NCBI GenBank assembly: GCA_051531975.1 | Contig: JAOPTT010000010.1 | Span: 160,001-224,000, forward strand | From: Spirochaetaceae bacterium | GTDB lineage: Bacteria > Spirochaetota > Spirochaetia > DSM-2461 | Direction: 5' to 3' | Length of the DNA stretch: 64,000 bases | Shown here: piece by piece, positions 1 to 64,000 of the stretch | How the letters are laid out: each line of letters opens with the position of its first letter | Numbering within the stretch: the stretch's first letter is position 1 | Position numbers and translations under genes: made by a program | Notes under the pieces: generated by a model | What the model saw: the letters and a program-made list of their open reading frames with translations, nothing else | Database searches by the model: none | Told to the model about the DNA's origin: nothing

Positions 1-326
1 CTTCATATAAAAAACAGGACAAAGCATCTTTAACTAAAGTACTGTTTCCAAGAATATTTGATGAAGATATGAATTTAATCATGGACTTATCTATGGTTGA
101 GCCGGAATATATGAAAAAATGGGGAATGGTTATTTATGGGAATAGTTTTGATGAAAACTTATATCAAAAAAGAATTGGAATATCTCCACTAAGAATAATA
201 GCTAAGGGTCTCTTTGGTACTAATAATAGTGATATTATAATATCTAAAGAAGAAGCTGATAAACTAATTGGCTCTACTAAAAATTTAAATATTATATCCC
301 AATCTAGAATATTAATAATCAATTAA
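1..326 (+). CDS. Hypothetical protein, C-terminal part (5'-truncated by window edge)
   Basis: The frame of ORF 69..326 is open back to position 3 (SYKKQDKASLTKVLFPRIFDEDMNL...), so the gene begins upstream of the window. Confidence 0.75.
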   Translation, partial: SYKKQDKASLTKVLFPRIFDEDMNLIMDLSMVEPEYMKKWGMVIYGNSFDENLYQKRIGISPLRIIAKGLFGTNNSDIIISKEEADKLIGSTKNLNIISQSRILIIN

Positions 327-362
327 GTATAATCGTTAAAAACTCTTCTAGGAGATATAATA

Positions 363-1643
363 ATGCACAAAGTTAAAATGTTGCTAACATCCCTTTTATT
401 AATATTATCACTATATTCCTGTACCCGTTATATTGGTTATGGAGTAGTACTTGTCCCAGAAGAAGATAGTGAATTAAAATCTGGTACATTAATAAAAATA
501 ACTAAAGAGTCTAGGATTAGAGAAACTTGGGTTTATAATTCAGATGTCGAAGAACATATAGAAATAAAAAAATGGCGAGTAAAAGATTATGAGAAGTTAG
601 AACAAGCTGAAGAGTTTATAAAGAACTTTAGTGAATATAAAGATTATTATGCTATTTCAAATAGAAATAGTTTTAGTATGAGAGTAAAACCTGATCAATA
701 TGCAGCCCTTGTTTATAGACTAAAAAACAATCAAAGAGTTAAAGTAATTGGTCGAAGTTCAGAAAAAGATGACTCGGTTGGAAGTTGGAATGAACATTGG
801 TGGAATCTGATTACCCACGACGGTATTGAAGGTTGGAGTTATGGTTCTTATTTAAGTATTTATGATAATGGGAAAGTTATTCATACAAATGTAGAAGAAG
901 ATGGACCTGAAATCGATAACTTTTTCAAAAGTGTTTGGAGACCATATTATTTTTGGGATATGCAAAAGTCAAGAAACATTGATTTAAATAAGTTCAAATC
1001 TAAATTTAAACTAGCAACTGACATTGATAACCGAGAGATAACAATATCAATGCCTGACCACTATGAGACATTTAAATTTACTGAGTTTAAAAGATCCGGG
1101 GATAATAATTATAATCTTATTGGATCTAACGTTCAGTTAGATTTTTCATATGGTGGAGCGGTTACAGTTATATACTCTGTAGATTCAAAATCCTATGAAA
1201 CAACATTTATTAATATGGCGGATAGTCTAGTGAATGAAATAATAAATACAGAATTAACTTCGAGAAAGATAAAATATAATGAATTCCTCTTCCAAGGTCC
1301 TAATTTTGAAAGTAAAGTATATGGAAAAATCACTTTTATAGATGGAAATAAATTTATTTGGGAAGATAAAGAAAATCTACTATCAAGACAATTATTAACT
1401 AATAATGCTGGAAATAGTGGAACAATTACATTTGATAACTTTTTAGGTGACGAAATAATGGGAATATACGAAGGGGTTATTACATTTGATTTTGGATCTA
1501 GACAAGAATTAACTTTTTTATATAACTTTGAATCTGGTGGACTTAAATTACTCTATCTTCCCTCTAAAAACATTAAAGCTAAAGTAGTAGAAACTGATGA
1601 TTTCTACAATCCTATACAACTCTTTTTTACAGGACAACAGTAG
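363..1643 (+). CDS. SH3-like domain lipoprotein
   Basis: Lipobox LYSC; bacterial SH3-like segment (SMRVKPD...VYRLKNNQRVKVIG...WWNLITHDGIEGWSYGSYL); SD AGGAG upstream. Confidence 0.75.
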   Translation: MHKVKMLLTSLLLILSLYSCTRYIGYGVVLVPEEDSELKSGTLIKITKESRIRETWVYNSDVEEHIEIKKWRVKDYEKLEQAEEFIKNFSEYKDYYAISNRNSFSMRVKPDQYAALVYRLKNNQRVKVIGRSSEKDDSVGSWNEHWWNLITHDGIEGWSYGSYLSIYDNGKVIHTNVEEDGPEIDNFFKSVWRPYYFWDMQKSRNIDLNKFKSKFKLATDIDNREITISMPDHYETFKFTEFKRSGDNNYNLIGSNVQLDFSYGGAVTVIYSVDSKSYETTFINMADSLVNEIINTELTSRKIKYNEFLFQGPNFESKVYGKITFIDGNKFIWEDKENLLSRQLLTNNAGNSGTITFDNFLGDEIMGIYEGVITFDFGSRQELTFLYNFESGGLKLLYLPSKNIKAKVVETDDFYNPIQLFFTGQQ

Positions 1644-3569
1644 ATGACGACAGCTCAGGCAATAAATATTGGAATAGCATTTGGTGATAGAGATGTTTTA
1701 AAAGATGTGAATATAACATTAACTGATATCAGTAGAATTGCTCTATCTGGTGGGAATGGTAGTGGTAAATCTACATTGATGAAGATTCTTGCAGGTGTTA
1801 ATAGTCCAGATACTGGAACTGTTTCAATACCAAAGAATGCGAGGAACTACTATCTACCACAATCTGGTATAGTTTTTAAAGATAATACTCTGTTAGATGA
1901 AGCGGAAGAAGCATTTAATCATATTAAAGATCAAATTTTAGTTATGGATAAAATAGCAGAAGAGCTTACTCATTGTACCGAGGATAAACATGATAAACTA
2001 TTAGAAGATTATAATGATTTACATGAACATATTGTTGATAGTGGCTATTATTCTAGAGAAAACGATATAACAAGTATATTACAAGGACTAGGTTTTAAGT
2101 TAACTGAGTTTACTAAAAAAACATCAGAGTTCTCTGGTGGTTGGCAGATGAGAATAGCTCTAGCCAAAGCTCTACTAATGCGACCACAGCTTCTTTTATT
2201 AGATGAACCAACAAACTATTTAGATATTGAAGCAAGAGACTGGTTAGGAAGTTTTTTAAAGAACTTTACTGGTGGTGTTTTAATCGTAAGTCATGATAGA
2301 TTCTTTTTAGATCAGGTAGTTGATCATGTAGCAGAGTTATTTAGTGGAAAGTTAAAACTTTATAAAGGTAATTATTCTAAATATGAAAAATTAAGAGAGA
2401 TTGAGTTAGAAGAACTTCTTAGTTTATATAAAAAGCAGCAAGATGAAATTGCTAAACATGAAAACTTTATTAGAAGATTTAAATCAAAAGCATCTAAAGC
2501 AACCCAGGCTCAATCCCACGTAAAACAATTAGATAAAATAGAGAGAATAGAGATCCCATCTAGTATGCAAAAAATGCATATAAAGTTTCCTGATCCACCC
2601 CATAGTGGAAAAAACGTATTAACATTAGAAGATTTAAATAGATCCTATGGTTCTAGTAAAATAATCAATAACCTAGATCTTCACTTAGAAAAAGGTGAAA
2701 AGTTAGTTATTGCAGGGAAAAATGGTGCAGGAAAATCTACTCTACTTAGGGTTCTAGCAGGAGTTGATACTGAATATACAGGAAATTTCAGACTAGGAAC
2801 CGATGTAAAAGTTGGATATTTTTCTCAAGATCATGGTGAACATCTTGCACCAGAACATACAATTTTAGAAGAATTAGAAAATGAAAGTCCAACTGAATTA
2901 ATACCAAAGTTAAGAAGTCTTTTAGGAGCATTTTTATTCCAAGGTGACGATGTTTTTAAACACATAAGTATATTAAGTGGTGGTGAGAAAAATAGAGTAT
3001 CCCTATTAAAACTTCTATTAAAACCATTTAATCTGCTTATATTAGATGAGCCAACAAACCATTTAGACCTTATGTCTAAAGATGTTTTACTAGATGCATT
3101 AAAAGATTATAAAGGTACACTTATATTTGTATCCCATGATCGTTACTTTATCGAACGATTAGCAGGTAAAGTACTACACTTAGAAAATGGCACGCATAAG
3201 TTATATATTGGTGATTATAAGTATTATAAATGGAAATCTGAACAAGATATTAGTGTTGACTCTGAAGAGACCTTAGTAAAAGAAGTTAAGCAATCAAAAC
3301 TTAGCCGGGATGAAGATAAAAAGATAAAAAATCAGATCCAGAAACTTGAGAAGCTAGAAACAGAGTTAATGCATTTAATAGATATCCAAGGTGAAAAGAC
3401 CCAAGATCTTCATAAATTAATGGGTCTAGAAGAGAATTATAGTGATCAGGCTAAGGCTATTAAAATTCAGGACGATATTAAAATAAGCCAAGATAAAGAA
3501 GAGCAACTAACCATGGAATGGGAAGAGGCTTCTATGAAGCTTGAGGAAGCTAAAGAAAAAAGAGGTTAA
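1644..3569 (+). CDS. ABC-F family ATPase
   Basis: Two NBDs (GGNGSGKST/FSGGW/LLLDEPTN and GKNGAGKST/LSGGE/LILDEPTN), no TM segments, C-terminal coiled coil. Confidence 0.93.
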   Translation: MTTAQAINIGIAFGDRDVLKDVNITLTDISRIALSGGNGSGKSTLMKILAGVNSPDTGTVSIPKNARNYYLPQSGIVFKDNTLLDEAEEAFNHIKDQILVMDKIAEELTHCTEDKHDKLLEDYNDLHEHIVDSGYYSRENDITSILQGLGFKLTEFTKKTSEFSGGWQMRIALAKALLMRPQLLLLDEPTNYLDIEARDWLGSFLKNFTGGVLIVSHDRFFLDQVVDHVAELFSGKLKLYKGNYSKYEKLREIELEELLSLYKKQQDEIAKHENFIRRFKSKASKATQAQSHVKQLDKIERIEIPSSMQKMHIKFPDPPHSGKNVLTLEDLNRSYGSSKIINNLDLHLEKGEKLVIAGKNGAGKSTLLRVLAGVDTEYTGNFRLGTDVKVGYFSQDHGEHLAPEHTILEELENESPTELIPKLRSLLGAFLFQGDDVFKHISILSGGEKNRVSLLKLLLKPFNLLILDEPTNHLDLMSKDVLLDALKDYKGTLIFVSHDRYFIERLAGKVLHLENGTHKLYIGDYKYYKWKSEQDISVDSEETLVKEVKQSKLSRDEDKKIKNQIQKLEKLETELMHLIDIQGEKTQDLHKLMGLEENYSDQAKAIKIQDDIKISQDKEEQLTMEWEEASMKLEEAKEKRG

Positions 3570-3572
3570 AAG

Positions 3573-4193
3573 TTGAAAATTAGAATTAAATATAATGCTC
3601 CAGTATCTTTAACTTTCATTATACTAAGCTCATTGATTCTTTTTCTAAATACCCATGTAAATGCATTTTTAATATCAGATTGGTTTACTGCAGATGGTAG
3701 AATGAGTTTCAATTATAGTGACCCAATGGGTTACATAAAATTTATATCCCATATCCTAGGACATACTGATATAGAGCACTTTTTAGGAAATGCAATTTAT
3801 TTAATTCTTTTAGGACCAATTCTAGAAGAGAAATATAAATCTTTAGTATTATTTGGTTTAATTATTACTACAGCTGTAATATCTAGTCTAATAAATGCTT
3901 TTTTTGTAGATACTTATATGCTTGGGGCAAGTGGAATTGTATATCTTTTTATTGTATTAGTTTCATTTACGAACATAGAAAAAGGGGAATTCCCCCTATC
4001 TGTTGTCGTCGTATTAGGTTTCTATATTTATAAAGAATTTACTAGAGAAGATGCTGGGAATATTTCGGTTTTAACCCATCTAGTCGGTGCTGTTACAGGA
4101 CTACTTTATGGATTATTAACAGTAATGGTAGGATTCTCGGGCTCTAATAAAAACAGAAGAGATAATTCTAACGATGTTACAGTGGTCAGGTAG
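3573..4193 (+). CDS. Rhomboid family intramembrane serine protease
   Basis: Multi-TM; HxxxxHFLGN motif, GASG catalytic Ser, HLVG catalytic His; TTG start. Confidence 0.88.
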   Translation: MKIRIKYNAPVSLTFIILSSLILFLNTHVNAFLISDWFTADGRMSFNYSDPMGYIKFISHILGHTDIEHFLGNAIYLILLGPILEEKYKSLVLFGLIITTAVISSLINAFFVDTYMLGASGIVYLFIVLVSFTNIEKGEFPLSVVVVLGFYIYKEFTREDAGNISVLTHLVGAVTGLLYGLLTVMVGFSGSNKNRRDNSNDVTVVR

Positions 4194-4263
4194 TAATATT
4201 ACTAGGAACTTTTGCTTAGATTAACAATTGATAAGAAACATTTAAACTGTTAAACTTCCTGTT

Positions 4264-5328
4264 ATGAAAATAGAACTTAAACTAGAAGGTATGGTAAGAA
4301 GATTTGCCGACCTAGAAAAATTAATTAGTGACCCTGACGTACTATCTGATCAAAAAAAATATAAAGACCTTATGGTTGAATATTCCCACCTAGGGGATAT
4401 AGTAAATGCTTATAATACATATAAAGATCTAGTCCAAAATATAGCAGAAGCAAAAGAGATGTTAGAAATGGAAGACGATGCTGAAATGAAAGATATGGCT
4501 CGTGAGGAATTAAAAGAGTTAGAAGCAAAAATTGATCCTCTTTTACAAGAACTTCAAATTCTACTGGTTCCTAAAGATCCACTAGATGGTAAAGATATTA
4601 TTATGGAAATTAGAGCAGGAACTGGTGGTGACGAAGCAGCATTATTTGCATCGGATCTGTTTAGAATGTACTCACGATATGCTGAACAAAGAAAATGGAA
4701 AGTTGATATTATGTCATCTAATGAGATTGAGTTAGGTGGATTTAAAGAGATAATTTTTTCTATATCTGGTAAAAACGTATATGCAAACCTTAGATACGAA
4801 AGTGGTGGACACCGAGTACAAAGGGTTCCAATTACTGATTCTAACGGGCGGATTCAGACATCAGCTGCAACTGTTGCAGTACTACCTGAAGCTGAAGAAG
4901 CCGATGTTGATATTAAACAAAATGACCTTAAGATCGATGTATTTAGATCCCAGGGTTGTGGTGGTCAGTCAGTAAATACAACAGACTCCGCAGTTAGAAT
5001 AACCCACCTTCCAACCGGTGTTGTTGTTACATGTCAGGATGAAAAATCTCAACTAAAAAACAAAACAAAAGCTATGAAAGTTCTTAGAAGTAGAATTTTA
5101 GAGGCCGAACAATTAAGAGTTCATTCAGAGAGAGCAGATCATAGAAAAGAACAAGTTGGTTCAGGTGATAGATCCCAAAGAATTAGAACATATAACTACC
5201 CTCAGGGTAGAGTAACGGATCACAGAATTAATCTAACTTTATATAAATTAGATTCGTTTATGCAAGGTAACTTAGACGAGATGTTTGGTGCATTAAAACT
5301 AAGTGCTCAAGAGGATGCTTTAAAGTAA
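4264..5328 (+). CDS. prfA: Peptide chain release factor 1
   Basis: [11 protein letters not shown], PxT (PIT) stop-recognition motif, GGQ motif, IRTYNYPQ. Confidence 0.97.
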
Positions 5329-5330
5329 TA

Positions 5331-6167
5331 GTGGATATAAGAGAATTAATTAACAGAGGGGCTGTTCTACTAAAAAATAACTCAGAATCCCCTAGGTTAG
5401 ATTCTAATCTTTTATTAGCATCGACCTTAGGAATGGATAGAGCCAAACTATTGGCCTCTTATCCTGATGTTGTATCCAAGGACAAAGAAACCATTTTTTT
5501 GGATCTAATAAACAGACGAAGTGATGGTTTTCCTGTGTCCTATCTGCTAAATGAAAAAGAATTTTATGGGCAGATCTTTTATATTGAAGAGGGAGTACTT
5601 ACACCTAGGCCTGATACTGAGATTTTAGTAGAAACAACACTTAACCTAATAGACAAACATAATTTAAAAACTGCTTTAGACATGTGCACCGGAACAGGTT
5701 GTATTGCCATTTCATTACAAAATGAACAACCAGAACTTAATGTTATAGCAACAGATATATCCCCTATTGCAGAGAAAGTTTTTGGAATAAATAACAAAAA
5801 ACTAGTTAATAACAAAGTTAATTTTATTCATTCAAACTTATTTCAAAATCTTGATGGAAGACATTTTGATATAATTGCAACAAACCCACCTTATTTAACT
5901 AAAAAAGAGACAGATGATCGTATAGACATAGGTTGGAAAGAGCCAGCCTTAGCCTTAGATGGTGGAGATGATGGATTAGATCTAGTGAGAGATATAATAA
6001 AAGATTCACCAAAGTACTTAAATAAAAATGGGTGGTTGTTAATTGAAGCAGCTTCAGCCCAAATGTTAAATATGAAAGATGAAATGGAAAAAAACAGTTA
6101 TACCAATATAGAGGTTTATAAAGACCTTGCAGGATTAGAAAGAATTATAGTAGGTCAACATGAGTAA
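5331..6167 (+). CDS. prmC: Release factor glutamine N5-methyltransferase
   Basis: PRPDTE, DMCTGTG SAM motif, NPPY; directly after prfA. Confidence 0.96.
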   Translation: MDIRELINRGAVLLKNNSESPRLDSNLLLASTLGMDRAKLLASYPDVVSKDKETIFLDLINRRSDGFPVSYLLNEKEFYGQIFYIEEGVLTPRPDTEILVETTLNLIDKHNLKTALDMCTGTGCIAISLQNEQPELNVIATDISPIAEKVFGINNKKLVNNKVNFIHSNLFQNLDGRHFDIIATNPPYLTKKETDDRIDIGWKEPALALDGGDDGLDLVRDIIKDSPKYLNKNGWLLIEAASAQMLNMKDEMEKNSYTNIEVYKDLAGLERIIVGQHE

Positions 6168-8187
6168 CTTGATAACAGAAAACGACATAGATTCAATATT
6201 AGTAGAGCTTCAGAGTCATTTAAATATTTATACTGATATAGAAAAAACAGAGATAATGAAGGCTGCGACCTGGGCTGTAAACCAACATAAAGGACAGTTA
6301 AGAGCGAGTGGAGAACCATATATTATCCATCCAATATCTGTTGCAGAGACTCTAATAAAATTAAAAATGGATGTTCCCACAGTTGTGGGAGGTCTATTAC
6401 ACGACGTAATTGAAGATACAACAATTTCCGAAGCTGAATTTACCAAATTATTTGGTGCAGAAGTTACAGCTCTTGTTAATGGTGTAACAAAAATTAGTAT
6501 TGTTAATGCTGAGAGTAAAAGTATACAGGAATCAGAGACTATTAGAAAAATGTTTTTAGCTATGGTTAAAGATATTAGAGTAATACTTATTAAACTAGCA
6601 GATAAAAAGCATAACATGAGTACACTGCATTTTTTAAGACCGGAGAAACAGCAAAGAATAGCCAGAGAATGTTTAGATATATATGCACCTTTAGCAGGAA
6701 AGCTTGGTATTTATGGTCTTAAATCAGAACTAGAAGATGCATCACTTAAATACCTTGATAAAGAAACTTACCATGAAATAAAAACTTTTATATCAGATAA
6801 AAAAAGAAAAAGACAACAGTTCTTGGCAAGAATAGAACAAAATATAATAGATGCTTCTAAAGAGCAGGGTATAACCATTAATGTTAAATCTAGAGCAAAA
6901 CATTTTTACTCCATTTATAATAAAATGGTTAATAAACAGAAAGATCTAGTTGATATATATGATCTATTAGGTGTTAGAATACTATGCTCAACAACATTTG
7001 AGTGTTATAACATATTGGGACTAGTACATAGTTTATGGAGCCCTATTGCAGGAAGATTTAAAGATTATATTGCTATGCCTAAAGAGAATAACTACCAAAG
7101 TCTACATACAACTGTAATGGGTGAAAAAGGTAAAACTTTCGAAGTACAGATTAGAACTTTTAAAATGAATCAAACTGCAGAATTTGGTATTGCTGCACAC
7201 TGGTTATATAAAGAGGGAAAAAAAGATGGCCATATTAAGGCATCTGATCTTGCAGTAATTAATAAATTAAAAACTTGGAAAGATGTTAATATCGATTCAG
7301 TAGAGTATTTAAATACGGTTATGGGGGATCTACTTCAAGATTCTATATATGTCTATACTCCTAAAGGTGAGATTATAGAGCTACCTAAAGGTGCCACAGC
7401 CCTAGATTTTGCATATCATATACATACTCAAATTGGTGATACATGTGTAGGAGCAAAAGCAAATAATAAAATTATACCATTAACCAAACCTCTAAAAAAT
7501 ACTCAGATTATATCGGTAATGACATCTCCAAATGCCCACCCCCATGTAAACTGGTTAAAACATGTTAAAACTGCAAGAGCCAAAAGTAAAATTAGAAACT
7601 GGTTAAATACTCATCATGAAACTGTTCATGCTGAAAAAAGTATTATTGTTGATAACTCAAAAACAAAACCAATTAAAGAAGAGCACTTTGAAACCTTTGT
7701 GGATAAGGTAGAATTAGTAGAACATCAGGAAGTACATAATAGTGATACCAGTTCTATTATTATTGGAGATGAAACAAACCTTCTTGTTAGCTTTGCAAAT
7801 TGTTGTCACCCTGTTATTGGGGATCAAATAGTAGGATTTGTCTCTAGAGGTCGTGGTGTTATTGTACATAAAAAGAACTGCCCTAACCTACCAGGAATAA
7901 ATGAGTTTAAAGAGCGAGAGATTCATATATCATGGGAAGCAGAAAGTCTAAATACAGTTAGAAAGTGTCGGGTAACAGCCCAAAGAACCCCGGGTATTTT
8001 TAGTGAAATAGAAGGTACCCTAAAAAAATATAGAGCACATCTGATTTCTGGTGTGTTAGATGAGAATGATAGAGGAATGTTAGAAGGAAATTTTACAATT
8101 GAACTCGCAAGTGGGGATGATTTTAAAAAAATACTTAAAAACATCCGAGCTATACCTTCAATTAATTTAGTACAGGAAATAAAATAA
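6160..8187 (+). CDS. relA: Bifunctional (p)ppGpp synthetase/hydrolase (long RSH)
   Basis: HD hydrolase (LLHDVIED), synthetase (RFKD, YQSLHT, EVQIRT), TGS (DFAYHIHT), CC zinc region and ACT-like end. Confidence 0.95.
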   Translation: MSNLITENDIDSILVELQSHLNIYTDIEKTEIMKAATWAVNQHKGQLRASGEPYIIHPISVAETLIKLKMDVPTVVGGLLHDVIEDTTISEAEFTKLFGAEVTALVNGVTKISIVNAESKSIQESETIRKMFLAMVKDIRVILIKLADKKHNMSTLHFLRPEKQQRIARECLDIYAPLAGKLGIYGLKSELEDASLKYLDKETYHEIKTFISDKKRKRQQFLARIEQNIIDASKEQGITINVKSRAKHFYSIYNKMVNKQKDLVDIYDLLGVRILCSTTFECYNILGLVHSLWSPIAGRFKDYIAMPKENNYQSLHTTVMGEKGKTFEVQIRTFKMNQTAEFGIAAHWLYKEGKKDGHIKASDLAVINKLKTWKDVNIDSVEYLNTVMGDLLQDSIYVYTPKGEIIELPKGATALDFAYHIHTQIGDTCVGAKANNKIIPLTKPLKNTQIISVMTSPNAHPHVNWLKHVKTARAKSKIRNWLNTHHETVHAEKSIIVDNSKTKPIKEEHFETFVDKVELVEHQEVHNSDTSSIIIGDETNLLVSFANCCHPVIGDQIVGFVSRGRGVIVHKKNCPNLPGINEFKEREIHISWEAESLNTVRKCRVTAQRTPGIFSEIEGTLKKYRAHLISGVLDENDRGMLEGNFTIELASGDDFKKILKNIRAIPSINLVQEIK

Positions 8188-8690
8188 TGGAATTAAATAT
8201 AGTATTACATGAACCAGAAATACCTCAAAATACAGGAAATATAGCTAGAACATGCGCTGCTGTTGGAGCGAGCCTTCACCTAATCGAACCACTTGGTTTC
8301 AAAATTGATGAAAAAAGTGTTCGAAGAGCTGGTCTTGATTATTGGGACAAACTAGGGGTTAAAACATATAAAAATCTAGATGAGTTTTTTTTATTAAATC
8401 CTGATGGGCAATATGTATTTGGAACCACAAAAGCAAGAATAAATCATACACAGATAAAATATCAAAAAAAATGTTATATCTTTTTTGGTAAGGAGTCAAA
8501 AGGTTTACCAGAGGAATTATTAACTAAATATCCGGAAGGATGTGTAAGAATTCCTATGAAAAGCGAGTTAAGATCATTAAATTTATCTAACTGTGCTGCT
8601 ATAATGGCATATGAAGCTTTAAGACAAAATAATTTTGAGTCTCTTAGCTCCGAGGGAAATCTTCATAATTTAAGTTGGGACGAGAATTGA
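8187..8690 (+). CDS. trmL: tRNA (cytidine/uridine-34 2'-O)-methyltransferase, SPOUT family
   Basis: EPEIPQNTGNIAR, RRAGLDYW, FGKESKGLP, RSLNLS motifs. Confidence 0.93.
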   Translation: MELNIVLHEPEIPQNTGNIARTCAAVGASLHLIEPLGFKIDEKSVRRAGLDYWDKLGVKTYKNLDEFFLLNPDGQYVFGTTKARINHTQIKYQKKCYIFFGKESKGLPEELLTKYPEGCVRIPMKSELRSLNLSNCAAIMAYEALRQNNFESLSSEGNLHNLSWDEN

Positions 8691-9835
8691 AAATAATTAT
8701 AGTATTCTTATTTTTATTAACAATACCACTAATTGTAGCTGAAGAGACTAAAATTGATGATACTAAAATTGATGATACTAAAATTGATGATACTATAACT
8801 GATGATACTTTAACCGACGATACTTTAACTGATGATACTTTAACTGATGATACTAAAACTGAAGAGATAGTTATTGACTACTGGGCAATACCAGATGATG
8901 AATTAGTTCAATTAGCTGAAACTGGAGACAGAGAAGCGCAGTATTATTTAGGTGTTTTAATTAGTGAGCTTGAAAATTCGCACAACATTACAAGGTTAGG
9001 ATATGTTGATAGAAATAAGTATCATTGGTTTGAACTAGCGGCAGCTCAAAATCATGGGAAATCACTAACTATAATTGGGAAAGAGTATCTAACTGCTTTT
9101 GGTTATTATAGAAATCAAGATTATATAAAAGCAGAAGAACACTTTACAGCTGGAATGTCTGAAGATCCTGAATCACTACTGCTAATTAGTATTTTAACCT
9201 ATTATGGTCTTGGAGCAGTCTCTGACAAATTACTTGCAGAAAAATATCTTATAGAGTCACAACACACTTATTACAGAATCCCACCTATGATTCATCTTCA
9301 AAAAGAGTTAGTACAGATGATACGGGAATTAACACGAAAGGATATACCTGAAGCACTATTTATATTAGGTGATTTTTATTACACAGGTAAAACTGATTTT
9401 TATTTAAAAGATTATAAAAAAGCATTTCGAATCTTTAATAAAGCTGGGGAATTAGGAAATAGCTCTGCAGCCTTTATGTTAGGGACTATGTTATACGATG
9501 GTATTGGAGTTTTAAAAGATCTAAAACAAAGTTATAAATGGATTACTTTAAGTGCTCAATCTGGAAACCTCCAAGCTATAATTAAAGCTGGAATAATGAA
9601 TTATTTTGGAGATGGGACAACTATCGATTTAGAAAAAGCATTTAATTGGTTTAAAATAAGTGCAAAAGAAAATGACTCTCTATCCCAGTATTTCTTAGGA
9701 GTTATGTATTTTAAAGCTGAAGGTGTAGAACAAGATCTAAGCCAAACAAAGTATTGGATACAAAAAGCTTTTGAAAATGGTTCAGCTACTGCCAAAAGAT
9801 TCTGGGATAAAAATAAATTATGGTCAATTCCCTAG
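8687..9835 (+). CDS. Exported Sel1-like repeat protein
   Basis: Signal peptide (MKIIIVFLFLL) from a TTG overlapping the trmL stop (TTGA); multiple Sel1 repeats (AQYYLG, AAFMLGTMLYDGIGV..D..., SQYFLGVMYFKAEGV..D). The ORF track starts at 8675. Confidence 0.88.
   Translation: MKIIIVFLFLLTIPLIVAEETKIDDTKIDDTKIDDTITDDTLTDDTLTDDTLTDDTKTEEIVIDYWAIPDDELVQLAETGDREAQYYLGVLISELENSHNITRLGYVDRNKYHWFELAAAQNHGKSLTIIGKEYLTAFGYYRNQDYIKAEEHFTAGMSEDPESLLLISILTYYGLGAVSDKLLAEKYLIESQHTYYRIPPMIHLQKELVQMIRELTRKDIPEALFILGDFYYTGKTDFYLKDYKKAFRIFNKAGELGNSSAAFMLGTMLYDGIGVLKDLKQSYKWITLSAQSGNLQAIIKAGIMNYFGDGTTIDLEKAFNWFKISAKENDSLSQYFLGVMYFKAEGVEQDLSQTKYWIQKAFENGSATAKRFWDKNKLWSIP
8747..8866 (+). repeat. 15-bp in-frame tandem repeat, ~8 copies (TKIDD/TITDD/TLTDD)
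   Basis: Units ACTAAAATTGATGAT x3, ACTATAACTGATGAT, ACTTTAACCGACGAT, ACTTTAACTGATGAT x2, ACTAAAACTGAAGAG. Confidence 0.95.
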
Positions 9836-10957
9836 TTCATTAACTACTTTTCTCTTCTTTTTAACCTTGTTAAAACCAGCTCGTCCACCACGTTTAACAT
9901 AACGTCGTTTACCAGTTATTTTAATATTTTTTCTTTTTAGTAATAATCTTGCGGCATTTTCTACATCAGCATTAGGTGCAATCAATGGTTTTAAACTATC
10001 TTTAATATTTTGAACAAAATCTTTCATTACAATATTTTTACTATTAAAAACACCAAGACCGGTCAGATATGCATCAAGGAAATATGACAATGCTAAACCT
10101 TTACTTTTCTCTGAGCCTCTATATATCTTTTTATCAAGTTTATCTAAATCTTTTAATAATCGAGTTTTAAACTCTTTTTTATTCTTTCCTAATAGTGCAT
10201 CTCCAACTTCAGGGAATAGACATTCAAATGCTCTGTAATATATAATATCTTCAATAATTTTATTTGAACAACCAGATAATAAAATCTTAAAAACTTCTTC
10301 AATTAACCTTGAAACAGACACTGTATCTAGTAGATTGATCTCTTTTTTTATTTGACGTCTCAGTTTTAAAGGTATTTTTAATCTAGAAATATTACTATAT
10401 TTTATAGCACGAATCATTCTAACAGGATCTTCTTTAAAAGTTGTATCTAAGTCTATAATTGACTTTAATTTACTATTTCTTAAATCCTTTACTCCACCAA
10501 GATAATCAATTACTAGGTTATCAGATGGTGAATAATAGAGGGCATTAATAGTAAAGTCTCGTCTTAAAACATCCTCTTCTATATTACCATAATCATTATT
10601 ATTATTTGATGATTCTAAAGATCTAAATGTAGCTATTTCAAATATTTTAGGACCAAAATAAATATGTACAAGTTTAAAACGCTTACCAATTATTCTGGAA
10701 TTCTTAAAAGTTCTTCTAACTTCTTCTGGTAACGCATCGGTTGCTATATCAAAATCTTTTGGTTCTCTTCCTACCATTAAATCTCTTACTGCCCCACCAA
10801 CTATATATGCTTGGTAACCTCGGCGAGTTAGTTTCTCTATTATAGAAATTGCATCTCTATCTACAAATGCTTTATTTATATTATGCTCTAAAGGCTGATA
10901 TACCTCAGCTTGCTTTACAGGACGACCTTTTTTGTCAGTAGTATAACGAATTAACAT
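9824..10957 (-). CDS. pcnB: Poly(A) polymerase I
   Basis: VGGAVRD, KDFDIAT, RRDFTINAL and EDPVRMIR, plus the PAP-specific signature IIGKRFKLVHI; basic C-terminal tail. Confidence 0.9.
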   Translation of the reverse strand: MLIRYTTDKKGRPVKQAEVYQPLEHNINKAFVDRDAISIIEKLTRRGYQAYIVGGAVRDLMVGREPKDFDIATDALPEEVRRTFKNSRIIGKRFKLVHIYFGPKIFEIATFRSLESSNNNNDYGNIEEDVLRRDFTINALYYSPSDNLVIDYLGGVKDLRNSKLKSIIDLDTTFKEDPVRMIRAIKYSNISRLKIPLKLRRQIKKEINLLDTVSVSRLIEEVFKILLSGCSNKIIEDIIYYRAFECLFPEVGDALLGKNKKEFKTRLLKDLDKLDKKIYRGSEKSKGLALSYFLDAYLTGLGVFNSKNIVMKDFVQNIKDSLKPLIAPNADVENAARLLLKRKNIKITGKRRYVKRGGRAGFNKVKKKRKVVNELGN

Positions 10958-11043
10958 AATAAGAAATGTAACCTATAATCTCTCGATATTCAACCATTAA
11001 GAATTATGAATAAACTGGACAGTAAAGGTACTCGATGTTAATA

Positions 11044-11071
11044 TTTATCTTTATAGTAAAACTGCCGATAT
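11044..11071 (+). promoter_or_regulatory. Possible sigma-28 (FliA)-type promoter for the phosphatase pair
   Basis: Near-perfect -10 GCCGATAT at 11064-11071, 36 nt before the ATG; the -35 position reads TTTA/TTAT rather than TAAA. Confidence 0.35.
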
Positions 11072-11107
11072 AGATTAAGTCTGATAAACTCAAATTAAGG
11101 ATAATTA

Positions 11108-13264
11108 ATGAGAATAAAGAATAAACTTACCACTGTACAACTAATAATGACCATAACACTTCTGCTTTCAATATTTATATTCACTTTACATATGCAAAAG
11201 GTTGTTAAAGTAAAAAACGCAGTTATTGTTTTAAATCACCTTGATACTGAGATTACAAAATTTAATTGGTATATAAAATCGTTAGCTTATGTAAGGGTTG
11301 AAAGTAATGTAATTCAAGAACAACTAGGTAGTAGAACTTTAATACAAAAAAGGTTTATTGATGAAATAAAAAGGTCTTCTCTATATAACAATGCAACTAC
11401 AAGGGACATATTAAAGGATTTAAATGTCTCTTTTACTTTATTAACTAGTAAATCAATTTCAAGTTTTACAAAACATATAATTACTTTAGATGATGAATAT
11501 AAAGAAACAGATGCAAAACGTTTAATACAAGAAGTTGGTATAAAGGACGCTCTGGCAAAAGCAAAATTGATTCCCATAGGAACAAATGAAGAAAGTTCTG
11601 GTACAAACGAACTAATAGTTCTTTTATATAAAATAGATTTTGCGAATAAAGAGATAGTAAAAGAGTATGCAGCGTACCATGAGTTATGGAAAACTGTAAA
11701 AGTATCATGTGATACCAGATTAGATGAAATACAAAGAAAATCTATTATTTCAACAGTAATGTTACTTATTTTTGTTATAGGAATTGCCCTCTACTTTAAT
11801 AGTAAAATAACAAATGTTATTACTATTAACTTAAATGAGTTAAATTCATCCTTAGCCAAAATGACCGATGGAGACTTTACTTCAAGTGTACACATTGCTG
11901 CAGGGGATGAATTTGGAGACTTAGCGCGGAACTTCAATGATTTTATAGCATCACTCTGGAAAAAACTTGACTCAATGAATGTTATTATGGCTGATATTGG
12001 TAATGCCATGAACGAAGAGCTTAATCTGACAAAAATACAGACAAATATTCTATCAAATGTGACTAACCACATTGTTTCAGACTCTGCTGCTTTATTCACA
12101 TTAAAAGACGGGGAAATAAAAATTACTTCATCAAAAGGACATTTTCCTCCCTTTTTTCCAATTGAAGAGGATCTAAGTTCAGATAGACCTAAAGCAGGTA
12201 GATACCTATACGAAAATGTTATTCCAATAGATACTCCAATTCTTGTAAAAGTTATGGAGAGCCAAAAACCTATGCTTATCCGAGAATGTTTAAATCATCC
12301 TGACTTTCCCCAATGTAGAGATAAAAAATCGGCATTATATATAAACTCACTAATGATGGTACCTCTAATGAATGCTGGTGAGATTATAGGTGGATTTGTC
12401 GTGATGAGAACATCAAATCCTAAACCATTTTCAGATTTAGATTTCTCAAACTTCTCATCCTTTAGTGATTATACAGCATTAACGCTGGATACTCTGGACA
12501 AATATAATGAACTTCTAGAAAAATTTGAGATGCAAAAAGAGATTGGTGTTGCTGCGGATATCCAGCAGAGTCTTGTTCCAGGGAAAATGCCTAAAATTAA
12601 AGGGATTACTTCTAGTGCATATACACTTGCAGCCAAAGGGGTAAGTGGAGACTATTACGACTTCTTTAGAATGAATAAAAATACAATCGGAGCTACAGTT
12701 TGTGATGTTGCCGGCAAAGGTGTTCCTGCATCATTAGTAATGGTAATGATTAGGACAATATTAAGGTTAGTATCCTCTCCTAAACGAGGGGCTGCTGAAA
12801 CACTTACAATGTTAAATAAAAGTATTTGCGGTAAAATTGATGTTGATCGATATGCAACTATGGCATTTTTTAAGATTGATTTAGAGAAGATGAAGTTAAA
12901 TTATTCAAATGCAGCCCATCACCCTATACAGATTTATAGGCAAAAAACACAGAAATTTTATGCAGTAGATTCTCCAGGATTACCAGTAGGTATTGATAGT
13001 ACTGCTGTATTTAAAGAGAAAAGAATCAGTTTAGACCCAGGGGATGTAATATTTATGTATACCGATGGTTTCCCAGAAGCAAGAAACCCAAATGGAGATG
13101 AGTATTCAACTCAAAGAATGTTAAGAGAAATTAGACTTCACTCTAACTTAAGTGCTCCAAAGATTCTTGATAGTGTAATAACTGATATGCATAAATTTAC
13201 TGCCCGTGCAAAACAGCATGACGACCAGACAATTCTAATTATTAAAATTGATGAGGATAAATAA
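11108..13264 (+). CDS. Membrane HAMP-GAF-PP2C (SpoIIE/RsbU-like) phosphatase
   Basis: Two TM helices, HAMP (GDEFGDLARNFN), GAF, PP2C motifs GDYYD, DVAGKG, TDG, DDQT. Confidence 0.9.
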   Translation: MRIKNKLTTVQLIMTITLLLSIFIFTLHMQKVVKVKNAVIVLNHLDTEITKFNWYIKSLAYVRVESNVIQEQLGSRTLIQKRFIDEIKRSSLYNNATTRDILKDLNVSFTLLTSKSISSFTKHIITLDDEYKETDAKRLIQEVGIKDALAKAKLIPIGTNEESSGTNELIVLLYKIDFANKEIVKEYAAYHELWKTVKVSCDTRLDEIQRKSIISTVMLLIFVIGIALYFNSKITNVITINLNELNSSLAKMTDGDFTSSVHIAAGDEFGDLARNFNDFIASLWKKLDSMNVIMADIGNAMNEELNLTKIQTNILSNVTNHIVSDSAALFTLKDGEIKITSSKGHFPPFFPIEEDLSSDRPKAGRYLYENVIPIDTPILVKVMESQKPMLIRECLNHPDFPQCRDKKSALYINSLMMVPLMNAGEIIGGFVVMRTSNPKPFSDLDFSNFSSFSDYTALTLDTLDKYNELLEKFEMQKEIGVAADIQQSLVPGKMPKIKGITSSAYTLAAKGVSGDYYDFFRMNKNTIGATVCDVAGKGVPASLVMVMIRTILRLVSSPKRGAAETLTMLNKSICGKIDVDRYATMAFFKIDLEKMKLNYSNAAHHPIQIYRQKTQKFYAVDSPGLPVGIDSTAVFKEKRISLDPGDVIFMYTDGFPEARNPNGDEYSTQRMLREIRLHSNLSAPKILDSVITDMHKFTARAKQHDDQTILIIKIDEDK

Positions 13265-13267
13265 AAG

Positions 13268-15409
13268 ATGAAAATACAGACTAAAATTACCCTGATTCAA
13301 TTAACAACAGTATTATGTATACTCTTCTCTATTTTTATTTTATATACATCTTTTAATAACATACAAAAGTTAAAAAATATTCAGGTAGAGTTTAACCGTT
13401 TAGTAGATATGGGTGATAGTTTAAGTGAACTATTCTCGAACTCTCTTTATACCGACGAAAATATTGTAGATTATAGTCTTCGTATAACCAGTAAACATGA
13501 TGAATTATTAACTCTTTTAGATTATTTATATGATAAAATCACTACAAATCATAAGGACTTAGAAGAGAGTTTTAAAAAGTTTTATTACACGTGGTCACAA
13601 CAAAATGCATCATATTATTTACCTATTACCAGTACTTTTAGAGGGCTAATTGATCCCAATTCTGGATGGATTCCAATTATTGCAAGTAATGGAATTATAA
13701 AAAGTTATGATATAATTTATGAAAGAATGAAAAGTGATAATACACTTACTTCAAAATTTACGACTTTAAGACAACTAATTACTCAGATTGAGGCTCAAGA
13801 TTATAGTTATTTATCTATTGATACCTTAATTGTTGTTGTACAAGATGATCTTATATATGAGGTAGATAGAAATATCGCAACCAACACACTCTTTCTTATT
13901 TTCTTTACAATTGTAATTGTTATTGCAGCAATGAATTTAAGCTTACGAGTAGCAAGAAGTTTAATAAGTAAAGTTAACAATGTTGAAACATCTATTGAAC
14001 AAATCTCAGAAGGAGACCTTTCAGTTCAAGCCCACGATAATAGTGGTGATGAGTTTAGTGTACTTACACAGAACTTCAACCAATTAACCTCCATGTTAGT
14101 AGGTAAAACAGCATCGATGAGAGAGTTAATGAACGAAGTAAGTTCTATAATATCCGAATCTGTAAATATTGATGCTTTATTAGCTAAAATAACACAATTA
14201 GCAAAAGATTCATCAAATGCGGATACTGCTGTAATTCTTTTAGTTGATAAATTTACAGATGTTTTAAAAGTAGAACATATGGAAGGTTTTTTTCCTCCCC
14301 CATTCTCAGTATCAGTATCAGTTAGATCAAAAAGAGCTCTAATTGAGGAAAAATTAAAATCTACACCAATTGCATTTGGAAGTACATATCTATCTAGTGA
14401 ATCCGTTTTAAAAGGCTCATCATTGTTTATTAAAGATACCCAGCTTGAAACTGATAAACTTCCTTTAAACTCAAATCCACAGGATATTTTATTTATTAAA
14501 TCAAGTATGACTATTCCTTTAGTTGTTTCAAATAAACTTCTAGGTGTTATATCACTTGCTAAAACCCAAAGAGATGATACATTTTCAGACTTAGATTTCT
14601 CAAATATGGTATCTTTTATGGAGTATGTATCGTTAACAATTGATAATATCTATAAATATATGGAACTTCTTGAAAAAACAGAGCTTAAAAGAGAGATGAA
14701 TATTGCGTCTCAGATTCAATCTCAGTTACTTCCTAAAAAAATTCCAGTACTTCCTAATATCGATGTTTCTGCATTTTCTGAAAGTGCTAGAGGTATTAGT
14801 GGTGACTACTACGATATTTACAAAATATCTAAAAGTAAAAGTGTTGCAACAGTTTGTGATGTTGCAGGTAAAGGTATCGCTGCTGCCCTAGTATTAGTAA
14901 TTATTCGAACTATACTTCAGTTAGCATCAAATAGTAAATCTACAGCAAAAGATCTACTAACATTTCTAAATAAAAGTATTTCAGATAGAGTTAAAACAGA
15001 CTATTTTGCAACACTATCAGTATTAGTTTACGATGATGATAAAGATGAACTTACAATTGCAGTTGCTGGAGATACTCCGTTTCTAATTTACCGTAATGCG
15101 AGCCAGAGAGTTGAAAGAATAAATCATGATGATGTTCCAGTAGGTATAGATAACACAACTGTATATACAAACAAAAGTATAAGATTACAAGATGATGATG
15201 TATTGTATATGTTCTCAGATGGTCTACTAGAAGTTAGAAATGACTTTAATGATGTATTCACAATTGAAGAGCTAGAATCATTCATATTAGAGAACTCAAA
15301 CAATAGAACTGAGACAATATCACTGCTATTAAAGAATTATTTAAATGAGTTTAGAGGATCTAGAAACAGAGTAGATGATGAAACTGTAATTATTTTTAAG
15401 AAGATTTAG
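13268..15409 (+). CDS. Membrane HAMP-GAF-PP2C (SpoIIE/RsbU-like) phosphatase, paralog of the upstream gene
   Basis: Same architecture; GDEFSVLTQNFN, GDYYD, DVAGKG, SDG, DDET. Confidence 0.9.
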   Translation: MKIQTKITLIQLTTVLCILFSIFILYTSFNNIQKLKNIQVEFNRLVDMGDSLSELFSNSLYTDENIVDYSLRITSKHDELLTLLDYLYDKITTNHKDLEESFKKFYYTWSQQNASYYLPITSTFRGLIDPNSGWIPIIASNGIIKSYDIIYERMKSDNTLTSKFTTLRQLITQIEAQDYSYLSIDTLIVVVQDDLIYEVDRNIATNTLFLIFFTIVIVIAAMNLSLRVARSLISKVNNVETSIEQISEGDLSVQAHDNSGDEFSVLTQNFNQLTSMLVGKTASMRELMNEVSSIISESVNIDALLAKITQLAKDSSNADTAVILLVDKFTDVLKVEHMEGFFPPPFSVSVSVRSKRALIEEKLKSTPIAFGSTYLSSESVLKGSSLFIKDTQLETDKLPLNSNPQDILFIKSSMTIPLVVSNKLLGVISLAKTQRDDTFSDLDFSNMVSFMEYVSLTIDNIYKYMELLEKTELKREMNIASQIQSQLLPKKIPVLPNIDVSAFSESARGISGDYYDIYKISKSKSVATVCDVAGKGIAAALVLVIIRTILQLASNSKSTAKDLLTFLNKSISDRVKTDYFATLSVLVYDDDKDELTIAVAGDTPFLIYRNASQRVERINHDDVPVGIDNTTVYTNKSIRLQDDDVLYMFSDGLLEVRNDFNDVFTIEELESFILENSNNRTETISLLLKNYLNEFRGSRNRVDDETVIIFKKI

Positions 15410-15893
15410 TTTTTAAAGATACTAGAAGATATACAGATAAAAACAGTAGTGAAAAACCAATAATTCTAGTTACAAAAAATGAGACACCTAATGGGAATAT
15501 TGCGATAATAAAACCTACTATTAGAAATATAATTCCTGCTGAAGTCTCTTTTGTTCTAGCTATAGCTACAACTCCAACTAACATAATTAGAAGGCCTAGA
15601 ACGACAAATATTGCCCCAGATAAAAACCCAGCAACAACCGTTGAATTAAACAATAATAAGCAGCCTAATGTAGTTAAAATCAGGAATCTTAACCCTTCAG
15701 GTACCCACCCCTTCTTATATTTAATTAATGCTAAAAAAGAGATTAATGCATAGATTCCAATAAGAACCATATAACCACCAAGAACAAATAACATAATTGA
15801 TAGAAGTGAATTAGGTTTAATTATTATTACTAAACTCATTATTAACATAATAGAGAATTTTACTGTTTTTAATACATTTTCATTACTAGTCAT
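15396..15893 (-). CDS. Small multi-pass membrane protein (HdeD/DUF308-like)
   Basis: About six hydrophobic helices with repeated G-rich 'LLxNP/IFP' turns. Confidence 0.6.
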   Translation of the reverse strand: MTSNENVLKTVKFSIMLIMSLVIIIKPNSLLSIMLFVLGGYMVLIGIYALISFLALIKYKKGWVPEGLRFLILTTLGCLLLFNSTVVAGFLSGAIFVVLGLLIMLVGVVAIARTKETSAGIIFLIVGFIIAIFPLGVSFFVTRIIGFSLLFLSVYLLVSLKTKSS

Positions 15894-15970
15894 AGGTTAG
15901 TTTATATCATGAGACTTATTTGATCAAACTTTTTATAGATTTTTTTTAAAATGAAAGATAGACTATTATT

Positions 15971-17065
15971 ATGAATGGGACTGAAAGAAATATATTAAAT
16001 TTAATTAGAAAACATAAAAAATTATCCAATACTGAGATAACTAAAATAACTGGCAAACATAAGTCTACAATTTCACCTTGTATACAGTCTCTAATAAATA
16101 ATGAATTTATTACTACAGCTGGAATTGGAACATCAACAAAAAAAGGTGGTAAACCTCCACAATATCTGGAACTAAATTCTAAGAAGTTTTATACCATAGG
16201 TCTTAGTATAGAACCGGAACAGATAACAGTTTTAATTACTGACTTTTGTGGAAATATAATTCAAACCCACTATTCAACGTATAAAGATAAAACATCAAAA
16301 GATGACATAATTTCTGATATAAAAGAATCAATAATTCAGATAATTCAAAAAGAATCGTTAAAAGATTCTCAGATATCAGGTATAGGAATAGGAATCTCTG
16401 CACAAGTAGATAGTAAAAATGGAATAATATATAAATGCGATGGTCTTAATCTGTCTGAAGTTCCATTAAAAGCAGAAATCGAAAAATTATTCCCCTACCC
16501 TGTTGAGCTTATTAATGATGTAAATGCCTCATTATTAGCTGAAAAATGGTTTATTCATGACCCTGAAAATATTAACTATGAAAATGTAATCTACCTTTTT
16601 ATTGGTTCTACTCTAGTAAATATGGGTTTAGGTCTATACCTGAACAGTACACTTTATGAAGGTAGTAATCACCATGCTGGAGAAATGTACTCTTATCAAA
16701 ATGATGTTAGATTAGCTAATTATTCAAATAACAGTCAAGATATTTCTGACTTTAGAATTGATAAAGTAAAAAACTTTCTAGAAATAGACAAAGATGCTAC
16801 AACTGGATTGTTAAATTTATATACTGATATCATTTCTGATAAAATGGTCCAGTGTATAGAGCTTTTAAATCCACAAAAGCTAATTATAGGTGGGAATGTA
16901 ATCTACGCAAAAGACGAATTTTTGACTCCTTTAATTAACGCAATAAAAGTTAAAACAGAAAAATTATTTCAAGGGTATCTGGATGTTGAAATTACAGGCT
17001 CAGAACTAGATGAACTTGCAACTCCCTTAGGAGCAACAACATTAATATTAAAAAGTTATTTTTAG
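15971..17065 (+). CDS. ROK family transcriptional regulator
   Basis: N-terminal HTH, GGKPP linker, GIGI, NDVNA and AGE motifs; lacks the Cys-rich Zn motif. Confidence 0.88.
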   Translation: MNGTERNILNLIRKHKKLSNTEITKITGKHKSTISPCIQSLINNEFITTAGIGTSTKKGGKPPQYLELNSKKFYTIGLSIEPEQITVLITDFCGNIIQTHYSTYKDKTSKDDIISDIKESIIQIIQKESLKDSQISGIGIGISAQVDSKNGIIYKCDGLNLSEVPLKAEIEKLFPYPVELINDVNASLLAEKWFIHDPENINYENVIYLFIGSTLVNMGLGLYLNSTLYEGSNHHAGEMYSYQNDVRLANYSNNSQDISDFRIDKVKNFLEIDKDATTGLLNLYTDIISDKMVQCIELLNPQKLIIGGNVIYAKDEFLTPLINAIKVKTEKLFQGYLDVEITGSELDELATPLGATTLILKSYF

Positions 17066-17077
17066 TATGGGAGCTCT

Positions 17078-18031
17078 ATGAATATAGTAATACTTGATGC
17101 TGCAACACTTGGAAAAGATCTAAACCTCTCTTCTTTTAACGATCTAGGAGAAGTAACTACTTATCAATTTACTAGTGATTCCGATGTTCTAAAACATAGT
17201 AAAAATGCGGATGTATTAGTATTAAATAAAGTAGATTTAAGAGAAAAAGAGTTCAGAGCTCTACCAAAATTAAAATTAATATGCTTAACAGCTACAGGTT
17301 ATAATAATATAGATACTATTAAAGCCAAAGAATTTGGAATTACAGTTTGTAATGTGACTAATTATTCCACGGAATCTGTTGCTCAACATACATTTAGCAT
17401 GCTTTTATATCAACTCCAGCATCTAAAATATTACGATAATTATATTAAGAATAGGGAATATAATAACAATATAGTATTCACAACTATAGAACAAAGTTGG
17501 AATGAGATTCATGGAAAAAACTGGGGTATAATCGGTCTTGGTAATATTGGACGAAAAGTTGCAAATATAGCAGATGCTTTTGGGGCTAATATTTTTTTTA
17601 CATCAACTACTGGTATAAAAAGAGATGAAGATTATACAGAGGTATCTTTAAAAGTCCTAATGAAAACATGTGATATTATTTCAATCCATGCACCACTGAA
17701 TAACAGAACTATAGATCTTATATCTTTTCCTGAATTAGAATTAGCAAAAAAGAATCTGATTATTATGAATTTAGGCCGGGGTGGAATTATTAACGAAGAA
17801 GCGTTAGCTTATGCTTTAGATAATGATCAGATAAAAGCTGCTTGTATAGATGTATTAACAACTGAACCTGTAAAAAATGATAATCCACTAATAAATATAG
17901 TGCAAAAAGAGAAACTATTTATTACTCCGCATATTGCTTGGGCTAGTATAGAATCTAGAAACAGAGTTATATCAGAGATATGTAAAAATATCTCAGCATA
18001 TTTTAGTGGTAATATTAGAAACCAAGTTTAA
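17078..18031 (+). CDS. D-2-hydroxyacid dehydrogenase (glycerate dehydrogenase-like)
   Basis: ATGYNNID, GIIGLGNIG, NLGRG, DVLTTEP, TPHIAW. Confidence 0.92.
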   Translation: MNIVILDAATLGKDLNLSSFNDLGEVTTYQFTSDSDVLKHSKNADVLVLNKVDLREKEFRALPKLKLICLTATGYNNIDTIKAKEFGITVCNVTNYSTESVAQHTFSMLLYQLQHLKYYDNYIKNREYNNNIVFTTIEQSWNEIHGKNWGIIGLGNIGRKVANIADAFGANIFFTSTTGIKRDEDYTEVSLKVLMKTCDIISIHAPLNNRTIDLISFPELELAKKNLIIMNLGRGGIINEEALAYALDNDQIKAACIDVLTTEPVKNDNPLINIVQKEKLFITPHIAWASIESRNRVISEICKNISAYFSGNIRNQV

Positions 18032-19044
18032 GATAGTTGATCATCAATAAAATACATATTTGTTAAGCCCTTACCTTTAACATCAATTGGTTCTCTTTTT
18101 GTAAAATTAAAATTATCCTTAACTCTTAAATAGAAATCCTCTGAGACATTTATAGCCATAGGTTCTGAGTTTGACTCCATTCTTGACGCGATATTAACAG
18201 AATCACCAAAAATATCGTAAATATATTTTTTAGTTCCAACAATACCTCCAACGATATCTCCGGTATGTATACCAATTCGTACTTGCCACTTATTATCAGA
18301 TATACCGTTTCTCTTGATTAAATACTCTTTAATTTCAAGTGCAGCCTTAGCCAAACTAGAGGCACTGCTACAGACACCTAAATATGCATCGCCAATTGTT
18401 TTTATTCTTTCACAGCCGTTTTTATCCATAATCTCATCAAATGCTGTAAACATGTCATTTAGTTCTGTTATTAATGTTCTAGGGGCTAACTGAGTAGCAT
18501 ATTCGGTAAATTTTACAAAATCTGTAAACATAATACTTACATCAGCGAAACTTTGAGGTTCACTTGTCCCATACTCTTTTAACTCCTTTGCAACACTTTC
18601 TGGTAATACATTTAATAGTAGTGCATCAGACTTTCCTCTTTCGATCTCAATATCTTTCTGAATTTGTCTTAATTTTAGATGTGTTGTAACCCTGGCTATA
18701 ACTTCTTCCTTCTGAAAGGGCTTAGATACATAATCAACAGCTCCAGAAGTAAATCCTTTAACTTTATCCTCAATCTGATTTAATGCAGAAATAAATATAA
18801 CAGGAATATCAGCGATAGTTGGGTCAGCTTTTATTTTCTCAATAGTTTCATAACCATTCATACCAGGCATCTTTATATCTAATAATATCAAATCAGGTAG
18901 TGCCTTTTTTGCAATCTGAATAGCTCTCTCACCACTCTTAGCTTGTAGAGGATAAAAACCTTGCTGAGTCAGTGTTTCTGTAAGAACTTTTAAATTCTCT
19001 TCAATATCATCAACTATTAAAATTCTTGATTTACTCTTATCCAT
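18028..19044 (-). CDS. Response-regulator (REC) class III adenylate cyclase
   Basis: REC (IVDD, LLDIKMP, SKPF) plus cyclase motifs FTDFVKFT, KTIGDAY, YDIFGDSVNIASRME. Confidence 0.92.
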   Translation of the reverse strand: MDKSKSRILIVDDIEENLKVLTETLTQQGFYPLQAKSGERAIQIAKKALPDLILLDIKMPGMNGYETIEKIKADPTIADIPVIFISALNQIEDKVKGFTSGAVDYVSKPFQKEEVIARVTTHLKLRQIQKDIEIERGKSDALLLNVLPESVAKELKEYGTSEPQSFADVSIMFTDFVKFTEYATQLAPRTLITELNDMFTAFDEIMDKNGCERIKTIGDAYLGVCSSASSLAKAALEIKEYLIKRNGISDNKWQVRIGIHTGDIVGGIVGTKKYIYDIFGDSVNIASRMESNSEPMAINVSEDFYLRVKDNFNFTKREPIDVKGKGLTNMYFIDDQLS

Positions 19045-19047
19045 AGA

Positions 19048-21852
19048 TCATCCTTGTTTTAGTTTTTCTATTACTATTTGCAAATTATCGTCATCAAAAT
19101 TATCTGTATAGTAGATAACAGTTTCTACAAAAGCTGTAAGTTTTGGTTCATCTTTATAACCATCTAGTATATTTTTAATACCAGCGAAATCATTTATCAA
19201 TGCTAAATCATCAAGTTCATCAATTTGTGTCTCTGGAATAAGTGGAATAATCTCTTTAAAGTTTAGTGAATCTATGGATATTTTTTTTATCACTTCCCTC
19301 TTGGTTTCATAAATAAATTTAATATCACTGCTATCATGTACAAGTCTAAAAAGAGAACTTAATTTAAAAGGTTTAGCAAGAAATCCATCAAATCCAGATT
19401 CTAAAATAGATTTTTCATCATGTTTAAAAGCACTTGCCGTTAAAGCAAAAACAGGAATATCTTTTATAGACTCATCTTCTTTAATTAATTTAACTGCACC
19501 ATAACCATCCAAAACAGGCATTTTAATGTCCATAAATACTAACTCTGGTTTAACTTCTTTTACTCTCTTAACAGCTTCTAGACCATTTTCAGCTTCAATT
19601 GTAACAAAACCGACTCTTTCTAACATCTCTTTTAAAATAAGTCTGTTATTAATTTTATCGTCTACAATCACAACATTAGGATGTCTATCATTTTCAATTC
19701 CTAATACAGTACCAAGGTCATCCTCTTTGTTTTCAGCGCCCTTGGCTAATTCGTAATCGACACCAAATGAGAATGTACTACCAACATCTTCTTTACTCTC
19801 AATTTCAAGTTGACCACCCATCATTTTTATAAAACTATTTGTAATTGCTAAACCTAAACCTGTTCCACCTTCATTATCTGTAATACTAGACTGAGTAAAA
19901 GGTTGTAAGATAGAACTAATTTCATCGGTAGGGATACCTTTTCCAGTATCGTTTACCGAAAATCTAAGTTTGTCATTTTCTATACCAACAACAATTGCAA
20001 TTCCACCCTCTTTTGTGAATTTTATAGCATTACCTAATATATTTATCATAATCTGTCTAAGTTTACCTAAATCGGCTTTAACATATACGGGTATTGGATC
20101 TACATATTCAATATAGAGAGATAGACCTTTATTTTTACATTTAAGTTCAAGCATCTGTTTTAAATCTTCACTAAAATCTCTTAAGTTAAATGTAGTTTCA
20201 TGTAGTTCAATCTTCCCAGCTTCAATTTTTGAGATATCTAAGATGTCGTTAATTAAGGCAAGTAGATGCTCCCCACTTCTGGAAATTGTATTTAACTTAT
20301 CAACCTGACTATCTGTTAAGTTTTTATCTGTATTTAATAGTTGGGTAAAACCTAATACGGCATTTAATGGAGTTCTTAGTTCATGGCTCATGTTTGCTAA
20401 AAACTCACTTTTTAATTCATTGGCTCTCTCTGCTGAAGATTTTGCTTTTTTAAGACTATCTTCAAATTCCAATTGTTTACTAATATCTCTAATAACAGCG
20501 GTATAAATAGCTCCATCAGGGGTTTCTGACCTGCTAAAGTTTGCTTCAAAAGAGACTTTATCACCAGTTGATGTAATTCCACTAAAACGTTGAAGATCGT
20601 CATTTCCCTCTGTTACTACTTTTATAAATTTCTGTTCATCCTCTGCACATATTTTGCAATAATCAGAATCAGGATCAAACAGTTGAATTAAAGAGGTACC
20701 TTTTATCTGTTCACGATCCCAACCAAAAAACAGTTCTGCTGCTGGGTTAAATATGTAGATATGTCCTTTTTCATCGAAACTAACTATCGGGTCTGCTGCA
20801 TTATCAATAACAGAGTGTAATCTTTCCTGGCTTATTCCTAACTCTGTCTCTTGCATATCAATTAATTTATTTATATCGGTATATATAAGACTAAATTCAT
20901 CATTATTAACTATCTCAATTCTTTTTGTCTCTTTTTTAGAATCAGATGTTAACTCTTCCAATCTACTCTCAACTGTTTTAAGAGGATTTTTTATTGATTT
21001 TTTTAATAAGGCTAAAGCTCTTAAGCTCAATAAAAAGTAAATTATGATCTTAAAAACAAGAACATCTACTAAGTCTTCAGTTTTTTTATGTCCTGTTCCC
21101 ATTTTTGTAAAAAACATCTCAGGTTCCATAGCCATCTCGATAACTGTTCCTAAATCTGATTCTACATCACCGTCAATAATGGTCTCATCAGAGGTGACAA
21201 AGTTTTTACTTTGAGCTCTATTATATGCAATATCATAAAAATCAGTTGCAATACTAAATATTTGAAAACCTAAAAATGCTAGTAAAAGAAGCATTGTTTT
21301 ACTCATCTGCCTAAAAAAAGATTGGAATCGAGGTTTAACTTCAGGATAATTTAACATTAAAGCACTTTTAATTGGGAATAATATATCATCTAAACTCATT
21401 ACAATTAGGGTGACAGTAAATAGACCAGTTGCTATTGATTCTGCAATAATATATGTAAAAGGTAAAATACTAAAATTATTTGTTAGGTCATCATGACCAG
21501 ACATTGCTCCAATTAGAAAACCAGAAACACACATTAAAGTGATGATTTTATTCAATTTATTAAAAATATGCATAGATATGTTTTTATGTTTTATTGATAT
21601 AGGTTCACCTCTATTATATTTAGTCCAAAATGAGATTAGAGGTTTTGCATATAAAAAAATTACTAAGTTAATTAATAATACTAGCCCCCAGCTAAAATTG
21701 GCATAAGGAAATGTAAAAAGAGAAGAAATACTATTATGAAATGCAGCTTCAATGTTTTGTCCTTTAAAATCAATTAAAATAATCATCATTATTGGTATAA
21801 AAAAAGTAATTCTAAACATTTTAAACAGTATTTTTTTTTCACATCGATCCAT
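19048..21852 (-). CDS. Membrane-bound PAS hybrid sensor histidine kinase
   Basis: N-terminal TM helices, PAS (FNPAAELFFGW), H-box MSHELRTPLN, N/G1/F/G2 boxes, C-terminal REC (FMDIKMP). Confidence 0.93.
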   Translation of the reverse strand: MDRCEKKILFKMFRITFFIPIMMIILIDFKGQNIEAAFHNSISSLFTFPYANFSWGLVLLINLVIFLYAKPLISFWTKYNRGEPISIKHKNISMHIFNKLNKIITLMCVSGFLIGAMSGHDDLTNNFSILPFTYIIAESIATGLFTVTLIVMSLDDILFPIKSALMLNYPEVKPRFQSFFRQMSKTMLLLLAFLGFQIFSIATDFYDIAYNRAQSKNFVTSDETIIDGDVESDLGTVIEMAMEPEMFFTKMGTGHKKTEDLVDVLVFKIIIYFLLSLRALALLKKSIKNPLKTVESRLEELTSDSKKETKRIEIVNNDEFSLIYTDINKLIDMQETELGISQERLHSVIDNAADPIVSFDEKGHIYIFNPAAELFFGWDREQIKGTSLIQLFDPDSDYCKICAEDEQKFIKVVTEGNDDLQRFSGITSTGDKVSFEANFSRSETPDGAIYTAVIRDISKQLEFEDSLKKAKSSAERANELKSEFLANMSHELRTPLNAVLGFTQLLNTDKNLTDSQVDKLNTISRSGEHLLALINDILDISKIEAGKIELHETTFNLRDFSEDLKQMLELKCKNKGLSLYIEYVDPIPVYVKADLGKLRQIMINILGNAIKFTKEGGIAIVVGIENDKLRFSVNDTGKGIPTDEISSILQPFTQSSITDNEGGTGLGLAITNSFIKMMGGQLEIESKEDVGSTFSFGVDYELAKGAENKEDDLGTVLGIENDRHPNVVIVDDKINNRLILKEMLERVGFVTIEAENGLEAVKRVKEVKPELVFMDIKMPVLDGYGAVKLIKEDESIKDIPVFALTASAFKHDEKSILESGFDGFLAKPFKLSSLFRLVHDSSDIKFIYETKREVIKKISIDSLNFKEIIPLIPETQIDELDDLALINDFAGIKNILDGYKDEPKLTAFVETVIYYTDNFDDDNLQIVIEKLKQG

Positions 21853-21952
21853 TCAATCCACCATATTATAAACAAGTTATATAAAATATAACACTTTTAT
21901 TTACAAAAGCGTATTAAAAGAATATAAATTACATATTAAGTTGGAGTTATAG

Positions 21953-23320
21953 TTGGATAAAATTGTTGTTAAATTTGGTGGTTCAAATCTAAAAAGTAGA
22001 GAGGACCTAAATAGAATTATAAGTGTTGTAAAAAGTTACAACAGACCATTAGTACTTGTAGTATCAGCTTTTTATGGTATTACTAACTACTTAACTGAAG
22101 GGATATATAAGGTTCAACAATCTATAAATCATATAGATGAAGTACAAAAATTTATCCAAAATGTTAAAAAAGAGACTATTGAGTATCATATAAAAGATAT
22201 AGAGCTACAAAAAGAGATTAATGCTGCAATAAATTCTAGACTTTCTGAACTTGAGAACTGTCTGAAAGGAATTCACTACATAGGTGATGTCCCAGATTTT
22301 GTAGAGGATAAAGTTTTAAGTTTTGGAGAGAAGTTATCATCAATTCTTTTAACCGCAATACTTAGACATAATGGAATTGATGCAGTTGAAAAACTTCCAG
22401 AAGATATTGGACTAACTACTTATGGAGAGTACAAAAATTCATCAATAGATTTTGATAAATCTAGACCTCTTGTCCAAAGTGCTTTAAAAGATGATAAGGT
22501 TTATGTAATTCCTGGATTTTATGGGATAACACCTAAAGGAAGAATCTCACTTTTAGGTCGTGGAGGAAGTGACTACTCAGCAGCTTCATTTGCTAATTTA
22601 TTAGATGCTAAATCTCTAGACATATGGAAAGATGTTGATGGATATTTAAGTGCTGACCCTAAACTTGTTAAAAACCCAGTAAAGATAAAGAACCTATCAT
22701 ATAGAGAAGCAGCAGAATTATCATATTTTGGTGCTAAAATTCTACACCCTAGAACAGTAGAACCATTAATGAAAAACTCAATACCAATAAATATATTTAA
22801 TATAACAAAGGAAAATATTGATTTAGTACCTTTAACTATAATAAACCAGGAAGAGAGTGTTTCTAAATCTGTTGTAAAAAGTGTTACTTACAACGATAAC
22901 TTCTCAGTATTAAAATTAAATGGACCAGCTGTTGGTATTAAACCTGGGATCTTAGGACGTATAACAACACTGTTGGATAACCATAATATTAATATTTTAT
23001 CAGTTGTAACGTCTGGGACATGTATAAATATATATATTGAAGATAAAGATTTAAAAGACGCTACACTTTTAGTTGAATCCAATAACTTTCATACAATTAC
23101 AAGTATTAAACCTTTAGATAACCTCTCAATTATTGCAATTGTAGGAGAAGGTATATTAGCTCATCATGGACTTGTTTATAAAATGTTACACGCAATAAAT
23201 AGCGAAAATATAAATGCTAAGATAATTTCAGGTGGAGCATCTGAGGTTGCAGCACATATTGTCGTTGAAACTACTCACCGAGATAAAGCAATTGAAGTTA
23301 TTCATAATGCGTTTTTTTAA
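21953..23320 (+). CDS. lysC: Aspartate kinase (monofunctional)
   Basis: VKFGGS, VVSA, LGRGGSDYSA, KDVDG, ELSYFGAKILHP, two ACT domains. Confidence 0.92.
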   Translation: MDKIVVKFGGSNLKSREDLNRIISVVKSYNRPLVLVVSAFYGITNYLTEGIYKVQQSINHIDEVQKFIQNVKKETIEYHIKDIELQKEINAAINSRLSELENCLKGIHYIGDVPDFVEDKVLSFGEKLSSILLTAILRHNGIDAVEKLPEDIGLTTYGEYKNSSIDFDKSRPLVQSALKDDKVYVIPGFYGITPKGRISLLGRGGSDYSAASFANLLDAKSLDIWKDVDGYLSADPKLVKNPVKIKNLSYREAAELSYFGAKILHPRTVEPLMKNSIPINIFNITKENIDLVPLTIINQEESVSKSVVKSVTYNDNFSVLKLNGPAVGIKPGILGRITTLLDNHNINILSVVTSGTCINIYIEDKDLKDATLLVESNNFHTITSIKPLDNLSIIAIVGEGILAHHGLVYKMLHAINSENINAKIISGGASEVAAHIVVETTHRDKAIEVIHNAFF

Positions 23321-23943
23321 TATACCGGTTCTTTTTCTATTGCCATATAATTTTCATACTGGGGATTAATATTTTGTTTAACATCCCTGTATGAAATTTT
23401 TGAATCTAACCAATAGTCTATTTCTTCCTTTTTAATTATTAAGGGCATTCTTAGTTTACTATTATGTACTTCTCTCATAACTCCCTGGGCTTCGGTTGTT
23501 ATTATAGAGAATGTATTAATTCCACCCCAAGCTGATACTAAACCGCCAATTAGTAGAGGTTTACCAGATTTATCAGATACATAGTGAGGTATTTTTTTTC
23601 CTTCTATATGTTTCCACTCATAAAATCCATCCATAAGTACTATTATTCTTCCACCGTTCACAGATCCTCTAAAAGATGGTTTCTCTTCTAAAGTTTCAAC
23701 TCTAGCATTTAATGTATATTTTACAATCTCTTCTGATTTTTTACACTCTTTAACCCAATGTGGAATAAGACCCCATTTACCTTGACCTAGGACTCTATCT
23801 TCTAAAATTATTGGTAGAAAAGGATGGACAAAAGCAGATTTAAATTCAGAATATCCATTATATATAAAGTCTGATCCAATGTTCAGATTATACTCATATT
23901 GAGCTACTTCTAGGGGTGTCATTATTGTTGCATTAAAACACAT
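23317..23943 (-). CDS. SRAP/YedK (HMCES-like) abasic-site protection protein
   Basis: N-terminal Met-Cys, WGLIP, NARVET, GFYEW, H...RMP motifs. Confidence 0.92.
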   Translation of the reverse strand: MCFNATIMTPLEVAQYEYNLNIGSDFIYNGYSEFKSAFVHPFLPIILEDRVLGQGKWGLIPHWVKECKKSEEIVKYTLNARVETLEEKPSFRGSVNGGRIIVLMDGFYEWKHIEGKKIPHYVSDKSGKPLLIGGLVSAWGGINTFSIITTEAQGVMREVHNSKLRMPLIIKKEEIDYWLDSKISYRDVKQNINPQYENYMAIEKEPVY

Positions 23944-24011
23944 AATTAAATTATAGATGATTTAATGTGGTAAAGCTAGTCTAAACTACTTAAATTACGT
24001 ATAGTATAAAT

Positions 24012-25127
24012 ATGGTTCAAAGAAAAATAGTCCATGTAGATATGGATGCTTTTTTTGCTGCAGTAGAGCAGAGAGATCACCCAGAATATAGAGGTAAACC
24101 ACTAATTATTGGTGGTGATCCCAATAGCCGTGGTGTGGTTTCAACGTGTTCATACGAAGCTAGAAAGTATGGTATACACTCTGCAATGCCTACATATAAA
24201 GCATATAAACTCTGCCCCCATGGAATTTTTGTAGGTTGTAACTTTGATAGGATTAAAGAAGCATCTAATCACATTCATGAGATCTTTCATAAATATACTG
24301 ATAAAGTTGAACCACTTAGTTTAGACGAAGCATATTTAGATGTTACAGAAAATAAGATTAATGAACCCTCCGCCACAAGAATTGCTGAAATGATTCGTAA
24401 AGATATTTTTGAGAAAACAAGACTAACCGCTTCTGCAGGTGTATCATACAATAAATTTATTGCTAAAGTTGCCTCTGATTTTAATAAACCTGATGGTATT
24501 ACAGTTGTTACCCCGGATAAAGCTCAAGAGTTTATTCTAAATTTACCAATTAGAAAGTTCTGGGGTGTTGGTAAAGTAACTGAAAAAAGAATGTTACAAC
24601 TTGGCATTAAAAGTGGAAATGATCTATTTAAATATAAACGATATGAATTAATCGAACTTTTTGGAAAATCAGGTCCATACTTTTACGATATTGTACGTGG
24701 TATAGATAATCGTGAAGTTGAAGTTATTCGAATTAGGAAATCTATAGGTAGAGAAAAAACATTTAGCCAGGATATAACTGATAAAGAGAGACTAGTAGAC
24801 TTTTTACACACTGTCTCTGCAAGAGTAGAAACTGATCTTCGAAAAAAATCTAAAAAAGCGTTAACAATAACTTTAAAAGTTACATATCACGATTTTACAA
24901 AAATCACTCGAAGTATTACAGCTCCAAGTTATTTATATAAATCAAAAGATATTATGTTGTATATAGAGTCACTTATTCCAAAAACTTTAATTGGAGAAAA
25001 GGCTGTAAGACTACTAGGAATATCAACTTCTAATTTTTATGGAGAAGAAGAAGATAAATATGGACTAATGCAATATTGGCTTCCTTTTAAACCTGAAGAA
25101 ATCGCACCTAGATTTAATTACGATTAA
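24012..25127 (+). CDS. dinB: DNA polymerase IV (Y family)
   Basis: HVDMDAFFA, CSYEAR, SLDEAYLD, KPDG, VRLLG; C-terminal clamp-binding-like QYWLPF. Confidence 0.96.
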   Translation: MVQRKIVHVDMDAFFAAVEQRDHPEYRGKPLIIGGDPNSRGVVSTCSYEARKYGIHSAMPTYKAYKLCPHGIFVGCNFDRIKEASNHIHEIFHKYTDKVEPLSLDEAYLDVTENKINEPSATRIAEMIRKDIFEKTRLTASAGVSYNKFIAKVASDFNKPDGITVVTPDKAQEFILNLPIRKFWGVGKVTEKRMLQLGIKSGNDLFKYKRYELIELFGKSGPYFYDIVRGIDNREVEVIRIRKSIGREKTFSQDITDKERLVDFLHTVSARVETDLRKKSKKALTITLKVTYHDFTKITRSITAPSYLYKSKDIMLYIESLIPKTLIGEKAVRLLGISTSNFYGEEEDKYGLMQYWLPFKPEEIAPRFNYD

Positions 25128-25327
25128 AAGCTTTATTTACAGTTAAATACAATTCTATTTATGGTACTTATTAGAATTTAATACTATAATTCTTTAGCTA
25201 ATAGTAATATTATTTATTTAGATTTTTTTATGAAATTAATTTCAAAAGAGGCTTTTAGCGTCATGAATCATATTAATACTAAAGATTTACAAAGTCAGTT
25301 TAATACTGACCAGAACTAGGGGAATAG

Positions 25328-26179
25328 ATGATTAAAACAGGAAAACACAATTTACTTTACATACTAAGAAGTACAGACTATGGACTTTTTTTAGGTGATG
25401 ATGATGGAGAAGAAGTACTTCTTCCTAATAGATACTGCCCTAAAGACTTTGAGCTAGACGAAGAAATTAATGTATTTGTATATATAGATAAATCTGAAAG
25501 AAAGATAGCTACAACACAAAAACCAAAGTTAGAATTATATGAATTTGCTCGATTAAGAGTTGAATCTGTAACTGATGCTGGAGCTTTCATGGATTGGGGT
25601 ATGGATAAACATCTATTTGTTCCAGCATCTGAGCAAAGAACTCCAATGGATGTTGATAAATACTACTTTATATACATGATGAAAGATCCAAGAACAGAAA
25701 AACTATATGGAACTAAACGTGTTGAAAGATATCTTCAAAATGATGAAATTACAGTATCAGAGGGTGAAAAAGTAGACTTACTAGTTTATCAGGATGCAGA
25801 ATTTGGTCTATCTGTCATTGTTAATAATAACCACAAGGGAATGGTATACAAAAATGAAATTTTTAAAGATCTTAAAATTGGAGATTATTTAAAAGGTTAT
25901 GTTAAAAATATAAGAGATGATAGTAAATTAGATATCTCTATTCAACCTCTCGGTTATAGAAATTTTATCGACCCTACAACTCAGCTATTGTTAGACTCCT
26001 TAGAAGCTGCAGATGGTTTTATACCTTTAAATGATAAAAGCAAACCTGAAGAGATTTATTCCAAGTTTGCAATTAGTAAAAAGGCTTTTAAAAAAGCAGT
26101 TGGTTCACTTTTTAAACAAAAATTAATAGAGATTACAGATGATGGAATAAAATTAACTTCACAAGATCAAGAAGATTAA
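25328..26179 (+). CDS. cvfB: CvfB/YitL-like S1 RNA-binding protein
   Basis: Repeated S1 domains (GAFMDWG..K.LFVP) and C-terminal winged helix (SKKAFKKAVGSL). Confidence 0.88.
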   Translation: MIKTGKHNLLYILRSTDYGLFLGDDDGEEVLLPNRYCPKDFELDEEINVFVYIDKSERKIATTQKPKLELYEFARLRVESVTDAGAFMDWGMDKHLFVPASEQRTPMDVDKYYFIYMMKDPRTEKLYGTKRVERYLQNDEITVSEGEKVDLLVYQDAEFGLSVIVNNNHKGMVYKNEIFKDLKIGDYLKGYVKNIRDDSKLDISIQPLGYRNFIDPTTQLLLDSLEAADGFIPLNDKSKPEEIYSKFAISKKAFKKAVGSLFKQKLIEITDDGIKLTSQDQED

Positions 26180-28008
26180 TCTCTACTATATTCTAATATT
26201 GCAGATGTAAATGATTTTATCTGTAACTGTTCACTGACTTCTAACTCTCTATTTGTTAGAAGTTCAGTTGATTTATCTGTTATATCTATACTTTTAAGTT
26301 CGTCGCTATTATTATGAATTATTAAAAGGTTAGATGTCGCAGTTTCAACTTTATAAACATATAATCCGTCTAAATATTCAACCTTCTTATAGTTTTTAAT
26401 GCTAAATAACTCTTTATATTTTTTTCTTATTTTTATTAAAGATTTATAATGCTCTAACACAGAACCATCTATACCACTTTGCTCTTGGTATGAGATACCG
26501 TCTGAAGGTTTAGTATAATCCATAGAGTGATTAAAACCACCAGTACTCATTGATGTCATACCAATCCCATTAGTCTCGGTATACCAATCAAATGGTTCTC
26601 TTAGACTCTCATCAGGTTTTTTACCTAACTGACCTAACTCTTCCCCATAATATATGAAAGGTGTGCCTGGCATTGTGAAAAGAATAGTTGCTGCTAATTT
26701 AGTTTTATCTAAATCACCACCTAAATTAGAGGATATTCTATTTTGGTCGTGATTTGTTAAAAATGTTGAATCTATGAACTTCTTATTATATCTTTTATAT
26801 ATATCATATATTCTTTCAATTTTATTTAACAAGTCGACTTTATCTCCGCGACTAAATTCCTCGATACTACTAGCAAAAGTAAAATTAAATGAAGAATCTA
26901 GATCATTAAAATAGGAAGCCATTTTAGCTGTAGAGGTCCAGTTTTCTCCAATTAAAAGAGCATTAGGGTTAATACTTTTAACATGAGTATTAAACTCTTT
27001 CCACCAGCTATGTGTAACATCTTTATCTTTATCATCAATATGTAGTGCTGCGTCTAATCTAAAACCATCAATGCCATTTTCTATCCAAAAAGTAGCAATA
27101 TCTTTAAATTCATCCCTTACTTTTTTATTTCTAAGATTCATATCAGGCATTCTGTCCCAGAAAATGGCATTATAATAACCAGAGTAAGCTTTATGCCACA
27201 TTTTGCCACCAAAGGGCCCATTATCTGTAACTCTATCAGTTGAATCTGCCCAGTCATAATAATTTCGATATGTGTTATCGACCCCTTTAACAGCATCTTT
27301 AAACCAAGGATGATCAATTGAACTGTGATTAATAACCAAATCCATAACTATTTTTATATCGTTTTTATGGGCCGTTTTTATTAAATCAAAAAGATTTTGG
27401 TTTGTTCCATAATCTTTTTCAACATTATAATAATCTGTAACATCGTATCCATGGTATGTAGGTGATTGTAAAATAGGCATTAACCACAATGCGTCAACTC
27501 CTAACTCTTTTAAGTAGGGAATTTTTGCCTCTAACCCCTTTAGATCCCCTATTCCATCATCATCTGAATCGTTAAAACTTCTTACAAATACTTCATAAAA
27601 AATTGCTGACCTTCCCCACTCTGCATGGCTCCAGTTATTAGTTCTATCTTGTTTTGTAAATGACAATATATCTGTTTTAAGAGTTTCTGTTTCCCTTATA
27701 ACCTCGATCATGTAATAATATTTTTTTTTTGCCTCTAGGTTTTCTACTTTTAAACCTTTGTTTTTATATGGTAATAAATCCTGGACTTTATTTAAGTTAT
27801 TAGAGTCTAAACCTATATAGAAGTTAACTAAATCACCTCTTAAAGTTTTAAATAAAAATTTAACAGTCGATTCATTAATATCAATAAAAAAGTTTTGATC
27901 TAGAATTTCTAACTCTTTTATAACCTCTTTACTTGTTGTAGTTTCCGGCTTTGTAGTACACCCATAGATAAACAGTATGTAAATTATGAGTAATGCTATT
28001 TTCTTCAA
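26176..28008 (-). CDS. GH13 alpha-amylase family lipoprotein
   Basis: Lipobox IYGC; YEVFVRSF, YHGYDVTDY, DLVINH, GFRLDAA, GENW, FLTNHD. Confidence 0.93.
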   Translation of the reverse strand: MKKIALLIIYILFIYGCTTKPETTTSKEVIKELEILDQNFFIDINESTVKFLFKTLRGDLVNFYIGLDSNNLNKVQDLLPYKNKGLKVENLEAKKKYYYMIEVIRETETLKTDILSFTKQDRTNNWSHAEWGRSAIFYEVFVRSFNDSDDDGIGDLKGLEAKIPYLKELGVDALWLMPILQSPTYHGYDVTDYYNVEKDYGTNQNLFDLIKTAHKNDIKIVMDLVINHSSIDHPWFKDAVKGVDNTYRNYYDWADSTDRVTDNGPFGGKMWHKAYSGYYNAIFWDRMPDMNLRNKKVRDEFKDIATFWIENGIDGFRLDAALHIDDKDKDVTHSWWKEFNTHVKSINPNALLIGENWTSTAKMASYFNDLDSSFNFTFASSIEEFSRGDKVDLLNKIERIYDIYKRYNKKFIDSTFLTNHDQNRISSNLGGDLDKTKLAATILFTMPGTPFIYYGEELGQLGKKPDESLREPFDWYTETNGIGMTSMSTGGFNHSMDYTKPSDGISYQEQSGIDGSVLEHYKSLIKIRKKYKELFSIKNYKKVEYLDGLYVYKVETATSNLLIIHNNSDELKSIDITDKSTELLTNRELEVSEQLQIKSFTSAILEYSRD

Positions 28009-28024
28009 TTAAACTCCTCAACAT

Positions 28025-28053
28025 ATAATGCAAACGCTTGCACAATATGTCAA
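28025..28053 (-). promoter_or_regulatory. Sigma-70 promoter with a LacI-family operator between -35 and -10
   Basis: Minus strand TTGACA-17 nt-CATTAT; near-palindrome TGCAAACGCTTGCA at 28029-28042, matching the LacI/MalR-type TGNAANCGNTTNCA pattern. Confidence 0.75.
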
Positions 28054-28196
28054 GTTAAATACTAACTAATAATAAAAAAACTGCTCAGATATTAATAATA
28101 CACGGCTATTCTAAAGAATATAAGTTAGATTGGATTACTCAAAAAATAATTACAGAAACTAATATATATACTAAAATACCAAATACTATTGATGAA

Positions 28197-28727
28197 TTAA
28201 CTATTTAGTTTTTTTATTTTTTCTATTCTTTCTTCATTTGTAATTATTTTATTTTTAAACATTAATTCAATACTAAAGATATTTGCTTCTAATATTGCAT
28301 CTTTATTTAGATGTATTGGTCTACTAACTTTTTCAATAACCTTTTTATCCTCTACAGCAATATGAGATTGTAACCAATAACTTAGAAAATAATAAAGTTT
28401 AATAGGTTTGTATGAAGTTTTAGTTTTAAAATCCTTAGAGATAGATTGTATCTCTTTTATGAACTCATTATGTATCTTTTTATGTTCATCTAATAGCTCG
28501 TATTTTATGTTTTCTAAATACTTTTCTTCGTATGAAAAATGAAAGATTACATAATCTATTAGGAACTTTAATATTTCCTTAACTTCTTTACGCTCTTGAA
28601 TATAATTTTCTGGAAAATCATTTCTTAATCTAGCAATAATATCAAATAACTCTTTATGTTGCTCATCAATTTTTTTTATACCTGTAATATATATATCATT
28701 CCATTCCATATTTATCATTAACCTCAT
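28197..28727 (-). CDS. Bacteriohemerythrin-domain protein
   Basis: W....TG...IDEQH, HFSYEE, HKKIH, WLQSHIAVED iron ligands; the true start may be 28718 or 28709. Confidence 0.88.
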   Translation of the reverse strand: MRLMINMEWNDIYITGIKKIDEQHKELFDIIARLRNDFPENYIQERKEVKEILKFLIDYVIFHFSYEEKYLENIKYELLDEHKKIHNEFIKEIQSISKDFKTKTSYKPIKLYYFLSYWLQSHIAVEDKKVIEKVSRPIHLNKDAILEANIFSIELMFKNKIITNEERIEKIKKLNS

Positions 28728-28872
28728 TGTTATTATATCATGATCATTATATAACTAAGAATTATATTGAATAATAATTTAAATATTAGTAACTTGCCTA
28801 CAATCACGAACTTAACATTGTAATTAGCAGTAATAAGTGTTAAAAATACTAATCTAATTTTAAGGAATATTT

Positions 28873-30393
28873 GTGGATAAAAGTAATATAATCTCTTGTA
28901 TAGAAACACTAAGAGAACTTATAAATAACGACGAAGTTTATGTAACTCTAAAAGAAGAGGAACAGATTGAACTGATGAAGTTAGCTGGGAAAATATCTCA
29001 CCCAGATGTATATACTCTTAAACAGAGAAGAAAAATAAAAAAACGTATCAAGAGACAAGAAAAAACTACACTTGAGAAAAAAGCTAGAGCTGCAACAGGT
29101 ATTAGGATTGCCCGTGAGGACTCTGTATTTCAGGCTCCTCTTATGTTAGAAAATGAATCAACAATAGAAAGAGATGACTTATATTTACAATCCCCTAGAA
29201 ATTGTTACGTTTGCAAGGATAAGTTCACAAAACTTCACCATTTCTACGATACAATGTGTCCAACATGTGCAGATCTTAACTATAAAAAAAGATTCCAAAC
29301 CACAGACTTAAAAGGTCAAGTAGCAGTAATTACTGGTTCTAGATTAAAAATAGGTTACCATTCAACTTTAATGATGTTACGTTCTGGTGCAACAGTTGTA
29401 GCAACAACTAGGTTCCCAGTAGATTCTGCAATACGTTACTCAAAAGAAAAAGATTTTAATATTTGGGGACATAGGTTGCATATTTATGGGTTAGATTTAA
29501 GACATACCCCTAGTGTTGAAATATTCTGTAGCCATATAGAACAAACTTTTGATAGGTTAGATATTTTAATTAACAATGCAGCACAAACCGTTAGACGTCC
29601 TCCTGGATTCTACTCACACATGATGGAGAACGAAATGAAATCATTTTCACATTTCTCTGATGGTGTTCAGATGCTTTTACATAACTTTGAAGTTTGTACT
29701 GACAAAATAAATGCTATATCCAAAAATAGCCAAGATCCTGAAAGTTCACTTCCAGTAGCATGGAATGCAAAAGCTCCTGGAATTGGGTTAAGAGAGTCTG
29801 CAAAACTTTCACAAATACCATACTCATACGATGATGCACTTTCAACTGAGGAGATATTCCCTACTGGTCAACTAGATGTAGATCTACAGCAAGTAGATTT
29901 AAGAACCACAAATAGCTGGAGATTAAAATTAGGTGAAATTAATACATCAGAAATGTTAGAGGTTCAACTTGTAAACGCAGTTGCTCCTTTTGTACTTTGT
30001 AACCAGTTAGCACCACTAATGAAAAGGGATAATACTGGTAAAAAGCATATAATAAATGTTACAGCTATGGAGGGTAAGTTTCAACGTTTCAAGAAAGAAG
30101 CTAGACACCCACATACAAATATGGCAAAGGCTGCACTTAATATGTTAACACATACTTCAAGTCGAGAGTTTGCTGACTTTGGTATATTTATGAACGCAGT
30201 TGATACTGGTTGGGTAACAGATGAAGATCCAGTACAGTTATCGAAGCTTAAAGTTGATTTACATGACTTTCAGCCACCATTAGATATTGTTGATGGGGCC
30301 GCTAGAGTTATGGACCCACTAATAGATGGAATAAACTCTGGTAAACATTGGTGTGGTAAGTTCTTAAAGGACTACTTTCCAATTGATTGGTAA
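28873..30393 (+). CDS. Extended SDR-family oxidoreductase with N-terminal CxxC...CxxC
   Basis: [38 protein letters not shown]...CPTC. Confidence 0.85.
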
Positions 30394-30422
30394 AAATACA
30401 GCCCCTGAGGGCTGATTTTTTT
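30394..30422. terminator. Bidirectional intrinsic terminator
   Basis: CAGCCC-ctga-GGGCTG stem flanked by A-rich and T-rich tracts between convergent genes. Confidence 0.8.
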
Positions 30423-30435
30423 CTTTATTTTTTCT

Positions 30436-30810
30436 CTAATATTTAACTACTGTTCCACTTATAGTGACCGTTGAAGGTGCATAAATGTTACTTGTAAAAT
30501 AATTTAGAAGATAGTTGATGAAATTTGCACCGTATGTAATTTCAATATTAACAGCTGCATCACCACCATATTTACCAATCTCTCTCTGAATAGCATCATA
30601 AACTGGATCAATAGAGTTATCTGCACCATTATTAAAAAGTGTTGATCCCCCTGAACTACCAAAAAACTTATGAACTGTAACCTTAGTATTAAATTCACCA
30701 ATTACTTGAAAACTAGGCATCTCATCTGTCATTTGTAATCCACCAAATTTTGCTGTAGTACAACTAGTAAAAAGTATTAAACTAACTATAAGTAATATTA
30801 TTTTTTTCAT
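30436..30810 (-). CDS. Small lipoprotein (Bor/TRL-like)
   Basis: MKK plus hydrophobic stretch plus FTSC lipobox; GGDAAVNI...TISGTVVKY; SD AGGAG. Confidence 0.75.
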   Translation of the reverse strand: MKKIILLIVSLILFTSCTTAKFGGLQMTDEMPSFQVIGEFNTKVTVHKFFGSSGGSTLFNNGADNSIDPVYDAIQREIGKYGGDAAVNIEITYGANFINYLLNYFTSNIYAPSTVTISGTVVKY

Positions 30811-30961
30811 TATTACTCCTTCAATAATATTTTGAAAGTTTAAATGATTTTATAAAACTTTACTATTATTATAATTAATTTATCTGAAAACAAATTAACA
30901 CACTTATTCTTAGGTAATATGTTATAAAATCTACCTAGGAATAAAACCTAGGCAACCTACA

Positions 30962-32020
30962 TTATTTATTTAGTGATCTGGCAAACTTAGAAATATCCTT
31001 CCACTTCTTCTTCTCATCTTGTTGAGCTTTTAATGAAGTTTTTCTCTCAAGAAACTGAAGTTCTTTCTTCATTTTTAGGTACCTATTATACCTATCCTTA
31101 TCAAGTTCTCCACTATCTAAAGCGCGTTGTACCTGACAACCTGGTTCACCATTGTGGGAACAATCAGAAAACTTGCACAGATCTGCAAATTCTGAGATAT
31201 CTTCGAAGGTACTATCTAATGTATCCTCGTCTCCCCATAGTTGTAACTCTTTTAAACCTGGGCTATCAATTAATATAGAACCATCGTCTAATAAAATAAG
31301 TTCTTTATGTGTTGTTGTGTGTTTACCTTTTTTATCATCATCTCTAATAGATCCTGTACGCATAATTTCAACACCACAGAGGGCATTTATTAAAGCTGAT
31401 TTACCAACACCAGAGAACCCTGTAAATGCTATAGTTTTACCTGGCTTTAAGTATTTTCTTAAATCATCTAACCCACTACCATCAATGGCACTTGTAAGAT
31501 AAATAGGAGTTCCAGCGGCAATTAACTCAGTTTTATAGATAAAATCTGCTGTATTTTCACATATATCTGATTTATTTAGAACAATTATAGGGGAAGCTCC
31601 ACTATCCCAGGCTCTAGTTAAAAACCTTTCTACTGCACCTTCTGAGTAGTTCCGACCACCTTCTAATCCAAAAACTAAAAAGATATAGTCAATATTAGCG
31701 GCTATAACTTGTTCTTCGATTTCATTACCTGCTCGCTTTCTAGAGAATGAACTTTTTCTCTCTATTAACTTCTCTATTACTGCTGTATCCTGATCCAATT
31801 TAACAGCTACCCAATCACCAATTGTTGGGTAATCTGCTCTATTTATTGCTGTGAATACAAAGTGTCCCGAAACCTTACCAGAGTATCGCCCCTGTTCTGT
31901 TTCTATCTCATATAGATGCCTAGACTCTTTTACAATACGTCCAATATGTAATCCCTGTTCTACTAAATATTCTGTTAGTTCTTTGAAATAGGAAGTTAAT
32001 CCCCATTTTTCTAAATTCAT
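30962..32020 (-). CDS. rsgA: Ribosome small subunit-dependent GTPase A (RsgA family)
   Basis: Circularly permuted GTPase: IGDWV, AANID, NKSD, GFSGVGKS, GKHTTT, DSPG, CKFSDCSHNGEPGC. Likely start is ATG 32020 (MNLEKW, preceded by AGGA); the ORF track extends to 32044. Confidence 0.93.
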   Translation of the reverse strand: MNLEKWGLTSYFKELTEYLVEQGLHIGRIVKESRHLYEIETEQGRYSGKVSGHFVFTAINRADYPTIGDWVAVKLDQDTAVIEKLIERKSSFSRKRAGNEIEEQVIAANIDYIFLVFGLEGGRNYSEGAVERFLTRAWDSGASPIIVLNKSDICENTADFIYKTELIAAGTPIYLTSAIDGSGLDDLRKYLKPGKTIAFTGFSGVGKSALINALCGVEIMRTGSIRDDDKKGKHTTTHKELILLDDGSILIDSPGLKELQLWGDEDTLDSTFEDISEFADLCKFSDCSHNGEPGCQVQRALDSGELDKDRYNRYLKMKKELQFLERKTSLKAQQDEKKKWKDISKFARSLNK

Positions 32021-32035
32021 CGTTATAATCCTATA

Positions 32036-32138
32036 TGGTTGCATATGCGAGCAGTAGCTTTAAGCTACGACCAGCATTGGTTGCATATGCTAGTAGTAGA
32101 ATCGACGATTAGGAAGATTCTTGTAGCTACGACCAGCA
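32036..32138. repeat. Two tandem copies of a short palindromic (REP-like) element
   Basis: 32036-32076 and 32078-32138 share TGGTTGCATATGC...AGTAG...AGCTACGACCAGCA with different internal loops. Confidence 0.8.
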
Positions 32139-32151
32139 CTAGGGTTTAACC

Positions 32152-32199
32152 CTATGTTGAGATAAGAGATCTGATTATAATAATTGTCTTTATGGACAT
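32152..32199 (-). CDS. Putative leader peptide uORF2 (MSIKTIIIIRSLIST)
   Basis: AGAGGT SD followed by ATG, 15 codons, TAG; part of it is complementary to the rsgA start region. Confidence 0.55.
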   Translation of the reverse strand: MSIKTIIIIRSLIST

Positions 32200-32284
32200 A
32201 CCAAACCTCTAATTAGTTTTTTTTGGGTTGATGTCGATGTCCTGTTCGGTAATTTAGATGTGTTTTAATTTCTAACTATATAAA

Positions 32285-32326
32285 TTAGCTATTGAACAGT
32301 AACACCCTGTTTACAATTGCTTCCAT
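32285..32326 (-). CDS. Putative leader peptide uORF1 (MEAIVNRVLLFNS)
   Basis: Strong SD AGGAGG 6 nt before ATG; 13 codons plus TAA; its 3' half forms one arm of a long helix. Confidence 0.65.
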   Translation of the reverse strand: MEAIVNRVLLFNS

Positions 32327-32433
32327 TAAAAACCTCCTAGGTTTAAAAGGCGATTAGTAACTTTGTACAACCCGCCTAGGTTAAATAAATATATTAATAT
32401 TATGGGGGATAAATAGAACTATAACAAGAAGAA

Positions 32434-33258
32434 CTAAAAAGTTATTTGAGGAATTTCTAAATTAATACCATCATTTGGATCTATACCACTATTAACAGTA
32501 GCTTTTAAAGCACTCTCAATAAATTTTAAACTATGAGATAAGGACTCTTCTAAACTATAACCTTTCAATAAAGCACCAATAAAAATGGAGGTAAAAGCAT
32601 CTCCAGTTCCTGGGTAGTCTTGTGGAATATATTCACATTGATCAAAGAAAAAATCTCCAGTCTCTCTATTATATACTCCAGTATATCTACCTTCTGTGCC
32701 TTTTTGATGAATACTGGTTAAAACAACAATGTTAGGACCTAAATTTGATAGTTCTTTTAATACTATTTTTGCCTCATCCTTAGTCATGTAAGGGTTATAT
32801 TCCTGACCTAAAAGTACTGCAGCCTCGGTTGTATTAGGTGTAATTATCTGTGCATTTTTAACAAGGTCTACCATCTTTTTAATTACAGATGTATCAATAA
32901 TTGAATAGACTTTACCTTCGTCACCCATAACAGGGTCAACAACAACTAAAGATTTTTTTGAGTCCTTTATTAGATCTAAAACAATATCTATCTGATCACC
33001 AGACCCTAAAAAGCCTGAATATATTACATCGTAGTCGATATTTAATTCTTTCCAATGATTAATGATAGGTGTCATCTGGTCTGTTAAATCAAGAAATGTT
33101 CCATTTTCATATGCTCCATGGGTAGATAAAAGTGCCGTAGGAAGTGGACAAACTTGTATACCCATTTTTGCAAATAGTGGCATTACAACTGTTAAAGATG
33201 ATCTTCCAAAACATGACATATCATGAATTGCGACAACTCGTTTACTTCTAGATTGCAT
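32434..33258 (-). CDS. pdxK: Pyridoxal/pyridoxamine kinase
   Basis: HDMSCFGRSSL, YSGFLGS, DPVMGD, TPNTTEA, GTGDAF. Confidence 0.9.
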   Translation of the reverse strand: MQSRSKRVVAIHDMSCFGRSSLTVVMPLFAKMGIQVCPLPTALLSTHGAYENGTFLDLTDQMTPIINHWKELNIDYDVIYSGFLGSGDQIDIVLDLIKDSKKSLVVVDPVMGDEGKVYSIIDTSVIKKMVDLVKNAQIITPNTTEAAVLLGQEYNPYMTKDEAKIVLKELSNLGPNIVVLTSIHQKGTEGRYTGVYNRETGDFFFDQCEYIPQDYPGTGDAFTSIFIGALLKGYSLEESLSHSLKFIESALKATVNSGIDPNDGINLEIPQITF

Positions 33259-33769
33259 GTTTTAGTTCTAAACCATTTTTTCTAAGGGCGGTCACTATAT
33301 CTTCTACCATTGAATCCTGATTCCCTTGAACTGAATTAACTACAATATCAGCATATTTGTTATATAATAGATTCCTTTCAACAAATAGATCTTGAAAACT
33401 ATGGTCAGGTCGTCTAGCAATTCCACGCTTTTCATAGTTTGATACACGTCTTTTAAGCTCAGAAAGATCTGTTTTAATAAAAACTACTAGACCATCAGAT
33501 TTAAGTACATCCATAGCTCTAGGACCATACACAGCACTACCACCAGTGGAAACCACACTATTATTAGGGTTTAAGTTATAAAGAACTTCTTCTTCGATCT
33601 CTCTTAACCTTAAATATCCATCCCTATTAATAGTTTCTTGTAGGGACTCTCCAGTTTCTAACTGAATGTTAACATCTGTATCTATAAAATTAAATGTTAT
33701 TCTTTTAGCAAGCAGAATACCTATTGTACTTTTACCAGCGCCAGGCATTCCTACTAATATAACATTCAT
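33248..33769 (-). CDS. aroK: Shikimate kinase
   Basis: GMPGAGKST, DTD, STGGSAV, R..LY..YAD. Confidence 0.9.
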   Translation of the reverse strand: MNVILVGMPGAGKSTIGILLAKRITFNFIDTDVNIQLETGESLQETINRDGYLRLREIEEEVLYNLNPNNSVVSTGGSAVYGPRAMDVLKSDGLVVFIKTDLSELKRRVSNYEKRGIARRPDHSFQDLFVERNLLYNKYADIVVNSVQGNQDSMVEDIVTALRKNGLELKHAI

Positions 33770-34830
33770 TACTGCTGTCTCACAATAAATGACTGAAGTT
33801 CAATATCAGCTACAGTTATAACAAGTCTTGTTCCAACCTCTTCGAGGTAAGGTATTGTAAGGGCTCCACCAAAAGTTTTAGATGAGAATATAAATTCTCT
33901 AGAACCATCAGTTTTTACTCTTTCTAGTTCCATTGGCATACTTATAGGATAAGTAGGAACAACAATCTCAATTAATCCAAAAGTATAGTTCGATGGATAT
34001 TCTTCTGGTGTGGTCATGACCATTTCTAAAATAGTTGTCCATGATACAGGGTTACCTCTCTCTGGGGTTTGAGAAACAATATATCCCGCTTTTTCATCAT
34101 CTTTTTTATTACGAACAGTAAATCTGTACCGTATTGGCCATTGTGTTATTTTTTTAAGAGCAACCTGGAATTCTAAACCTTTCATAGTTGGAACAACATA
34201 GGTCGATTCTTGTTTACCTTTACTAATATGAAATATAATCTCAGTTACTTCTGTTATCTCAGTTCCAGGTGCTGGATTTTGGGATAAAATAGTCCCTTCA
34301 GGTTCATCGCTGACTAAACCAATAGATGGCCCTATTACTAAAACAGGTTCTGAACTTGTTCCAGAAAATAGTTTTTGTAACTCAGCTTGTACGGCTTTTA
34401 ATGTTTGTCCTTCGTAGGAACCAACAGAGTCTATAACTCCACCTAAACTTGCCGTAATCCCTATTAAACGTCCAGCTTTAACAACTGTGCCAGCAGATAT
34501 ATCTTGGCTTATTATTAACCCTTTCTCGTTAGGAGCAGTATTTTTAACACTTAACTTAGGGTATAAAGCACGCTCTTGAAGCATTATTATTGCTTGTGGC
34601 AGTTTTAGACCTTCTAGGTTAGGAACCTTAGTATCCTCCTGACCCTCAATGTTAATGAAAAATATAATTGCAAAAAGTATAACCAAGAAAACTGCAGTAG
34701 AAATAATTCCCCAAGCAGCCTTAAAATAGAATTCTTTCTCTATTTTATCTCTGATAATTAACTCTTTTGGTGTTAATTCTTCCTTTATTACATCTTCTTT
34801 ACTAAAAAATCTTTTTATTATTTTCTTCAT
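33769..34830 (-). CDS. Membrane-anchored PASTA-domain protein
   Basis: One TM plus three PASTA repeats (VPNLEGL, GTILSQNPAPG, GYIVSQTPERG); next to fmt/def. Confidence 0.88.
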   Translation of the reverse strand: MKKIIKRFFSKEDVIKEELTPKELIIRDKIEKEFYFKAAWGIISTAVFLVILFAIIFFINIEGQEDTKVPNLEGLKLPQAIIMLQERALYPKLSVKNTAPNEKGLIISQDISAGTVVKAGRLIGITASLGGVIDSVGSYEGQTLKAVQAELQKLFSGTSSEPVLVIGPSIGLVSDEPEGTILSQNPAPGTEITEVTEIIFHISKGKQESTYVVPTMKGLEFQVALKKITQWPIRYRFTVRNKKDDEKAGYIVSQTPERGNPVSWTTILEMVMTTPEEYPSNYTFGLIEIVVPTYPISMPMELERVKTDGSREFIFSSKTFGGALTIPYLEEVGTRLVITVADIELQSFIVRQQ

Positions 34831-34833
34831 TAC

Positions 34834-35760
34834 CTATCCTAAAAGTGTACCAACAAAATTTTGAACACCATTGTTAAACGATTTATAATCTAATGCTTTT
34901 TTTGACTGTAACTGAAGAGTTGTAACATATATTGCTCCATCAGCAGTTTTTACTAAAAAACCATCCTGTTTTGAATAACTGATAACCATACCTGGTTGGA
35001 CATCAGCACTTAATTCTGAATTTGTAGCAGTTAAAATATTTAAAGTTTTATCTAAGAACATGGTTTGAGCATATGGCCATGGATTATATCCTCTAATTGC
35101 ATTTAATATATGGGATGATTTTAAGTTCCAATTAATAACTCCATCCTCTTTTTTAATAAGTTTGCAAAATGTTGCTTTATCACTATCCTGCTCATACTCT
35201 TGTACAGAATTATTATCAATATCTGTTACAACTTTATTTATTAGTGGTGCTGCCATTATAGCAACTCTATCTATGAGTTCACCAGTTGTTTCATAGGCAC
35301 CTATACTGAATTTTTCCTGTAAAAGAATATTACCAGCATCCATTTTTTGTGCCATTCGCTGTATTGAAATACCAGATTCAGAATCACCATTTAAAATTGC
35401 TGCATTTAAAGGGGATGATCCTCTATAAATAGGTAACAGTGATGGGTGAATATTTAGTGCACCTAAACTAAATATATCAAGAAATTCTTTCTTAAATATT
35501 TTACCAAATGCTATACATACTAACAGATCAGGTTTTAGAGCTCTTACTTCAGTATAAAAATCTGTAGTTAATTTTTCAGGCTGTAAAACTTCAAGATTTA
35601 ATTCTAAAGCTTTTTCTTTAACAGGACAGGGGATTAATACTTTTTTTCGACCCTTAGGACGATCAGGGTTTGTTAAAACACCACAGATATCAAAGTTTTT
35701 AGATAATATATCTAATGATGGAACACCAATCTCAGGAGTTCCTGCAAATAATATTCGCAT
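34834..35760 (-). CDS. fmt: Methionyl-tRNA formyltransferase
   Basis: FAGTP, NIHPSLLP.YRG, MDAG, PWP. Confidence 0.96.
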   Translation of the reverse strand: MRILFAGTPEIGVPSLDILSKNFDICGVLTNPDRPKGRKKVLIPCPVKEKALELNLEVLQPEKLTTDFYTEVRALKPDLLVCIAFGKIFKKEFLDIFSLGALNIHPSLLPIYRGSSPLNAAILNGDSESGISIQRMAQKMDAGNILLQEKFSIGAYETTGELIDRVAIMAAPLINKVVTDIDNNSVQEYEQDSDKATFCKLIKKEDGVINWNLKSSHILNAIRGYNPWPYAQTMFLDKTLNILTATNSELSADVQPGMVISYSKQDGFLVKTADGAIYVTTLQLQSKKALDYKSFNNGVQNFVGTLLG

Positions 35761-36257
35761 TATAGCCCCATCACCTTGTTATATTTCTTAAGAATTTTTT
35801 CTCTGTTTTTTTCAGTTAAATGGTCAATAAATAGAACACCATTTAAGTGATCTATCTCATGTTGAATTACAGTAGCTAACATACCATCGGCATCAATTGT
35901 AAAAGGTCGACCTCTCTCATTCCAGGCTTGAACCTTAATTTTTTCTGGTCTAGTTACTTTTGCATACATACCTGGGATACTTAAACACCCCTCTTCGTAT
36001 GAGTTTACTTCGATAGATGTTTCTATAATTTCAGGATTAATTAGTGCAATAGGTTTAAAATCATCATAACCAACTACTACTAGTCTCTGGGAGAGACCTA
36101 TTTGAGGTGCTGCTAATCCAACACCATTTTCTTCAGCCATAAATGAGATCATATCTTTAATCAATTCTTTAAGTTCAGTGGTAAATTCTGTCACCGGTTT
36201 GGCGACTTCTCGTAATACGGCTTCTTCTTTTTCAAAGCCTACTTTGTACATATCCAT
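35760..36257 (-). CDS. def: Peptide deformylase
   Basis: GVGLAAPQ, EGCLS, QHEIDHL. Confidence 0.97.
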   Translation of the reverse strand: MDMYKVGFEKEEAVLREVAKPVTEFTTELKELIKDMISFMAEENGVGLAAPQIGLSQRLVVVGYDDFKPIALINPEIIETSIEVNSYEEGCLSIPGMYAKVTRPEKIKVQAWNERGRPFTIDADGMLATVIQHEIDHLNGVLFIDHLTEKNREKILKKYNKVMGL

Positions 36258-36269
36258 GTAGGAATAATA

Positions 36270-37313
36270 CTAAAGATAACCCTTATTGTTCAAGGTTTCA
36301 CGTATTATAATTTTTAAACTATCTTTCTGTTTTTTATCCATAAAAGTAGCTTCTAAATTATTTAAAATAAGCAAACCAATCTCTTTTTTAGAAAATAGTC
36401 CACTTTCAACTAAAAGACCATACTCTTCTAATAAAGTTGAACCAAAAAGTGTTGGATCATCAGAGTTAACAGTAATAAAAAGTCCTTTATCATAAAACAT
36501 TCTTATTGGATGTTTTTTAATATCAGTAACATATGCTCCAGTAAACAGATTGCTTGTTGGGCATATTTCTAAAGGAATTTGTAACTCTTTTAAATGTTCC
36601 ATGCAAGCAGGATTTTCCATAGCTGAAATTCCATGACCAATACGCTCTGCTTTTAAAAGATCAACAGCAGCATTTATAGAAGTATAGTCGTCATCTTCTC
36701 CAGCATGGGCAACAACTCTAAGACCAGCCTCTTTTGCTTTTTTAAACACAGGTTCAAATTCAGCAGCTTTTCCTTTTTTTTCTGCACCACCAAGACCAAT
36801 TCCTATAACTCTGTCTGTTTTGAATTTAAGAGTCTGTTCAAGATTATACATTGCATTATCTAGGCCAAAACCTCTAGATACATCTATTATATATTTAATT
36901 TCAATACCATTAGTTTCAGCTATTTCATTGGCTTCTGAGTCTAATATTTTAATAATTTCATCAAACTTAAAGCCATTTTTTATAAAAGATGTAGGTGCTA
37001 AAAACACCTCTGCATATACAATGTTATTTTCAATTAAATAGTCTCTTAAATCTCTCATTAGAAGGTAAAAGTCTTCGGGTTCTTTAAAAGATGCCTGTAT
37101 AATATGTATAAAAAGTGTAATAAAGTCTGTTAAACTTGTAACCTTAAACTTTGCTTCTAGATCTTTTATGGTAGAAACGCCATCTATTTTAATTTTATGT
37201 TTATTAATTAAAGACCACACAGTATCAACTGAAGTTACAGCTTCTATATGAAGGTGTATCTCAGTTTTGGGGATCTCTTTTAAATCAGCTACTATACTTT
37301 TTTTAATACTCAT
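36270..37313 (-). CDS. add: Adenosine/adenine deaminase family protein
   Basis: PKTEIHLH, HAGE, RIGHG, EICPTSN, NSDDP. Confidence 0.9.
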   Translation of the reverse strand: MSIKKSIVADLKEIPKTEIHLHIEAVTSVDTVWSLINKHKIKIDGVSTIKDLEAKFKVTSLTDFITLFIHIIQASFKEPEDFYLLMRDLRDYLIENNIVYAEVFLAPTSFIKNGFKFDEIIKILDSEANEIAETNGIEIKYIIDVSRGFGLDNAMYNLEQTLKFKTDRVIGIGLGGAEKKGKAAEFEPVFKKAKEAGLRVVAHAGEDDDYTSINAAVDLLKAERIGHGISAMENPACMEHLKELQIPLEICPTSNLFTGAYVTDIKKHPIRMFYDKGLFITVNSDDPTLFGSTLLEEYGLLVESGLFSKKEIGLLILNNLEATFMDKKQKDSLKIIIRETLNNKGYL

Positions 37314-37325
37314 TTTTTATCCTTA

Positions 37326-37928
37326 TTAGGCGTTTACAAAGTTTCTCAACAGTTGTAATCCAATTTCTCCAGACTTCTCTGGGTGAAATTGAAATGCCGT
37401 AATATTTCCATGCTGGACACAGGAACAGAAATCTATTCCGTAACTGGTTACTCCAATAACATCTTCCCTATTTTTTGGTTCAACATAATATGAATGAACA
37501 AAATAAAAAGATGCATCTTTAGGGATATTTTTAAATATACCCTTACCATTATGTTCAACAGTATTCCAACCAATATGTGGAATCTTTAGTCCCATATCCT
37601 TTGGAAAGTGTATTGCTTTTCCAGGAACTAGTCCTAGACACTTAGTATCCCGCTCCTGGGAGTGGTCTAATATTATTTGTGAGCCTAAACAGATACCTAA
37701 TATAGGTTTACCTGTTTTTTGGAACTCTAATAAAGTATGTTCTAAGTTTCTCTGGTGTAACTGTTCCATAGCCCAATAAGCTTCCCCTACACCAGGGAAT
37801 ATTAATTTGTCGCAGTTCATGAGTATATCATGATTTGCACTAACGATGTAATCTGCACCAATAAAAGTTATTGCAGATACAACACTAGTTAAATTACCTG
37901 CGTTATAATCAACGATCCCTACCTTCAT
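37326..37928 (-). CDS. hisH: Imidazole glycerol phosphate synthase glutamine amidotransferase subunit
   Basis: DYNAGN, PGVG, GICLG, PHIGWN, YFVHSY, QFHPEKS. Confidence 0.95.
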   Translation of the reverse strand: MKVGIVDYNAGNLTSVVSAITFIGADYIVSANHDILMNCDKLIFPGVGEAYWAMEQLHQRNLEHTLLEFQKTGKPILGICLGSQIILDHSQERDTKCLGLVPGKAIHFPKDMGLKIPHIGWNTVEHNGKGIFKNIPKDASFYFVHSYYVEPKNREDVIGVTSYGIDFCSCVQHGNITAFQFHPEKSGEIGLQLLRNFVNA

Positions 37929-38809
37929 TAATCGACATCCTTATCTATAAATATAACACTGTTTATCAATTCAACAATCTTTTTATCTGTTAAATGAATA
38001 TTTTTGATTATAACTGAGCTCCCAGAGGCGATAACTTCAAGTTCAGATCCTAATTTAGAAACTTCTTCATCATTAGAAAAAGTCAGTGCTAACTTAAGAA
38101 AAAGTTTTACCAACCTAGAAAAAGCATTTGCCTTCTTTTCTGTATCAACACCTATTGTAGTTTCAACTTCGTAAATAAAGCTATCATTTTTTAATGAAAC
38201 TGAAATTCCATTAACACCACCTCGTAAAAACCCATTACTCATACTTTTAAGTTTTTCATCAGTTACCTTAAGAAGTTTAAAAGTTAATGAATCGTTGGGA
38301 CTCTCTAAATAGCTATTTTTTACTATTGTAATTAATGGTGAAATATTAAAACTAGACATAATTAGAGTTGTATTATCAACAAAAAATAGCTCTATACCAT
38401 CTTCGCCTACCCAAAAGACATTTCCGTCACGTTTACCTTTTTTCCATTTTGATGATAGAAAAAGACCTAAATCAGATTTCCACTTGGAAAACTCACCTTT
38501 AACTATCACTTCAAATCCTAAAGTAAAGTCTTCTGAAAATGCTAAAAAGATCTCACTACTGTCAGTAATTGTTTCTCTAGCCATACCTTCTACAGCTAAT
38601 GAGTCTAATAGACTGTTTAATATAAACTCATTCTCTCTAGTATTTACATAAACTACAGTATCCCTATCTTCAGAAAAAATAGTATCTAAAGTAGAAGAAT
38701 CTGTCTCTTTACTAAAAGGAACAGGTTCTATAGTGGTACAACCAAATAAAAATAGCAGGCCTAAACCTGCTACTATAAACTTTATGCTTTTTCTAAGAAG
38801 ATTGTACAT
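37928..38809 (-). CDS. Hypothetical lipoprotein
   Basis: Lipobox LFGC after a hydrophobic stretch; lies in the ileS gene run. Confidence 0.7.
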   Translation of the reverse strand: MYNLLRKSIKFIVAGLGLLFLFGCTTIEPVPFSKETDSSTLDTIFSEDRDTVVYVNTRENEFILNSLLDSLAVEGMARETITDSSEIFLAFSEDFTLGFEVIVKGEFSKWKSDLGLFLSSKWKKGKRDGNVFWVGEDGIELFFVDNTTLIMSSFNISPLITIVKNSYLESPNDSLTFKLLKVTDEKLKSMSNGFLRGGVNGISVSLKNDSFIYEVETTIGVDTEKKANAFSRLVKLFLKLALTFSNDEEVSKLGSELEVIASGSSVIIKNIHLTDKKIVELINSVIFIDKDVD

Positions 38810-41800
38810 GTTTCTTCTCCACAGTTCACTTCGTTATTAAATGTTTTTGCTTCAAAATCTAATTCTAAAGCTAATGTTTCATTTAATAGGTAATCCTTAA
38901 AGTTTGTAGCTGCTATAGTAACAGCCTCTGATCCTTTAATTCCAAGTTTTATTCTATCAGTAACCTCTAAGTCACTATCTTTTCTTAAGTTATTAACACC
39001 TCTAACAATATCTCTGACAATACCTTCCTGGATTAAATCCTCAGTTAATACTGCATCCAGGGCAATTGTTATAGAACCTTCGTTTAGAACTTTTAGTCCC
39101 TCTTTCTCAGATCTAGAAACAACAATATGATCTTCTGTTATCTCAACTTCCTGTTCAGTCTTATCAACACCTTCGTAAGAAACATTTAATGTTTTACCAG
39201 CAAGAAGTGCTTGTATCTCTGTTCCTTCTAACCCAGCTATTTTAGCAGCAGCATTTTTCATGTTTTTACCAAGAAGTTTACCTAGTACTTTAAAGTTAGC
39301 TTTACAGCTGTACTCAACTAGTTCCTCTTCGTTGTCTCTTAAAAGAACCTCTTTAACATTAAGTTCCTCTTTAATAATATCTGACATTTCCAACAAAACA
39401 CTTTTTTCATCGGCATTTTTAGTTACCATGAACATAGACTTTAAAGGTTGTCTATTTTTAAGAGTATGAAGACTTCTAAGTGCACGACCCATAGAAACTG
39501 CTTGTCTAGTTAAAGACATTTTAAGTTCTAGTCTGTCGTCTCTATTTTCAGCTTTAGCAACTGGGAAGTCACATAAGTGAATAGACATTGGCATATCATC
39601 GGTTTTTAAGTTCTGGTAAATCTCTTCAGAAATATAAGGGATAAACGGACATGCAACTTTTACTAAGTTCATAAGTGCGTACCAAATTGATTGGTATGCT
39701 TGTTGTTTATCCGTATCACTCTCTGATTTCCAGAATCTCTTTCTTGATCTTCTAATATACCAGTTATTTAATGAGTCGATAAATTTTACAAACTCATCAA
39801 TAGATTTTTGTACATCGTATGCATCTAACTTGTCTGTTACATTAGCAATTAATGTTTCAGTCTCTGAGATAATCCACTGATCTAATGGGTTATCTGGGTT
39901 TGTTGGAGCTTCAGATATTTTAACATCATCGATATTTGCATATGTAATAAAGAAACTATAAGAGTTCCAAAGTGGTAAAATTATAGACTTTAGAACATCT
40001 TTAACACCGTCGTCTGAATATTTAAGGCCTTCACCTTTAACAACAGAGCTGTGCATTAAAAATAGTCTAAGTGCATCGGCTCCAAAGTGATTAATAACTT
40101 CCATAGGGTCTGAGTAGTTATTCAGACTCTTTGACATTTTTTTACCGTCGGCTGCTAATACTAAACCATTTACAACAACGTTTTTAAATGCAGGTTTATC
40201 AAATAGTGCTGCAGCTAATACAGTTAAAGTATAAAACCACCCTCTAGTCTGGTCTAAACCTTCTGAGATAAAATCTGCAGGGTAGTTCTTCTCAAACTCC
40301 TCTTTATTTTCAAACGGGTAGTGACTTTGGGCGTATGGCATAGCACCAGACTCAAACCAGCAGTCTAAAACTTCCTCGACTCTATGTTTTGTTCCACCAC
40401 ATTTACATGGGATAGTAACTTCATCTACAAAGTGTTTATGTAAATCGTCAACTCTAACTCCAGAGAGTTCTTCTAACTCATCTCTAGACCCGATACATAT
40501 CTCATCAGTACAATCTTTACACTGCCATATTGGTATTGGGTTACCCCAGTATCTATTTCTTGATACAGACCACTCTCTAGCACCTTCTAACCACTTTCCA
40601 AATCGACCTTTTTTTAGATGAGATGGAGTCCAGTTGATTTGGCTATTTGCATCTAACATTTTAGATTTAACCTGGTCTACATCTATAAACCATGAACTAA
40701 TAGCTCTGTAAATTAATGGGCTTTTACATCTCCAACAGTGTGGGTAACTATGTAAATACTGTTCTCTTTTTACAAGTTTTCCCTCTTCTTTTAATCTGTT
40801 AGTTATATCTTTATCACAATCTTTTACAAATCGGCCTTCATAATCAGATATCTCTTTAGTAAATTTACATTCACCGTCAATTGGGCAAACTGTTTTAATA
40901 TCTGTATGTTTTAATACTAAATAATCGTCTTCACCAAAACCTGGGGCAATGTGAACAATACCAGTACCACTATCTGTTGTTACATAATCAGCTTGGAAAA
41001 TTCTAAAAGCACCTTGCTCTACAGAATCTTCAAAATAAGGAAGTAATGGTTCGTACTCTGTACCAACTAGTTCAGATCCTTTTTTCTCCCACTCTATTTT
41101 AACAGGATTCTCTTCAGTTCCTTTAAAGTATGATGACACTCTCTCTTTAGCCATTATGTAAAAGTCTTCGTCATCCTTGACTTTTACATAATCGATATCT
41201 GATCCTACAGCTAACGCTAGGTTACTTGGTAGTGTCCATGGAGTTGTTGTCCATGCTATAAAATATGTGTTTTCTTCTTCTTTTAATTTAAACTTTACAG
41301 TTATTGCGTTGTCATGAACATCTTCGTATCCACCAAGGTTTAACTCATGTGTAGATAAAACAGTAGAACATCTTGGGCAATAAGGCATAATTCTATGACC
41401 TTCGTATACTAAGCCTTTATCCCATAACTGCTTAAAAACCCACCATATTGATTCCATATAGTCAACGTCCATAGTTTTATAATCATTATCAAAATCTACC
41501 CATCGACCTAGTCGACTTATTACTGTTTCCCACTCTTTTGTAAATCTTAAAACTATTGATCTACATTTTTCGTTAAATTCAGGGATTCCATATTTTTCAA
41601 TTTCAGCTTTACCAGATATTCCAAGTTCTTTTTCCATTTCAAACTCTACTGGTAGACCATGACAGTCCCAACCAAAACGTCTTTCTACTTTTTTTCCTTT
41701 CATTGTTTGGTATCGAGGAAATATATCTTTTATTGTTCCCGGAACAAAATGTCCAAAGTGTGGAAGTCCAGTTGCAAATGGAGGGCCATCAAACATAATA

Positions 41801-41922
41801 TACTCTTGGCAGCCTTCTCTCTGTTCAATAGATTTTTTAAAAATATCATTCTGGTTCCAGAATTTTAATATTTCTTCTTCCATCTTAGGAAAACTTACCC
41901 TTGGGTCTACTTGTTTATACAA
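38782..41922 (-). CDS. ileS: Isoleucine--tRNA ligase, type 2
   Basis: DGPPFATGLPHFGH, GWDCHGLP, WTTTPWTLPSN, EGLDQTRGWF, KMSKS; long IleRS2-type C-terminus; TTG start with SD AAGGAG. Confidence 0.97.
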   Translation of the reverse strand: MYKQVDPRVSFPKMEEEILKFWNQNDIFKKSIEQREGCQEYIMFDGPPFATGLPHFGHFVPGTIKDIFPRYQTMKGKKVERRFGWDCHGLPVEFEMEKELGISGKAEIEKYGIPEFNEKCRSIVLRFTKEWETVISRLGRWVDFDNDYKTMDVDYMESIWWVFKQLWDKGLVYEGHRIMPYCPRCSTVLSTHELNLGGYEDVHDNAITVKFKLKEEENTYFIAWTTTPWTLPSNLALAVGSDIDYVKVKDDEDFYIMAKERVSSYFKGTEENPVKIEWEKKGSELVGTEYEPLLPYFEDSVEQGAFRIFQADYVTTDSGTGIVHIAPGFGEDDYLVLKHTDIKTVCPIDGECKFTKEISDYEGRFVKDCDKDITNRLKEEGKLVKREQYLHSYPHCWRCKSPLIYRAISSWFIDVDQVKSKMLDANSQINWTPSHLKKGRFGKWLEGAREWSVSRNRYWGNPIPIWQCKDCTDEICIGSRDELEELSGVRVDDLHKHFVDEVTIPCKCGGTKHRVEEVLDCWFESGAMPYAQSHYPFENKEEFEKNYPADFISEGLDQTRGWFYTLTVLAAALFDKPAFKNVVVNGLVLAADGKKMSKSLNNYSDPMEVINHFGADALRLFLMHSSVVKGEGLKYSDDGVKDVLKSIILPLWNSYSFFITYANIDDVKISEAPTNPDNPLDQWIISETETLIANVTDKLDAYDVQKSIDEFVKFIDSLNNWYIRRSRKRFWKSESDTDKQQAYQSIWYALMNLVKVACPFIPYISEEIYQNLKTDDMPMSIHLCDFPVAKAENRDDRLELKMSLTRQAVSMGRALRSLHTLKNRQPLKSMFMVTKNADEKSVLLEMSDIIKEELNVKEVLLRDNEEELVEYSCKANFKVLGKLLGKNMKNAAAKIAGLEGTEIQALLAGKTLNVSYEGVDKTEQEVEITEDHIVVSRSEKEGLKVLNEGSITIALDAVLTEDLIQEGIVRDIVRGVNNLRKDSDLEVTDRIKLGIKGSEAVTIAATNFKDYLLNETLALELDFEAKTFNNEVNCGEETCTIFLEKA

Positions 41923-41991
41923 AACAACACTCCTTGTTTTTTGTCAAAAATTTTGCTCAATTTTATTCTTTTTTATAAAGAGAATCAATAG

Positions 41992-42210
41992 AGAACTTTT
42001 AATTACAAAAGTTCTTAGAGTACTTTTATTTAAAAAGTGCTTAGAGAACTTTTTTAACTATTTGGAATAGGCTGTCTAGAATAAGCTATAAAAGTTCTTA
42101 GAACATTTTATTTACATAATTGAACAGACTGTCTGGATTATACTATAAAGTTCTGGAGTATTTTTTTAACTAAATTGAATAGATTGTTTTTTATTACACT
42201 TAAAATGGAT
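41992..42210. repeat. Palindrome plus degenerate ~55-bp tandem repeat array in the ileS/TIGR03546 divergent intergenic region
   Basis: AGAACTTTT-aattac-AAAAGTTCT (41992-42015) and AGTACTTTT-attta-AAAAGTGCT (42019-42041), then related units starting at 42045, 42100 and 42156. Confidence 0.8.
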
Positions 42211-42273
42211 TGATTATATTAATAACGTTAAAACATATTGAATAAGAACAAAGAGTCTCCTATATTTTATAAC

Positions 42274-42810
42274 ATGATAATAAAATGGATCGCAAAATTA
42301 GTTATAGCCATCAACTCGAATACAAGACCACTGCATTTAGCACTTGCAATAGCATTTGCCTTTTGGGCAGCAATGGTTCCACCGTCGTTAGTTTGGTTTC
42401 TTTTAATAATATTTGTCTTTTTTATAAAGGTGAATCACTCAATATTTATGGTCTTTTTAGCCATCTTTTCTCTAATTACAAAATATTTAGACGAGATAAG
42501 GCATTCTATTGGGCTATATGTTTTACAAATGGATCAGCTTTACGATTTTTTTGTTAAACTTAAAAACACTCCAATTATTGCATTTAGTCAATTCGACTAT
42601 ACAATTGTATTTGGTGGATTTTTATTTGGCATAGCATGTTTTATTCCAGTTACAATTATTTCTACGATCTTAGTAAAGGTTTATAGAAAGTTTATTAGAG
42701 ACAAAATTGCAAATAGTAAAATAGTTAAAGCATTTGTAAAGTCACCTATTATAGCAAAAATTATCAAGGCTGTTTCTAATACTCGCGAAGCCTATACAAA
42801 GATAGCATAA
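42274..42810 (+). CDS. TIGR03546-family membrane protein
   Basis: INSNTRPLHLALA, TPIIAFSQFDYTIVFGG pattern; paired with the downstream TIGR03545-like gene. ATG at 42274 preferred over TTG at 42238. Confidence 0.75.
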   Translation: MIIKWIAKLVIAINSNTRPLHLALAIAFAFWAAMVPPSLVWFLLIIFVFFIKVNHSIFMVFLAIFSLITKYLDEIRHSIGLYVLQMDQLYDFFVKLKNTPIIAFSQFDYTIVFGGFLFGIACFIPVTIISTILVKVYRKFIRDKIANSKIVKAFVKSPIIAKIIKAVSNTREAYTKIA

Positions 42811-42821
42811 AGGAATATATA

Positions 42822-45113
42822 ATGGCAAAAAAAATAGCAAAACCCTCTGAGAAATCTAAACCACCTATAAAAGTTAAGCCTCCCAAGAAAACGAAACCGC
42901 CTAAAAAAATAAAATCTCCCCAAAAAGCAAAACCACCTAAAAAAGTTAAGGAACCTAAAACTCTAAAAACTTTTAAGACCCCTAAACCTTTTAATAAACC
43001 TATAAAGAAAAAGAAATTTGAAAAGAAGATTCTAAAATATACATATGTAAAAGAGATGAAAAAGTTATTAGAAGAAAACTTTATTTTGAAAGATGGATTT
43101 TACACAACAACTACAAAGTTTACAAAAAAACAGGTTAAACAACTTAAAATAATAAAAAAGACAGTTAAAAAGAATGGTGGAATAATCAAAACTGGGAAAT
43201 TAACATTTATATTAGTATTTGTTGCAGCCCTAGCTATTACATATATATTTTTCTTAAATACTATTGTTGAAAATTTAGTAATATCTAATTTAGAGAAAGC
43301 ATTTGATGATAGGGTAATAATTGAGGATTTTAATTTTGTTCCACACCAGGGTATTGTTAGCTTTTCTTACCTATCTATAGGTGATAAAAATAACGATGAC
43401 AAAAATTTAATTGAAACTGGAGCTGCTGAGTTTAACCTCGGAATTGAGGCTCTATTAACTAAAAAAATTGTAATTGAGAATCTAATGGTTTTAGATCTTG
43501 CTACTGGAACAGAGAGAAAGATACCTAAAGAAATTAAAGAAAATCAAAATGGTTCAGGCTCACCTAATAGTAGTTCTGGAGCAGAAGAAAGTGATCCTGC
43601 TGATAGTGATTCTACATCTCCAACTAGTGACTTTGATAACGTTGTTGACGCTTTGCAGATGGATGTAGGTAGTATTATTGATAAAGAGAGAGAGAATTTA
43701 ACATCTCTGAATTTAGCAGAAAATCTAAAAGAGAAATATCAAGATAAAATTGACTCTTATGCTGCACTAATAGATGACTCTAAAAAGGACATTGATGATA
43801 CAAAAGAGCTTATTAACGATGTTAAGAGTATAGATACAAGTAAGTGGTCAATTGACAAAATAACCCAGATAACAGCAGATATTAACATTGTAAAATCTTC
43901 TATTGAGACAACTAAGAATCTTGGTAGCAAATATTCAGGAACTATAGATGATATTAGCTCAGATATAACAGAATCAACTAACGAAATAGGCTCTATTAAA
44001 GATACTATAGAAGATGATATTGATCATTTAATGTCATTTTTTAATCTAAGTGATAATGGCTTAAAATCAATTGGTTCAGACTTAGTTCAAATGCAATTAC
44101 AGAGATATTTTAAAGATTCCTACCACTTAATTGAAAAAGGTATTACATACTTAAAAAAATTAAAGGAAATTCAGGGAGATAAGGATAAAGAACCTAAACG
44201 GGTACAAAGTAAAGGTCAGCAGATTTACTTTCCATCGGTTAATTATCCACAATTTTTATTAAATACTAGTAGTTTCTCTATGGCTAACGGTTCATTCACA
44301 ATAAATGTAAAAGATGTTAGTACCGATCCAGATATGGTTGGGGCACCAGCAACCTTTGTTGTCCAGAGCATAAATGATGATATAAATGTAAATGCTGATG
44401 GACTTTTTGACATTAGAGAAGAGTCTGAAAATATGTTCTTGGTTAATGCGATGATATCTAAATTACCACTGGATCTTGGTAGTAGTTTAGAAGGCATTGA
44501 AATTGAAGATTTTGATTCAGAAACTGGTATAACTGCAGTTATGTCTATGACTCATAATAACGACATGGTTTCCACAGGTAGTCTAGTATTAAGTAATATT
44601 GAAGTAACATATATTGATGATTTAACCTACTTAGGTAAAATTATTAAGACTGTAATATCATCCTTAGATACTATAGAGGCTAGTTTTGTTGTAGAAATAA
44701 ACTCAGATGGTACTGAAAGCTTTGATGTTGATACTAATTTAGATAGTGTATTTGAAGAAGAGATTGGTAACATTTGGGCTGACTTAAAAGAGCAGGGCCG
44801 AGAAGAAGTTACAAATTTATTAACCGATGAATTAGAACCATATATAACTGAAGCTGAAGAACTATTAAGTGAACTAACTGGTAAAGAGGGTGATCTGAAT
44901 ACTCAGATAGAGGAATTAAAAGATTACGAGGGTATATTAGATGATAAACTTGGGGAGTTTGATGATAAAAAAGCTGAATTGATAAAAGAAGCTGAAGATA
45001 AATTAAAGGCTCTAATCCCTGAAGAGATAACAGAGATTATACCTATTGAGATTCCAAAAGAAATACCTAAAGAAATACCTAAAATTGAGCTACCTAAAAA
45101 GTTCTCATTTTAA
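42822..45113 (+). CDS. TIGR03545-family (AsmA-like) protein
   Basis: TM anchor followed by AsmA-like N-region, helical middle, GQQIYFP motif and beta-rich region; Lys/Pro-rich N-terminal extension. Confidence 0.7.
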   Translation: MAKKIAKPSEKSKPPIKVKPPKKTKPPKKIKSPQKAKPPKKVKEPKTLKTFKTPKPFNKPIKKKKFEKKILKYTYVKEMKKLLEENFILKDGFYTTTTKFTKKQVKQLKIIKKTVKKNGGIIKTGKLTFILVFVAALAITYIFFLNTIVENLVISNLEKAFDDRVIIEDFNFVPHQGIVSFSYLSIGDKNNDDKNLIETGAAEFNLGIEALLTKKIVIENLMVLDLATGTERKIPKEIKENQNGSGSPNSSSGAEESDPADSDSTSPTSDFDNVVDALQMDVGSIIDKERENLTSLNLAENLKEKYQDKIDSYAALIDDSKKDIDDTKELINDVKSIDTSKWSIDKITQITADINIVKSSIETTKNLGSKYSGTIDDISSDITESTNEIGSIKDTIEDDIDHLMSFFNLSDNGLKSIGSDLVQMQLQRYFKDSYHLIEKGITYLKKLKEIQGDKDKEPKRVQSKGQQIYFPSVNYPQFLLNTSSFSMANGSFTINVKDVSTDPDMVGAPATFVVQSINDDINVNADGLFDIREESENMFLVNAMISKLPLDLGSSLEGIEIEDFDSETGITAVMSMTHNNDMVSTGSLVLSNIEVTYIDDLTYLGKIIKTVISSLDTIEASFVVEINSDGTESFDVDTNLDSVFEEEIGNIWADLKEQGREEVTNLLTDELEPYITEAEELLSELTGKEGDLNTQIEELKDYEGILDDKLGEFDDKKAELIKEAEDKLKALIPEEITEIIPIEIPKEIPKEIPKIELPKKFSF

Positions 45114-46004
45114 TACTTTAGGTTTACTGTAGTAAATAATAATTGATATAGCTACAATTATCATACCAGCTATAGCTTTAACATTGGGGGAGTCATTTGG
45201 CATTATAATCCAGCCTAAGATTCCTCCAGCTACAGGCATAATAAACTTCCAGATATTCATACTAATTAAACTCTCTTTTCTTTTTGCTAATAAGTGGTAC
45301 CACATAGAGAATCCTGCAGCCGATACAAAAATTAACCACCCTAGAGCGATGTAAAACTTTATAGGTAAAATAAATGTAATATCTTGGTACAAAAAAAGTG
45401 ACATAATAAATAGTGTAAGTCCACCCATTATTAATTGAGCAGAAGTTAAAACCGATGGTTTAATTCCTGTTTTATATTTTAAAACAAATACATTACTAAA
45501 CGCACCAGCAATTGAGCTTAAGATAAAAAGAATAATACCAATAGTCTCAGTTGGGTCTGGTAACGAACCATTTTTGCCACCACCTAAAGATACAACAGTA
45601 ACTCCAGTAACCCCTAATATAAAACTAAAGACCTTTTTTTTGGTAAAAACCTCTGTCGATACAAAGAAGTGTCCTAAAATAGCCCCTATCATCGGTCCAA
45701 GACCAACTAGGGCTGCACCTGTTGATGCTTTTATTCGATCCAGAGCTAAAAAATATAAAAAGTAGACACATACTGTTTGCAATAGTCCAACAATAGCAAT
45801 TATTTTAAAGTGATCTTTAACTTCGGTTAAATACCCTTTTGTTCCTGCAAAGGGTATTAATATAAGTCCAGCTAATAAAAACCTTACACCAGCAATAAAT
45901 ATTGGTTGTGCAAATGTTAAAGCGTATTTAACTCCAACAAATGCAGTTGACCACAATAGACAGGCAAGAAGTGCAAGAGTCCAACTAGGAACCCTATATT
46001 TCAC
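45105..46004 (-). CDS. DMT/EamA family transporter
   Basis: About 10 TM helices; LWSTAFVGVK, RFLLAG; two EamA halves. Confidence 0.88.
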   Translation of the reverse strand: MKYRVPSWTLALLACLLWSTAFVGVKYALTFAQPIFIAGVRFLLAGLILIPFAGTKGYLTEVKDHFKIIAIVGLLQTVCVYFLYFLALDRIKASTGAALVGLGPMIGAILGHFFVSTEVFTKKKVFSFILGVTGVTVVSLGGGKNGSLPDPTETIGIILFILSSIAGAFSNVFVLKYKTGIKPSVLTSAQLIMGGLTLFIMSLFLYQDITFILPIKFYIALGWLIFVSAAGFSMWYHLLAKRKESLISMNIWKFIMPVAGGILGWIIMPNDSPNVKAIAGMIIVAISIIIYYSKPKVLK

Positions 46005-47769
46005 GGGTTTTTGTCTCTAACCACTTAATCTCTTCCGGCTCTAAATATGGTTCTAATCTATCTTGAACCTGGGTATGGTAAGTATTTATCCAGTTTAATT
46101 CCTCTTCTGTTAGTAGGTCTGGGTCAATTAAGTTTATATCGTATGGGTACAGGGTTAACGTTTCAAATTCGTAGAACTTCTGATCAACTCCCTGGGATGA
46201 AAACTTTGTTAATACAAGGTTCTCAATTCTAATACCATGTTTTCCCTCTATATAAAGTCCAGGTTCGTTAGATGTAATCATTCCCTCTTTAAGTTCAGCC
46301 TTAAAACTTTTTGGTGAGATATTTTGAGGCCCTTCGTGGACACCTAAAAAGTACCCTACTCCGTGACCAGTTCCATGTCCAAAGTTTAAACCATAATCCC
46401 AAAGTGGTTGTCTTGCTAATACATCTAGCTGTCCACCTTTTGTACCCTCTGGGTATTTACACATATTAAGTTTTAGATGGCCTTTTAATACAAGAGTATA
46501 GTGTAGGATCTCCTCTACTGTTGGTTTACCTAACGTTATAGTTCTTGTTATATCTGTAGTCCCCTGGTAATACTGCCCTCCAGAGTCTATTAGTAGAAGC
46601 CCCTCTGGACCTATTGTTAATGCTGAATCTTCTTCTGCACTATAATGACAAAGAGCACCATTACTTCTGTAACCTATAATTGGATCAAAACTTTCATCAA
46701 CACAGCCATCCATAGATAACCTGGCCTCTCTCAGCATAGGGGCAAGAGAATATTCGGTAAAAGTTTCTGTAGCTCTTTTTTCATTAAAAGCTTTAAAAAA
46801 CTTAACTAAAGCAGCTCCATCTTTCTCCATTGCAATTCTTACGTTTGCGATCTCTGTACTATTTTTAATTGACTTTAGATCTTCTGTTATATCCATACCA
46901 GTTTTAACATTACAAATATCTGGGATTAATCCAGATAAAAAGCAATTAACACTTTCTGCCATAAAATAAACAGTAGAATCACTTTTAAGCTTTACTATTG
47001 AATCTGCAATATCTGTATAGCTAGAAATAGTTACTCCACTTTTTTCTAATGATGATTTAACACCCATTGGTAATTTTTTATCATCAATAAATAAATTTAC
47101 ACTTTGGGAGTAGATTATGGCATAACTAATAGCTAGAGGAGTATAATCTACATCTGCAGCTCTAATATTAAATAACCAGGCAATATCAGCTAAAGAGGAG
47201 ATAATGTAAGAATCTACTTTTTTATCCTTCATTATAGATTGAACCCTGGATATTTTGTCGATTGTAGACTCTCCAGAATATTTAACATCAAGTTCAAATA
47301 CCTCAGATGCTGCATTAGCAGGTCTATCTGTCCATAATATAGTGGAATCAAACTCTTTGTTAAAAGTAATACCCTTTTCATCAAACCTGTTTTTATACTC
47401 AGTATAACTAGATGTTGGAAAAAGTGTTCCATCAATTCCAATAACATCCCCTGAATTTAATGATGATTCTAGAAATTCAGTAATAGTTGGAACATCTTTG
47501 TTACCCATTTTATATAGTTTAATCTCAGAACCATCTAATTGTTCTGAAGCTTGTATGAAATATCTAAAATCAGTCCATAATCCAGACTCTTTTAATGTTA
47601 TAACCAGTGTTCCTGCACTTCCAGTAAACTCTGAGTACCAGCCTCTTGTTTTCCAGTGCCCATGTACATATTCGCTTGAATGAGGATCAGTGCTAGGAAT
47701 AATAACAGCAGCGATACCTTCGTTTTTCATTATTTCTCGTAGTTTTAATAGTTTTTCTTCTCTGTTCAT
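45994..47769 (-). CDS. Xaa-Pro aminopeptidase (aminopeptidase P, M24B)
   Basis: DPHSSEY, FTGSAG, DSGGQY..GTTDITRT, HGTGHGVG, VHEGP, SNEPG, GIRIEN. Confidence 0.94.
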   Translation of the reverse strand: MNREEKLLKLREIMKNEGIAAVIIPSTDPHSSEYVHGHWKTRGWYSEFTGSAGTLVITLKESGLWTDFRYFIQASEQLDGSEIKLYKMGNKDVPTITEFLESSLNSGDVIGIDGTLFPTSSYTEYKNRFDEKGITFNKEFDSTILWTDRPANAASEVFELDVKYSGESTIDKISRVQSIMKDKKVDSYIISSLADIAWLFNIRAADVDYTPLAISYAIIYSQSVNLFIDDKKLPMGVKSSLEKSGVTISSYTDIADSIVKLKSDSTVYFMAESVNCFLSGLIPDICNVKTGMDITEDLKSIKNSTEIANVRIAMEKDGAALVKFFKAFNEKRATETFTEYSLAPMLREARLSMDGCVDESFDPIIGYRSNGALCHYSAEEDSALTIGPEGLLLIDSGGQYYQGTTDITRTITLGKPTVEEILHYTLVLKGHLKLNMCKYPEGTKGGQLDVLARQPLWDYGLNFGHGTGHGVGYFLGVHEGPQNISPKSFKAELKEGMITSNEPGLYIEGKHGIRIENLVLTKFSSQGVDQKFYEFETLTLYPYDINLIDPDLLTEEELNWINTYHTQVQDRLEPYLEPEEIKWLETKTREI

Positions 47770-47833
47770 AAGCTACAATAACACAATTGTTATTAAGGAA
47801 AAATAAAAAAGTAATTTTTTTTACACTTTTCGC

Positions 47834-47860
47834 TAAAGTCCAGACGCTCAAATCCGATAC
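47834..47860 (+). promoter_or_regulatory. Sigma-28 (FliA)-type promoter
   Basis: TAAA (47834-47837)-N15-TCCGATAC (47853-47860) versus consensus TAAA-N15-GCCGATAA. Confidence 0.7.
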
Positions 47861-47867
47861 TAATATT

Positions 47868-48038
47868 GTAACGCACAATGTCCCCTCCAAAGTGATATAA
47901 GTGTTGCCTAAGTCATTGTCTTATTTGCCTAATGATAATGATTAAACTACTAGTGAGTCTTCCCTCCCAAAAGACGACTTATGAAATAGTTGGATTATAT
48001 AAACCCCAGCTTTGCCTGAGCTGGGGTTTACTCTTTTA
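47868..48038 (+). ncRNA. Putative four-hairpin small RNA with alternating CCCUCC / UUGCCU loops
   Basis: Four consecutive stem-loops; G-U pairs are consistent only with the + strand; starts 7 nt after the sigma-28 -10 and ends in a 12-bp GC-rich terminator hairpin. Confidence 0.65.
48000..48038 (+). terminator. Intrinsic terminator (3' hairpin of the putative sRNA)
   Basis: TAAACCCCAGCT-ttgcctg-AGCTGGGGTTTA perfect 12-bp stem followed by CTCTTTT. Confidence 0.8.
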
Positions 48039-48142
48039 TAAGCATGTTTAAATCTTGAAGATGTTAACTTCTTGGCTAACTTTATCTTTAATTCTAAATT
48101 TATATAATTTTTTCTCCTATAGATAATACAGAGGAGTAAAAA

Positions 48143-51100
48143 ATGTCTACAAAACAAAAAATCTGGGTGTTTTTATACCTACTACTATCTATTCCTTTAT
48201 TTGCAAAATCAGAAACTGAAACAATCTATAATGCAGATCTACAGATTTTAGATGGGACTACAACTACCCAGGAAATTAAGCTGTTAAGAGGTTTTAGTAA
48301 TGGTGTTATTGAAATTAAACTAAAACCTAAAGGTATACTCAAAGACTTTTATATTTTTAATAAGGAAGAATCTGATACAGAGTATCTTGTTAATTCTGAT
48401 CTAGATTTTGAAAGTAATGAAGATGAGATAAACTTAGAAATTATTAGTGTTAAAAGTATTACATATTCTGGTGATTTAACAATTTTAAAATATAAACCTA
48501 AAACAGTAACACTAAATTATTCAGATCAAGTAATAACTAAAGCAATATGGTTAATAGATAAAGATAACGTAGATAAATCTTTCCAGATAGAGTTAAAAAT
48601 AAATCCATCTATAGATATAAATTTAGAAGAGACTGTAACCCCGGAACAAATGGAAACCTACCTAATAAGAAACCCAGCTGCTAAAAGGTTTCTAAAAAAA
48701 CAATTAATGGGCAGTACGACTTTTAGTCCAACATCTACTAACCCATTTCCAATTGCAAATATAACAAATGAGAAATTCTATAAAGTCTCTTCAGAGTTAT
48801 TTAATAGTAAGATGATAATTAAAAGAGAGCTAGAGAGAACAGATATAAATTATTTTGACTCTATTTATAACAATACTATTAGTAGTAATTCTGAGTTTGC
48901 TGATTCTATAATTCAAAGATTGTTACGTATTTATTTCAATAAAAACAAACCACTATTCCACAGCTATATAAATAACTTTATGGAGTATAAGTTTGATTAC
49001 AATCAGTATGAAAAACTTACTGCAATACAGGGAAAAGAGTTAGCAGATAGTGCTTTAAAGTACTTAACCTGGGGAGTAGAATATACTAACGATGTAAATT
49101 ATAGAGAGTTATCCTCAGGGTCTAAGTTCCCATCTGAAATTATTAAAAATTCACCAACACTACAACAGTGGTTATCTGGGGTACAAGTTGAACTAGAAAC
49201 AAATCAAACAGGTGAAATAGTGAACTCTTTAGACCCTACTTATACTAGTGAACAAATAGAATATTTTAAAACAATTATCAGAGAGAGAAACTTAAATATA
49301 ACAACTCCTTTTAACTCTATAACTGGTTCATCCCTACCCTATGCTAAAGATGGTATAGATAACCCTAGAACCTTTAACTACAAGTTATTAAGACAAAAAG
49401 AGGTAATAAAAAGAGTTTTTAATAGGTTTAAATACAGAACATATGGTAAAAATGGCAAAGTAAATCCTACTCTGTTTAGCTTTAAATCAAGTGGTGTATC
49501 TACTCCTAAGATCTCTGATTATTACTTTTTTTTAAACGATGGAACAACTAATCTTAACAGTGATAGTCCATTCTTCCCTGGGTTAACCGATGATAATAGT
49601 TATAAAGGTTTAAATATAACTGGTGTTGATAGTTTAGGTCTTTTATCTGGAGCACTTAGTAAAACTACATATAAAGATGATATTTTAGGTTTAGACAATG
49701 AATCTAAGTTAGAAGAATTAGATAGTTATTATAGAACAACTATTCCTACTTTTAAAATAAATCCAGAAACTAATATAGATTACATGAGACTTTCAAGGTT
49801 TGATTTAGAACGAACAACTGTAATTGTACCAGATTTAAATAAAATACAGGTTGGAGACTTACTAGTTAAAGGTTTAGATAGTACAGAGATTGCAATAGTT
49901 ATCGATGTAGGGGTTCAAAGCAGTACTAACAGTTTTGATATCGGTAAAGTATTAGTTTTATCGGTAACTAAGGATAATGGTAGAGTTTCTCTAAATTATT
50001 GGGGTAATAGTGGTAATAACTACAGTTTTACAACGGAACCTAAAAACTTTATCCTACGTAGGTTAATAAAGTTTAACAGGACTGAAGAGAACCCAGAGAT
50101 TAATACTTTTACCAGAGATGATTCAGAAGCTGATACATGGGATCCTTTTGTTTTCCAACCAGAACCATTAGTAACCCAGTTTGATATAAATTCATTACAA
50201 AATAACAGCCGTTGGATTCCAAATACTGGAGAACTATTTCAACTGAATTCAATAAAAATTGGATATAATGATGACGCTGGAATATTTACTGAGATCGATG
50301 AATCAAATATTTCTGTAATAATAGAACCTCCATCTGACCTGAACTTTACTGTAGAATCTAAAACTACAAATATATTAAATAACAGAGGTGATGGTTTTGC
50401 TTTTTATGCAGTTAAACACAGAAAATTATTTGGAAGAAAATACTACGATGCTGTTAGACTTGCAACTTTTACAATAAACCCAATGGCTACAAACCAAAGT
50501 GATAACTACTTAATATCCTATGATGATGACATATTTACAGAGGAAGGTTTATGCAGAGTTCCTTACAAATTAGTATATGTTAAAAATGTAGGTTTAACTT
50601 TTAAAACAGGTCGGACCGAAGACTATACCCAGTTTGCAATTAGGCCACTAGAGCAGAATATAAGAACCGGGGATGATATCCTATTAAACTTTACACTACA
50701 AATAGAAAATAACTATGTCCCTGTTAAAACTGAGGATAAAAACTTTTTAGGTGTTTATGATGAAAAACTTCTATGGAGAGCTAACTTATACATTGATGAT
50801 CCAGGTAGAGATTGGAATAATATTAACCCTTGGAACTCACCACAAACAAGTAATGATGCAGAAATATATGGCCCAATACTAGATAATAATGTTACAAAAA
50901 GGTTCTTTAAAAACAACAGATCTTCAACTATTGATAGAGTATGGTATGGTCCAAATCTATGGAATACTCCCCCAGAGAACTACAATAAAATAAAAGGTGG
51001 GCAGATAATAAAAATTGTTAAATATTCCAATATATTTGGTGGGGATACCCCTTATTCTGTGGCATATAGCTACCCTGATACAGCTAGTACAAAAAATGGA

Positions 51101-51901
51101 CGAGACACTCCTTTTGACTTTAACAATAAATTAAATGAGCAAAAGAAACTTTTAGAAGATGCTTACAATTCTGGAGGTATAAAATTGTCTACCACACCAA
51201 ACAATACTTCCCCATGGACTAAGATAACCCCACCAAAAGAAAAGTGGTCGAACTATCTGACAAACGATGCTACCATAGGTGACAATAGTTACACACCATA
51301 TCTGCCTGGGCTTGGTTTAATAGAGTGGTATAGTAAAAATACAAACATACAGGCAAGCACACAGTTTATAAATAGTATTTATGTAGGAAATGGGCTTGGT
51401 ATTGGTAAATATAAAGAGGTTAAGTGGCCAAAGAGGTTTGCAGGTACGGACTGCATTGGCTTTGCACAGAATGCAGCAAACATAGACCAGTATAAGTGGA
51501 ATATCCCACCAACCGGCAACAGCAGTTACACTTCAACACCAATATTCAGAACCTACCCCAGAACAAAGGAAGATGCAGAGCTAGGCTCATGGACAGCATT
51601 CTCTGATTTCATTGTGGGGAAGTCTAATACTGAGGTTGATGATGATGACGATTATATAATTAAAGGTAATATAAATAGCGTTAAACCAGGAGATATTTTT
51701 TATCATATAGGAATTCCAAATTCTCCACAAAGTGGAAGTGGAAAACATGTGGGTATTGTACTTAGTATAGAAAATAACAATCTAAAAATAATTGAAAGTA
51801 CATATAACGAAGGCGATAGTAACTTATCATATGTGATTGATACTAGAAATTTAGCATACTACAATCACAAACATTGGCGTTTAGTAAGATTAAAAAAGTA
51901 A
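48143..51901 (+). CDS. Large secreted protein with two NlpC/P60-like (papain-fold) domains; C-terminal one putatively catalytic
   Basis: Sec signal peptide; C-terminal GTDCIGFAQ...VKPGDIFY...HVGIV...IIEST; internal degenerate copy GVDSLGLLS...IQVGDLLV...EIAIV. Confidence 0.7.
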   Translation: MSTKQKIWVFLYLLLSIPLFAKSETETIYNADLQILDGTTTTQEIKLLRGFSNGVIEIKLKPKGILKDFYIFNKEESDTEYLVNSDLDFESNEDEINLEIISVKSITYSGDLTILKYKPKTVTLNYSDQVITKAIWLIDKDNVDKSFQIELKINPSIDINLEETVTPEQMETYLIRNPAAKRFLKKQLMGSTTFSPTSTNPFPIANITNEKFYKVSSELFNSKMIIKRELERTDINYFDSIYNNTISSNSEFADSIIQRLLRIYFNKNKPLFHSYINNFMEYKFDYNQYEKLTAIQGKELADSALKYLTWGVEYTNDVNYRELSSGSKFPSEIIKNSPTLQQWLSGVQVELETNQTGEIVNSLDPTYTSEQIEYFKTIIRERNLNITTPFNSITGSSLPYAKDGIDNPRTFNYKLLRQKEVIKRVFNRFKYRTYGKNGKVNPTLFSFKSSGVSTPKISDYYFFLNDGTTNLNSDSPFFPGLTDDNSYKGLNITGVDSLGLLSGALSKTTYKDDILGLDNESKLEELDSYYRTTIPTFKINPETNIDYMRLSRFDLERTTVIVPDLNKIQVGDLLVKGLDSTEIAIVIDVGVQSSTNSFDIGKVLVLSVTKDNGRVSLNYWGNSGNNYSFTTEPKNFILRRLIKFNRTEENPEINTFTRDDSEADTWDPFVFQPEPLVTQFDINSLQNNSRWIPNTGELFQLNSIKIGYNDDAGIFTEIDESNISVIIEPPSDLNFTVESKTTNILNNRGDGFAFYAVKHRKLFGRKYYDAVRLATFTINPMATNQSDNYLISYDDDIFTEEGLCRVPYKLVYVKNVGLTFKTGRTEDYTQFAIRPLEQNIRTGDDILLNFTLQIENNYVPVKTEDKNFLGVYDEKLLWRANLYIDDPGRDWNNINPWNSPQTSNDAEIYGPILDNNVTKRFFKNNRSSTIDRVWYGPNLWNTPPENYNKIKGGQIIKIVKYSNIFGGDTPYSVAYSYPDTASTKNGRDTPFDFNNKLNEQKKLLEDAYNSGGIKLSTTPNNTSPWTKITPPKEKWSNYLTNDATIGDNSYTPYLPGLGLIEWYSKNTNIQASTQFINSIYVGNGLGIGKYKEVKWPKRFAGTDCIGFAQNAANIDQYKWNIPPTGNSSYTSTPIFRTYPRTKEDAELGSWTAFSDFIVGKSNTEVDDDDDYIIKGNINSVKPGDIFYHIGIPNSPQSGSGKHVGIVLSIENNNLKIIESTYNEGDSNLSYVIDTRNLAYYNHKHWRLVRLKK

Positions 51902-51913
51902 AAGAAGGGAATT

Positions 51914-52900
51914 ATGAGAAAAGTATTATTACAATTAGTAATTTTTAGCTTAACGAGTATTTTTTCAGAAGAAGTTCTAGTAACTAAAATGAAAATGGAA
52001 ACATTATTAGAAATTCCTATTGGTAGAAAAAACTTTAATTTAGGTGAAGTATATGAGCCTGAAGGAATGTCTACTACTCTTCTTATGGATATGATAGTTT
52101 TAGAGGATTCCTATATTATTCAAGATATTGGTAACCAGAGAGTAGTAATGTTAAATAAAGATCTCACGAGTTTTACTACATTCAAAACATTTACCGATAC
52201 TCAAAATAGGAATGCAGCACCTTCAAGTTTTATTTCAATCGATAATAATAATATTCTAGCATCGGACTATAATGGGAAATACAGTGATGTGTTCAATTAT
52301 GAAACTGACTCGATAGTTCTACAACTAAAAGATACCATTCCATATAATAAATTTTTTGATGATAATAGAATTCCAGGATATGGATTAATCCTTATAGATA
52401 ACCTACTTATTGGTGAAATCAAAGAAAAATCTTTTTTTGTAATTGATCTATTATCAAAAAAAGAAACTAGAATATTGATTGGAGGAGAAGCTATTAATCT
52501 ATTAAAATCAAAATATGAAATTATCAATATTAAAGAAGACTTATATTTAGTACAAAATAATAATAAGATTTTAACTAGGAGCCCATTAAAATTCTACAAC
52601 TTTATGTTCAATAAAAAAAATAATATTCCTAGTAATATGGAAAAATTAAAAAAGTCTAGATTTAAAGATGAGGCATATTTCTCAGGAATGGATATCGATG
52701 GTAATTATTATTGGTCTCGAGGTTCTGGTTGTTATATTTTTAATTCAAAAGGAAGTCTTATAAAACATGTTTCATCTCCAAGAGCTTCGAATGGACATAG
52801 TGACATGCTCAGATATGCTGTAGATAAGCAAGGCAACCTATATAAGTTGTTTTTATCAGACAATAAATACCTATTAAAGTGGATAAAAAGAACATGGTAA
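51914..52900 (+). CDS. Exported protein with beta-propeller/NHL-like motifs (candidate immunity protein)
   Basis: Signal peptide; IIQDIGNQRVV, GMDIDGNYYW, AVDKQGNLY; starts 12 nt after the previous stop. Confidence 0.6.
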   Translation: MRKVLLQLVIFSLTSIFSEEVLVTKMKMETLLEIPIGRKNFNLGEVYEPEGMSTTLLMDMIVLEDSYIIQDIGNQRVVMLNKDLTSFTTFKTFTDTQNRNAAPSSFISIDNNNILASDYNGKYSDVFNYETDSIVLQLKDTIPYNKFFDDNRIPGYGLILIDNLLIGEIKEKSFFVIDLLSKKETRILIGGEAINLLKSKYEIINIKEDLYLVQNNNKILTRSPLKFYNFMFNKKNNIPSNMEKLKKSRFKDEAYFSGMDIDGNYYWSRGSGCYIFNSKGSLIKHVSSPRASNGHSDMLRYAVDKQGNLYKLFLSDNKYLLKWIKRTW

Positions 52901-52979
52901 TTAATAAATCACAAAACTTGTATTAAGGTTTGGATATAAATCCTTTAAAATGATATTATAATAAAAAAAGGAGATAAAA

Positions 52980-53657
52980 ATGATTTCAAAACTTATTAAA
53001 ATTATTGCATTCACATTAGTTATGGCAGCTGTAACAGGATGTGCGACAACAAAATATGAGGAACCTACAATTCTAGATTTATATGGTTCTTATGATGCTG
53101 GTGAGTATGTAAATAACTATTATGGATTCAAATTCTCATTACCAGAAACTTATGTAATTCAAGGTGATGAAATGAAGGAATACTTCAAAGAAGTTGGAGC
53201 GAAGCTATTAAATGGTAATGATGCTGAAAATACAAATCTTGACGAGTTAAGAGATGAACAATTATATAATATTTTAATTGCTTCTAAGCATGAGATTGGT
53301 GCACCAGTTGATGAAAATATAATGATTCAGGTTATTGCTGAGAACTTAGAATATCAGCCTGGAGTAGAAAATGGTGCTGATTATTTATGGCATGTTCAAA
53401 ACCAGTTAGAATCAAGTGATATGACAGTAATTAATCAATCTGAGTTTGGTACAGAAATTGTTAATGGGATTGAGTTTACAACATACAGTTATGGATTAGA
53501 TTTACAATCAGTTGTTGTAAGTCAGAAATGGTTTACAAAGAAAGTTGGAGATCATATTTTCTGTATTGCTCTATCTAATATAACAGATGAAGGATTTAAA
53601 GAGTTAGAAGAAATTCTTTATACAATTGAACTATTACAAAATAGCAGAATGAAATAA
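52980..53657 (+). CDS. Hypothetical lipoprotein (PsbP/DcrB-like fold possible)
   Basis: Lipobox VTGC; YVNNYYGFKFSLPETY motif; SD AGGAG. Confidence 0.7.
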   Translation: MISKLIKIIAFTLVMAAVTGCATTKYEEPTILDLYGSYDAGEYVNNYYGFKFSLPETYVIQGDEMKEYFKEVGAKLLNGNDAENTNLDELRDEQLYNILIASKHEIGAPVDENIMIQVIAENLEYQPGVENGADYLWHVQNQLESSDMTVINQSEFGTEIVNGIEFTTYSYGLDLQSVVVSQKWFTKKVGDHIFCIALSNITDEGFKELEEILYTIELLQNSRMK

Positions 53658-53663
53658 TAAAGT

Positions 53664-53691
53664 TAGGCTGGGTTTACCTAGCCTATCTTTT
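53664..53691. terminator. Intrinsic terminator between convergent genes
   Basis: TAGGCTGGG-ttta-CCTAGCCTA followed by TCTTTT. Confidence 0.7.
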
Positions 53692-53697
53692 ACTAAT

Positions 53698-54717
53698 TTA
53701 TATTTCTTTTGTCGTACCACGAACAATTAAATCTGGATAAAACATTAGACGTCTTGGAGTTCTATTTTTATGTTTAAGTAGTTGTAACATCATTTCGGCT
53801 GCTTCTATTCCAAGTCTTGGTGGATTCATATCAACTGTTGTAATCTGTGGATGGGATAACCGGGATAAAACAGTGTTATCTTGAGCAACTAAAGATAGAT
53901 CTTCAGGTACGGATAATCCAAGTTCTTGCGCTGCTCTCATTACACCTAAAGCCAATAACTCATTGGATACAAATATTGCAGATGGTCTATCTTTAGACTT
54001 GAGTATTTCTTTTATAATATCGCATGAAATATCTATTGCTTCAAAATGATCAATATCATCAATATGAATAATCATATCTTTAGTAACCGGAATGTTCTGT
54101 TCCTTCATTTTTTTTAAATAGATTTTTTCTTTACATAAAAAAGAGTAACTATTTGCAGTACCTCTAATAAAAGATATCTTTTTATGATTAAGACTAAAAA
54201 GATGGTCCATAACATGTGCCATCCCTTTCTCCTGATCTACAATAATTAGGTTACTATCGATTCTTTCAGGATTACCATTAATTAAAACTACAGGTAATTG
54301 TTTATTTAAGTCAGCATATAATCCTGAATTTTCATCTTTAGTCCCAACATCAACAATAATTATACCATCAACTCCTGAATCGATAAACTTTCGTAATATA
54401 TCTATCTCTTCTTCTCCTCTATGTGGGGAACTTGCAAAATTACACAGGTAACCATCTTCTCTTAGTCGGATCTCCATTGTGTTCATAATAGAAGAATAAT
54501 ATGGGTTTTCCATATTTGAAACAATAACTCCAACTCGGGATGCTTGACCTTTAGTTAGACCCCGGGCAGTTAAATTAGGTCTATAATCAAGTTCTGCAAT
54601 AGTTTTTTCTACTATTGCCCTAGCTTTATCACTTACAGGATGATTATTTAGAACTCGAGATACTGTGGCAATTGAAACACCTGCTTTTTGTGCTACATCT
54701 TCTAATTTTACTTTCAA
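53698..54717 (-). CDS. LacI family transcriptional regulator (copy A)
   Basis: LEDVAQKAGVSIATVSRVLN HTH, YRPN hinge, sugar-binding domain; TTG start at 54717 by analogy with copy B. Confidence 0.95.
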   Translation of the reverse strand: MKVKLEDVAQKAGVSIATVSRVLNNHPVSDKARAIVEKTIAELDYRPNLTARGLTKGQASRVGVIVSNMENPYYSSIMNTMEIRLREDGYLCNFASSPHRGEEEIDILRKFIDSGVDGIIIVDVGTKDENSGLYADLNKQLPVVLINGNPERIDSNLIIVDQEKGMAHVMDHLFSLNHKKISFIRGTANSYSFLCKEKIYLKKMKEQNIPVTKDMIIHIDDIDHFEAIDISCDIIKEILKSKDRPSAIFVSNELLALGVMRAAQELGLSVPEDLSLVAQDNTVLSRLSHPQITTVDMNPPRLGIEAAEMMLQLLKHKNRTPRRLMFYPDLIVRGTTKEI

Positions 54718-54750
54718 CTGTCTATCTCCTTCCAAATAATACTGTTTATA

Positions 54751-54780
54751 TTAAACCTTAACAGCACTATCGACCATACC
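54751..54780 (-). pseudogene. 3' remnant of a sugar ABC permease gene (GMVDSAVKV*)
   Basis: 28/30 nt identical to 59507-59536, the last codons of the intact permease (GMVDSAVKG*). Confidence 0.8.
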
Positions 54781-54905
54781 AATAATAAAAAAAATTGGAG
54801 ATATGAATTATTCTCCTGGGTACAAAAGTAAAAGTTTTTCAGGTTATATATTAGAGATATTATTTGAAAATTATATTAAAGACGTGCCAACGATGCACAG
54901 AGTTT

Positions 54906-55616
54906 TCAAGTGTTTTTTCTTGCTATTAATAAACCTCTACCATTTAGACCAATTTTGTCTATTATTACAGTAAAGTTATTTCTTTCAAGGCAACGCATTA
55001 GTTCCTCTATTCGAAAAAGAGTAAATTTAAAATGCTCAATACAATGCTGTGTTCCATTAGATGATGTAACTAAATAATGCTCGTCAAACTCTGCTATGTT
55101 ATCCTTAGTTAAACTTGTAGACATTCTAAAATATACTTTACCATTTCTTTCTATAATTCTTTTTTTTATTTGATTTTGTCGCCAGTTTTCTGGGGTGAAA
55201 CCCGGGTCAATGATAACTAATCCATCTGGATTTAGGTTTAAACTAAAGGATTTAATTGTATTTTCAAATTCGTCAATACTAGGTAAATGATCTATAGAAT
55301 TAAATAAAGCAGTTATAACATCGAATGTTTGATTTGTGGATAATTCATGCATTGGCTGAAGAAAAAATTTTGTTTTGGGAAGTCTTTTCCTTGCGATATT
55401 TAATAATTTACTTGAAAGTTCAGCACCAGAGACAACATTGAAAAGATTCTTGAAGTAGACTAAATGATTCCCAGTTCCACAAGCGACCTCTAGAAATGAC
55501 TTTGGTTTATTTATGCTGTGTTCTTGAACTAATGCGTAAATGTACTGAACTTCCAGTACATATTGTTTATCAGAATGGTAAACATCATAACATTCGCTTG
55601 AATTATTATTAATCAT
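54906..55616 (-). CDS. Class I SAM methyltransferase, TylM1/DesVI-like
   Basis: LEVACGTG, FDVITALFNSI, LNPDGLVIIDPGFTPENW, C-terminal GRGLL; ATG at 55616 with SD GAAGGAG (the ORF track starts at 55637). Confidence 0.8.
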   Translation of the reverse strand: MINNNSSECYDVYHSDKQYVLEVQYIYALVQEHSINKPKSFLEVACGTGNHLVYFKNLFNVVSGAELSSKLLNIARKRLPKTKFFLQPMHELSTNQTFDVITALFNSIDHLPSIDEFENTIKSFSLNLNPDGLVIIDPGFTPENWRQNQIKKRIIERNGKVYFRMSTSLTKDNIAEFDEHYLVTSSNGTQHCIEHFKFTLFRIEELMRCLERNNFTVIIDKIGLNGRGLLIARKNT

Positions 55617-55650
55617 ATCTCCTTCCCTTTTAATCAATATTAGAAATGTA

Positions 55651-55690
55651 TTAGACAGAGAAAGAATCCATTACATCTCACTCTGTCTAA
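55651..55690. terminator. Stem-loop downstream of the glycoside hydrolase gene
   Basis: TTAGACAGAG / CTCTGTCTAA 10-bp inverted repeat with a 20-nt loop. Confidence 0.55.
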
Positions 55691-55694
55691 TTTT

Positions 55695-57860
55695 TTATTT
55701 AAAACCGATAACAAGTGTCATTTTTTTCTTGTCAAAACTTACTGAGTATTCATATAGTTCATTGGCTTTCTTAGAAACAATACTACCATCATAGGTGGTC
55801 ATTTTATCAACTTCGTATCCCTCAGGTATAGAAACCCATAGTGTTTCTTCTTGTCCAACAATACCTTCCAACTCTATAACCAATTTATCATCTTCAAAAT
55901 ACTCTTTTGATATACTGATAGCACCCATACTCACATGTCTAAATGATGTTACAACATGGGGTACATCCTTTACTGGAACTAATCCAATAACCTGGCACTC
56001 ACCAAGATCCAGTGCTTTACATGAAATTTTATCTGAAGAAATACCCATATAATCCCGTGCCCAGAAATCCACTACATGATAGGCTTTGTCCTTTCTCAAA
56101 TTAAACTGATCAAGTCCAACAATTGTTCCTTCTAGTGGCACTGTAGCTACTCTAAGTCCAACACACCACTCTCTATCATTGTGATCCATGTGAATCGCCC
56201 ACAATGTTGAGAATGGGTGATTATCCTTCATGGTTGGGGATTCACCTGACATGTTCCAAGCATCATCAAGTGATACGTCTTCAGCTTTTACCGGCTCTTC
56301 TCTAGGAACTGCAAAACCATGAAGCTTAGTCCATGTAAACGCAGCATAATCCATGTCCAAAGCACCTGTTTCACCAGTCATGGTATTTAGTGTTGGTAGA
56401 TTTCTTTTAAAGAGCTCTAGTCGATCTTCATCATAATCTGCCAGGGGGTCAGACAGCATTAACAAACTACCCGTTAGTGATACTAGAGATGTCACAGTTC
56501 TTGTCCACTCAAGTTTTGCCCTACCACATATATGGTCTGGATCGTTTAGAAAAAGTATTCGTTGTGTATGGAACCACCTAGCAGATTCAAACAGTTGCAT
56601 TCTGATACCTGCCCAAGTAGGGTTCGCATCCATTGCAATACGGCATGCATCAACTAGTCCTATAACTTCTGCCATTACACCCCAGGATGCCAACAAGTAT
56701 GCATCCTCACCAATTCCGTCCCTTGCTGCTTGCATATAGGCTCGAAACTTATCCCTTGCATCATCATTGCTCATAAGTCCTTGTCTTACTGCCTCGTGCA
56801 GACCATCAAAAAGTAGATGTCTAATGGCATCTGTTTTGAAATAATCATAACCCATCTCTTTTAGACCTTTATAAAATGGAAGTACGTGGATTTCAAGAGA
56901 TTCAGGGGAACAGGTAATGAGATAATCTATCCACTCACCAAGCATCAGTTCTCCATCGGCACCTTTTAGAAAATGGTCTTCATAATTCTTTGCAAAAGCT
57001 TTGTTGGTAACATTAGCATTTGTCCATATTCCAGCACTTAAACCAGTTGATTTTACTTTATCAACCACACCTTCATGACCCTGGGGGAATTGGCCATTAG
57101 TATGTAACCACCCTTCAGACAAGGGGGCATCATCTTTATAAGGCAGTGGCATATTCTCAAAACCATCATCTAGCTGAATATACTCAAAGCCATAATCTTT
57201 AAGATGTTTGTCAAAAAAATCTGACGCTTCCTTTATGTCATTTTGACATACATCACGTCTTGAAGCCTCCCAGGAACACCAACCTGATACAGGTTTCATG
57301 TTTGGTCTAAATTCCCATGGCTTATGATATTCATAACCAAGGTGTTGTCTATAATATTGCATCCTAAGATTGATAACCCATGGACTAGGGCCAAGTTCCA
57401 CATCAACAACTGCGTACAATTCGTTATTGTCATTAACTAAAAGTTTTGTATCCTCCCAATGCCATGATCGCCCCAACCATTCAATTAATAAGTCCTGGTT
57501 TATATCATACAGTCCGTTTACACCTTCCATAAGCGGTTTACCAACTTGCCCTAGTATCGCCTCTTCATGCCCTGCTCTTTTTGGTCTCATACATACAGCA
57601 TCATCACTTAATAAAAATGTACATCTACAATGTATAGGTTGATCAACCATGAAGTAGAGCTGCTGCACAAAAGGATTGTTTTGAATGTTCCCATCAGATC
57701 CATGTCTAAATCCAATTTCCTCATCACCTGGTATCTCGATGGTCATAATGTTACGCCCATTGTACTCGTATGTTAATTCTCTAGTCTCTTCGTTCCACTT
57801 ATGTAGTGCATGAGCTAGAGGTGGCTCATTTAATATTGGATGAAAGTTTTCATTATTCAT
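55695..57860 (-). CDS. Clan GH-D glycoside hydrolase (GH36/GH27-like alpha-galactosidase)
   Basis: GWCSW, YIQLDDG, YFKTD (nucleophile), CRIAMD, NDPD. Confidence 0.8.
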   Translation of the reverse strand: MNNENFHPILNEPPLAHALHKWNEETRELTYEYNGRNIMTIEIPGDEEIGFRHGSDGNIQNNPFVQQLYFMVDQPIHCRCTFLLSDDAVCMRPKRAGHEEAILGQVGKPLMEGVNGLYDINQDLLIEWLGRSWHWEDTKLLVNDNNELYAVVDVELGPSPWVINLRMQYYRQHLGYEYHKPWEFRPNMKPVSGWCSWEASRRDVCQNDIKEASDFFDKHLKDYGFEYIQLDDGFENMPLPYKDDAPLSEGWLHTNGQFPQGHEGVVDKVKSTGLSAGIWTNANVTNKAFAKNYEDHFLKGADGELMLGEWIDYLITCSPESLEIHVLPFYKGLKEMGYDYFKTDAIRHLLFDGLHEAVRQGLMSNDDARDKFRAYMQAARDGIGEDAYLLASWGVMAEVIGLVDACRIAMDANPTWAGIRMQLFESARWFHTQRILFLNDPDHICGRAKLEWTRTVTSLVSLTGSLLMLSDPLADYDEDRLELFKRNLPTLNTMTGETGALDMDYAAFTWTKLHGFAVPREEPVKAEDVSLDDAWNMSGESPTMKDNHPFSTLWAIHMDHNDREWCVGLRVATVPLEGTIVGLDQFNLRKDKAYHVVDFWARDYMGISSDKISCKALDLGECQVIGLVPVKDVPHVVTSFRHVSMGAISISKEYFEDDKLVIELEGIVGQEETLWVSIPEGYEVDKMTTYDGSIVSKKANELYEYSVSFDKKKMTLVIGFK

Positions 57861-58291
57861 TATAGCGCTCCTTCGACTAATCTTGGTAAGACTGGCATAT
57901 CCAAATTATGGAACTCAGAATCTACCTTTATATTTTCTGTTATCTTTACTGTTGTTGATGTCGATAGAGAAATAATCTGATGCCATACACCTGTAAAAAG
58001 GCATACCGGCTGATCTAATAGGAATATTTCATAATCATTTGGTGTCTCATAAGATGCGACTAACAATAACCCAGTTCCATGTAATGGTTCAAAACTCTCT
58101 TTTGATTTTGGATGTCGCTCAAGATTCTGTGTCGACTTTCTCGTCACATGATAAGTAGCAATTCGCCATCCATAATCCGGTTCTTGAATAATAACCTTAA
58201 AATCACCATCACCATTTCCTTCATTATCAATCACTTTGCCGTATCTAAAAAAAGATTTGTGATTGATTGTTCTAATTTCAATTTGTCTCAT
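57860..58291 (-). CDS. Ureidoglycolate-lyase (AllA)-like cupin protein
   Basis: FFRYGKVI, LERHPKSKESFEPL, GVWH motifs. Confidence 0.7.
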   Translation of the reverse strand: MRQIEIRTINHKSFFRYGKVIDNEGNGDGDFKVIIQEPDYGWRIATYHVTRKSTQNLERHPKSKESFEPLHGTGLLLVASYETPNDYEIFLLDQPVCLFTGVWHQIISLSTSTTVKITENIKVDSEFHNLDMPVLPRLVEGAL

Positions 58292-58445
58292 TTAATCACC
58301 TACTATGACTTCATCTATAGTTTTGTTTAATAAAAATATTACTAGACAGCTTTATTGTTGTAGGGAAATAGCTACATCTTCTGTACCTATACACTCCTAC
58401 TATCCAGTTGGGGTATTATTGTGAATTTTCGTAATTGTAACTTTT

Positions 58446-59474
58446 CTAACTCATACCAATATCCTTGGTTGAATTTCTAATAATCAGCTCAGGATTAAAT
58501 GTCAAAATTCGAGCATACCTTTTTTTATGTTTCAGGATCTGTAACATCATCTCTGCAGATTCTGTACCCAATCTTGAGGGATTCATATCAATAGTTGTCA
58601 ATTGAGGGTCGGAAATCTTAGATAAGAAAGTATTATCCTGGGCAACTAATGACAAATCTTCTGGTATAGAGATCCCCAGTTCTTTAGCAGCCTTCATTAC
58701 TCCTAAAGCCATTAGTTCATTGGAAGCAAATATGGCTGTTGGCCTACTTTTTAACTGCAATATTTTTTTTACAGAACTACATGTTAAATCGATACCGTCA
58801 AAATGATCAGAATCTTCAGTTCGAATTATCATATCTTTTTCTACTGCTATGTTCTGCTCCTTCATTTTTTTTATATAAATATTTTCTTTACATAAAAAAG
58901 AGTAACTATTTGCAGTACCTCTAATAAAGGATATTTTTTTATGATTAAGGTTAAAAAGATGATCCATTGCGTGTTCCATCCCTTTCTCCTGATCTACAAT
59001 AATTAGGTTACTATCTATTCTCTCAGGGTTACCATTTATTAGTACTACTGGTAATTGTTTATTTAAGTCAGCATATAATCCTGAGTTTTCATCTTTAGTT
59101 CCAACATCAACAATAATCAGACCATCAACTCCTGAATCGATAAACTTTTTTAAAATGTCTATCTCTTCCTCTCCTCTACATGGTGAACTTGCAAAATTAC
59201 ATAGATAACCATCTTCTCTTAGCCTGATCTCCATTGAATTCATAATAGAAGAAAAATATGGATTTTCCATATTAGAAACGACAACTCCAACCCGGGATGT
59301 TTGACCTTTAGTAAGACCTCGGGCCATTAAATTAGGCCTATAATCAAGTTCTGCAATAGTTTTTTCTACTACAGCCCTAGCTTTATCACTTACAGGATGA
59401 TTATTTAGAACTCGAGATACTGTGGCAATTGAAACACCAGCTTTTTGTGCAACATCTTCTAATTTTACTTTCAA
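58446..59474 (-). CDS. LacI family transcriptional regulator (copy B)
   Basis: Close paralog of copy A; same HTH and hinge. Confidence 0.95.
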   Translation of the reverse strand: MKVKLEDVAQKAGVSIATVSRVLNNHPVSDKARAVVEKTIAELDYRPNLMARGLTKGQTSRVGVVVSNMENPYFSSIMNSMEIRLREDGYLCNFASSPCRGEEEIDILKKFIDSGVDGLIIVDVGTKDENSGLYADLNKQLPVVLINGNPERIDSNLIIVDQEKGMEHAMDHLFNLNHKKISFIRGTANSYSFLCKENIYIKKMKEQNIAVEKDMIIRTEDSDHFDGIDLTCSSVKKILQLKSRPTAIFASNELMALGVMKAAKELGISIPEDLSLVAQDNTFLSKISDPQLTTIDMNPSRLGTESAEMMLQILKHKKRYARILTFNPELIIRNSTKDIGMS

Positions 59475-59506
59475 CTGTCTACTCCTTCTAAATAATACTG
59501 TTTTGA

Positions 59507-60340
59507 TTAACCCTTAACAGCGCTATCGACCATACCCTGAATAAAATATTTTTGTAAAAATACAAATAATACAGCTATTGGAAAAACACCTATTAAAGCA
59601 GATGCAGCAGCAGCTCCTAGATTTGAACTCGATTGAGAAAAAAAGCTAGAAACAGCAAGTGTAACTACCTGCATTTTTGGGGACTGTATAAGAAACAATG
59701 AAAACTGATAATCATTCCAAATAGCAACTCCAGTTAATATGATTACAGTTGCTGTTATAGGTTTTAATAAAGGTAGTATAATTTTGAAAAAGATTTCAAA
59801 CTTACTACATCCATCTATAAGAGCAGCTTCATCTAACTCTTTTGGAATAGTTAAAATAAAATTGGAATATAAAAAAATACTAATTGGTAGCTGAAAAGTA
59901 ACTAAAACCAAAATAATACCCCAATAAGTACTAACAGCTCCAATTCTACTTAGAGTAGTAACCAATGGAACAAGCATACTAAGTGGTGGAACCATCATTA
60001 CTGATAGAATAAACAAAAGAATAAATTTATTTAATTTTGATTTATTTCGGGCTAATGGATACGCAGCCATTCCACCTAAAAAAACAATTACAATAATTGA
60101 TACAATAGTGATAAAAGTACTATTTTGTAGTGCAGAAAATATATGAGCTTTCTCTATAGCAATAGTAAAATTATCAATAATACCAGAAGTAGAAAATAAC
60201 CACCTGGAAGTCATATCTGTTTTTGCTTTAAATGCAACATTTATGGTTATATAGAGTGGTATAAAATGAAATAGACCAATGAAACCTAATAGAAAGCTTA
60301 ATAGTATATTTCTTATACGACTTTTTTTTGTAACTATCAT
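59507..60340 (-). CDS. Carbohydrate ABC transporter permease (MalG-like)
   Basis: IPKELDEAALIDG EAA loop, WNDY. Confidence 0.93.
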   Translation of the reverse strand: MIVTKKSRIRNILLSFLLGFIGLFHFIPLYITINVAFKAKTDMTSRWLFSTSGIIDNFTIAIEKAHIFSALQNSTFITIVSIIVIVFLGGMAAYPLARNKSKLNKFILLFILSVMMVPPLSMLVPLVTTLSRIGAVSTYWGIILVLVTFQLPISIFLYSNFILTIPKELDEAALIDGCSKFEIFFKIILPLLKPITATVIILTGVAIWNDYQFSLFLIQSPKMQVVTLAVSSFFSQSSSNLGAAAASALIGVFPIAVLFVFLQKYFIQGMVDSAVKG

Positions 60341-61233
60341 AGATCTATCTCCTTTTGACTTGCAACAAGTTGAAACAACATCGTAAAAATAATTATCATG
60401 ACAAACAGTAGTATCCCAACACTTGCTGAATAACCAGCTGATTCTGCAGAAAAATATACTAAGCTGATATAAGTAGATAGAGAGTGGGAAGCATACCCAG
60501 GACCTCCACTTGTCATAGCCTGAATAACATCAAATAGTTTAAGCCCACCTATTAGATTTAATATAATACTTGTCATGATTGCCGGTCTTAACATTGGTAA
60601 CGTTATATAAACAAACTGCTCGGTTGATGATGCCCCATCAATCTCACTTGCTTCGTAATATGTTCCCGGTATAGTCTGTAACCCGGCAAGATAAATAACC
60701 ATCGAGATACCACAAAACTGTACCGAATTGGCAAATACGATAATACCAATAGCTCTATTACCATCAGCCAACCAGTCAACCCTAGTCATGTTAAATAATA
60801 GTAAAATGTCATTTAATGCACCTCTATTATATTGAAACATGAAGTACCACATATAACCCATAATAACCGGTGCTATAAGTACTGGAAGATAGATAAAGGT
60901 CCGTGAAAAGTTTCTTCCTTTAATACTTTTATTCAATAATAAAGCATAAGATAACCCAAGAATTTGCTGAATAAACGTACTACCAAATCCATATGAAAGA
61001 GTATTCATAGTTGCATGTATTAAATTTTTATCTTTAAAAAGTGCTACAAAATTAGCAATGCCGATATATTTAAAACTCTGAGAATATCCATTCCAATTAG
61101 TAAATGCTATACGTATTCCTTCTGAAAATGGGTAGACGATCAAACCCAAAAACAACAAAATAGCAGGTAGGTACATAATATTAGTAATGTGCTGCTGTTT
61201 AAAGATAGAAACATTCGCCAATTTTTTCTTCAT
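60337..61233 (-). CDS. Carbohydrate ABC transporter permease (MalF-like)
   Basis: IYLAGLQTIP..YYEASEIDGA, ITLPML, TSGGPG; ATG at 61233 with SD GGAG preferred over 61266. Confidence 0.93.
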   Translation of the reverse strand: MKKKLANVSIFKQQHITNIMYLPAILLFLGLIVYPFSEGIRIAFTNWNGYSQSFKYIGIANFVALFKDKNLIHATMNTLSYGFGSTFIQQILGLSYALLLNKSIKGRNFSRTFIYLPVLIAPVIMGYMWYFMFQYNRGALNDILLLFNMTRVDWLADGNRAIGIIVFANSVQFCGISMVIYLAGLQTIPGTYYEASEIDGASSTEQFVYITLPMLRPAIMTSIILNLIGGLKLFDVIQAMTSGGPGYASHSLSTYISLVYFSAESAGYSASVGILLFVMIIIFTMLFQLVASQKEIDL

Positions 61234-61252
61234 AATAATTCTCCATGTTAAG

Positions 61253-61289
61253 AGTCGTGCTTTCACCTTATAGAGGTGAAAACACGACT
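61253..61289. terminator. Inter-cistronic stem-loop after the solute-binding protein gene
   Basis: AGTCGTG-ct-TTCACCT...AGGTGAA-aa-CACGACT; typical position for a stabiliser or partial terminator in sugar ABC operons. Confidence 0.65.
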
Positions 61290-61304
61290 TATATAAATAT
61301 AATG

Positions 61305-62558
61305 TTACTTATATAATCTGTTAAAATCCTCTAGCATTTTAGCTGAAGCCTCTTCTAGAGACATAGCGTTAGCTAAAATTCCTGCACCAGTAATACACAT
61401 AGTGTCCCACATACCACTTGGAAGATAAGCTCTGTCAAAAAATGGATAACCGGCGATATGTGAATATTTATCAGCATAAACTGTTAAATCACCCATATCG
61501 CTACTAGCATCTGTTAAACCTGCAGGAATACCATTAGATGTTGCTATCCGACTTGAAATTGCTGGAGTTGCTAAATAATCAAGGAATACTTTTGCTGCTT
61601 CAATATTTGATGAATCTTTCCATATACCAACTGCTGTTTTTTCTCCAGTGATAAATGTAGGTTTGTCACCTTCGTAATAAGCTGGTACTGGGAAAAATCC
61701 AAACTCTGCATCAGGATTATATCCTTTAGCTCCTGTTATTACATAGTTACCAAAGAACTCAAATGCACTTTCCCCATTTGCAAATGCCATCTGTGTATCA
61801 TTCCATGTAGAAGTTAGCTTATCTACATTTAGGTATTCATTATCGTTCATTCTTTTCATAAAACCTGCAACAATATTCCACTTAGCAGTATCAAATGTTC
61901 CAGATACAAGTTCAGTTGCACTACTGTTATTTTTATCTGTTACATAAACAGAAGGAGCAGCCCAATCAAAGAAGTTACCTATAGTCCAGTTGTCTTTTCC
62001 ACCTATATGTACAGGTGTAACTCCAGATGCTTTTACTAATTCCATTGCATCAAAAAGGTCTTCCCATGTTTTAATGTTATCAATATCAACACCTGCGTTG
62101 TCAATTACTTCTTTATTATAAGCTATTCCAGAAAGGTCTACATCTAATGGAAGAACATAAATATGATCATCCTTATCTGTAATAACTGGTTTTATTGCTG
62201 GACTTATTTTATTTGTCCAACTTTCATTATCTAATATTTCTAAATATTCACTATATCTGGCAACTGACCATCCATGAGTTGTAAAAAGGTCTGGTAATCT
62301 ATTTGCAGCCATTTTAGTTTTCATCACCTGCTCATACTCACCTGCTGGAGGTATCAATTCAACAACAATGCCTTCCTGACTTGCATTAAATTCTTCAATA
62401 ACATCTGATATTACACCAGTAACAGTTTCATCTGCACCAAAGTTAACCATCATTGTCAATTCTGTAACAGAAATAGTCTCTTCCTGTTGACCATTAGCAA
62501 ATAAAAGACCTGATGCAGCTAAAAAAGCAACACCTACCAACTTTAAAAATGATTTCAT
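61305..62558 (-). CDS. Carbohydrate ABC transporter solute-binding protein
   Basis: Signal peptide ending LLFANGQQE; PDLF, YNK, TWEDL SBP_bac_1 motifs; ATG at 62558 with SD AAGGAG. Confidence 0.92.
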   Translation of the reverse strand: MKSFLKLVGVAFLAASGLLFANGQQEETISVTELTMMVNFGADETVTGVISDVIEEFNASQEGIVVELIPPAGEYEQVMKTKMAANRLPDLFTTHGWSVARYSEYLEILDNESWTNKISPAIKPVITDKDDHIYVLPLDVDLSGIAYNKEVIDNAGVDIDNIKTWEDLFDAMELVKASGVTPVHIGGKDNWTIGNFFDWAAPSVYVTDKNNSSATELVSGTFDTAKWNIVAGFMKRMNDNEYLNVDKLTSTWNDTQMAFANGESAFEFFGNYVITGAKGYNPDAEFGFFPVPAYYEGDKPTFITGEKTAVGIWKDSSNIEAAKVFLDYLATPAISSRIATSNGIPAGLTDASSDMGDLTVYADKYSHIAGYPFFDRAYLPSGMWDTMCITGAGILANAMSLEEASAKMLEDFNRLYK

Positions 62559-62607
62559 AATTATCTCCTTATATATATTCACCAGCTTGATACTGATGAA
62601 TTATAAT

Positions 62608-62763
62608 CTATTTATACATAGGAAGCCACTTTTCATGGACACCTAATAATTTGTTACAAATTGTTTTTTTTAGGCTATCAAACAGAAATAAATCCCCTAT
62701 TAGATTCATTAAAAATATTGCACTTACTGCCTCTAAATACATAATCTTAGCTCTTAACATCAT
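62608..62763 (-). CDS. Putative 51-aa small protein at the head of the sugar ABC operon
   Basis: SD GGAGG then ATG ATG; MMLRAKIMYLEAVSAIFLMNLIGDLFLFDSLKKTICNKLLGVHEKWLPMYK*. Absent from the ORF track. Confidence 0.35.
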   Translation of the reverse strand: MMLRAKIMYLEAVSAIFLMNLIGDLFLFDSLKKTICNKLLGVHEKWLPMYK

Positions 62764-62778
62764 AACCTCCGCCCTTTA

Positions 62779-63096
62779 CTGAAAACATACTGTAAATTTT
62801 CTGTAACTGCTTTAAGTAATATTACAGTCTGATTCCAATTTCTGTCAACTAAGAATAGGATAATTATAGAATTAAAAGATTTCTCAAAACCGCATATATG
62901 TTATAACTTGTTAATACATATAGATTTAAAGATATTTAGGAATTTTAAATAAATATGTTTCAATAGATCGTTTAACTGGAAATTTTCTGTAAATTGACTG
63001 TAAATTAGTTAAATACAGATGATTTTTATTATATATATCGTCCTGAGATCGGTGGTTTTTTTGCCCTATTTCCTATGTTTTTACAGTTATTTACAG
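62779..63096. promoter_or_regulatory. Array of CTGTAA(A)-type operator half-sites
   Basis: 11-bp-period triplets at 62779/62790/62801 and 62976/62987/62998; inverted TTACAG copies at 62822, 63081 and 63091. Confidence 0.6.
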
Positions 63097-63437
63097 AAAA
63101 CTTTAAGCTTCTACAATAATTGGGTCTAATAATGTTAAAAATCTTAATAATGATAATTCCTCAGAAGTATCACTATTTCATATTAAAACCAATATTAAAT
63201 TTAATTCAAATTCTGTAATATCTTCACCTAAGAAAGCATAAATAATAGTTTAATTTCTTCGATTCACTTATATATTCTATATTTTTTTTATTATTTCCCA
63301 TTTATATGGTAGGATATGGGGGAGAATTGCATTTATTATTTCAGAAAGGAAGTAATTCTTTATATATTTTTGCGATAAAACACGAAAATCTAACACTAAA
63401 TGAATATTAGCTATATAATACTAAAACAAGGAAGCAT

Positions 63438-64000
63438 ATGAATATTAAAAAGAAATACACATTTAGATATACAATTTTATTCTATTTTATAACACTCTTT
63501 ACTGTATCTTTTTCAAGTATAATTATTTATACATATATTAATAATAGAAAGGTTGTTTTAGATGTTGCTGAAGATTTAATTAATCAAGTTAGTAATACTA
63601 TAATTGAAAAAACAGTTAACTTCTTAGAACCAGCTAGTAAAATGACCCAAATGAGTGGTCAATTAGTTAAATCTAAACTTATAGATATTGAAGATACTAA
63701 ATATATTGAAAATTATGTTATCGATACTTTAAATGTATATCCACAACAAACAATGTTTTATATAGGCTATGAAAGTGGTGGATTTGTAGCTTCATATAGA
63801 ATAGACGATGGTCTAATTAAAACAAAGATTATCGATACAAGTAATAGTAAAAAAGAAGTGACATTTAATTACCGTGATATATATGGAAACATAGCAAAAA
63901 CAGAAACTGATGTTAATGATAGTTATGATCCAAGGATTCGTCCGTGGTATATCGGCGCTAAAGAGACTGGAAATAGTTATTGGTCAGATGTTTATATCTT
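63438..64000 (+). CDS. Membrane sensor with dCache_1 domain (3'-truncated by window edge)
   Basis: ATG 63438 after AAGGA; MNIKKKYTFRYTILFYFITLF... TM helix; open to the window end with YDPRIRPWY...YWSDVY dCache motif. Not in the ORF track because it lacks a stop. Confidence 0.85.
   Translation, partial: MNIKKKYTFRYTILFYFITLFTVSFSSIIIYTYINNRKVVLDVAEDLINQVSNTIIEKTVNFLEPASKMTQMSGQLVKSKLIDIEDTKYIENYVIDTLNVYPQQTMFYIGYESGGFVASYRIDDGLIKTKIIDTSNSKKEVTFNYRDIYGNIAKTETDVNDSYDPRIRPWYIGAKETGNSYWSDVYI

Follow-up and report, generated by a model that had tools for sequence, protein, structure and literature searches.

The window, by which we mean the whole 64,000-nt stretch of DNA that was analysed, holds on its + strand at 47834-48038 what conservation identifies as a real small non-coding RNA (sRNA) gene of a marine spirochaete. 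A promoter, four hairpins and a terminator lie at the coordinates, and carry the motifs, that the original prediction had assigned to them. The features of the locus, in window coordinates, are as follows.

45994..47769, - strand: divergent M24 (Xaa-Pro aminopeptidase-like) gene with Pfam Peptidase_M24, Creatinase_N and related domains; it lies outside the RNA and serves as a synteny anchor
47834..47841, + strand: -35 element of the sigma-28-type promoter, TAAAGTCC, with TAAA at 47834-47837 and 15 nt to the -10 box
47853..47860, + strand: -10 element of the sigma-28-type promoter, TCCGATAC
47866..48038, + strand: predicted sRNA transcript of ~170 nt, with its inferred 5' end at 47866-47868 and its 3' end in the U run
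47868..47907, + strand: hairpin 1, the ancestral hairpin, with apical loop CCCCUCCAAAGU at 47882-47893
47904..47909, + strand: UUGCCU copy 1, in the 3' foot of hairpin 1 and the linker
47911..47943, + strand: hairpin 2, whose loop holds UUGCCU copy 2 at 47925-47930
47945..47991, + strand: hairpin 3, with loop UUCCCUCCCAAAAG and its core at 47962-47971
48000..48038, + strand: hairpin 4, the intrinsic terminator, with a 13-bp stem, UUGCCU copy 3 in the loop (48012-48017) and then CUCUUUUAU

The 5' end was placed at 47866-47868 because the canonical relatives described below have their RUGUCGG 5' end 5 nt past CGATAA. CCCTCC occurs in the element at 47883-47888 and 47962-47967 and TTGCCT at the three positions listed, which makes five recurring loop motifs within one 170-nt RNA. 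The genome (5.457 Mb, both strands) contains 481 copies of CCCTCC and 1271 of TTGCCT; ~0.008 and ~0.02 are expected per 170 nt, and the two and three observed exceed chance frequency.

The minimum-free-energy fold of 47865-48040 on the + strand consists of exactly the four named hairpins at -49.7 kcal/mol (z = -6.31; 0/200 shuffles as stable), and a terminator scan picked up, on the same strand, the 13-pair stem with a T run behind it. A CsrA-sequestering RNA of the CsrB/RsmZ type on the - strand was considered and rejected. The + strand loops have no GGA; the - strand would show GGA twice, but its fold is weaker (z = -2.81), the conserved G-U pairs would become A-C mismatches, and promoter and terminator are absent at the right place. 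A small ORF in hairpin 1, the sole + strand ATG frame, was likewise set aside, as it has 5 codons and is lost in relatives. One metatranscriptome of the same sample (11.5 million letters) gave no match on the sRNA stretch, a result that is uninformative either way.

The element is kept in all three other genomes of the genus and on one metagenome contig, giving five sequences with the window, and similarity among relatives and metagenome contigs begins at the -35 element and stops past the terminator. Scanning public genome and metagenome contigs for the loop pattern returned 21 and 44 stretches, among which 2 and 1 were true homologues and the remainder chance matches. Double compensatory changes occur at 6 of the 52 pairs in the five-sequence alignment, all within hairpins 3 and 4, two of the stem pairs being in hairpin 4; hairpins 1 and 2 show one-sided changes only, with G-U/A-U exchanges that are consistent with the + strand. 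The idea that stems differ while loops recur therefore holds for hairpins 3 and 4 but not for hairpins 1 and 2, and covariation is uninformative for hairpin 2 because its stem is nearly invariant. Conservation of the loops in homologues, which had also been anticipated, was found for both C-rich loops and for the UUGCCU loops of hairpins 2 and 4. Invariant in 5/5 homologues are the loop of hairpin 1, the motif AUUUGCCU in hairpin 2, UCCCUCCCAAA in hairpin 3, whose stem varies with compensatory changes, and UUUGCCU in hairpin 4. The linker copy of UUGCCU, put forward as a third copy of the motif, is not invariant, being altered in two of the five homologues (a 1-nt deletion in G002, UUGCUU in G003).

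Relatives of this RNA extend beyond the genus. Shorter forms stand beside the M24 gene in genera g4 (11/11), g3 (2/2 readable) and g2 (5/8), as RNAs of 86-109 nt with one C-rich hairpin and a terminator. Hairpin 1 has the architecture of their single long hairpin (5' UGU.., then an outer and an inner stem, the inner one AU-rich, and a C-rich loop), and hairpin 2 is missing from relatives outside the genus. In the 13 sequences from g3 and g4, compensatory changes are found at 8/24 pairs, and the covariation score of 0.329 compares with 0.158 in shuffles, 0/500 of which reach it. These g3 and g4 relatives share with the window RNA the promoter, the 5' GUAGCGGG/GUAACGC and the loop.

A canonical form of ~85 nt, first found by pattern scan, is present as one copy per genome in 101/151 genomes of the class (pattern scan together with model R3, a covariance model from 19 members of 5 families). 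It has the promoter TAAA-N15-nnCGATAA (promoter-start consensus TaAa-N17-CGATAAtaata-gTGTCG), an RNA starting (R/U)UGU, its own terminator and a C-rich, anti-Shine-Dalgarno (anti-SD) apical loop, UUCCCCUCCCAG; its invariant loop CCCCUCCC has its complement in a G-rich ribosome-binding site. The window RNA follows the same plan, with canonical-type promoter spacing (TAAA-N15-TCCGATAC, then TAATA, then TTGTAAC), a long 5' hairpin with an inner AU-rich stem and the C-rich loop CCCCUCCAAAGU (CCCCUCC(C)), and a terminator at 48000-48038. The two also agree in the (R/U)UGU start, in their single copy per genome and in their complementarity to the ribosome-binding sites of fliF and ftsZ. They differ in that the window RNA is twice as long, has three extra hairpins, carries the hairpin-1 loop CCCCUCCAAAG in place of UUCCCCUCCCAG, adds a second C-rich loop and three UUGCCU motifs, and lies beside the M24 peptidase gene. 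Two extra hairpins separate hairpin 1 from its terminator.

Model R3 gave no match in G000 and two unrelated weak matches in the window, at 40206 and 23259; the proposed homology of the window RNA to the canonical family rests on shared architecture, promoter and a chain of synteny. Genus g3 also carries a canonical-type copy and, as it has both types, the M24-adjacent type looks like a paralogue. Genus g5 has no sRNA beside the M24 gene (0/3) and a canonical copy elsewhere in the genome, and family f35 has weak homologues only. Matches of model R1 outside the genus and of model R2 outside the order were discarded as weak and terminator-driven. Weak canonical homologues extend to a family with small, host-associated-sized genomes. 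The window RNA is most likely a lineage-specific enlarged relative of an sRNA carried by most sigma-28-bearing families of the class.

What might such an RNA do? We think it rather probable that it is a trans-acting sRNA of ~170 nt, made from a sigma-28-type promoter, whose C-rich loops would block translation of fliF and ftsZ and thereby give negative feedback. That the C-rich loops are anti-SD elements had been foreseen, and predicted pairing agrees, in that they are complementary to the fliF and ftsZ sites and co-occur with them. With target genes identified by Pfam, the hairpin-3 loop pairs with the fliF ribosome-binding site over 15 bp (2 G-U) at -26.7 kcal/mol, rank 1 of 4652 gene starts, and ftsZ has rank 3; for the hairpin-1 loop, fliP ranks 3, flaB-2 ranks 5 and fliF ranks 8. 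Flank-shuffled decoys served as the control because the assembly has no 16S gene, leaving its own anti-SD tail unavailable. Across 25 such decoys the median rank of fliF is 109, and none reaches -26.7 kcal/mol.

All three of the genus genomes compared (3/3) have the fliF site, CUUUUUGGGAGGGGAGU, unchanged, and the adjacent intergenic DNA varies. On a larger scale, a GGGRGGG site stands at fliF in 27/27 genomes of sRNA-bearing families versus 0/15 of flagellated families in which no sRNA was found (f27 0/4, f3 0/5, f5 0/3, f38 0/2, f44 0/1), and a G-rich site at ftsZ in 23/23 versus 0/6, counts that overstate the support because the sRNA-lacking lineages amount to few independent events, ~5-7 families. 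Genus g5 keeps the G-rich fliF site, and in family f35 3/4 fliF sites deviate, as a run of six G. Read by eye, the loop flanks match the fliF flank of the same genome, perfectly over 12 nt in G051 and as CCU..GUAC versus GUAC..AGG in G047 and G049; whole-RNA duplex energies for cognate versus non-cognate pairs were too noisy. The G-rich ribosome-binding sites of fliF and ftsZ are the likely conserved targets. A candidate that we rejected was mraY, the best partner of hairpin 3 when a wider region was searched (-28.5), as its score came via non-conserved stem bases; single-genome predictions therefore arise easily.

The same loops could belong to a general anti-SD RNA that damps many genes with strong ribosome-binding sites and has no special tie to fliF, ftsZ or flagella, which we regard as unlikely. 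Any anti-SD sequence has CCUCC at its core, this genome has 185 GGAGGG motifs ahead of start codons, and the top-10 lists include ABC-transporter permeases, MraY, an NADH dehydrogenase subunit and others. Even by themselves the G-rich sites make strong Shine-Dalgarno sequences, and with decoys, too, the flagellar genes stay in the top 2-5%. However, decoys in which CCUCC is kept and the flanks are shuffled lose not only fliF, as given above, but also flaB-2 and fliP (median ranks 205 and 132). The 10-mer complementary to the invariant hairpin-3 core has only three non-self copies in the genome, one of them the fliF site, and both promoter type and phyletic pattern tie the RNA to FliA.

The original prediction had further held that targets are recognised through GGAGGG together with AGGCAA, and this part of it found no support. 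The joint signature has 8 non-self sites genome-wide against ~8 expected, and canonical relatives are without any UUGCCU. The only conserved candidate for the pair of motifs is the flaB-2 leader; fliQ was dropped as a two-motif target, its site not being kept in G001, as was a UUGCC match at +56 of fliF, kept in neither G001 nor G003. As judged from these comparisons, the UUGCCU 'second seed' is conserved and has no convincing mRNA partner.

That last point would suit an RNA acting mainly by protein binding, with its C-rich and UUGCCU loops as docking sites for a protein that it sequesters or by which it is chaperoned. KH domains favour C-rich single-stranded RNA, five recurring loop motifs in 170 nt are reminiscent of protein-sponge RNAs, and a Pfam search of this genome found no Hfq. 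A KhpA/KhpB-type KH-domain RNA-binding protein is one candidate, and in Borrelia KhpB has been reported to bind RNA (PMC11607428). We nevertheless hold this improbable as the main mode of action, since it leaves unaccounted for the exact loop complementarity to the fliF and ftsZ sites, the loss of those G-rich sites in RNA-less lineages and the genus-by-genus tracking of loop flank and fliF flank; the canonical relatives, moreover, are single-looped and would make poor sponges. Protein binding and pairing are compatible, as a chaperone could assist pairing.

For the pairing sRNA that we favour, a flagellar link had been claimed, and it is supported here, as is the conservation of the sigma-28-type promoter. 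This promoter, TAAAGTCC-N11-TCCGATAC, retains both boxes in the genus. The -35 reads TAAAGT/TTAAGT in 4/4 genus genomes, the 11-nt spacer varies, and CCGATA is invariant in the four genomes, with GTCGATAC on the cut metagenome contig. TnAA lies at a fixed distance from CCGA in all 22 family relatives, and the regions upstream of 30 canonical relatives yield the consensus TaAa-N17-CGATAA, 28/30 having CGAT[AG] at the equivalent position. The textbook sigma-28 promoter is TAAA-N15-GCCGATAA. Both boxes recur at flaB-1 of the genus. Genome-wide, TAAAG-N13-17-CCGATA was found 18 times versus ~18.6 expected from composition, which is no enrichment, and the promoter call therefore rests on conservation instead.

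FliA is encoded in this genome (282 bits, over the cut-off), and the sRNA was found in 0/26 class genomes without FliA above cut-off, among them those of the flagellated family f27 (sRNA 0/8, FliF in 5/5 genomes). Elsewhere in the phylum, the sigma-28 promoter mapped at flaB2 of T. denticola consists of -35 TTAA and -10 CCGATAA (PMC9481697), and Borrelia is the published sigma-28-less spirochaete (PMC11607428). By its conserved consensus promoter the sRNA is a candidate member of the sigma-28 (FliA) regulon.

The promoter could instead be read by another sigma factor, either the housekeeping one via the A/T-rich TAATAT region or one of stress/ECF type, and the flagellar link would then be indirect. 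We give this only a small chance. The degenerate boxes of genus g2 (TCAAG and GCCGAA) and the lack of genome-wide enrichment fit it, as does flaB-1 of the genus, which is also preceded by a TCCGATA box but has a spacer 2 nt longer. It sits poorly with a class-wide consensus that equals the textbook sigma-28 promoter, with a simple sigma-70 scan that finds no site before the sRNA, and with the missing sRNA in the FliA-less genomes, 8 of which are from a flagellated family.

The M24 gene adjoins the sRNA upstream in 3/3 genus genomes. Since the downstream genes are unrelated between species (3/3), the sRNA is not a leader and, with its own promoter and terminator, it appears as the independent + strand gene that had been proposed. 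That the element acts in cis, as a 5' leader or attenuator of the 1252-aa gene that follows it (48143-51901), is scarcely credible, for although that gene lies on the same strand with the terminator ~105 nt before its ATG, the downstream gene is a different one on the opposite strand in 3/3 other genus genomes, similarity ends directly past the terminator, and relatives in other genera adjoin unrelated genes.

The covariance-model scan confirmed the expectation that the sRNA matches no known family. Rfam 15 at the gathering score returned 0 matches in the window, at 8 family loci and at 20 class loci, and its E-value mode gave only terminator-driven matches far under threshold. No description of this sRNA was found in the searched literature. 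The canonical spirochaete sRNA is outside Rfam 15, and the window RNA is, by the features compared above, most likely an enlarged form of it.

Exposed C-rich loops that bind Shine-Dalgarno regions by base pairing, together with repeated hairpin modules, are also features of RsaE/RoxS in the Firmicutes and of 'cuckoo' RNAs in the Alphaproteobacteria. The window RNA differs from these in promoter type, phylum and targets, and no Rfam match at the gathering score was found in the window or at 28 relatives' loci. UhpU, MotR, FliX and FlgO of E. coli are likewise flagellar-sigma sRNAs with post-transcriptional feedback on flagellar synthesis; the report on them, which has Hfq among its keywords, describes these sigma-28-dependent sRNAs as UTR-derived and Hfq-associated, and as pairing partly within coding sequences and with ribosomal-protein mRNAs (PMC10578931). 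The window RNA, by comparison, stands alone as a gene bounded by a promoter and a terminator of its own; it has anti-SD loops and no sequence or Rfam relation to the E. coli sRNAs. Campylobacter jejuni CJnc170 (FlmR) is also a free-standing, FliA-dependent sRNA with late-to-early feedback logic; its over-expression gives shorter flagella and lower motility, and it has been suggested to repress earlier-class flagellar genes (PMC11187230). CJnc170 is a 47-nt epsilonproteobacterial RNA with no sequence relation to the window RNA, its proposed targets are flgE, flaB and flgP as opposed to fliF and ftsZ here, and it is not conserved class-wide, unlike the spirochaete sRNA.

In the feedback model that we favour, hairpin 1 would be the local version of a spirochaete sRNA hairpin of ancient origin, to which the window's genus would have added three hairpins, bringing the second C-rich loop (hairpin 3) and the UUGCCU loops. 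With FliA active late in flagellar assembly, the sRNA would accumulate, and pairing of its C-rich loops with ribosome-binding sites that are unusually rich in G would keep ribosomes from entering. Its chief targets would be ftsZ and fliF, the gene for the MS ring, which is the earliest building block of the flagellum; in the window's genus fliP is probably a target as well, and so perhaps is the leader of the sigma-70-type flagellin gene flaB-2. Late flagellar expression would in this way feed back negatively on the initiation of new flagella and on division. We infer that the sRNA is transcribed, that it depends on FliA, that it pairs in vivo and that the outcome is repression.

It is tempting to go further, although we consider the following doubtful. 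An ancient sigma-28 riboregulator, common to the majority of flagellated spirochaetes with FliA, may couple flagellar completion to new flagella and division, having been lost in the Borrelia-like lineage and rebuilt here as a multi-seed RNA that includes control of flaB-2. With hook-basal bodies complete and FliA released, the invariant CCCCUCCC loop would clamp co-evolving GGGAGGGG sites at fliF and ftsZ, and in the Borrelia-like lineage this circuit would have disappeared together with sigma-28. In the four-hairpin RNA, UUGCCU and the second C-rich loop would seize the flaB-2 leader at both CsrA-type sites, and the filament would then be made up less of the sigma-70 flagellin and more of the sigma-28 one.

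Spirochaetes have a fixed number of periplasmic flagella per cell pole, renewed at every division. To our knowledge, few sRNAs have been characterised in the phylum. The window version shows how an sRNA may be enlarged within one genus via added hairpins and new loop motifs. If our model is true, the RNA would rank among the base-pairing sRNAs of broadest conservation outside the Proteobacteria and Firmicutes, and it would provide spirochaetes with a simple link between flagellar completion, the initiation of new flagella and division.

The element is a real sRNA gene, and its parts, as first claimed from the sequence, stood when the coordinates were re-read, with the fold reproducing all four hairpins:

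47834-47841, plus strand: -35-like box TAAAGTCC, 11 nt before the -10-like box
47853-47860, plus strand: -10-like box TCCGATAC
47868-47907, plus strand: hairpin 1, from the fold
47911-47943, plus strand: hairpin 2, from the fold
47945-47991, plus strand: hairpin 3, from the fold
48000-48030, plus strand: hairpin 4, followed by CUCUUUUAU and called as a terminator by the scan

The plus strand folds at -49.7 kcal/mol (z = -6.31), which none of 200 shuffles equalled, against z = -2.81 for the reverse strand. About 170 nt contain two copies of CCCTCC and three of TTGCCT, where whole-genome counts (481 and 1271, both strands, 5.46 Mb) lead one to expect about 0.008 and 0.02 copies. Rfam returned no match to the element, nor any family elsewhere in the window, at gathering score, and a relaxed search yielded terminator-driven matches only.

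A DNA search found the element in 4 of 41 related genomes, namely the window's own and all three congeners, at 83-88% identity. Loop-pattern scans of public contigs gave true copies in 2 of 21 stretches from genome contigs, both being congeners already known, and in 1 of 44 from metagenome contigs, a net gain of one new copy. Similarity among copies starts at the -35 box and ends past the U run, and in three metagenome DNA runs the variant copies have identical borders and unchanged loops. In the genus genomes the promoter boxes are constant and the spacer between them varies. The original prediction held that the stems differ and the loop motifs recur. In a five-sequence alignment this is borne out for hairpins 3 and 4, which contain all of the two-sided changes with pairing kept (6 of 52 pairs), but not for hairpins 1 and 2, where there are G-U/A-U exchanges only. 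These exchanges are consistent with the plus strand, as the G-U pairs had been taken to indicate.

Upstream lies a divergent M24 peptidase gene, syntenic in 3/3 genus genomes. The genes 3' of the element are unrelated and on the opposite strand in all three, and a role as leader or attenuator is rejected on that ground. Directly 3' of the sRNA in the window is a 1252-aa ORF (48143-51901, plus strand) with an N-terminus resembling a signal peptide; nothing in Pfam matches it at E <= 0.001, and it has no counterpart in the DNA fetched 3' of the sRNA from three genus relatives.

Relatives are found beyond the genus. A covariance model built from the genus (R1) gave nothing convincing among the family's 34 other genomes, and this family is the entire order in the collection used. 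The M24 gene, present in 37 of 38 genomes, served instead as an anchor, and the divergent side was read at 30 fetched loci. An RNA of 86-109 nt stands beside M24 in genus g4 (11/11 loci), in g3 (2/2 readable, two more contigs being cut) and in g2 (5/8); g5 has none at this site (0/3 loci). Its design is a single long hairpin followed by a terminator, with apical loop UUCCCCUCCCAA in g3 and g4, and loop ACCCCUCCCA with terminator loop CCCUCCCC in g2. Upstream, the distance between TnAA and (G)CCGA is constant in 22/22 sequences. Compensatory changes affect 8 of 24 pairs in the 13 g3 and g4 sequences, 92% of cells pair, and the covariation score was reached by 0 of 500 column shuffles. Model R2, from these M24-adjacent relatives, recovers 11/11 g4 and 3/4 g3 genomes and nothing real elsewhere; a relaxed threshold adds a copy in g6 whose TAAA-N15-ACCGATAA is perfect. 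At locus L176 (G042:C77:206741-209814), about 27 consecutive weak R2 matches lie on one strand over 3 kb, a dense array of 50-100-nt units resembling a hairpin plus U run.

A pattern scan of 401 class genomes (TnAA, 15-16 nt, CCGA, 20-50 nt, CCCCTCCC) revealed a recurrent RNA in several other families. This canonical form, about 80-95 nt long, begins with (R/U)UGUC, pairs RUGUCGG with CCGACA in most members, and has an inner stem AUAUAG/CUAUAU with loop UUCCCCUCCCAGUUUA, then a terminator. Model R3, trained on 19 such sequences, matches 101 of 151 class genomes, 100 of them through a single copy; the exception, G039, shows a second, weak match. Families with a match in every genome include f2 (7/7), f6 (3/3), f9 (8/8), f10 (6/6), f16 (4/4), f18 (8/8), f25 (6/6), f28 (6/6), f31 (5/5) and f34 (8/8); R3 found none in f3 (0/6), f5 (0/3), f7 (0/4), f13 (0/8), f20 (0/1), f21 (0/4), f26 (0/1) and f27 (0/8). 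Weak homologues with the same loop appear at a relaxed threshold in 3/3 f35 genomes examined. None of 20 canonical loci matches Rfam at gathering score, and the relaxed mode adds only terminator-driven matches far below threshold.

R3 gives the window RNA no score; its promoter, start (CGATAC-TAATA-TTGTAAC) and hairpin 1 design agree with the canonical form point for point. Within the order, canonical-type copies occur in g5, one g2 genome and g3, and g3 holds both types (loci L301-L304: one M24-adjacent, one canonical elsewhere, GUGUCGGCG..CAUAGUGCCCCUCCCAGUUUACUAU). The M24-adjacent type thus appears to be a paralogue of the canonical form, and the window's genus has this copy alone, in enlarged form. 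In family f36, L299 (G072) and L300 (G400) show a second sRNA-like gene behind a TAAAGT..CCCGATA promoter, with C-rich motifs CUCCCCUCCCACUUU and terminator loop CAUCCCCUCCCAGUG, co-occurring with canonical copy L298 within one genome; it may be a further paralogue or an enlargement that arose independently. Two near-identical elements of about 240 nt on contig C1 of G019 (L010 and L012), ending in a terminator (AAAAUUGCAGAAAUAAAUUAUAUCG...), have no relation to the window sRNA and could represent a duplicated sRNA or the end of a mobile element.

The textbook sigma-28 promoter is TAAA-N15-GCCGATAA, and the canonical upstream consensus equals it: 30 R3 matches give TaAa-N17-CGATAAtaata-gTGTCG, with CGAT[AG] in 28. 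The window's genome encodes FliA (282 bits, above cut-off), and its CsrA gene adjoins fliW; Hfq was not found there by Pfam. The flagellin gene flaB-1 carries boxes TAAAGTTTATA and TCCGATA, conserved in 3/3 genus genomes, with a spacer that exceeds the sRNA's by 2 nt. FliA is above cut-off in 125 of 151 class genomes, and R3 finds the sRNA in none of the 26 others (f7, f13, f20, f21, f26, f27), counts that overstate the statistical weight because few lineages are independent. FliF is missing too in five of these six families. FliF is present in family f27 (5/5), where FliA and the sRNA are both missing, a pattern that agrees with the absence of sigma-28 from Borrelia stated in the available text of PMC11607428. 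From promoter and co-occurrence, the element very probably belongs to the FliA regulon. TAAAG-N13-17-CCGATA has two more intergenic matches in the window's genome, at C2:312045 (minus), immediately 5' of the ribosome-binding site and ATG of a short ORF, and at C4:1947 (plus), followed by UACUCCCCUUCUAAAAG; these may mark further FliA-dependent transcripts.

Targets were sought by pairing five single-stranded RNA segments with positions -90 to +90 of 4663 crudely called genes, and in a second run with -40 to +15 and controls; target identities were verified by Pfam. The hairpin-3 loop ranks fliF first of 4652 (15 bp, 2 of them G-U, -26.7 kcal/mol) and ftsZ third; the hairpin-1 loop ranks fliP third, flaB-2 fifth and fliF eighth. 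With 25 decoys per loop, CCUCC retained and flanks shuffled, median ranks fell to 109 for fliF, 205 for flaB-2 and 132 for fliP, and none reached -26.7 at fliF. Though these genes have strong Shine-Dalgarno (SD) sequences, the matches are therefore not explained by those alone. Of the 10-mer that complements the invariant core of hairpin 3, the genome has three non-self copies, about as many as chance predicts, one being the fliF site. That site is invariant in 3/3 genus genomes amid variable intergenic DNA; the fliP G-run site and the UGGGAGG of ftsZ are kept in 4/4. The anti-SD tail of this genome is unreadable, as a search with RF00177 found no 16S rRNA gene in the assembly, which is 98.5% complete by marker genes.

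In 30 genomes spanning the order's six genera, the fliF ribosome-binding site is UGGGAGGGG(A/G), 2-8 nt before the start codon, with a G run instead in some g2 genomes. GGGRGGG stands at fliF in 27/27 genomes of every other sRNA-bearing family read (25 flagged directly, two f9 starts re-read) and in 0/15 from flagellated families in which no sRNA turned up. Counts are 0/5 in f3, 0/3 in f5, 0/2 in f38 and 0/1 in f44; sites read AAGGAGC in f27 (4/4) and GGGAGGUG or GGGAGGAG in f5. In f35, with its weak homologues, GGGRGGG occurs in 1/4, the other three having a run of six G. Among 30 ftsZ starts, the motif is present in 23/23 from sRNA-bearing families, in 0/6 from f27, f7 and f26, and in 0/1 from f43 (weak R3 matches only). 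By eye, loop flanks track the fliF flank of their own genome: G051 has a 12-nt perfect match, CCU..GUAC pairs with GUAC..AGG in G047 and G049, and in g1 the loop U run pairs with the fliF A run. On contig C17 of the window's genome (about 63-77 kb), a division cluster (mraY, ftsZ) lies directly upstream of a flgB-type flagellar operon (fliE, fliF), and ftsZ and fliF are likewise only a few kb apart in G063, G033 and G136 of other families, so the two proposed targets are genomic neighbours.

The UUGCCU motif is invariant in the hairpin-2 and hairpin-4 loops (5/5 copies), but no relative outside the genus has it. A single conserved candidate partner emerged for it, the flaB-2 leader. In that leader a CsrA-type hairpin formed by UAGGCAAAGGAUGCCUA lies 24 nt 5' of the SD UGGAGGGGA, and this SD matches 9 nt of the hairpin-1 loop; neither site varies in 3/3 genus genomes. 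The original prediction proposed AGGCAA plus GGAGGG as a joint target signature, but their genome-wide co-occurrence is at chance level, and two-seed recognition is thus a lead, not a finding. The flaB-2 promoter is sigma-70-like (TTGACA), flaB-1 having the sigma-28 boxes; flagellin genes of T. denticola are likewise divided between both sigma factors, according to the available text of PMC9481697. The roughly 200-nt flaB-2 5' region (C16:21864-22070, minus, in the window's genome; L014, L086, L087) is 92% identical in three species; besides the TTGACA-type promoter it includes a U9 run, an anti-SD-like AAUCCUCCUUG in its interior and two sites of CsrA type (AAGGA in a hairpin loop, GGA in the SD); flaB-1 has an analogous GGAACAAGGAUGUUCC hairpin.

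C-rich anti-SD loops are a feature of RsaE/RoxS and the cuckoo RNAs. Sigma-28-dependent sRNAs are described in E. coli (UhpU, MotR, FliX, FlgO) and C. jejuni (CJnc170/FlmR) in the available texts of PMC10578931 and PMC11187230, respectively. The window sRNA has no sequence relation to any of these. Searches of full texts other than subscription-only articles yielded no description of such an RNA in spirochaetes and none of an sRNA acting on a fliF start site. The window contributes a variant that is enlarged and specific to one genus, together with the synteny chain and independent tests of how FliA, fliF and ftsZ are linked to the RNA. Judging from its predicted pairing, the window sRNA would most likely act as an anti-SD repressor, with fliF, ftsZ and some further flagellar genes as its targets.

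Follow-up and report, generated by a model that had tools for sequence, protein, structure and literature searches.

Two adjacent genes of a spirochaete in the 64,000-nucleotide stretch of DNA analysed here (the window) probably encode an antibacterial peptidoglycan-hydrolase toxin and its immunity protein, a pair belonging to a polymorphic toxin system specific to spirochaetes. This reading is drawn from the protein fold, catalytic residues confined to the C-terminal tip, a predicted complex, gene order, cassette arrays, co-exchange of tips and partners, a mosaic toxin, unrelated tips on one body, a patchy range and linkage to a giant gene. Each of the computational tests that the initial annotation had named as able to refute its proposed toxin-immunity pair came out in favour of it.

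To our knowledge, the interbacterial weapons of spirochaetes are poorly known. Searches of the open-access full-text literature showed no description of this toxin family, and it is apparently undescribed. If the reading is true, culturable spirochaetes would offer a toxin-immunity system open to direct test, with enzymes possibly tuned to ornithine-type peptidoglycan and a new family of propeller inhibitors; the constant body of a polymorphic toxin would, in this instance, also have arisen from a duplicated catalytic domain. Beyond the initial reading, the analysis adds cassette arrays, M23 tip swaps and a link to giant Ig-repeat and type II secretion genes; the conserved arrangement of giant gene, toxin, immunity and gsp genes makes a role for type II secretion in cell-to-cell delivery of wall hydrolases testable.

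Table 1. Features of the predicted toxin-immunity locus, in window coordinates
Feature	Residues	Position	Strand	Basis
Predicted polymorphic toxin	1252 aa	48143..51901	+	ORF
Toxin order: signal peptide, N-domain, likely dead NlpC/P60, Ig-like domain, intact NlpC/P60		48143..51901	+	
Likely Sec/SPase I signal peptide	1-21	48143..48205	+	Positive n-region and hydrophobic stretch
Toxin N-terminal domain	~22-292	48206..49018	+	Version common to a small subgroup of homologues
First NlpC/P60-fold domain, likely catalytically dead	293-644	49019..50074	+	Fold match, Cys loss
Residue at Cys position of first domain	Ser497	49631-49633	+	
Residue at His position of first domain	Glu582	49886-49888	+	
Ig-like β-sandwich spacer	~672-870	50156..50752	+	All-β in model
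Second NlpC/P60-fold domain, variable tip	871-1252	50753..51898	+	Fold match, catalytic residues
Catalytic residue of second domain	Cys1104	51452-51454	+	
Catalytic residue of second domain	His1202	51746-51748	+	
Catalytic residue of second domain	Glu1218	51794-51796	+	
Predicted cognate immunity protein, signal peptide and β-propeller	328 aa	51914..52900	+	Model, complex score

A Duplicated Fold with One Likely Catalytic Copy

The toxin, present as a single copy in its own genome and containing two cysteines (804 and 1104), gives nothing above cut-off in Pfam and no match in NCBIfam, PADLOC or PHROGs. Its N-terminal signal peptide, without a lipobox Cys, was called by a crude rule that 563 of 1857 ORFs of the same genome also pass; 57 of 72 long homologues pass it as well. 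A profile of the N-terminal region (about residues 22-292) matches 8 of 156 proteins, and an Atlas search with a homologue yielded no usable match.

The ordered internal duplication first noticed in this protein is well founded. All 13 of the motifs quoted for it occur once each and in the order given (first copy at 399, 475, 493, 568, 582 and 636; second at 974/984, 1051, 1100, 1180, 1202 and 1245), and the residues named as Ser497, Glu582, Cys1104, His1202 and Glu1218 are correct. Local alignment of residues 281-660 with 851-1252 scores 120 against a shuffle background of 44 ± 6.7 (maximum 77 in 1000 shuffles; z = 11.3), a two-sequence BLASTP search between the copies returns E = 5e-10, and a profile of either copy cross-matches the other in many homologues. 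The boundaries required revision, however: the second domain begins near residue 871, at a DxKxLWRANL helix, rather than near 960, and the Ig-like β-sandwich that separates the copies had been missed. Assignment of this spacer to the Ig-like class is a lead from the structure model, with middling fold matches (Z 4-5) to the Ig folds of adhesins and pilins.

In the structure model of residues 287-1252 (pLDDT 85), a fold search matches the first domain to 6bim and the second to 7cfl, each with Z 9.6 and an rmsd of 2.6 Å over 122 residues, bearing out the papain-like, NlpC/P60 fold expected of both copies. The best 20 matches listed are all classical, non-permuted NlpC/P60-type cell-wall hydrolase domains. 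Foldseek on the full model (966 residues) gave no match at E ≤ 0.001, the PF00877 profile does not match the toxin, and the family profile matches a solved NLP/P60 chain at no better than E 0.14. By modelled structure, the domains are divergent, insertion-rich members of NlpC/P60 and not members of PF00877.

The residue order typical of NlpC/P60 enzymes, Cys followed by His and then a polar third residue, is present in the second domain and absent from the first, which has Ser497 and Glu582. The proposed combination of a dead and a live copy extends across the family, with Cys retained in 103 of 104 second domains (His in 78, Glu in 86) and in just one of 94 first domains, 92 of which keep a Gly-x-Asp motif. 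The first domain is likely catalytically dead.

The Partner and the Predicted Complex

As originally described, the partner gene starts 12 nt after the end of the toxin stop codon and encodes a signal-peptide protein with propeller-like motifs; its structure model (pLDDT 79) is indeed a β-propeller, most similar to the NHL propeller 1q7f (Z 14.8, rmsd 4.5 Å, 245 residues). Complex modelling, which had been suggested as a check, predicts that the partner binds over Cys1104, His1202 and Glu1218 with a score of 0.67 (runs 0.70, 0.51 and 0.67), as compared with 0.00 for the best of three controls, which were unrelated proteins rather than non-cognate family members. Of 157 solved complexes, 116 reach the mark applied to this score, as do 2 of 215 mismatched pairs; the mark is a rough guide here, where the alignments were our own. 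The runs share at least 48% of contacts, with partner pLDDT of at least 70. The interface in the model includes Tyr975, Asp1103-Cys1104-Ile1105, Gly1200-His1202 and Glu1218-Gly1224, and an acidic toxin loop (1166-1170) contacts partner residues 269-272 and 285-291. Because a complex of a partial propeller with an NlpC enzyme (Tse1-Tsi1) has already been solved, the pass may partly reflect likeness to it.

Exchangeable Tips and Their Partners

The family comprises at least 250 clusters at 50% identity, and no Pfam or NCBIfam model exists for it. Forty of its 41 named loci are spirochaetal, from both free-living and gut-associated lineages, and its range is patchy (7 of 38 genomes of the order; about seven true matches among 401 of the phylum). 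Among 84 homologues with a strong match to the dead domain, 48 end in an NlpC/P60 domain, 15 in an M23-like peptidase and three in unrelated tips, the others being truncated or unclear. The M23-like tips carry HxxxD in all 15 cases and HxH in 14, the exception being short. Together, the fold and the M23 swap suggest that the tip hydrolyses the peptide stems of peptidoglycan. Identity across homologues averages 65% over residues 871-900 and 28% over 901-1252; the first 30 residues of the second domain, with DxKxLWRANL, form a conserved junction at which cassettes often begin.

A same-strand ORF of at least 150 aa lies within 200 nt downstream of 95 of the 99 tip-bearing ORFs with room for one, and in 62 of 63 non-redundant modules the gap between tip and partner is at most 40 nt. 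One iterated profile seeded by the window partner takes in 46 of these 63 partners; 17 downstream genes did not join it, and none of four tested partners of the M23 class matched. Arrays of two to five tip ORFs occur in 14 of 101 loci (a redundant set; for example L022-L024 of genome G001, L070, L122 and L138), and in these relatives each C-terminal cassette in an array comes with its own partner gene. Some loci (in G029, G405 and G045) are remnants that keep just a tip fragment and a partner.

The initial annotation had recommended a search for homologues that combine a conserved N-terminus with a variable C-terminus and a variable downstream gene; these were found, with the downstream gene co-varying. 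In 29 of 63 modules the closest match by tip is also the closest by partner, where permutation gives a mean of 1.1 and a maximum of 7; in 43 it falls within the top three by partner. By sequence comparison, co-variation is weaker in matched tests than in the full set: in a common set of 19, Mantel correlations for tip, dead domain and spacer are all non-significant, and nearest-neighbour agreement is 9 for the tip versus 2 for the N-terminal region, or 12 versus 7 in a larger matched set of 31. Physical linkage alone also makes neighbouring parts travel together.

In its dead domain the window toxin itself shares 48% identity with the L024 toxin but in its tip 24-25%, its tip is 41-54% identical to the L022 cassette, and the best two matches of its partner among 2134 ORFs are the two pieces of the split gene behind that cassette. 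It is thereby a mosaic of two loci of a relative. Polymorphic toxins (Zhang et al. 2012) are recognised by a shared body with exchangeable tips, found here as NlpC/P60, M23-like and other tips, as this mosaic and as agreement between the nearest neighbours of N-terminal region and tip in just 4 of 31 cases; by toxin-immunity gene order with a partner that tracks the tip, also found; and by stand-alone cassette arrays with immunity genes, found in relatives and not at the window locus.

Secretion Genes and a Proposed Mechanism

Of 25 full-length toxin groups, 11 have a giant Ig-repeat gene immediately upstream of the toxin (complete versions encode about 5,000 aa) and four have type II secretion (gsp) genes; four more intact toxins in well-assembled genomes have the giant in all four cases and the secretion genes in two. 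At the window locus neither adjoins: this copy is detached from both. The giant gene of its own genome (C6, 4883 aa) precedes a DUF3160 gene, and its nearest counterpart is a G001 giant without a toxin behind it (41%, versus 24% to the toxin-linked giant). Secretin is present in 5 of 7 toxin-positive and 10 of 31 toxin-negative genomes and is not specific to the former. The lipoprotein gene at 52980, once put forward as a possible third component, finds no support as a conserved one: none of 104 other family loci has a homologue, and about 67 kb separate its G001 orthologue (51% identity) from the closest toxin locus.

In the mechanism proposed, Sec would take both toxin and partner across the inner membrane, and in the periplasm the propeller would plug the Cys1104-His1202-Glu1218 cleft, shielding the producer's wall. 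The type II system would then likely export the toxin, in many relatives probably along with the giant protein. Once unplugged, the toxin would attack a neighbour's peptidoglycan at its peptide stems, most likely (from knowledge of the enzyme family) at the bond between γ-D-Glu and the diamino acid, which in spirochaete kin would be L-ornithine. The dead domain probably serves in binding or docking and stays constant while tips change by recombination, which would occur near the DxKxLWRANL junction. Counted against the toxin reading is that a secreted wall hydrolase must cross the outer membrane of a diderm target. A more speculative extension, possible but on balance doubtful, is a contact-dependent spirochaete weapon in which a type II-exported Ig-repeat stalk of about 0.5 MDa docks swappable NlpC/P60 or M23 warheads through the N-terminal and dead domains of the toxin and delivers them to neighbours' walls, even through the outer membrane of a diderm; in that case the window pair would be a detached warhead module served in trans.

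Alternative Explanations

The most serious alternative, although an improbable one, is an endopeptidase that remodels the producer's own wall and has a dedicated inhibitor in the periplasm, like LytE and IseA of Bacillus subtilis; it might for example open that wall for the giant protein or the type II machine. The best structural matches are housekeeping autolysins, including the LytE-IseA complex 8i2e (identified by its PDB title; IseA is the inhibitor of LytE), and the signal peptides on both proteins, the linkage to secretion genes and the C-terminal SH3_3 domain of many partners also fit such a role. A housekeeping enzyme would have no clear purpose, however, for arrays with one partner per tip, for tip-plus-partner exchange and M23 swaps, or for the tip-fragment remnants and patchy range; moreover, the genome carries a separate canonical PF00877 protein, and the family is absent from 10 of 15 secretin-bearing genomes.

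Less probable still is a polymorphic toxin whose papain-fold tip acts not on peptidoglycan but on something else, be it a surface protein, a lipid or an amide, the partner remaining its inhibitor. The tip spans about 380 residues with large insertions, of which just about 122 align to known NlpC/P60 structures, it has no PF00877 match, and lipid-targeting NlpC/P60 toxins exist (PMC11996579). The lipid-targeting form described there is permuted, however, whereas here Cys precedes His, and the other tip class carried by this body resembles M23, a family of peptidoglycan peptidases. Weak matches of some homologues to CHAP, Amidase_6 or ELLD, below cut-off, also speak against a different target.

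That the first domain is in this family a Ser-His autoprocessing or hydrolytic site releasing the tip is very improbable. A Ser-His combination does fill the two catalytic positions of 32 of 80 homologues, but 31 of 94 have Ala, Gly, Asp, Thr or Glu where the nucleophile would be, Ser predominates at the third triad position (62 of 80), and with Glu582 in place of His the alignment rules the idea out for the window protein. A phage or tailocin lysin remnant, suggested by two baseplate chains among the fold matches (8v3w and 9euf), is effectively excluded by gene context, with signal peptides present, no PHROGs match, no phage genes noticed among the window ORFs or inspected loci, and a GC content (31.5%) equal to that of the genome (31.5%).

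Relation to Known Systems

RipD (Rv1566c) of Mycobacterium tuberculosis, an NlpC/P60 member, offers a precedent for a catalysis-free NlpC/P60 fold that binds peptidoglycan; we know of no tandem fusion with an active copy and no toxin-immunity context for it. It is described as a non-catalytic peptidoglycan-binding protein (PMC8562490). The TANFOR toxins of Bacteroidetes are likewise lineage-restricted, large and secreted, and are defined by a conserved N-terminal domain (PMC7073777), but belong to another phylum and have another marker domain, and Pfam and NCBIfam scans of the toxin and the giants find no TANFOR match.

The Tse1 (Tae1)-Tsi1 pair of Pseudomonas aeruginosa (PMC3391265) also couples an antibacterial NlpC/P60 Cys-His amidase with an exported, propeller-like immunity protein, encoded next, that blocks the active site. 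Tse1 consists of one domain, lacks localisation domains and leaves the cell by a type VI system, and Tsi1 is a partial propeller, whereas here a 1252-aa multidomain toxin has a signal-peptide-like N-terminus and the partner is a larger, NHL-like propeller. Tse1 reaches only Z 6.0 in the fold search, Tsi1 is absent among the best 50 partner fold matches listed, and PF05943 (VipB/TssC) has no match in the 98.5%-complete genome. The pair resembles Tse1-Tsi1 in its predicted working but is not a member, which would be a single-domain, signal-less type VI effector.

Closest are those polymorphic toxins of Zhang et al. 2012 (PMC3482391) that are exported by Sec or type II secretion and carry an inactive transglutaminase (papain-like) domain at the N-terminus. 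These share a signal peptide, a catalytically empty papain-fold domain near Ig-like domains, a variable C-terminal toxin, toxin-immunity gene order and cassette arrays; the table of that paper gives Tox-NLPC/P60 for Bacteroidetes and delta-proteobacteria only, with type VI, PVC or TcdB/TcaC export and no immunity family. Here, by contrast, the dead domain is of NlpC/P60 type and a duplicate of the commonest tip, the toxin has no RHS repeats, the tips are predicted wall hydrolases with exported immunity proteins, and the system is linked to an actual gsp cluster and to a giant gene distinct from the toxin gene.

Tandem Domains of the Predicted Toxin

The 1252-aa protein and the 328-aa product of the next gene quite probably represent the toxin and the immunity protein (the partner) of a spirochaete polymorphic toxin system, with the C-terminal domain, or tip, of the toxin a predicted peptidoglycan hydrolase. 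The sequence features on which the initial annotation was built are all present: each motif it quoted for an ordered internal duplication occurs once and in the proposed order, and the catalytic positions are occupied by Ser497 and Glu582 in the first, "dead" domain and by Cys1104, His1202, and Glu1218 in the tip. The two repeat regions align with z = 11.3 (versus 1000 shuffles).

A papain-like fold of the NlpC/P60 type, proposed for both copies, was supported by modeling of residues 287-1252 from an alignment with 56 homologues (mean pLDDT 85.1). Foldseek with this 966-residue model returned nothing at E <= 0.001; in a wide structural search, the counterpart of residues 293-644 was NlpC1 (6bim) and that of residues 871-1251 was Acd24020, an autolysin of C. 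difficile (7cfl), each at Z 9.6 and rmsd 2.6 Å over 122 aligned residues, and the top 20 matches were NlpC/P60-type hydrolase domains. Both predicted domains span ~350-380 residues, with insertions making up most of their length, and are separated by an all-beta stretch with middling matches to Ig-like adhesins (Z 4-5). An Atlas search with the N-domain of one homologue gave nothing usable, and another, run with a full-length homologue, led to clusters of NlpC/P60 type at 0.76, to be taken as no more than a lead.

Across homologues, the tip retains Cys in 103/104, His in 78/104, and Glu in 86/104. The nucleophile position of the dead domain is Cys in 1 of 94 (Ser in 59, Ala in 13, Gly in 6, Asp in 6), with His found in 48/106 and a Gly-x-Asp retained. 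Because Ser and His occur together in 32/80 first domains, some relatives may keep residual Ser-His chemistry; the first domain of the window toxin is without the His. The sole homologue with the Cys, P0036, may be a holdover from an ancestor in which both domains were active.

The Predicted Complex

The partner, initially described as having propeller-like motifs, is indeed modeled as a beta-propeller (pLDDT 79), best matched by the NHL domain 1q7f (Z 14.8, rmsd 4.5 Å, 245 residues). Prediction of the toxin-partner complex, which the initial annotation had proposed as a check on the pairing, placed the interface over the active site: residues 866-1252, comprising the tip, and the mature partner together reached a score of 0.67 (individual runs 0.70, 0.51, 0.67) versus 0.00 for the best control. 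The complex-score mark was reached by 116/157 solved complexes and 2/215 mismatched pairs, a calibration only roughly applicable here because our own alignments were used. At least 48% of contacts were common to the runs, with partner pLDDT of at least 70. The confident interface (Tyr975, Asp1103-Ile1105, Gly1200-His1202, Glu1218-Gly1224) covers all three catalytic residues, and an acidic loop of the tip (1166-1170) touches partner residues 269-272 and 285-291. The model thus supports a partner that would plug the active site of the tip, with a loose structural precedent in the solved Tse1-Tsi1 pair.

Distribution of the Family

Searching with residues 287-1252 gave 250 cluster representatives (50% level), 150 of them listed; where source names were given, they were hypothetical proteins of Thiospirochaeta perfilievii, Treponema bryantii, and Spirochaetales. 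Among 41 genome loci, 40 were titled spirochaete and one only bacterium. The range is patchy, with the family in 7/38 genomes of the order. A scan of the phylum matched 12/401 genomes, with at most two candidates scored per genome so that counts are lower bounds; after locus inspection 7 were counted as true members, the other five matches being short and weak (~60 positions, E 1e-5 to 1e-4) and treated as generic NlpC/P60. The partner query returned only itself from a 5.8-billion set, and the partner family was assembled from gene neighbors; when the tip by itself was run against metagenomes, no close relative came up.

Exchange of Tip-Partner Modules

The initial annotation expected homologues with conserved N-termini, variable C-termini, and co-varying downstream genes, and the sequence comparisons point to just this pattern. 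An adjacent same-strand downstream ORF follows 95 of the 99 tip ORFs having room for one. Once 21 tip ORFs with <1100 nt of downstream sequence were set aside and the remainder collapsed, 63 modules of tip plus partner were left, in 29 of which the most similar tip goes with the most similar partner (permutation mean 1.1, maximum 7). One profile joins 46 of the 63 non-redundant partners, and many carry an added C-terminal SH3_3 domain. Nearest neighbors by N-terminus and by tip agree in only 4/31, and the partner is predicted better by the tip than by the N-terminal body (9 versus 2 of 19; 12 versus 7 of 31). Mantel tests on the matched set of 19 gave nothing significant; the analysis behind this set used 42/50 pairs, removing two wrong pairings and partners <280 aa, including a split partner at L022. 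The signal-peptide count of 63/63 is biased by picking starts for hydrophobic N-termini; the unbiased figure is 40/50, with several misses from late start picks.

Truncated tip-bearing ORFs with their own partner genes, here called cassettes, are a further form of the family. In G001, cassettes, every one paired with a partner gene of its own, lie behind the full-length toxin genes and their partners, and one of these cassettes begins exactly at the LWRANL motif; similar arrays occur at L070, L073, L077, L085, L102, L122, and L138, and at least two tips are present in 14 of 101 loci in a redundant set. Mean identity across homologues is 65% at residues 871-900 versus 28-31% elsewhere, and we infer a recombination junction there. 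The window toxin has a mosaic make-up: its dead domain is 48% identical to that of the L024 toxin and its tip 24-25%, and the tip shares 41-54% identity with the L022 cassette; the two best matches of its partner are pieces of the split gene downstream of that cassette.

The G001 locus L024 has two tandem tip-partner modules, in which the partner 3' ends share 98% identity over ~550 nt and the tip and partner 5' part ~81%, suggesting a recent duplication with diversified interacting parts. Elsewhere, only a short tip fragment and at least one partner gene are kept (L110/L185 in G405, L111/L187 in G029, L045/L186 in G045), consistent with retained orphan immunity.

Alternative Tips and the Likely Target

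Among 84 homologues with a strong dead-domain match, 48 have NlpC/P60 tips, 15 have M23-like metallopeptidase tips on the same dead domain (P0083, P0138, P0101, P0069, and 11 more), and three have unrelated ones. The last 350-390 residues of these three (P0028, P0034, P0084) resemble neither NlpC/P60 nor M23 and lack any Pfam match, making them candidate new toxin domains; those of P0084 are hydrophobic and Ala-rich. The M23-class cassettes of G033 start within the dead domain, lie near gspD/gspE, and have SH3_3-bearing genes next downstream, whose products do not match the propeller-partner profile.

The strongest indirect evidence for the wall as target is that a single body carries peptidoglycan-peptidase folds of two unrelated kinds. 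Since L-ornithine is a component of Spirochaetales walls (PMC3814087), kin may be the preferred target.

Delivery

A gene for a very large Ig-repeat protein (the giant) lies immediately upstream in 11/25 full-length toxin groups, five groups having <1.3 kb of upstream sequence; three of the reference giants were taken from family loci, so that their matches to themselves are built in. Type II secretion (gsp) genes are found at 4/25 groups. Four further intact toxins from well-assembled genomes have a giant upstream in 4/4, complete ones being 5,008 and 5,795 aa, and gsp genes downstream in 2/4. Giants bear Ig-like, TIG, and OmpL47-type beta-barrel domains. At one G031 locus, the place directly upstream of a family member, elsewhere occupied by a giant, is taken by the end of an RHS-repeat ORF. 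Secretin is present in 5/7 toxin-positive and 10/31 toxin-negative genomes.

The giant and gsp cluster of the window's own genome lie on a different contig from the toxin. As this giant precedes a DUF3160 gene and its closest relative, a G001 giant with 41% identity, is not followed by a toxin, any use of a giant by the window toxin is hypothetical; the toxin-less relative also means that there are two giant subtypes.

Locations of the features discussed
Feature	Location	Strand	Basis
Toxin ORF, 1252 aa	window 48143-51901	+	ORF call
Partner ORF, 328 aa	window 51914-52900	+	ORF call
Lipoprotein ORF, 225 aa	window 52980-53657	+	ORF call
Upstream terminator-like hairpin	window 48000-48030
Downstream terminator-like hairpin	window 53664-53685
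First regulator gene	window 53698-54735
Second regulator gene	window 58446-59474
Own-genome giant, 4883 aa, signal peptide, Ig-like + TIG + OmpL47-type domains	G000 C6:396320-410971 (L105:3321-17972)	-
Own-genome gsp cluster, ~37 kb from giant	C6:447727-457399
M23-tip class loci	L028:6940-12738, L029:13677-15203
Tandem tip-partner modules (G001)	L024:6977-14578
RHS-repeat ORF end (G031)	L030:3-1031

Proposed Mechanism and Known Systems

In the mechanism proposed here, Sec would export both proteins, the partner would inhibit the toxin in the periplasm, the gsp system would secrete the toxin outward, and the toxin would cleave stem peptides of a neighbor, with the dead domain perhaps binding or docking. 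Against a diderm neighbor, the toxin would also have to get through the outer membrane. Domain anatomy, residue conservation, gene order, arrays, and exchange were seen directly here, and the folds and the plugging of the active site come from prediction. RipD (PMC8562490) offers an earlier example of a wall-binding protein without catalysis, and the inactive-transglutaminase toxins of Zhang et al. (PMC3482391) are a parallel to the window toxin.

The family shows the genomic features of polymorphic toxin systems, and its modules are well supported as a genuine class of polymorphic toxin-immunity modules in spirochaetes, one that apparently has no earlier description. The table of Zhang et al. 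(PMC3482391) gives Tox-NLPC/P60 without spirochaete members or an immunity family. Searches of the open-access literature gave no description of the family; Additional File 1 of PMC3482391 may list members. By prediction the window pair works like Tse1-Tsi1 (PMC3391265), yet it is not a T6SS effector, no TssC/VipB being found in its genome. The lipid-targeting NlpC/P60 toxin (PMC11996579) is permuted, unlike the window toxin. A phage origin was rejected, there being no PHROGs match.

Genomic Setting

The toxin gene is single-copy in its 98.5%-complete genome and shares the genome GC of 31.5%. Toxin and partner had no match above cut-off in Pfam, NCBIfam, PADLOC, or PHROGs; both N-termini look like signal peptides and lack a lipobox, as judged by a crude test that 30% of own-genome ORFs also pass. 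A promoter scan was at chance (23 found, 33.7 expected).

The downstream lipoprotein, initially suggested as a third component, did not hold up as such: it is not a conserved member of these loci, with no homologues in 104 other family loci, and its G001 orthologue sits elsewhere than the toxin loci. Its only Pfam match, PsbP_2, is sub-threshold. Since the terminator scan called none between them, partner and lipoprotein genes may be co-transcribed.

Two terminator-like hairpins bracket the three plus-strand genes, both carrying a GCTGGG(G)TTTAC motif with six occurrences in the genome; the upstream one (13-bp stem) is unique. Beyond the downstream hairpin are two regulator genes, 82.6% identical, whose products we take, by eye, to be LacI-like; between them lie a methyltransferase gene and a 721-aa gene, and the cluster is sugar-uptake-like.
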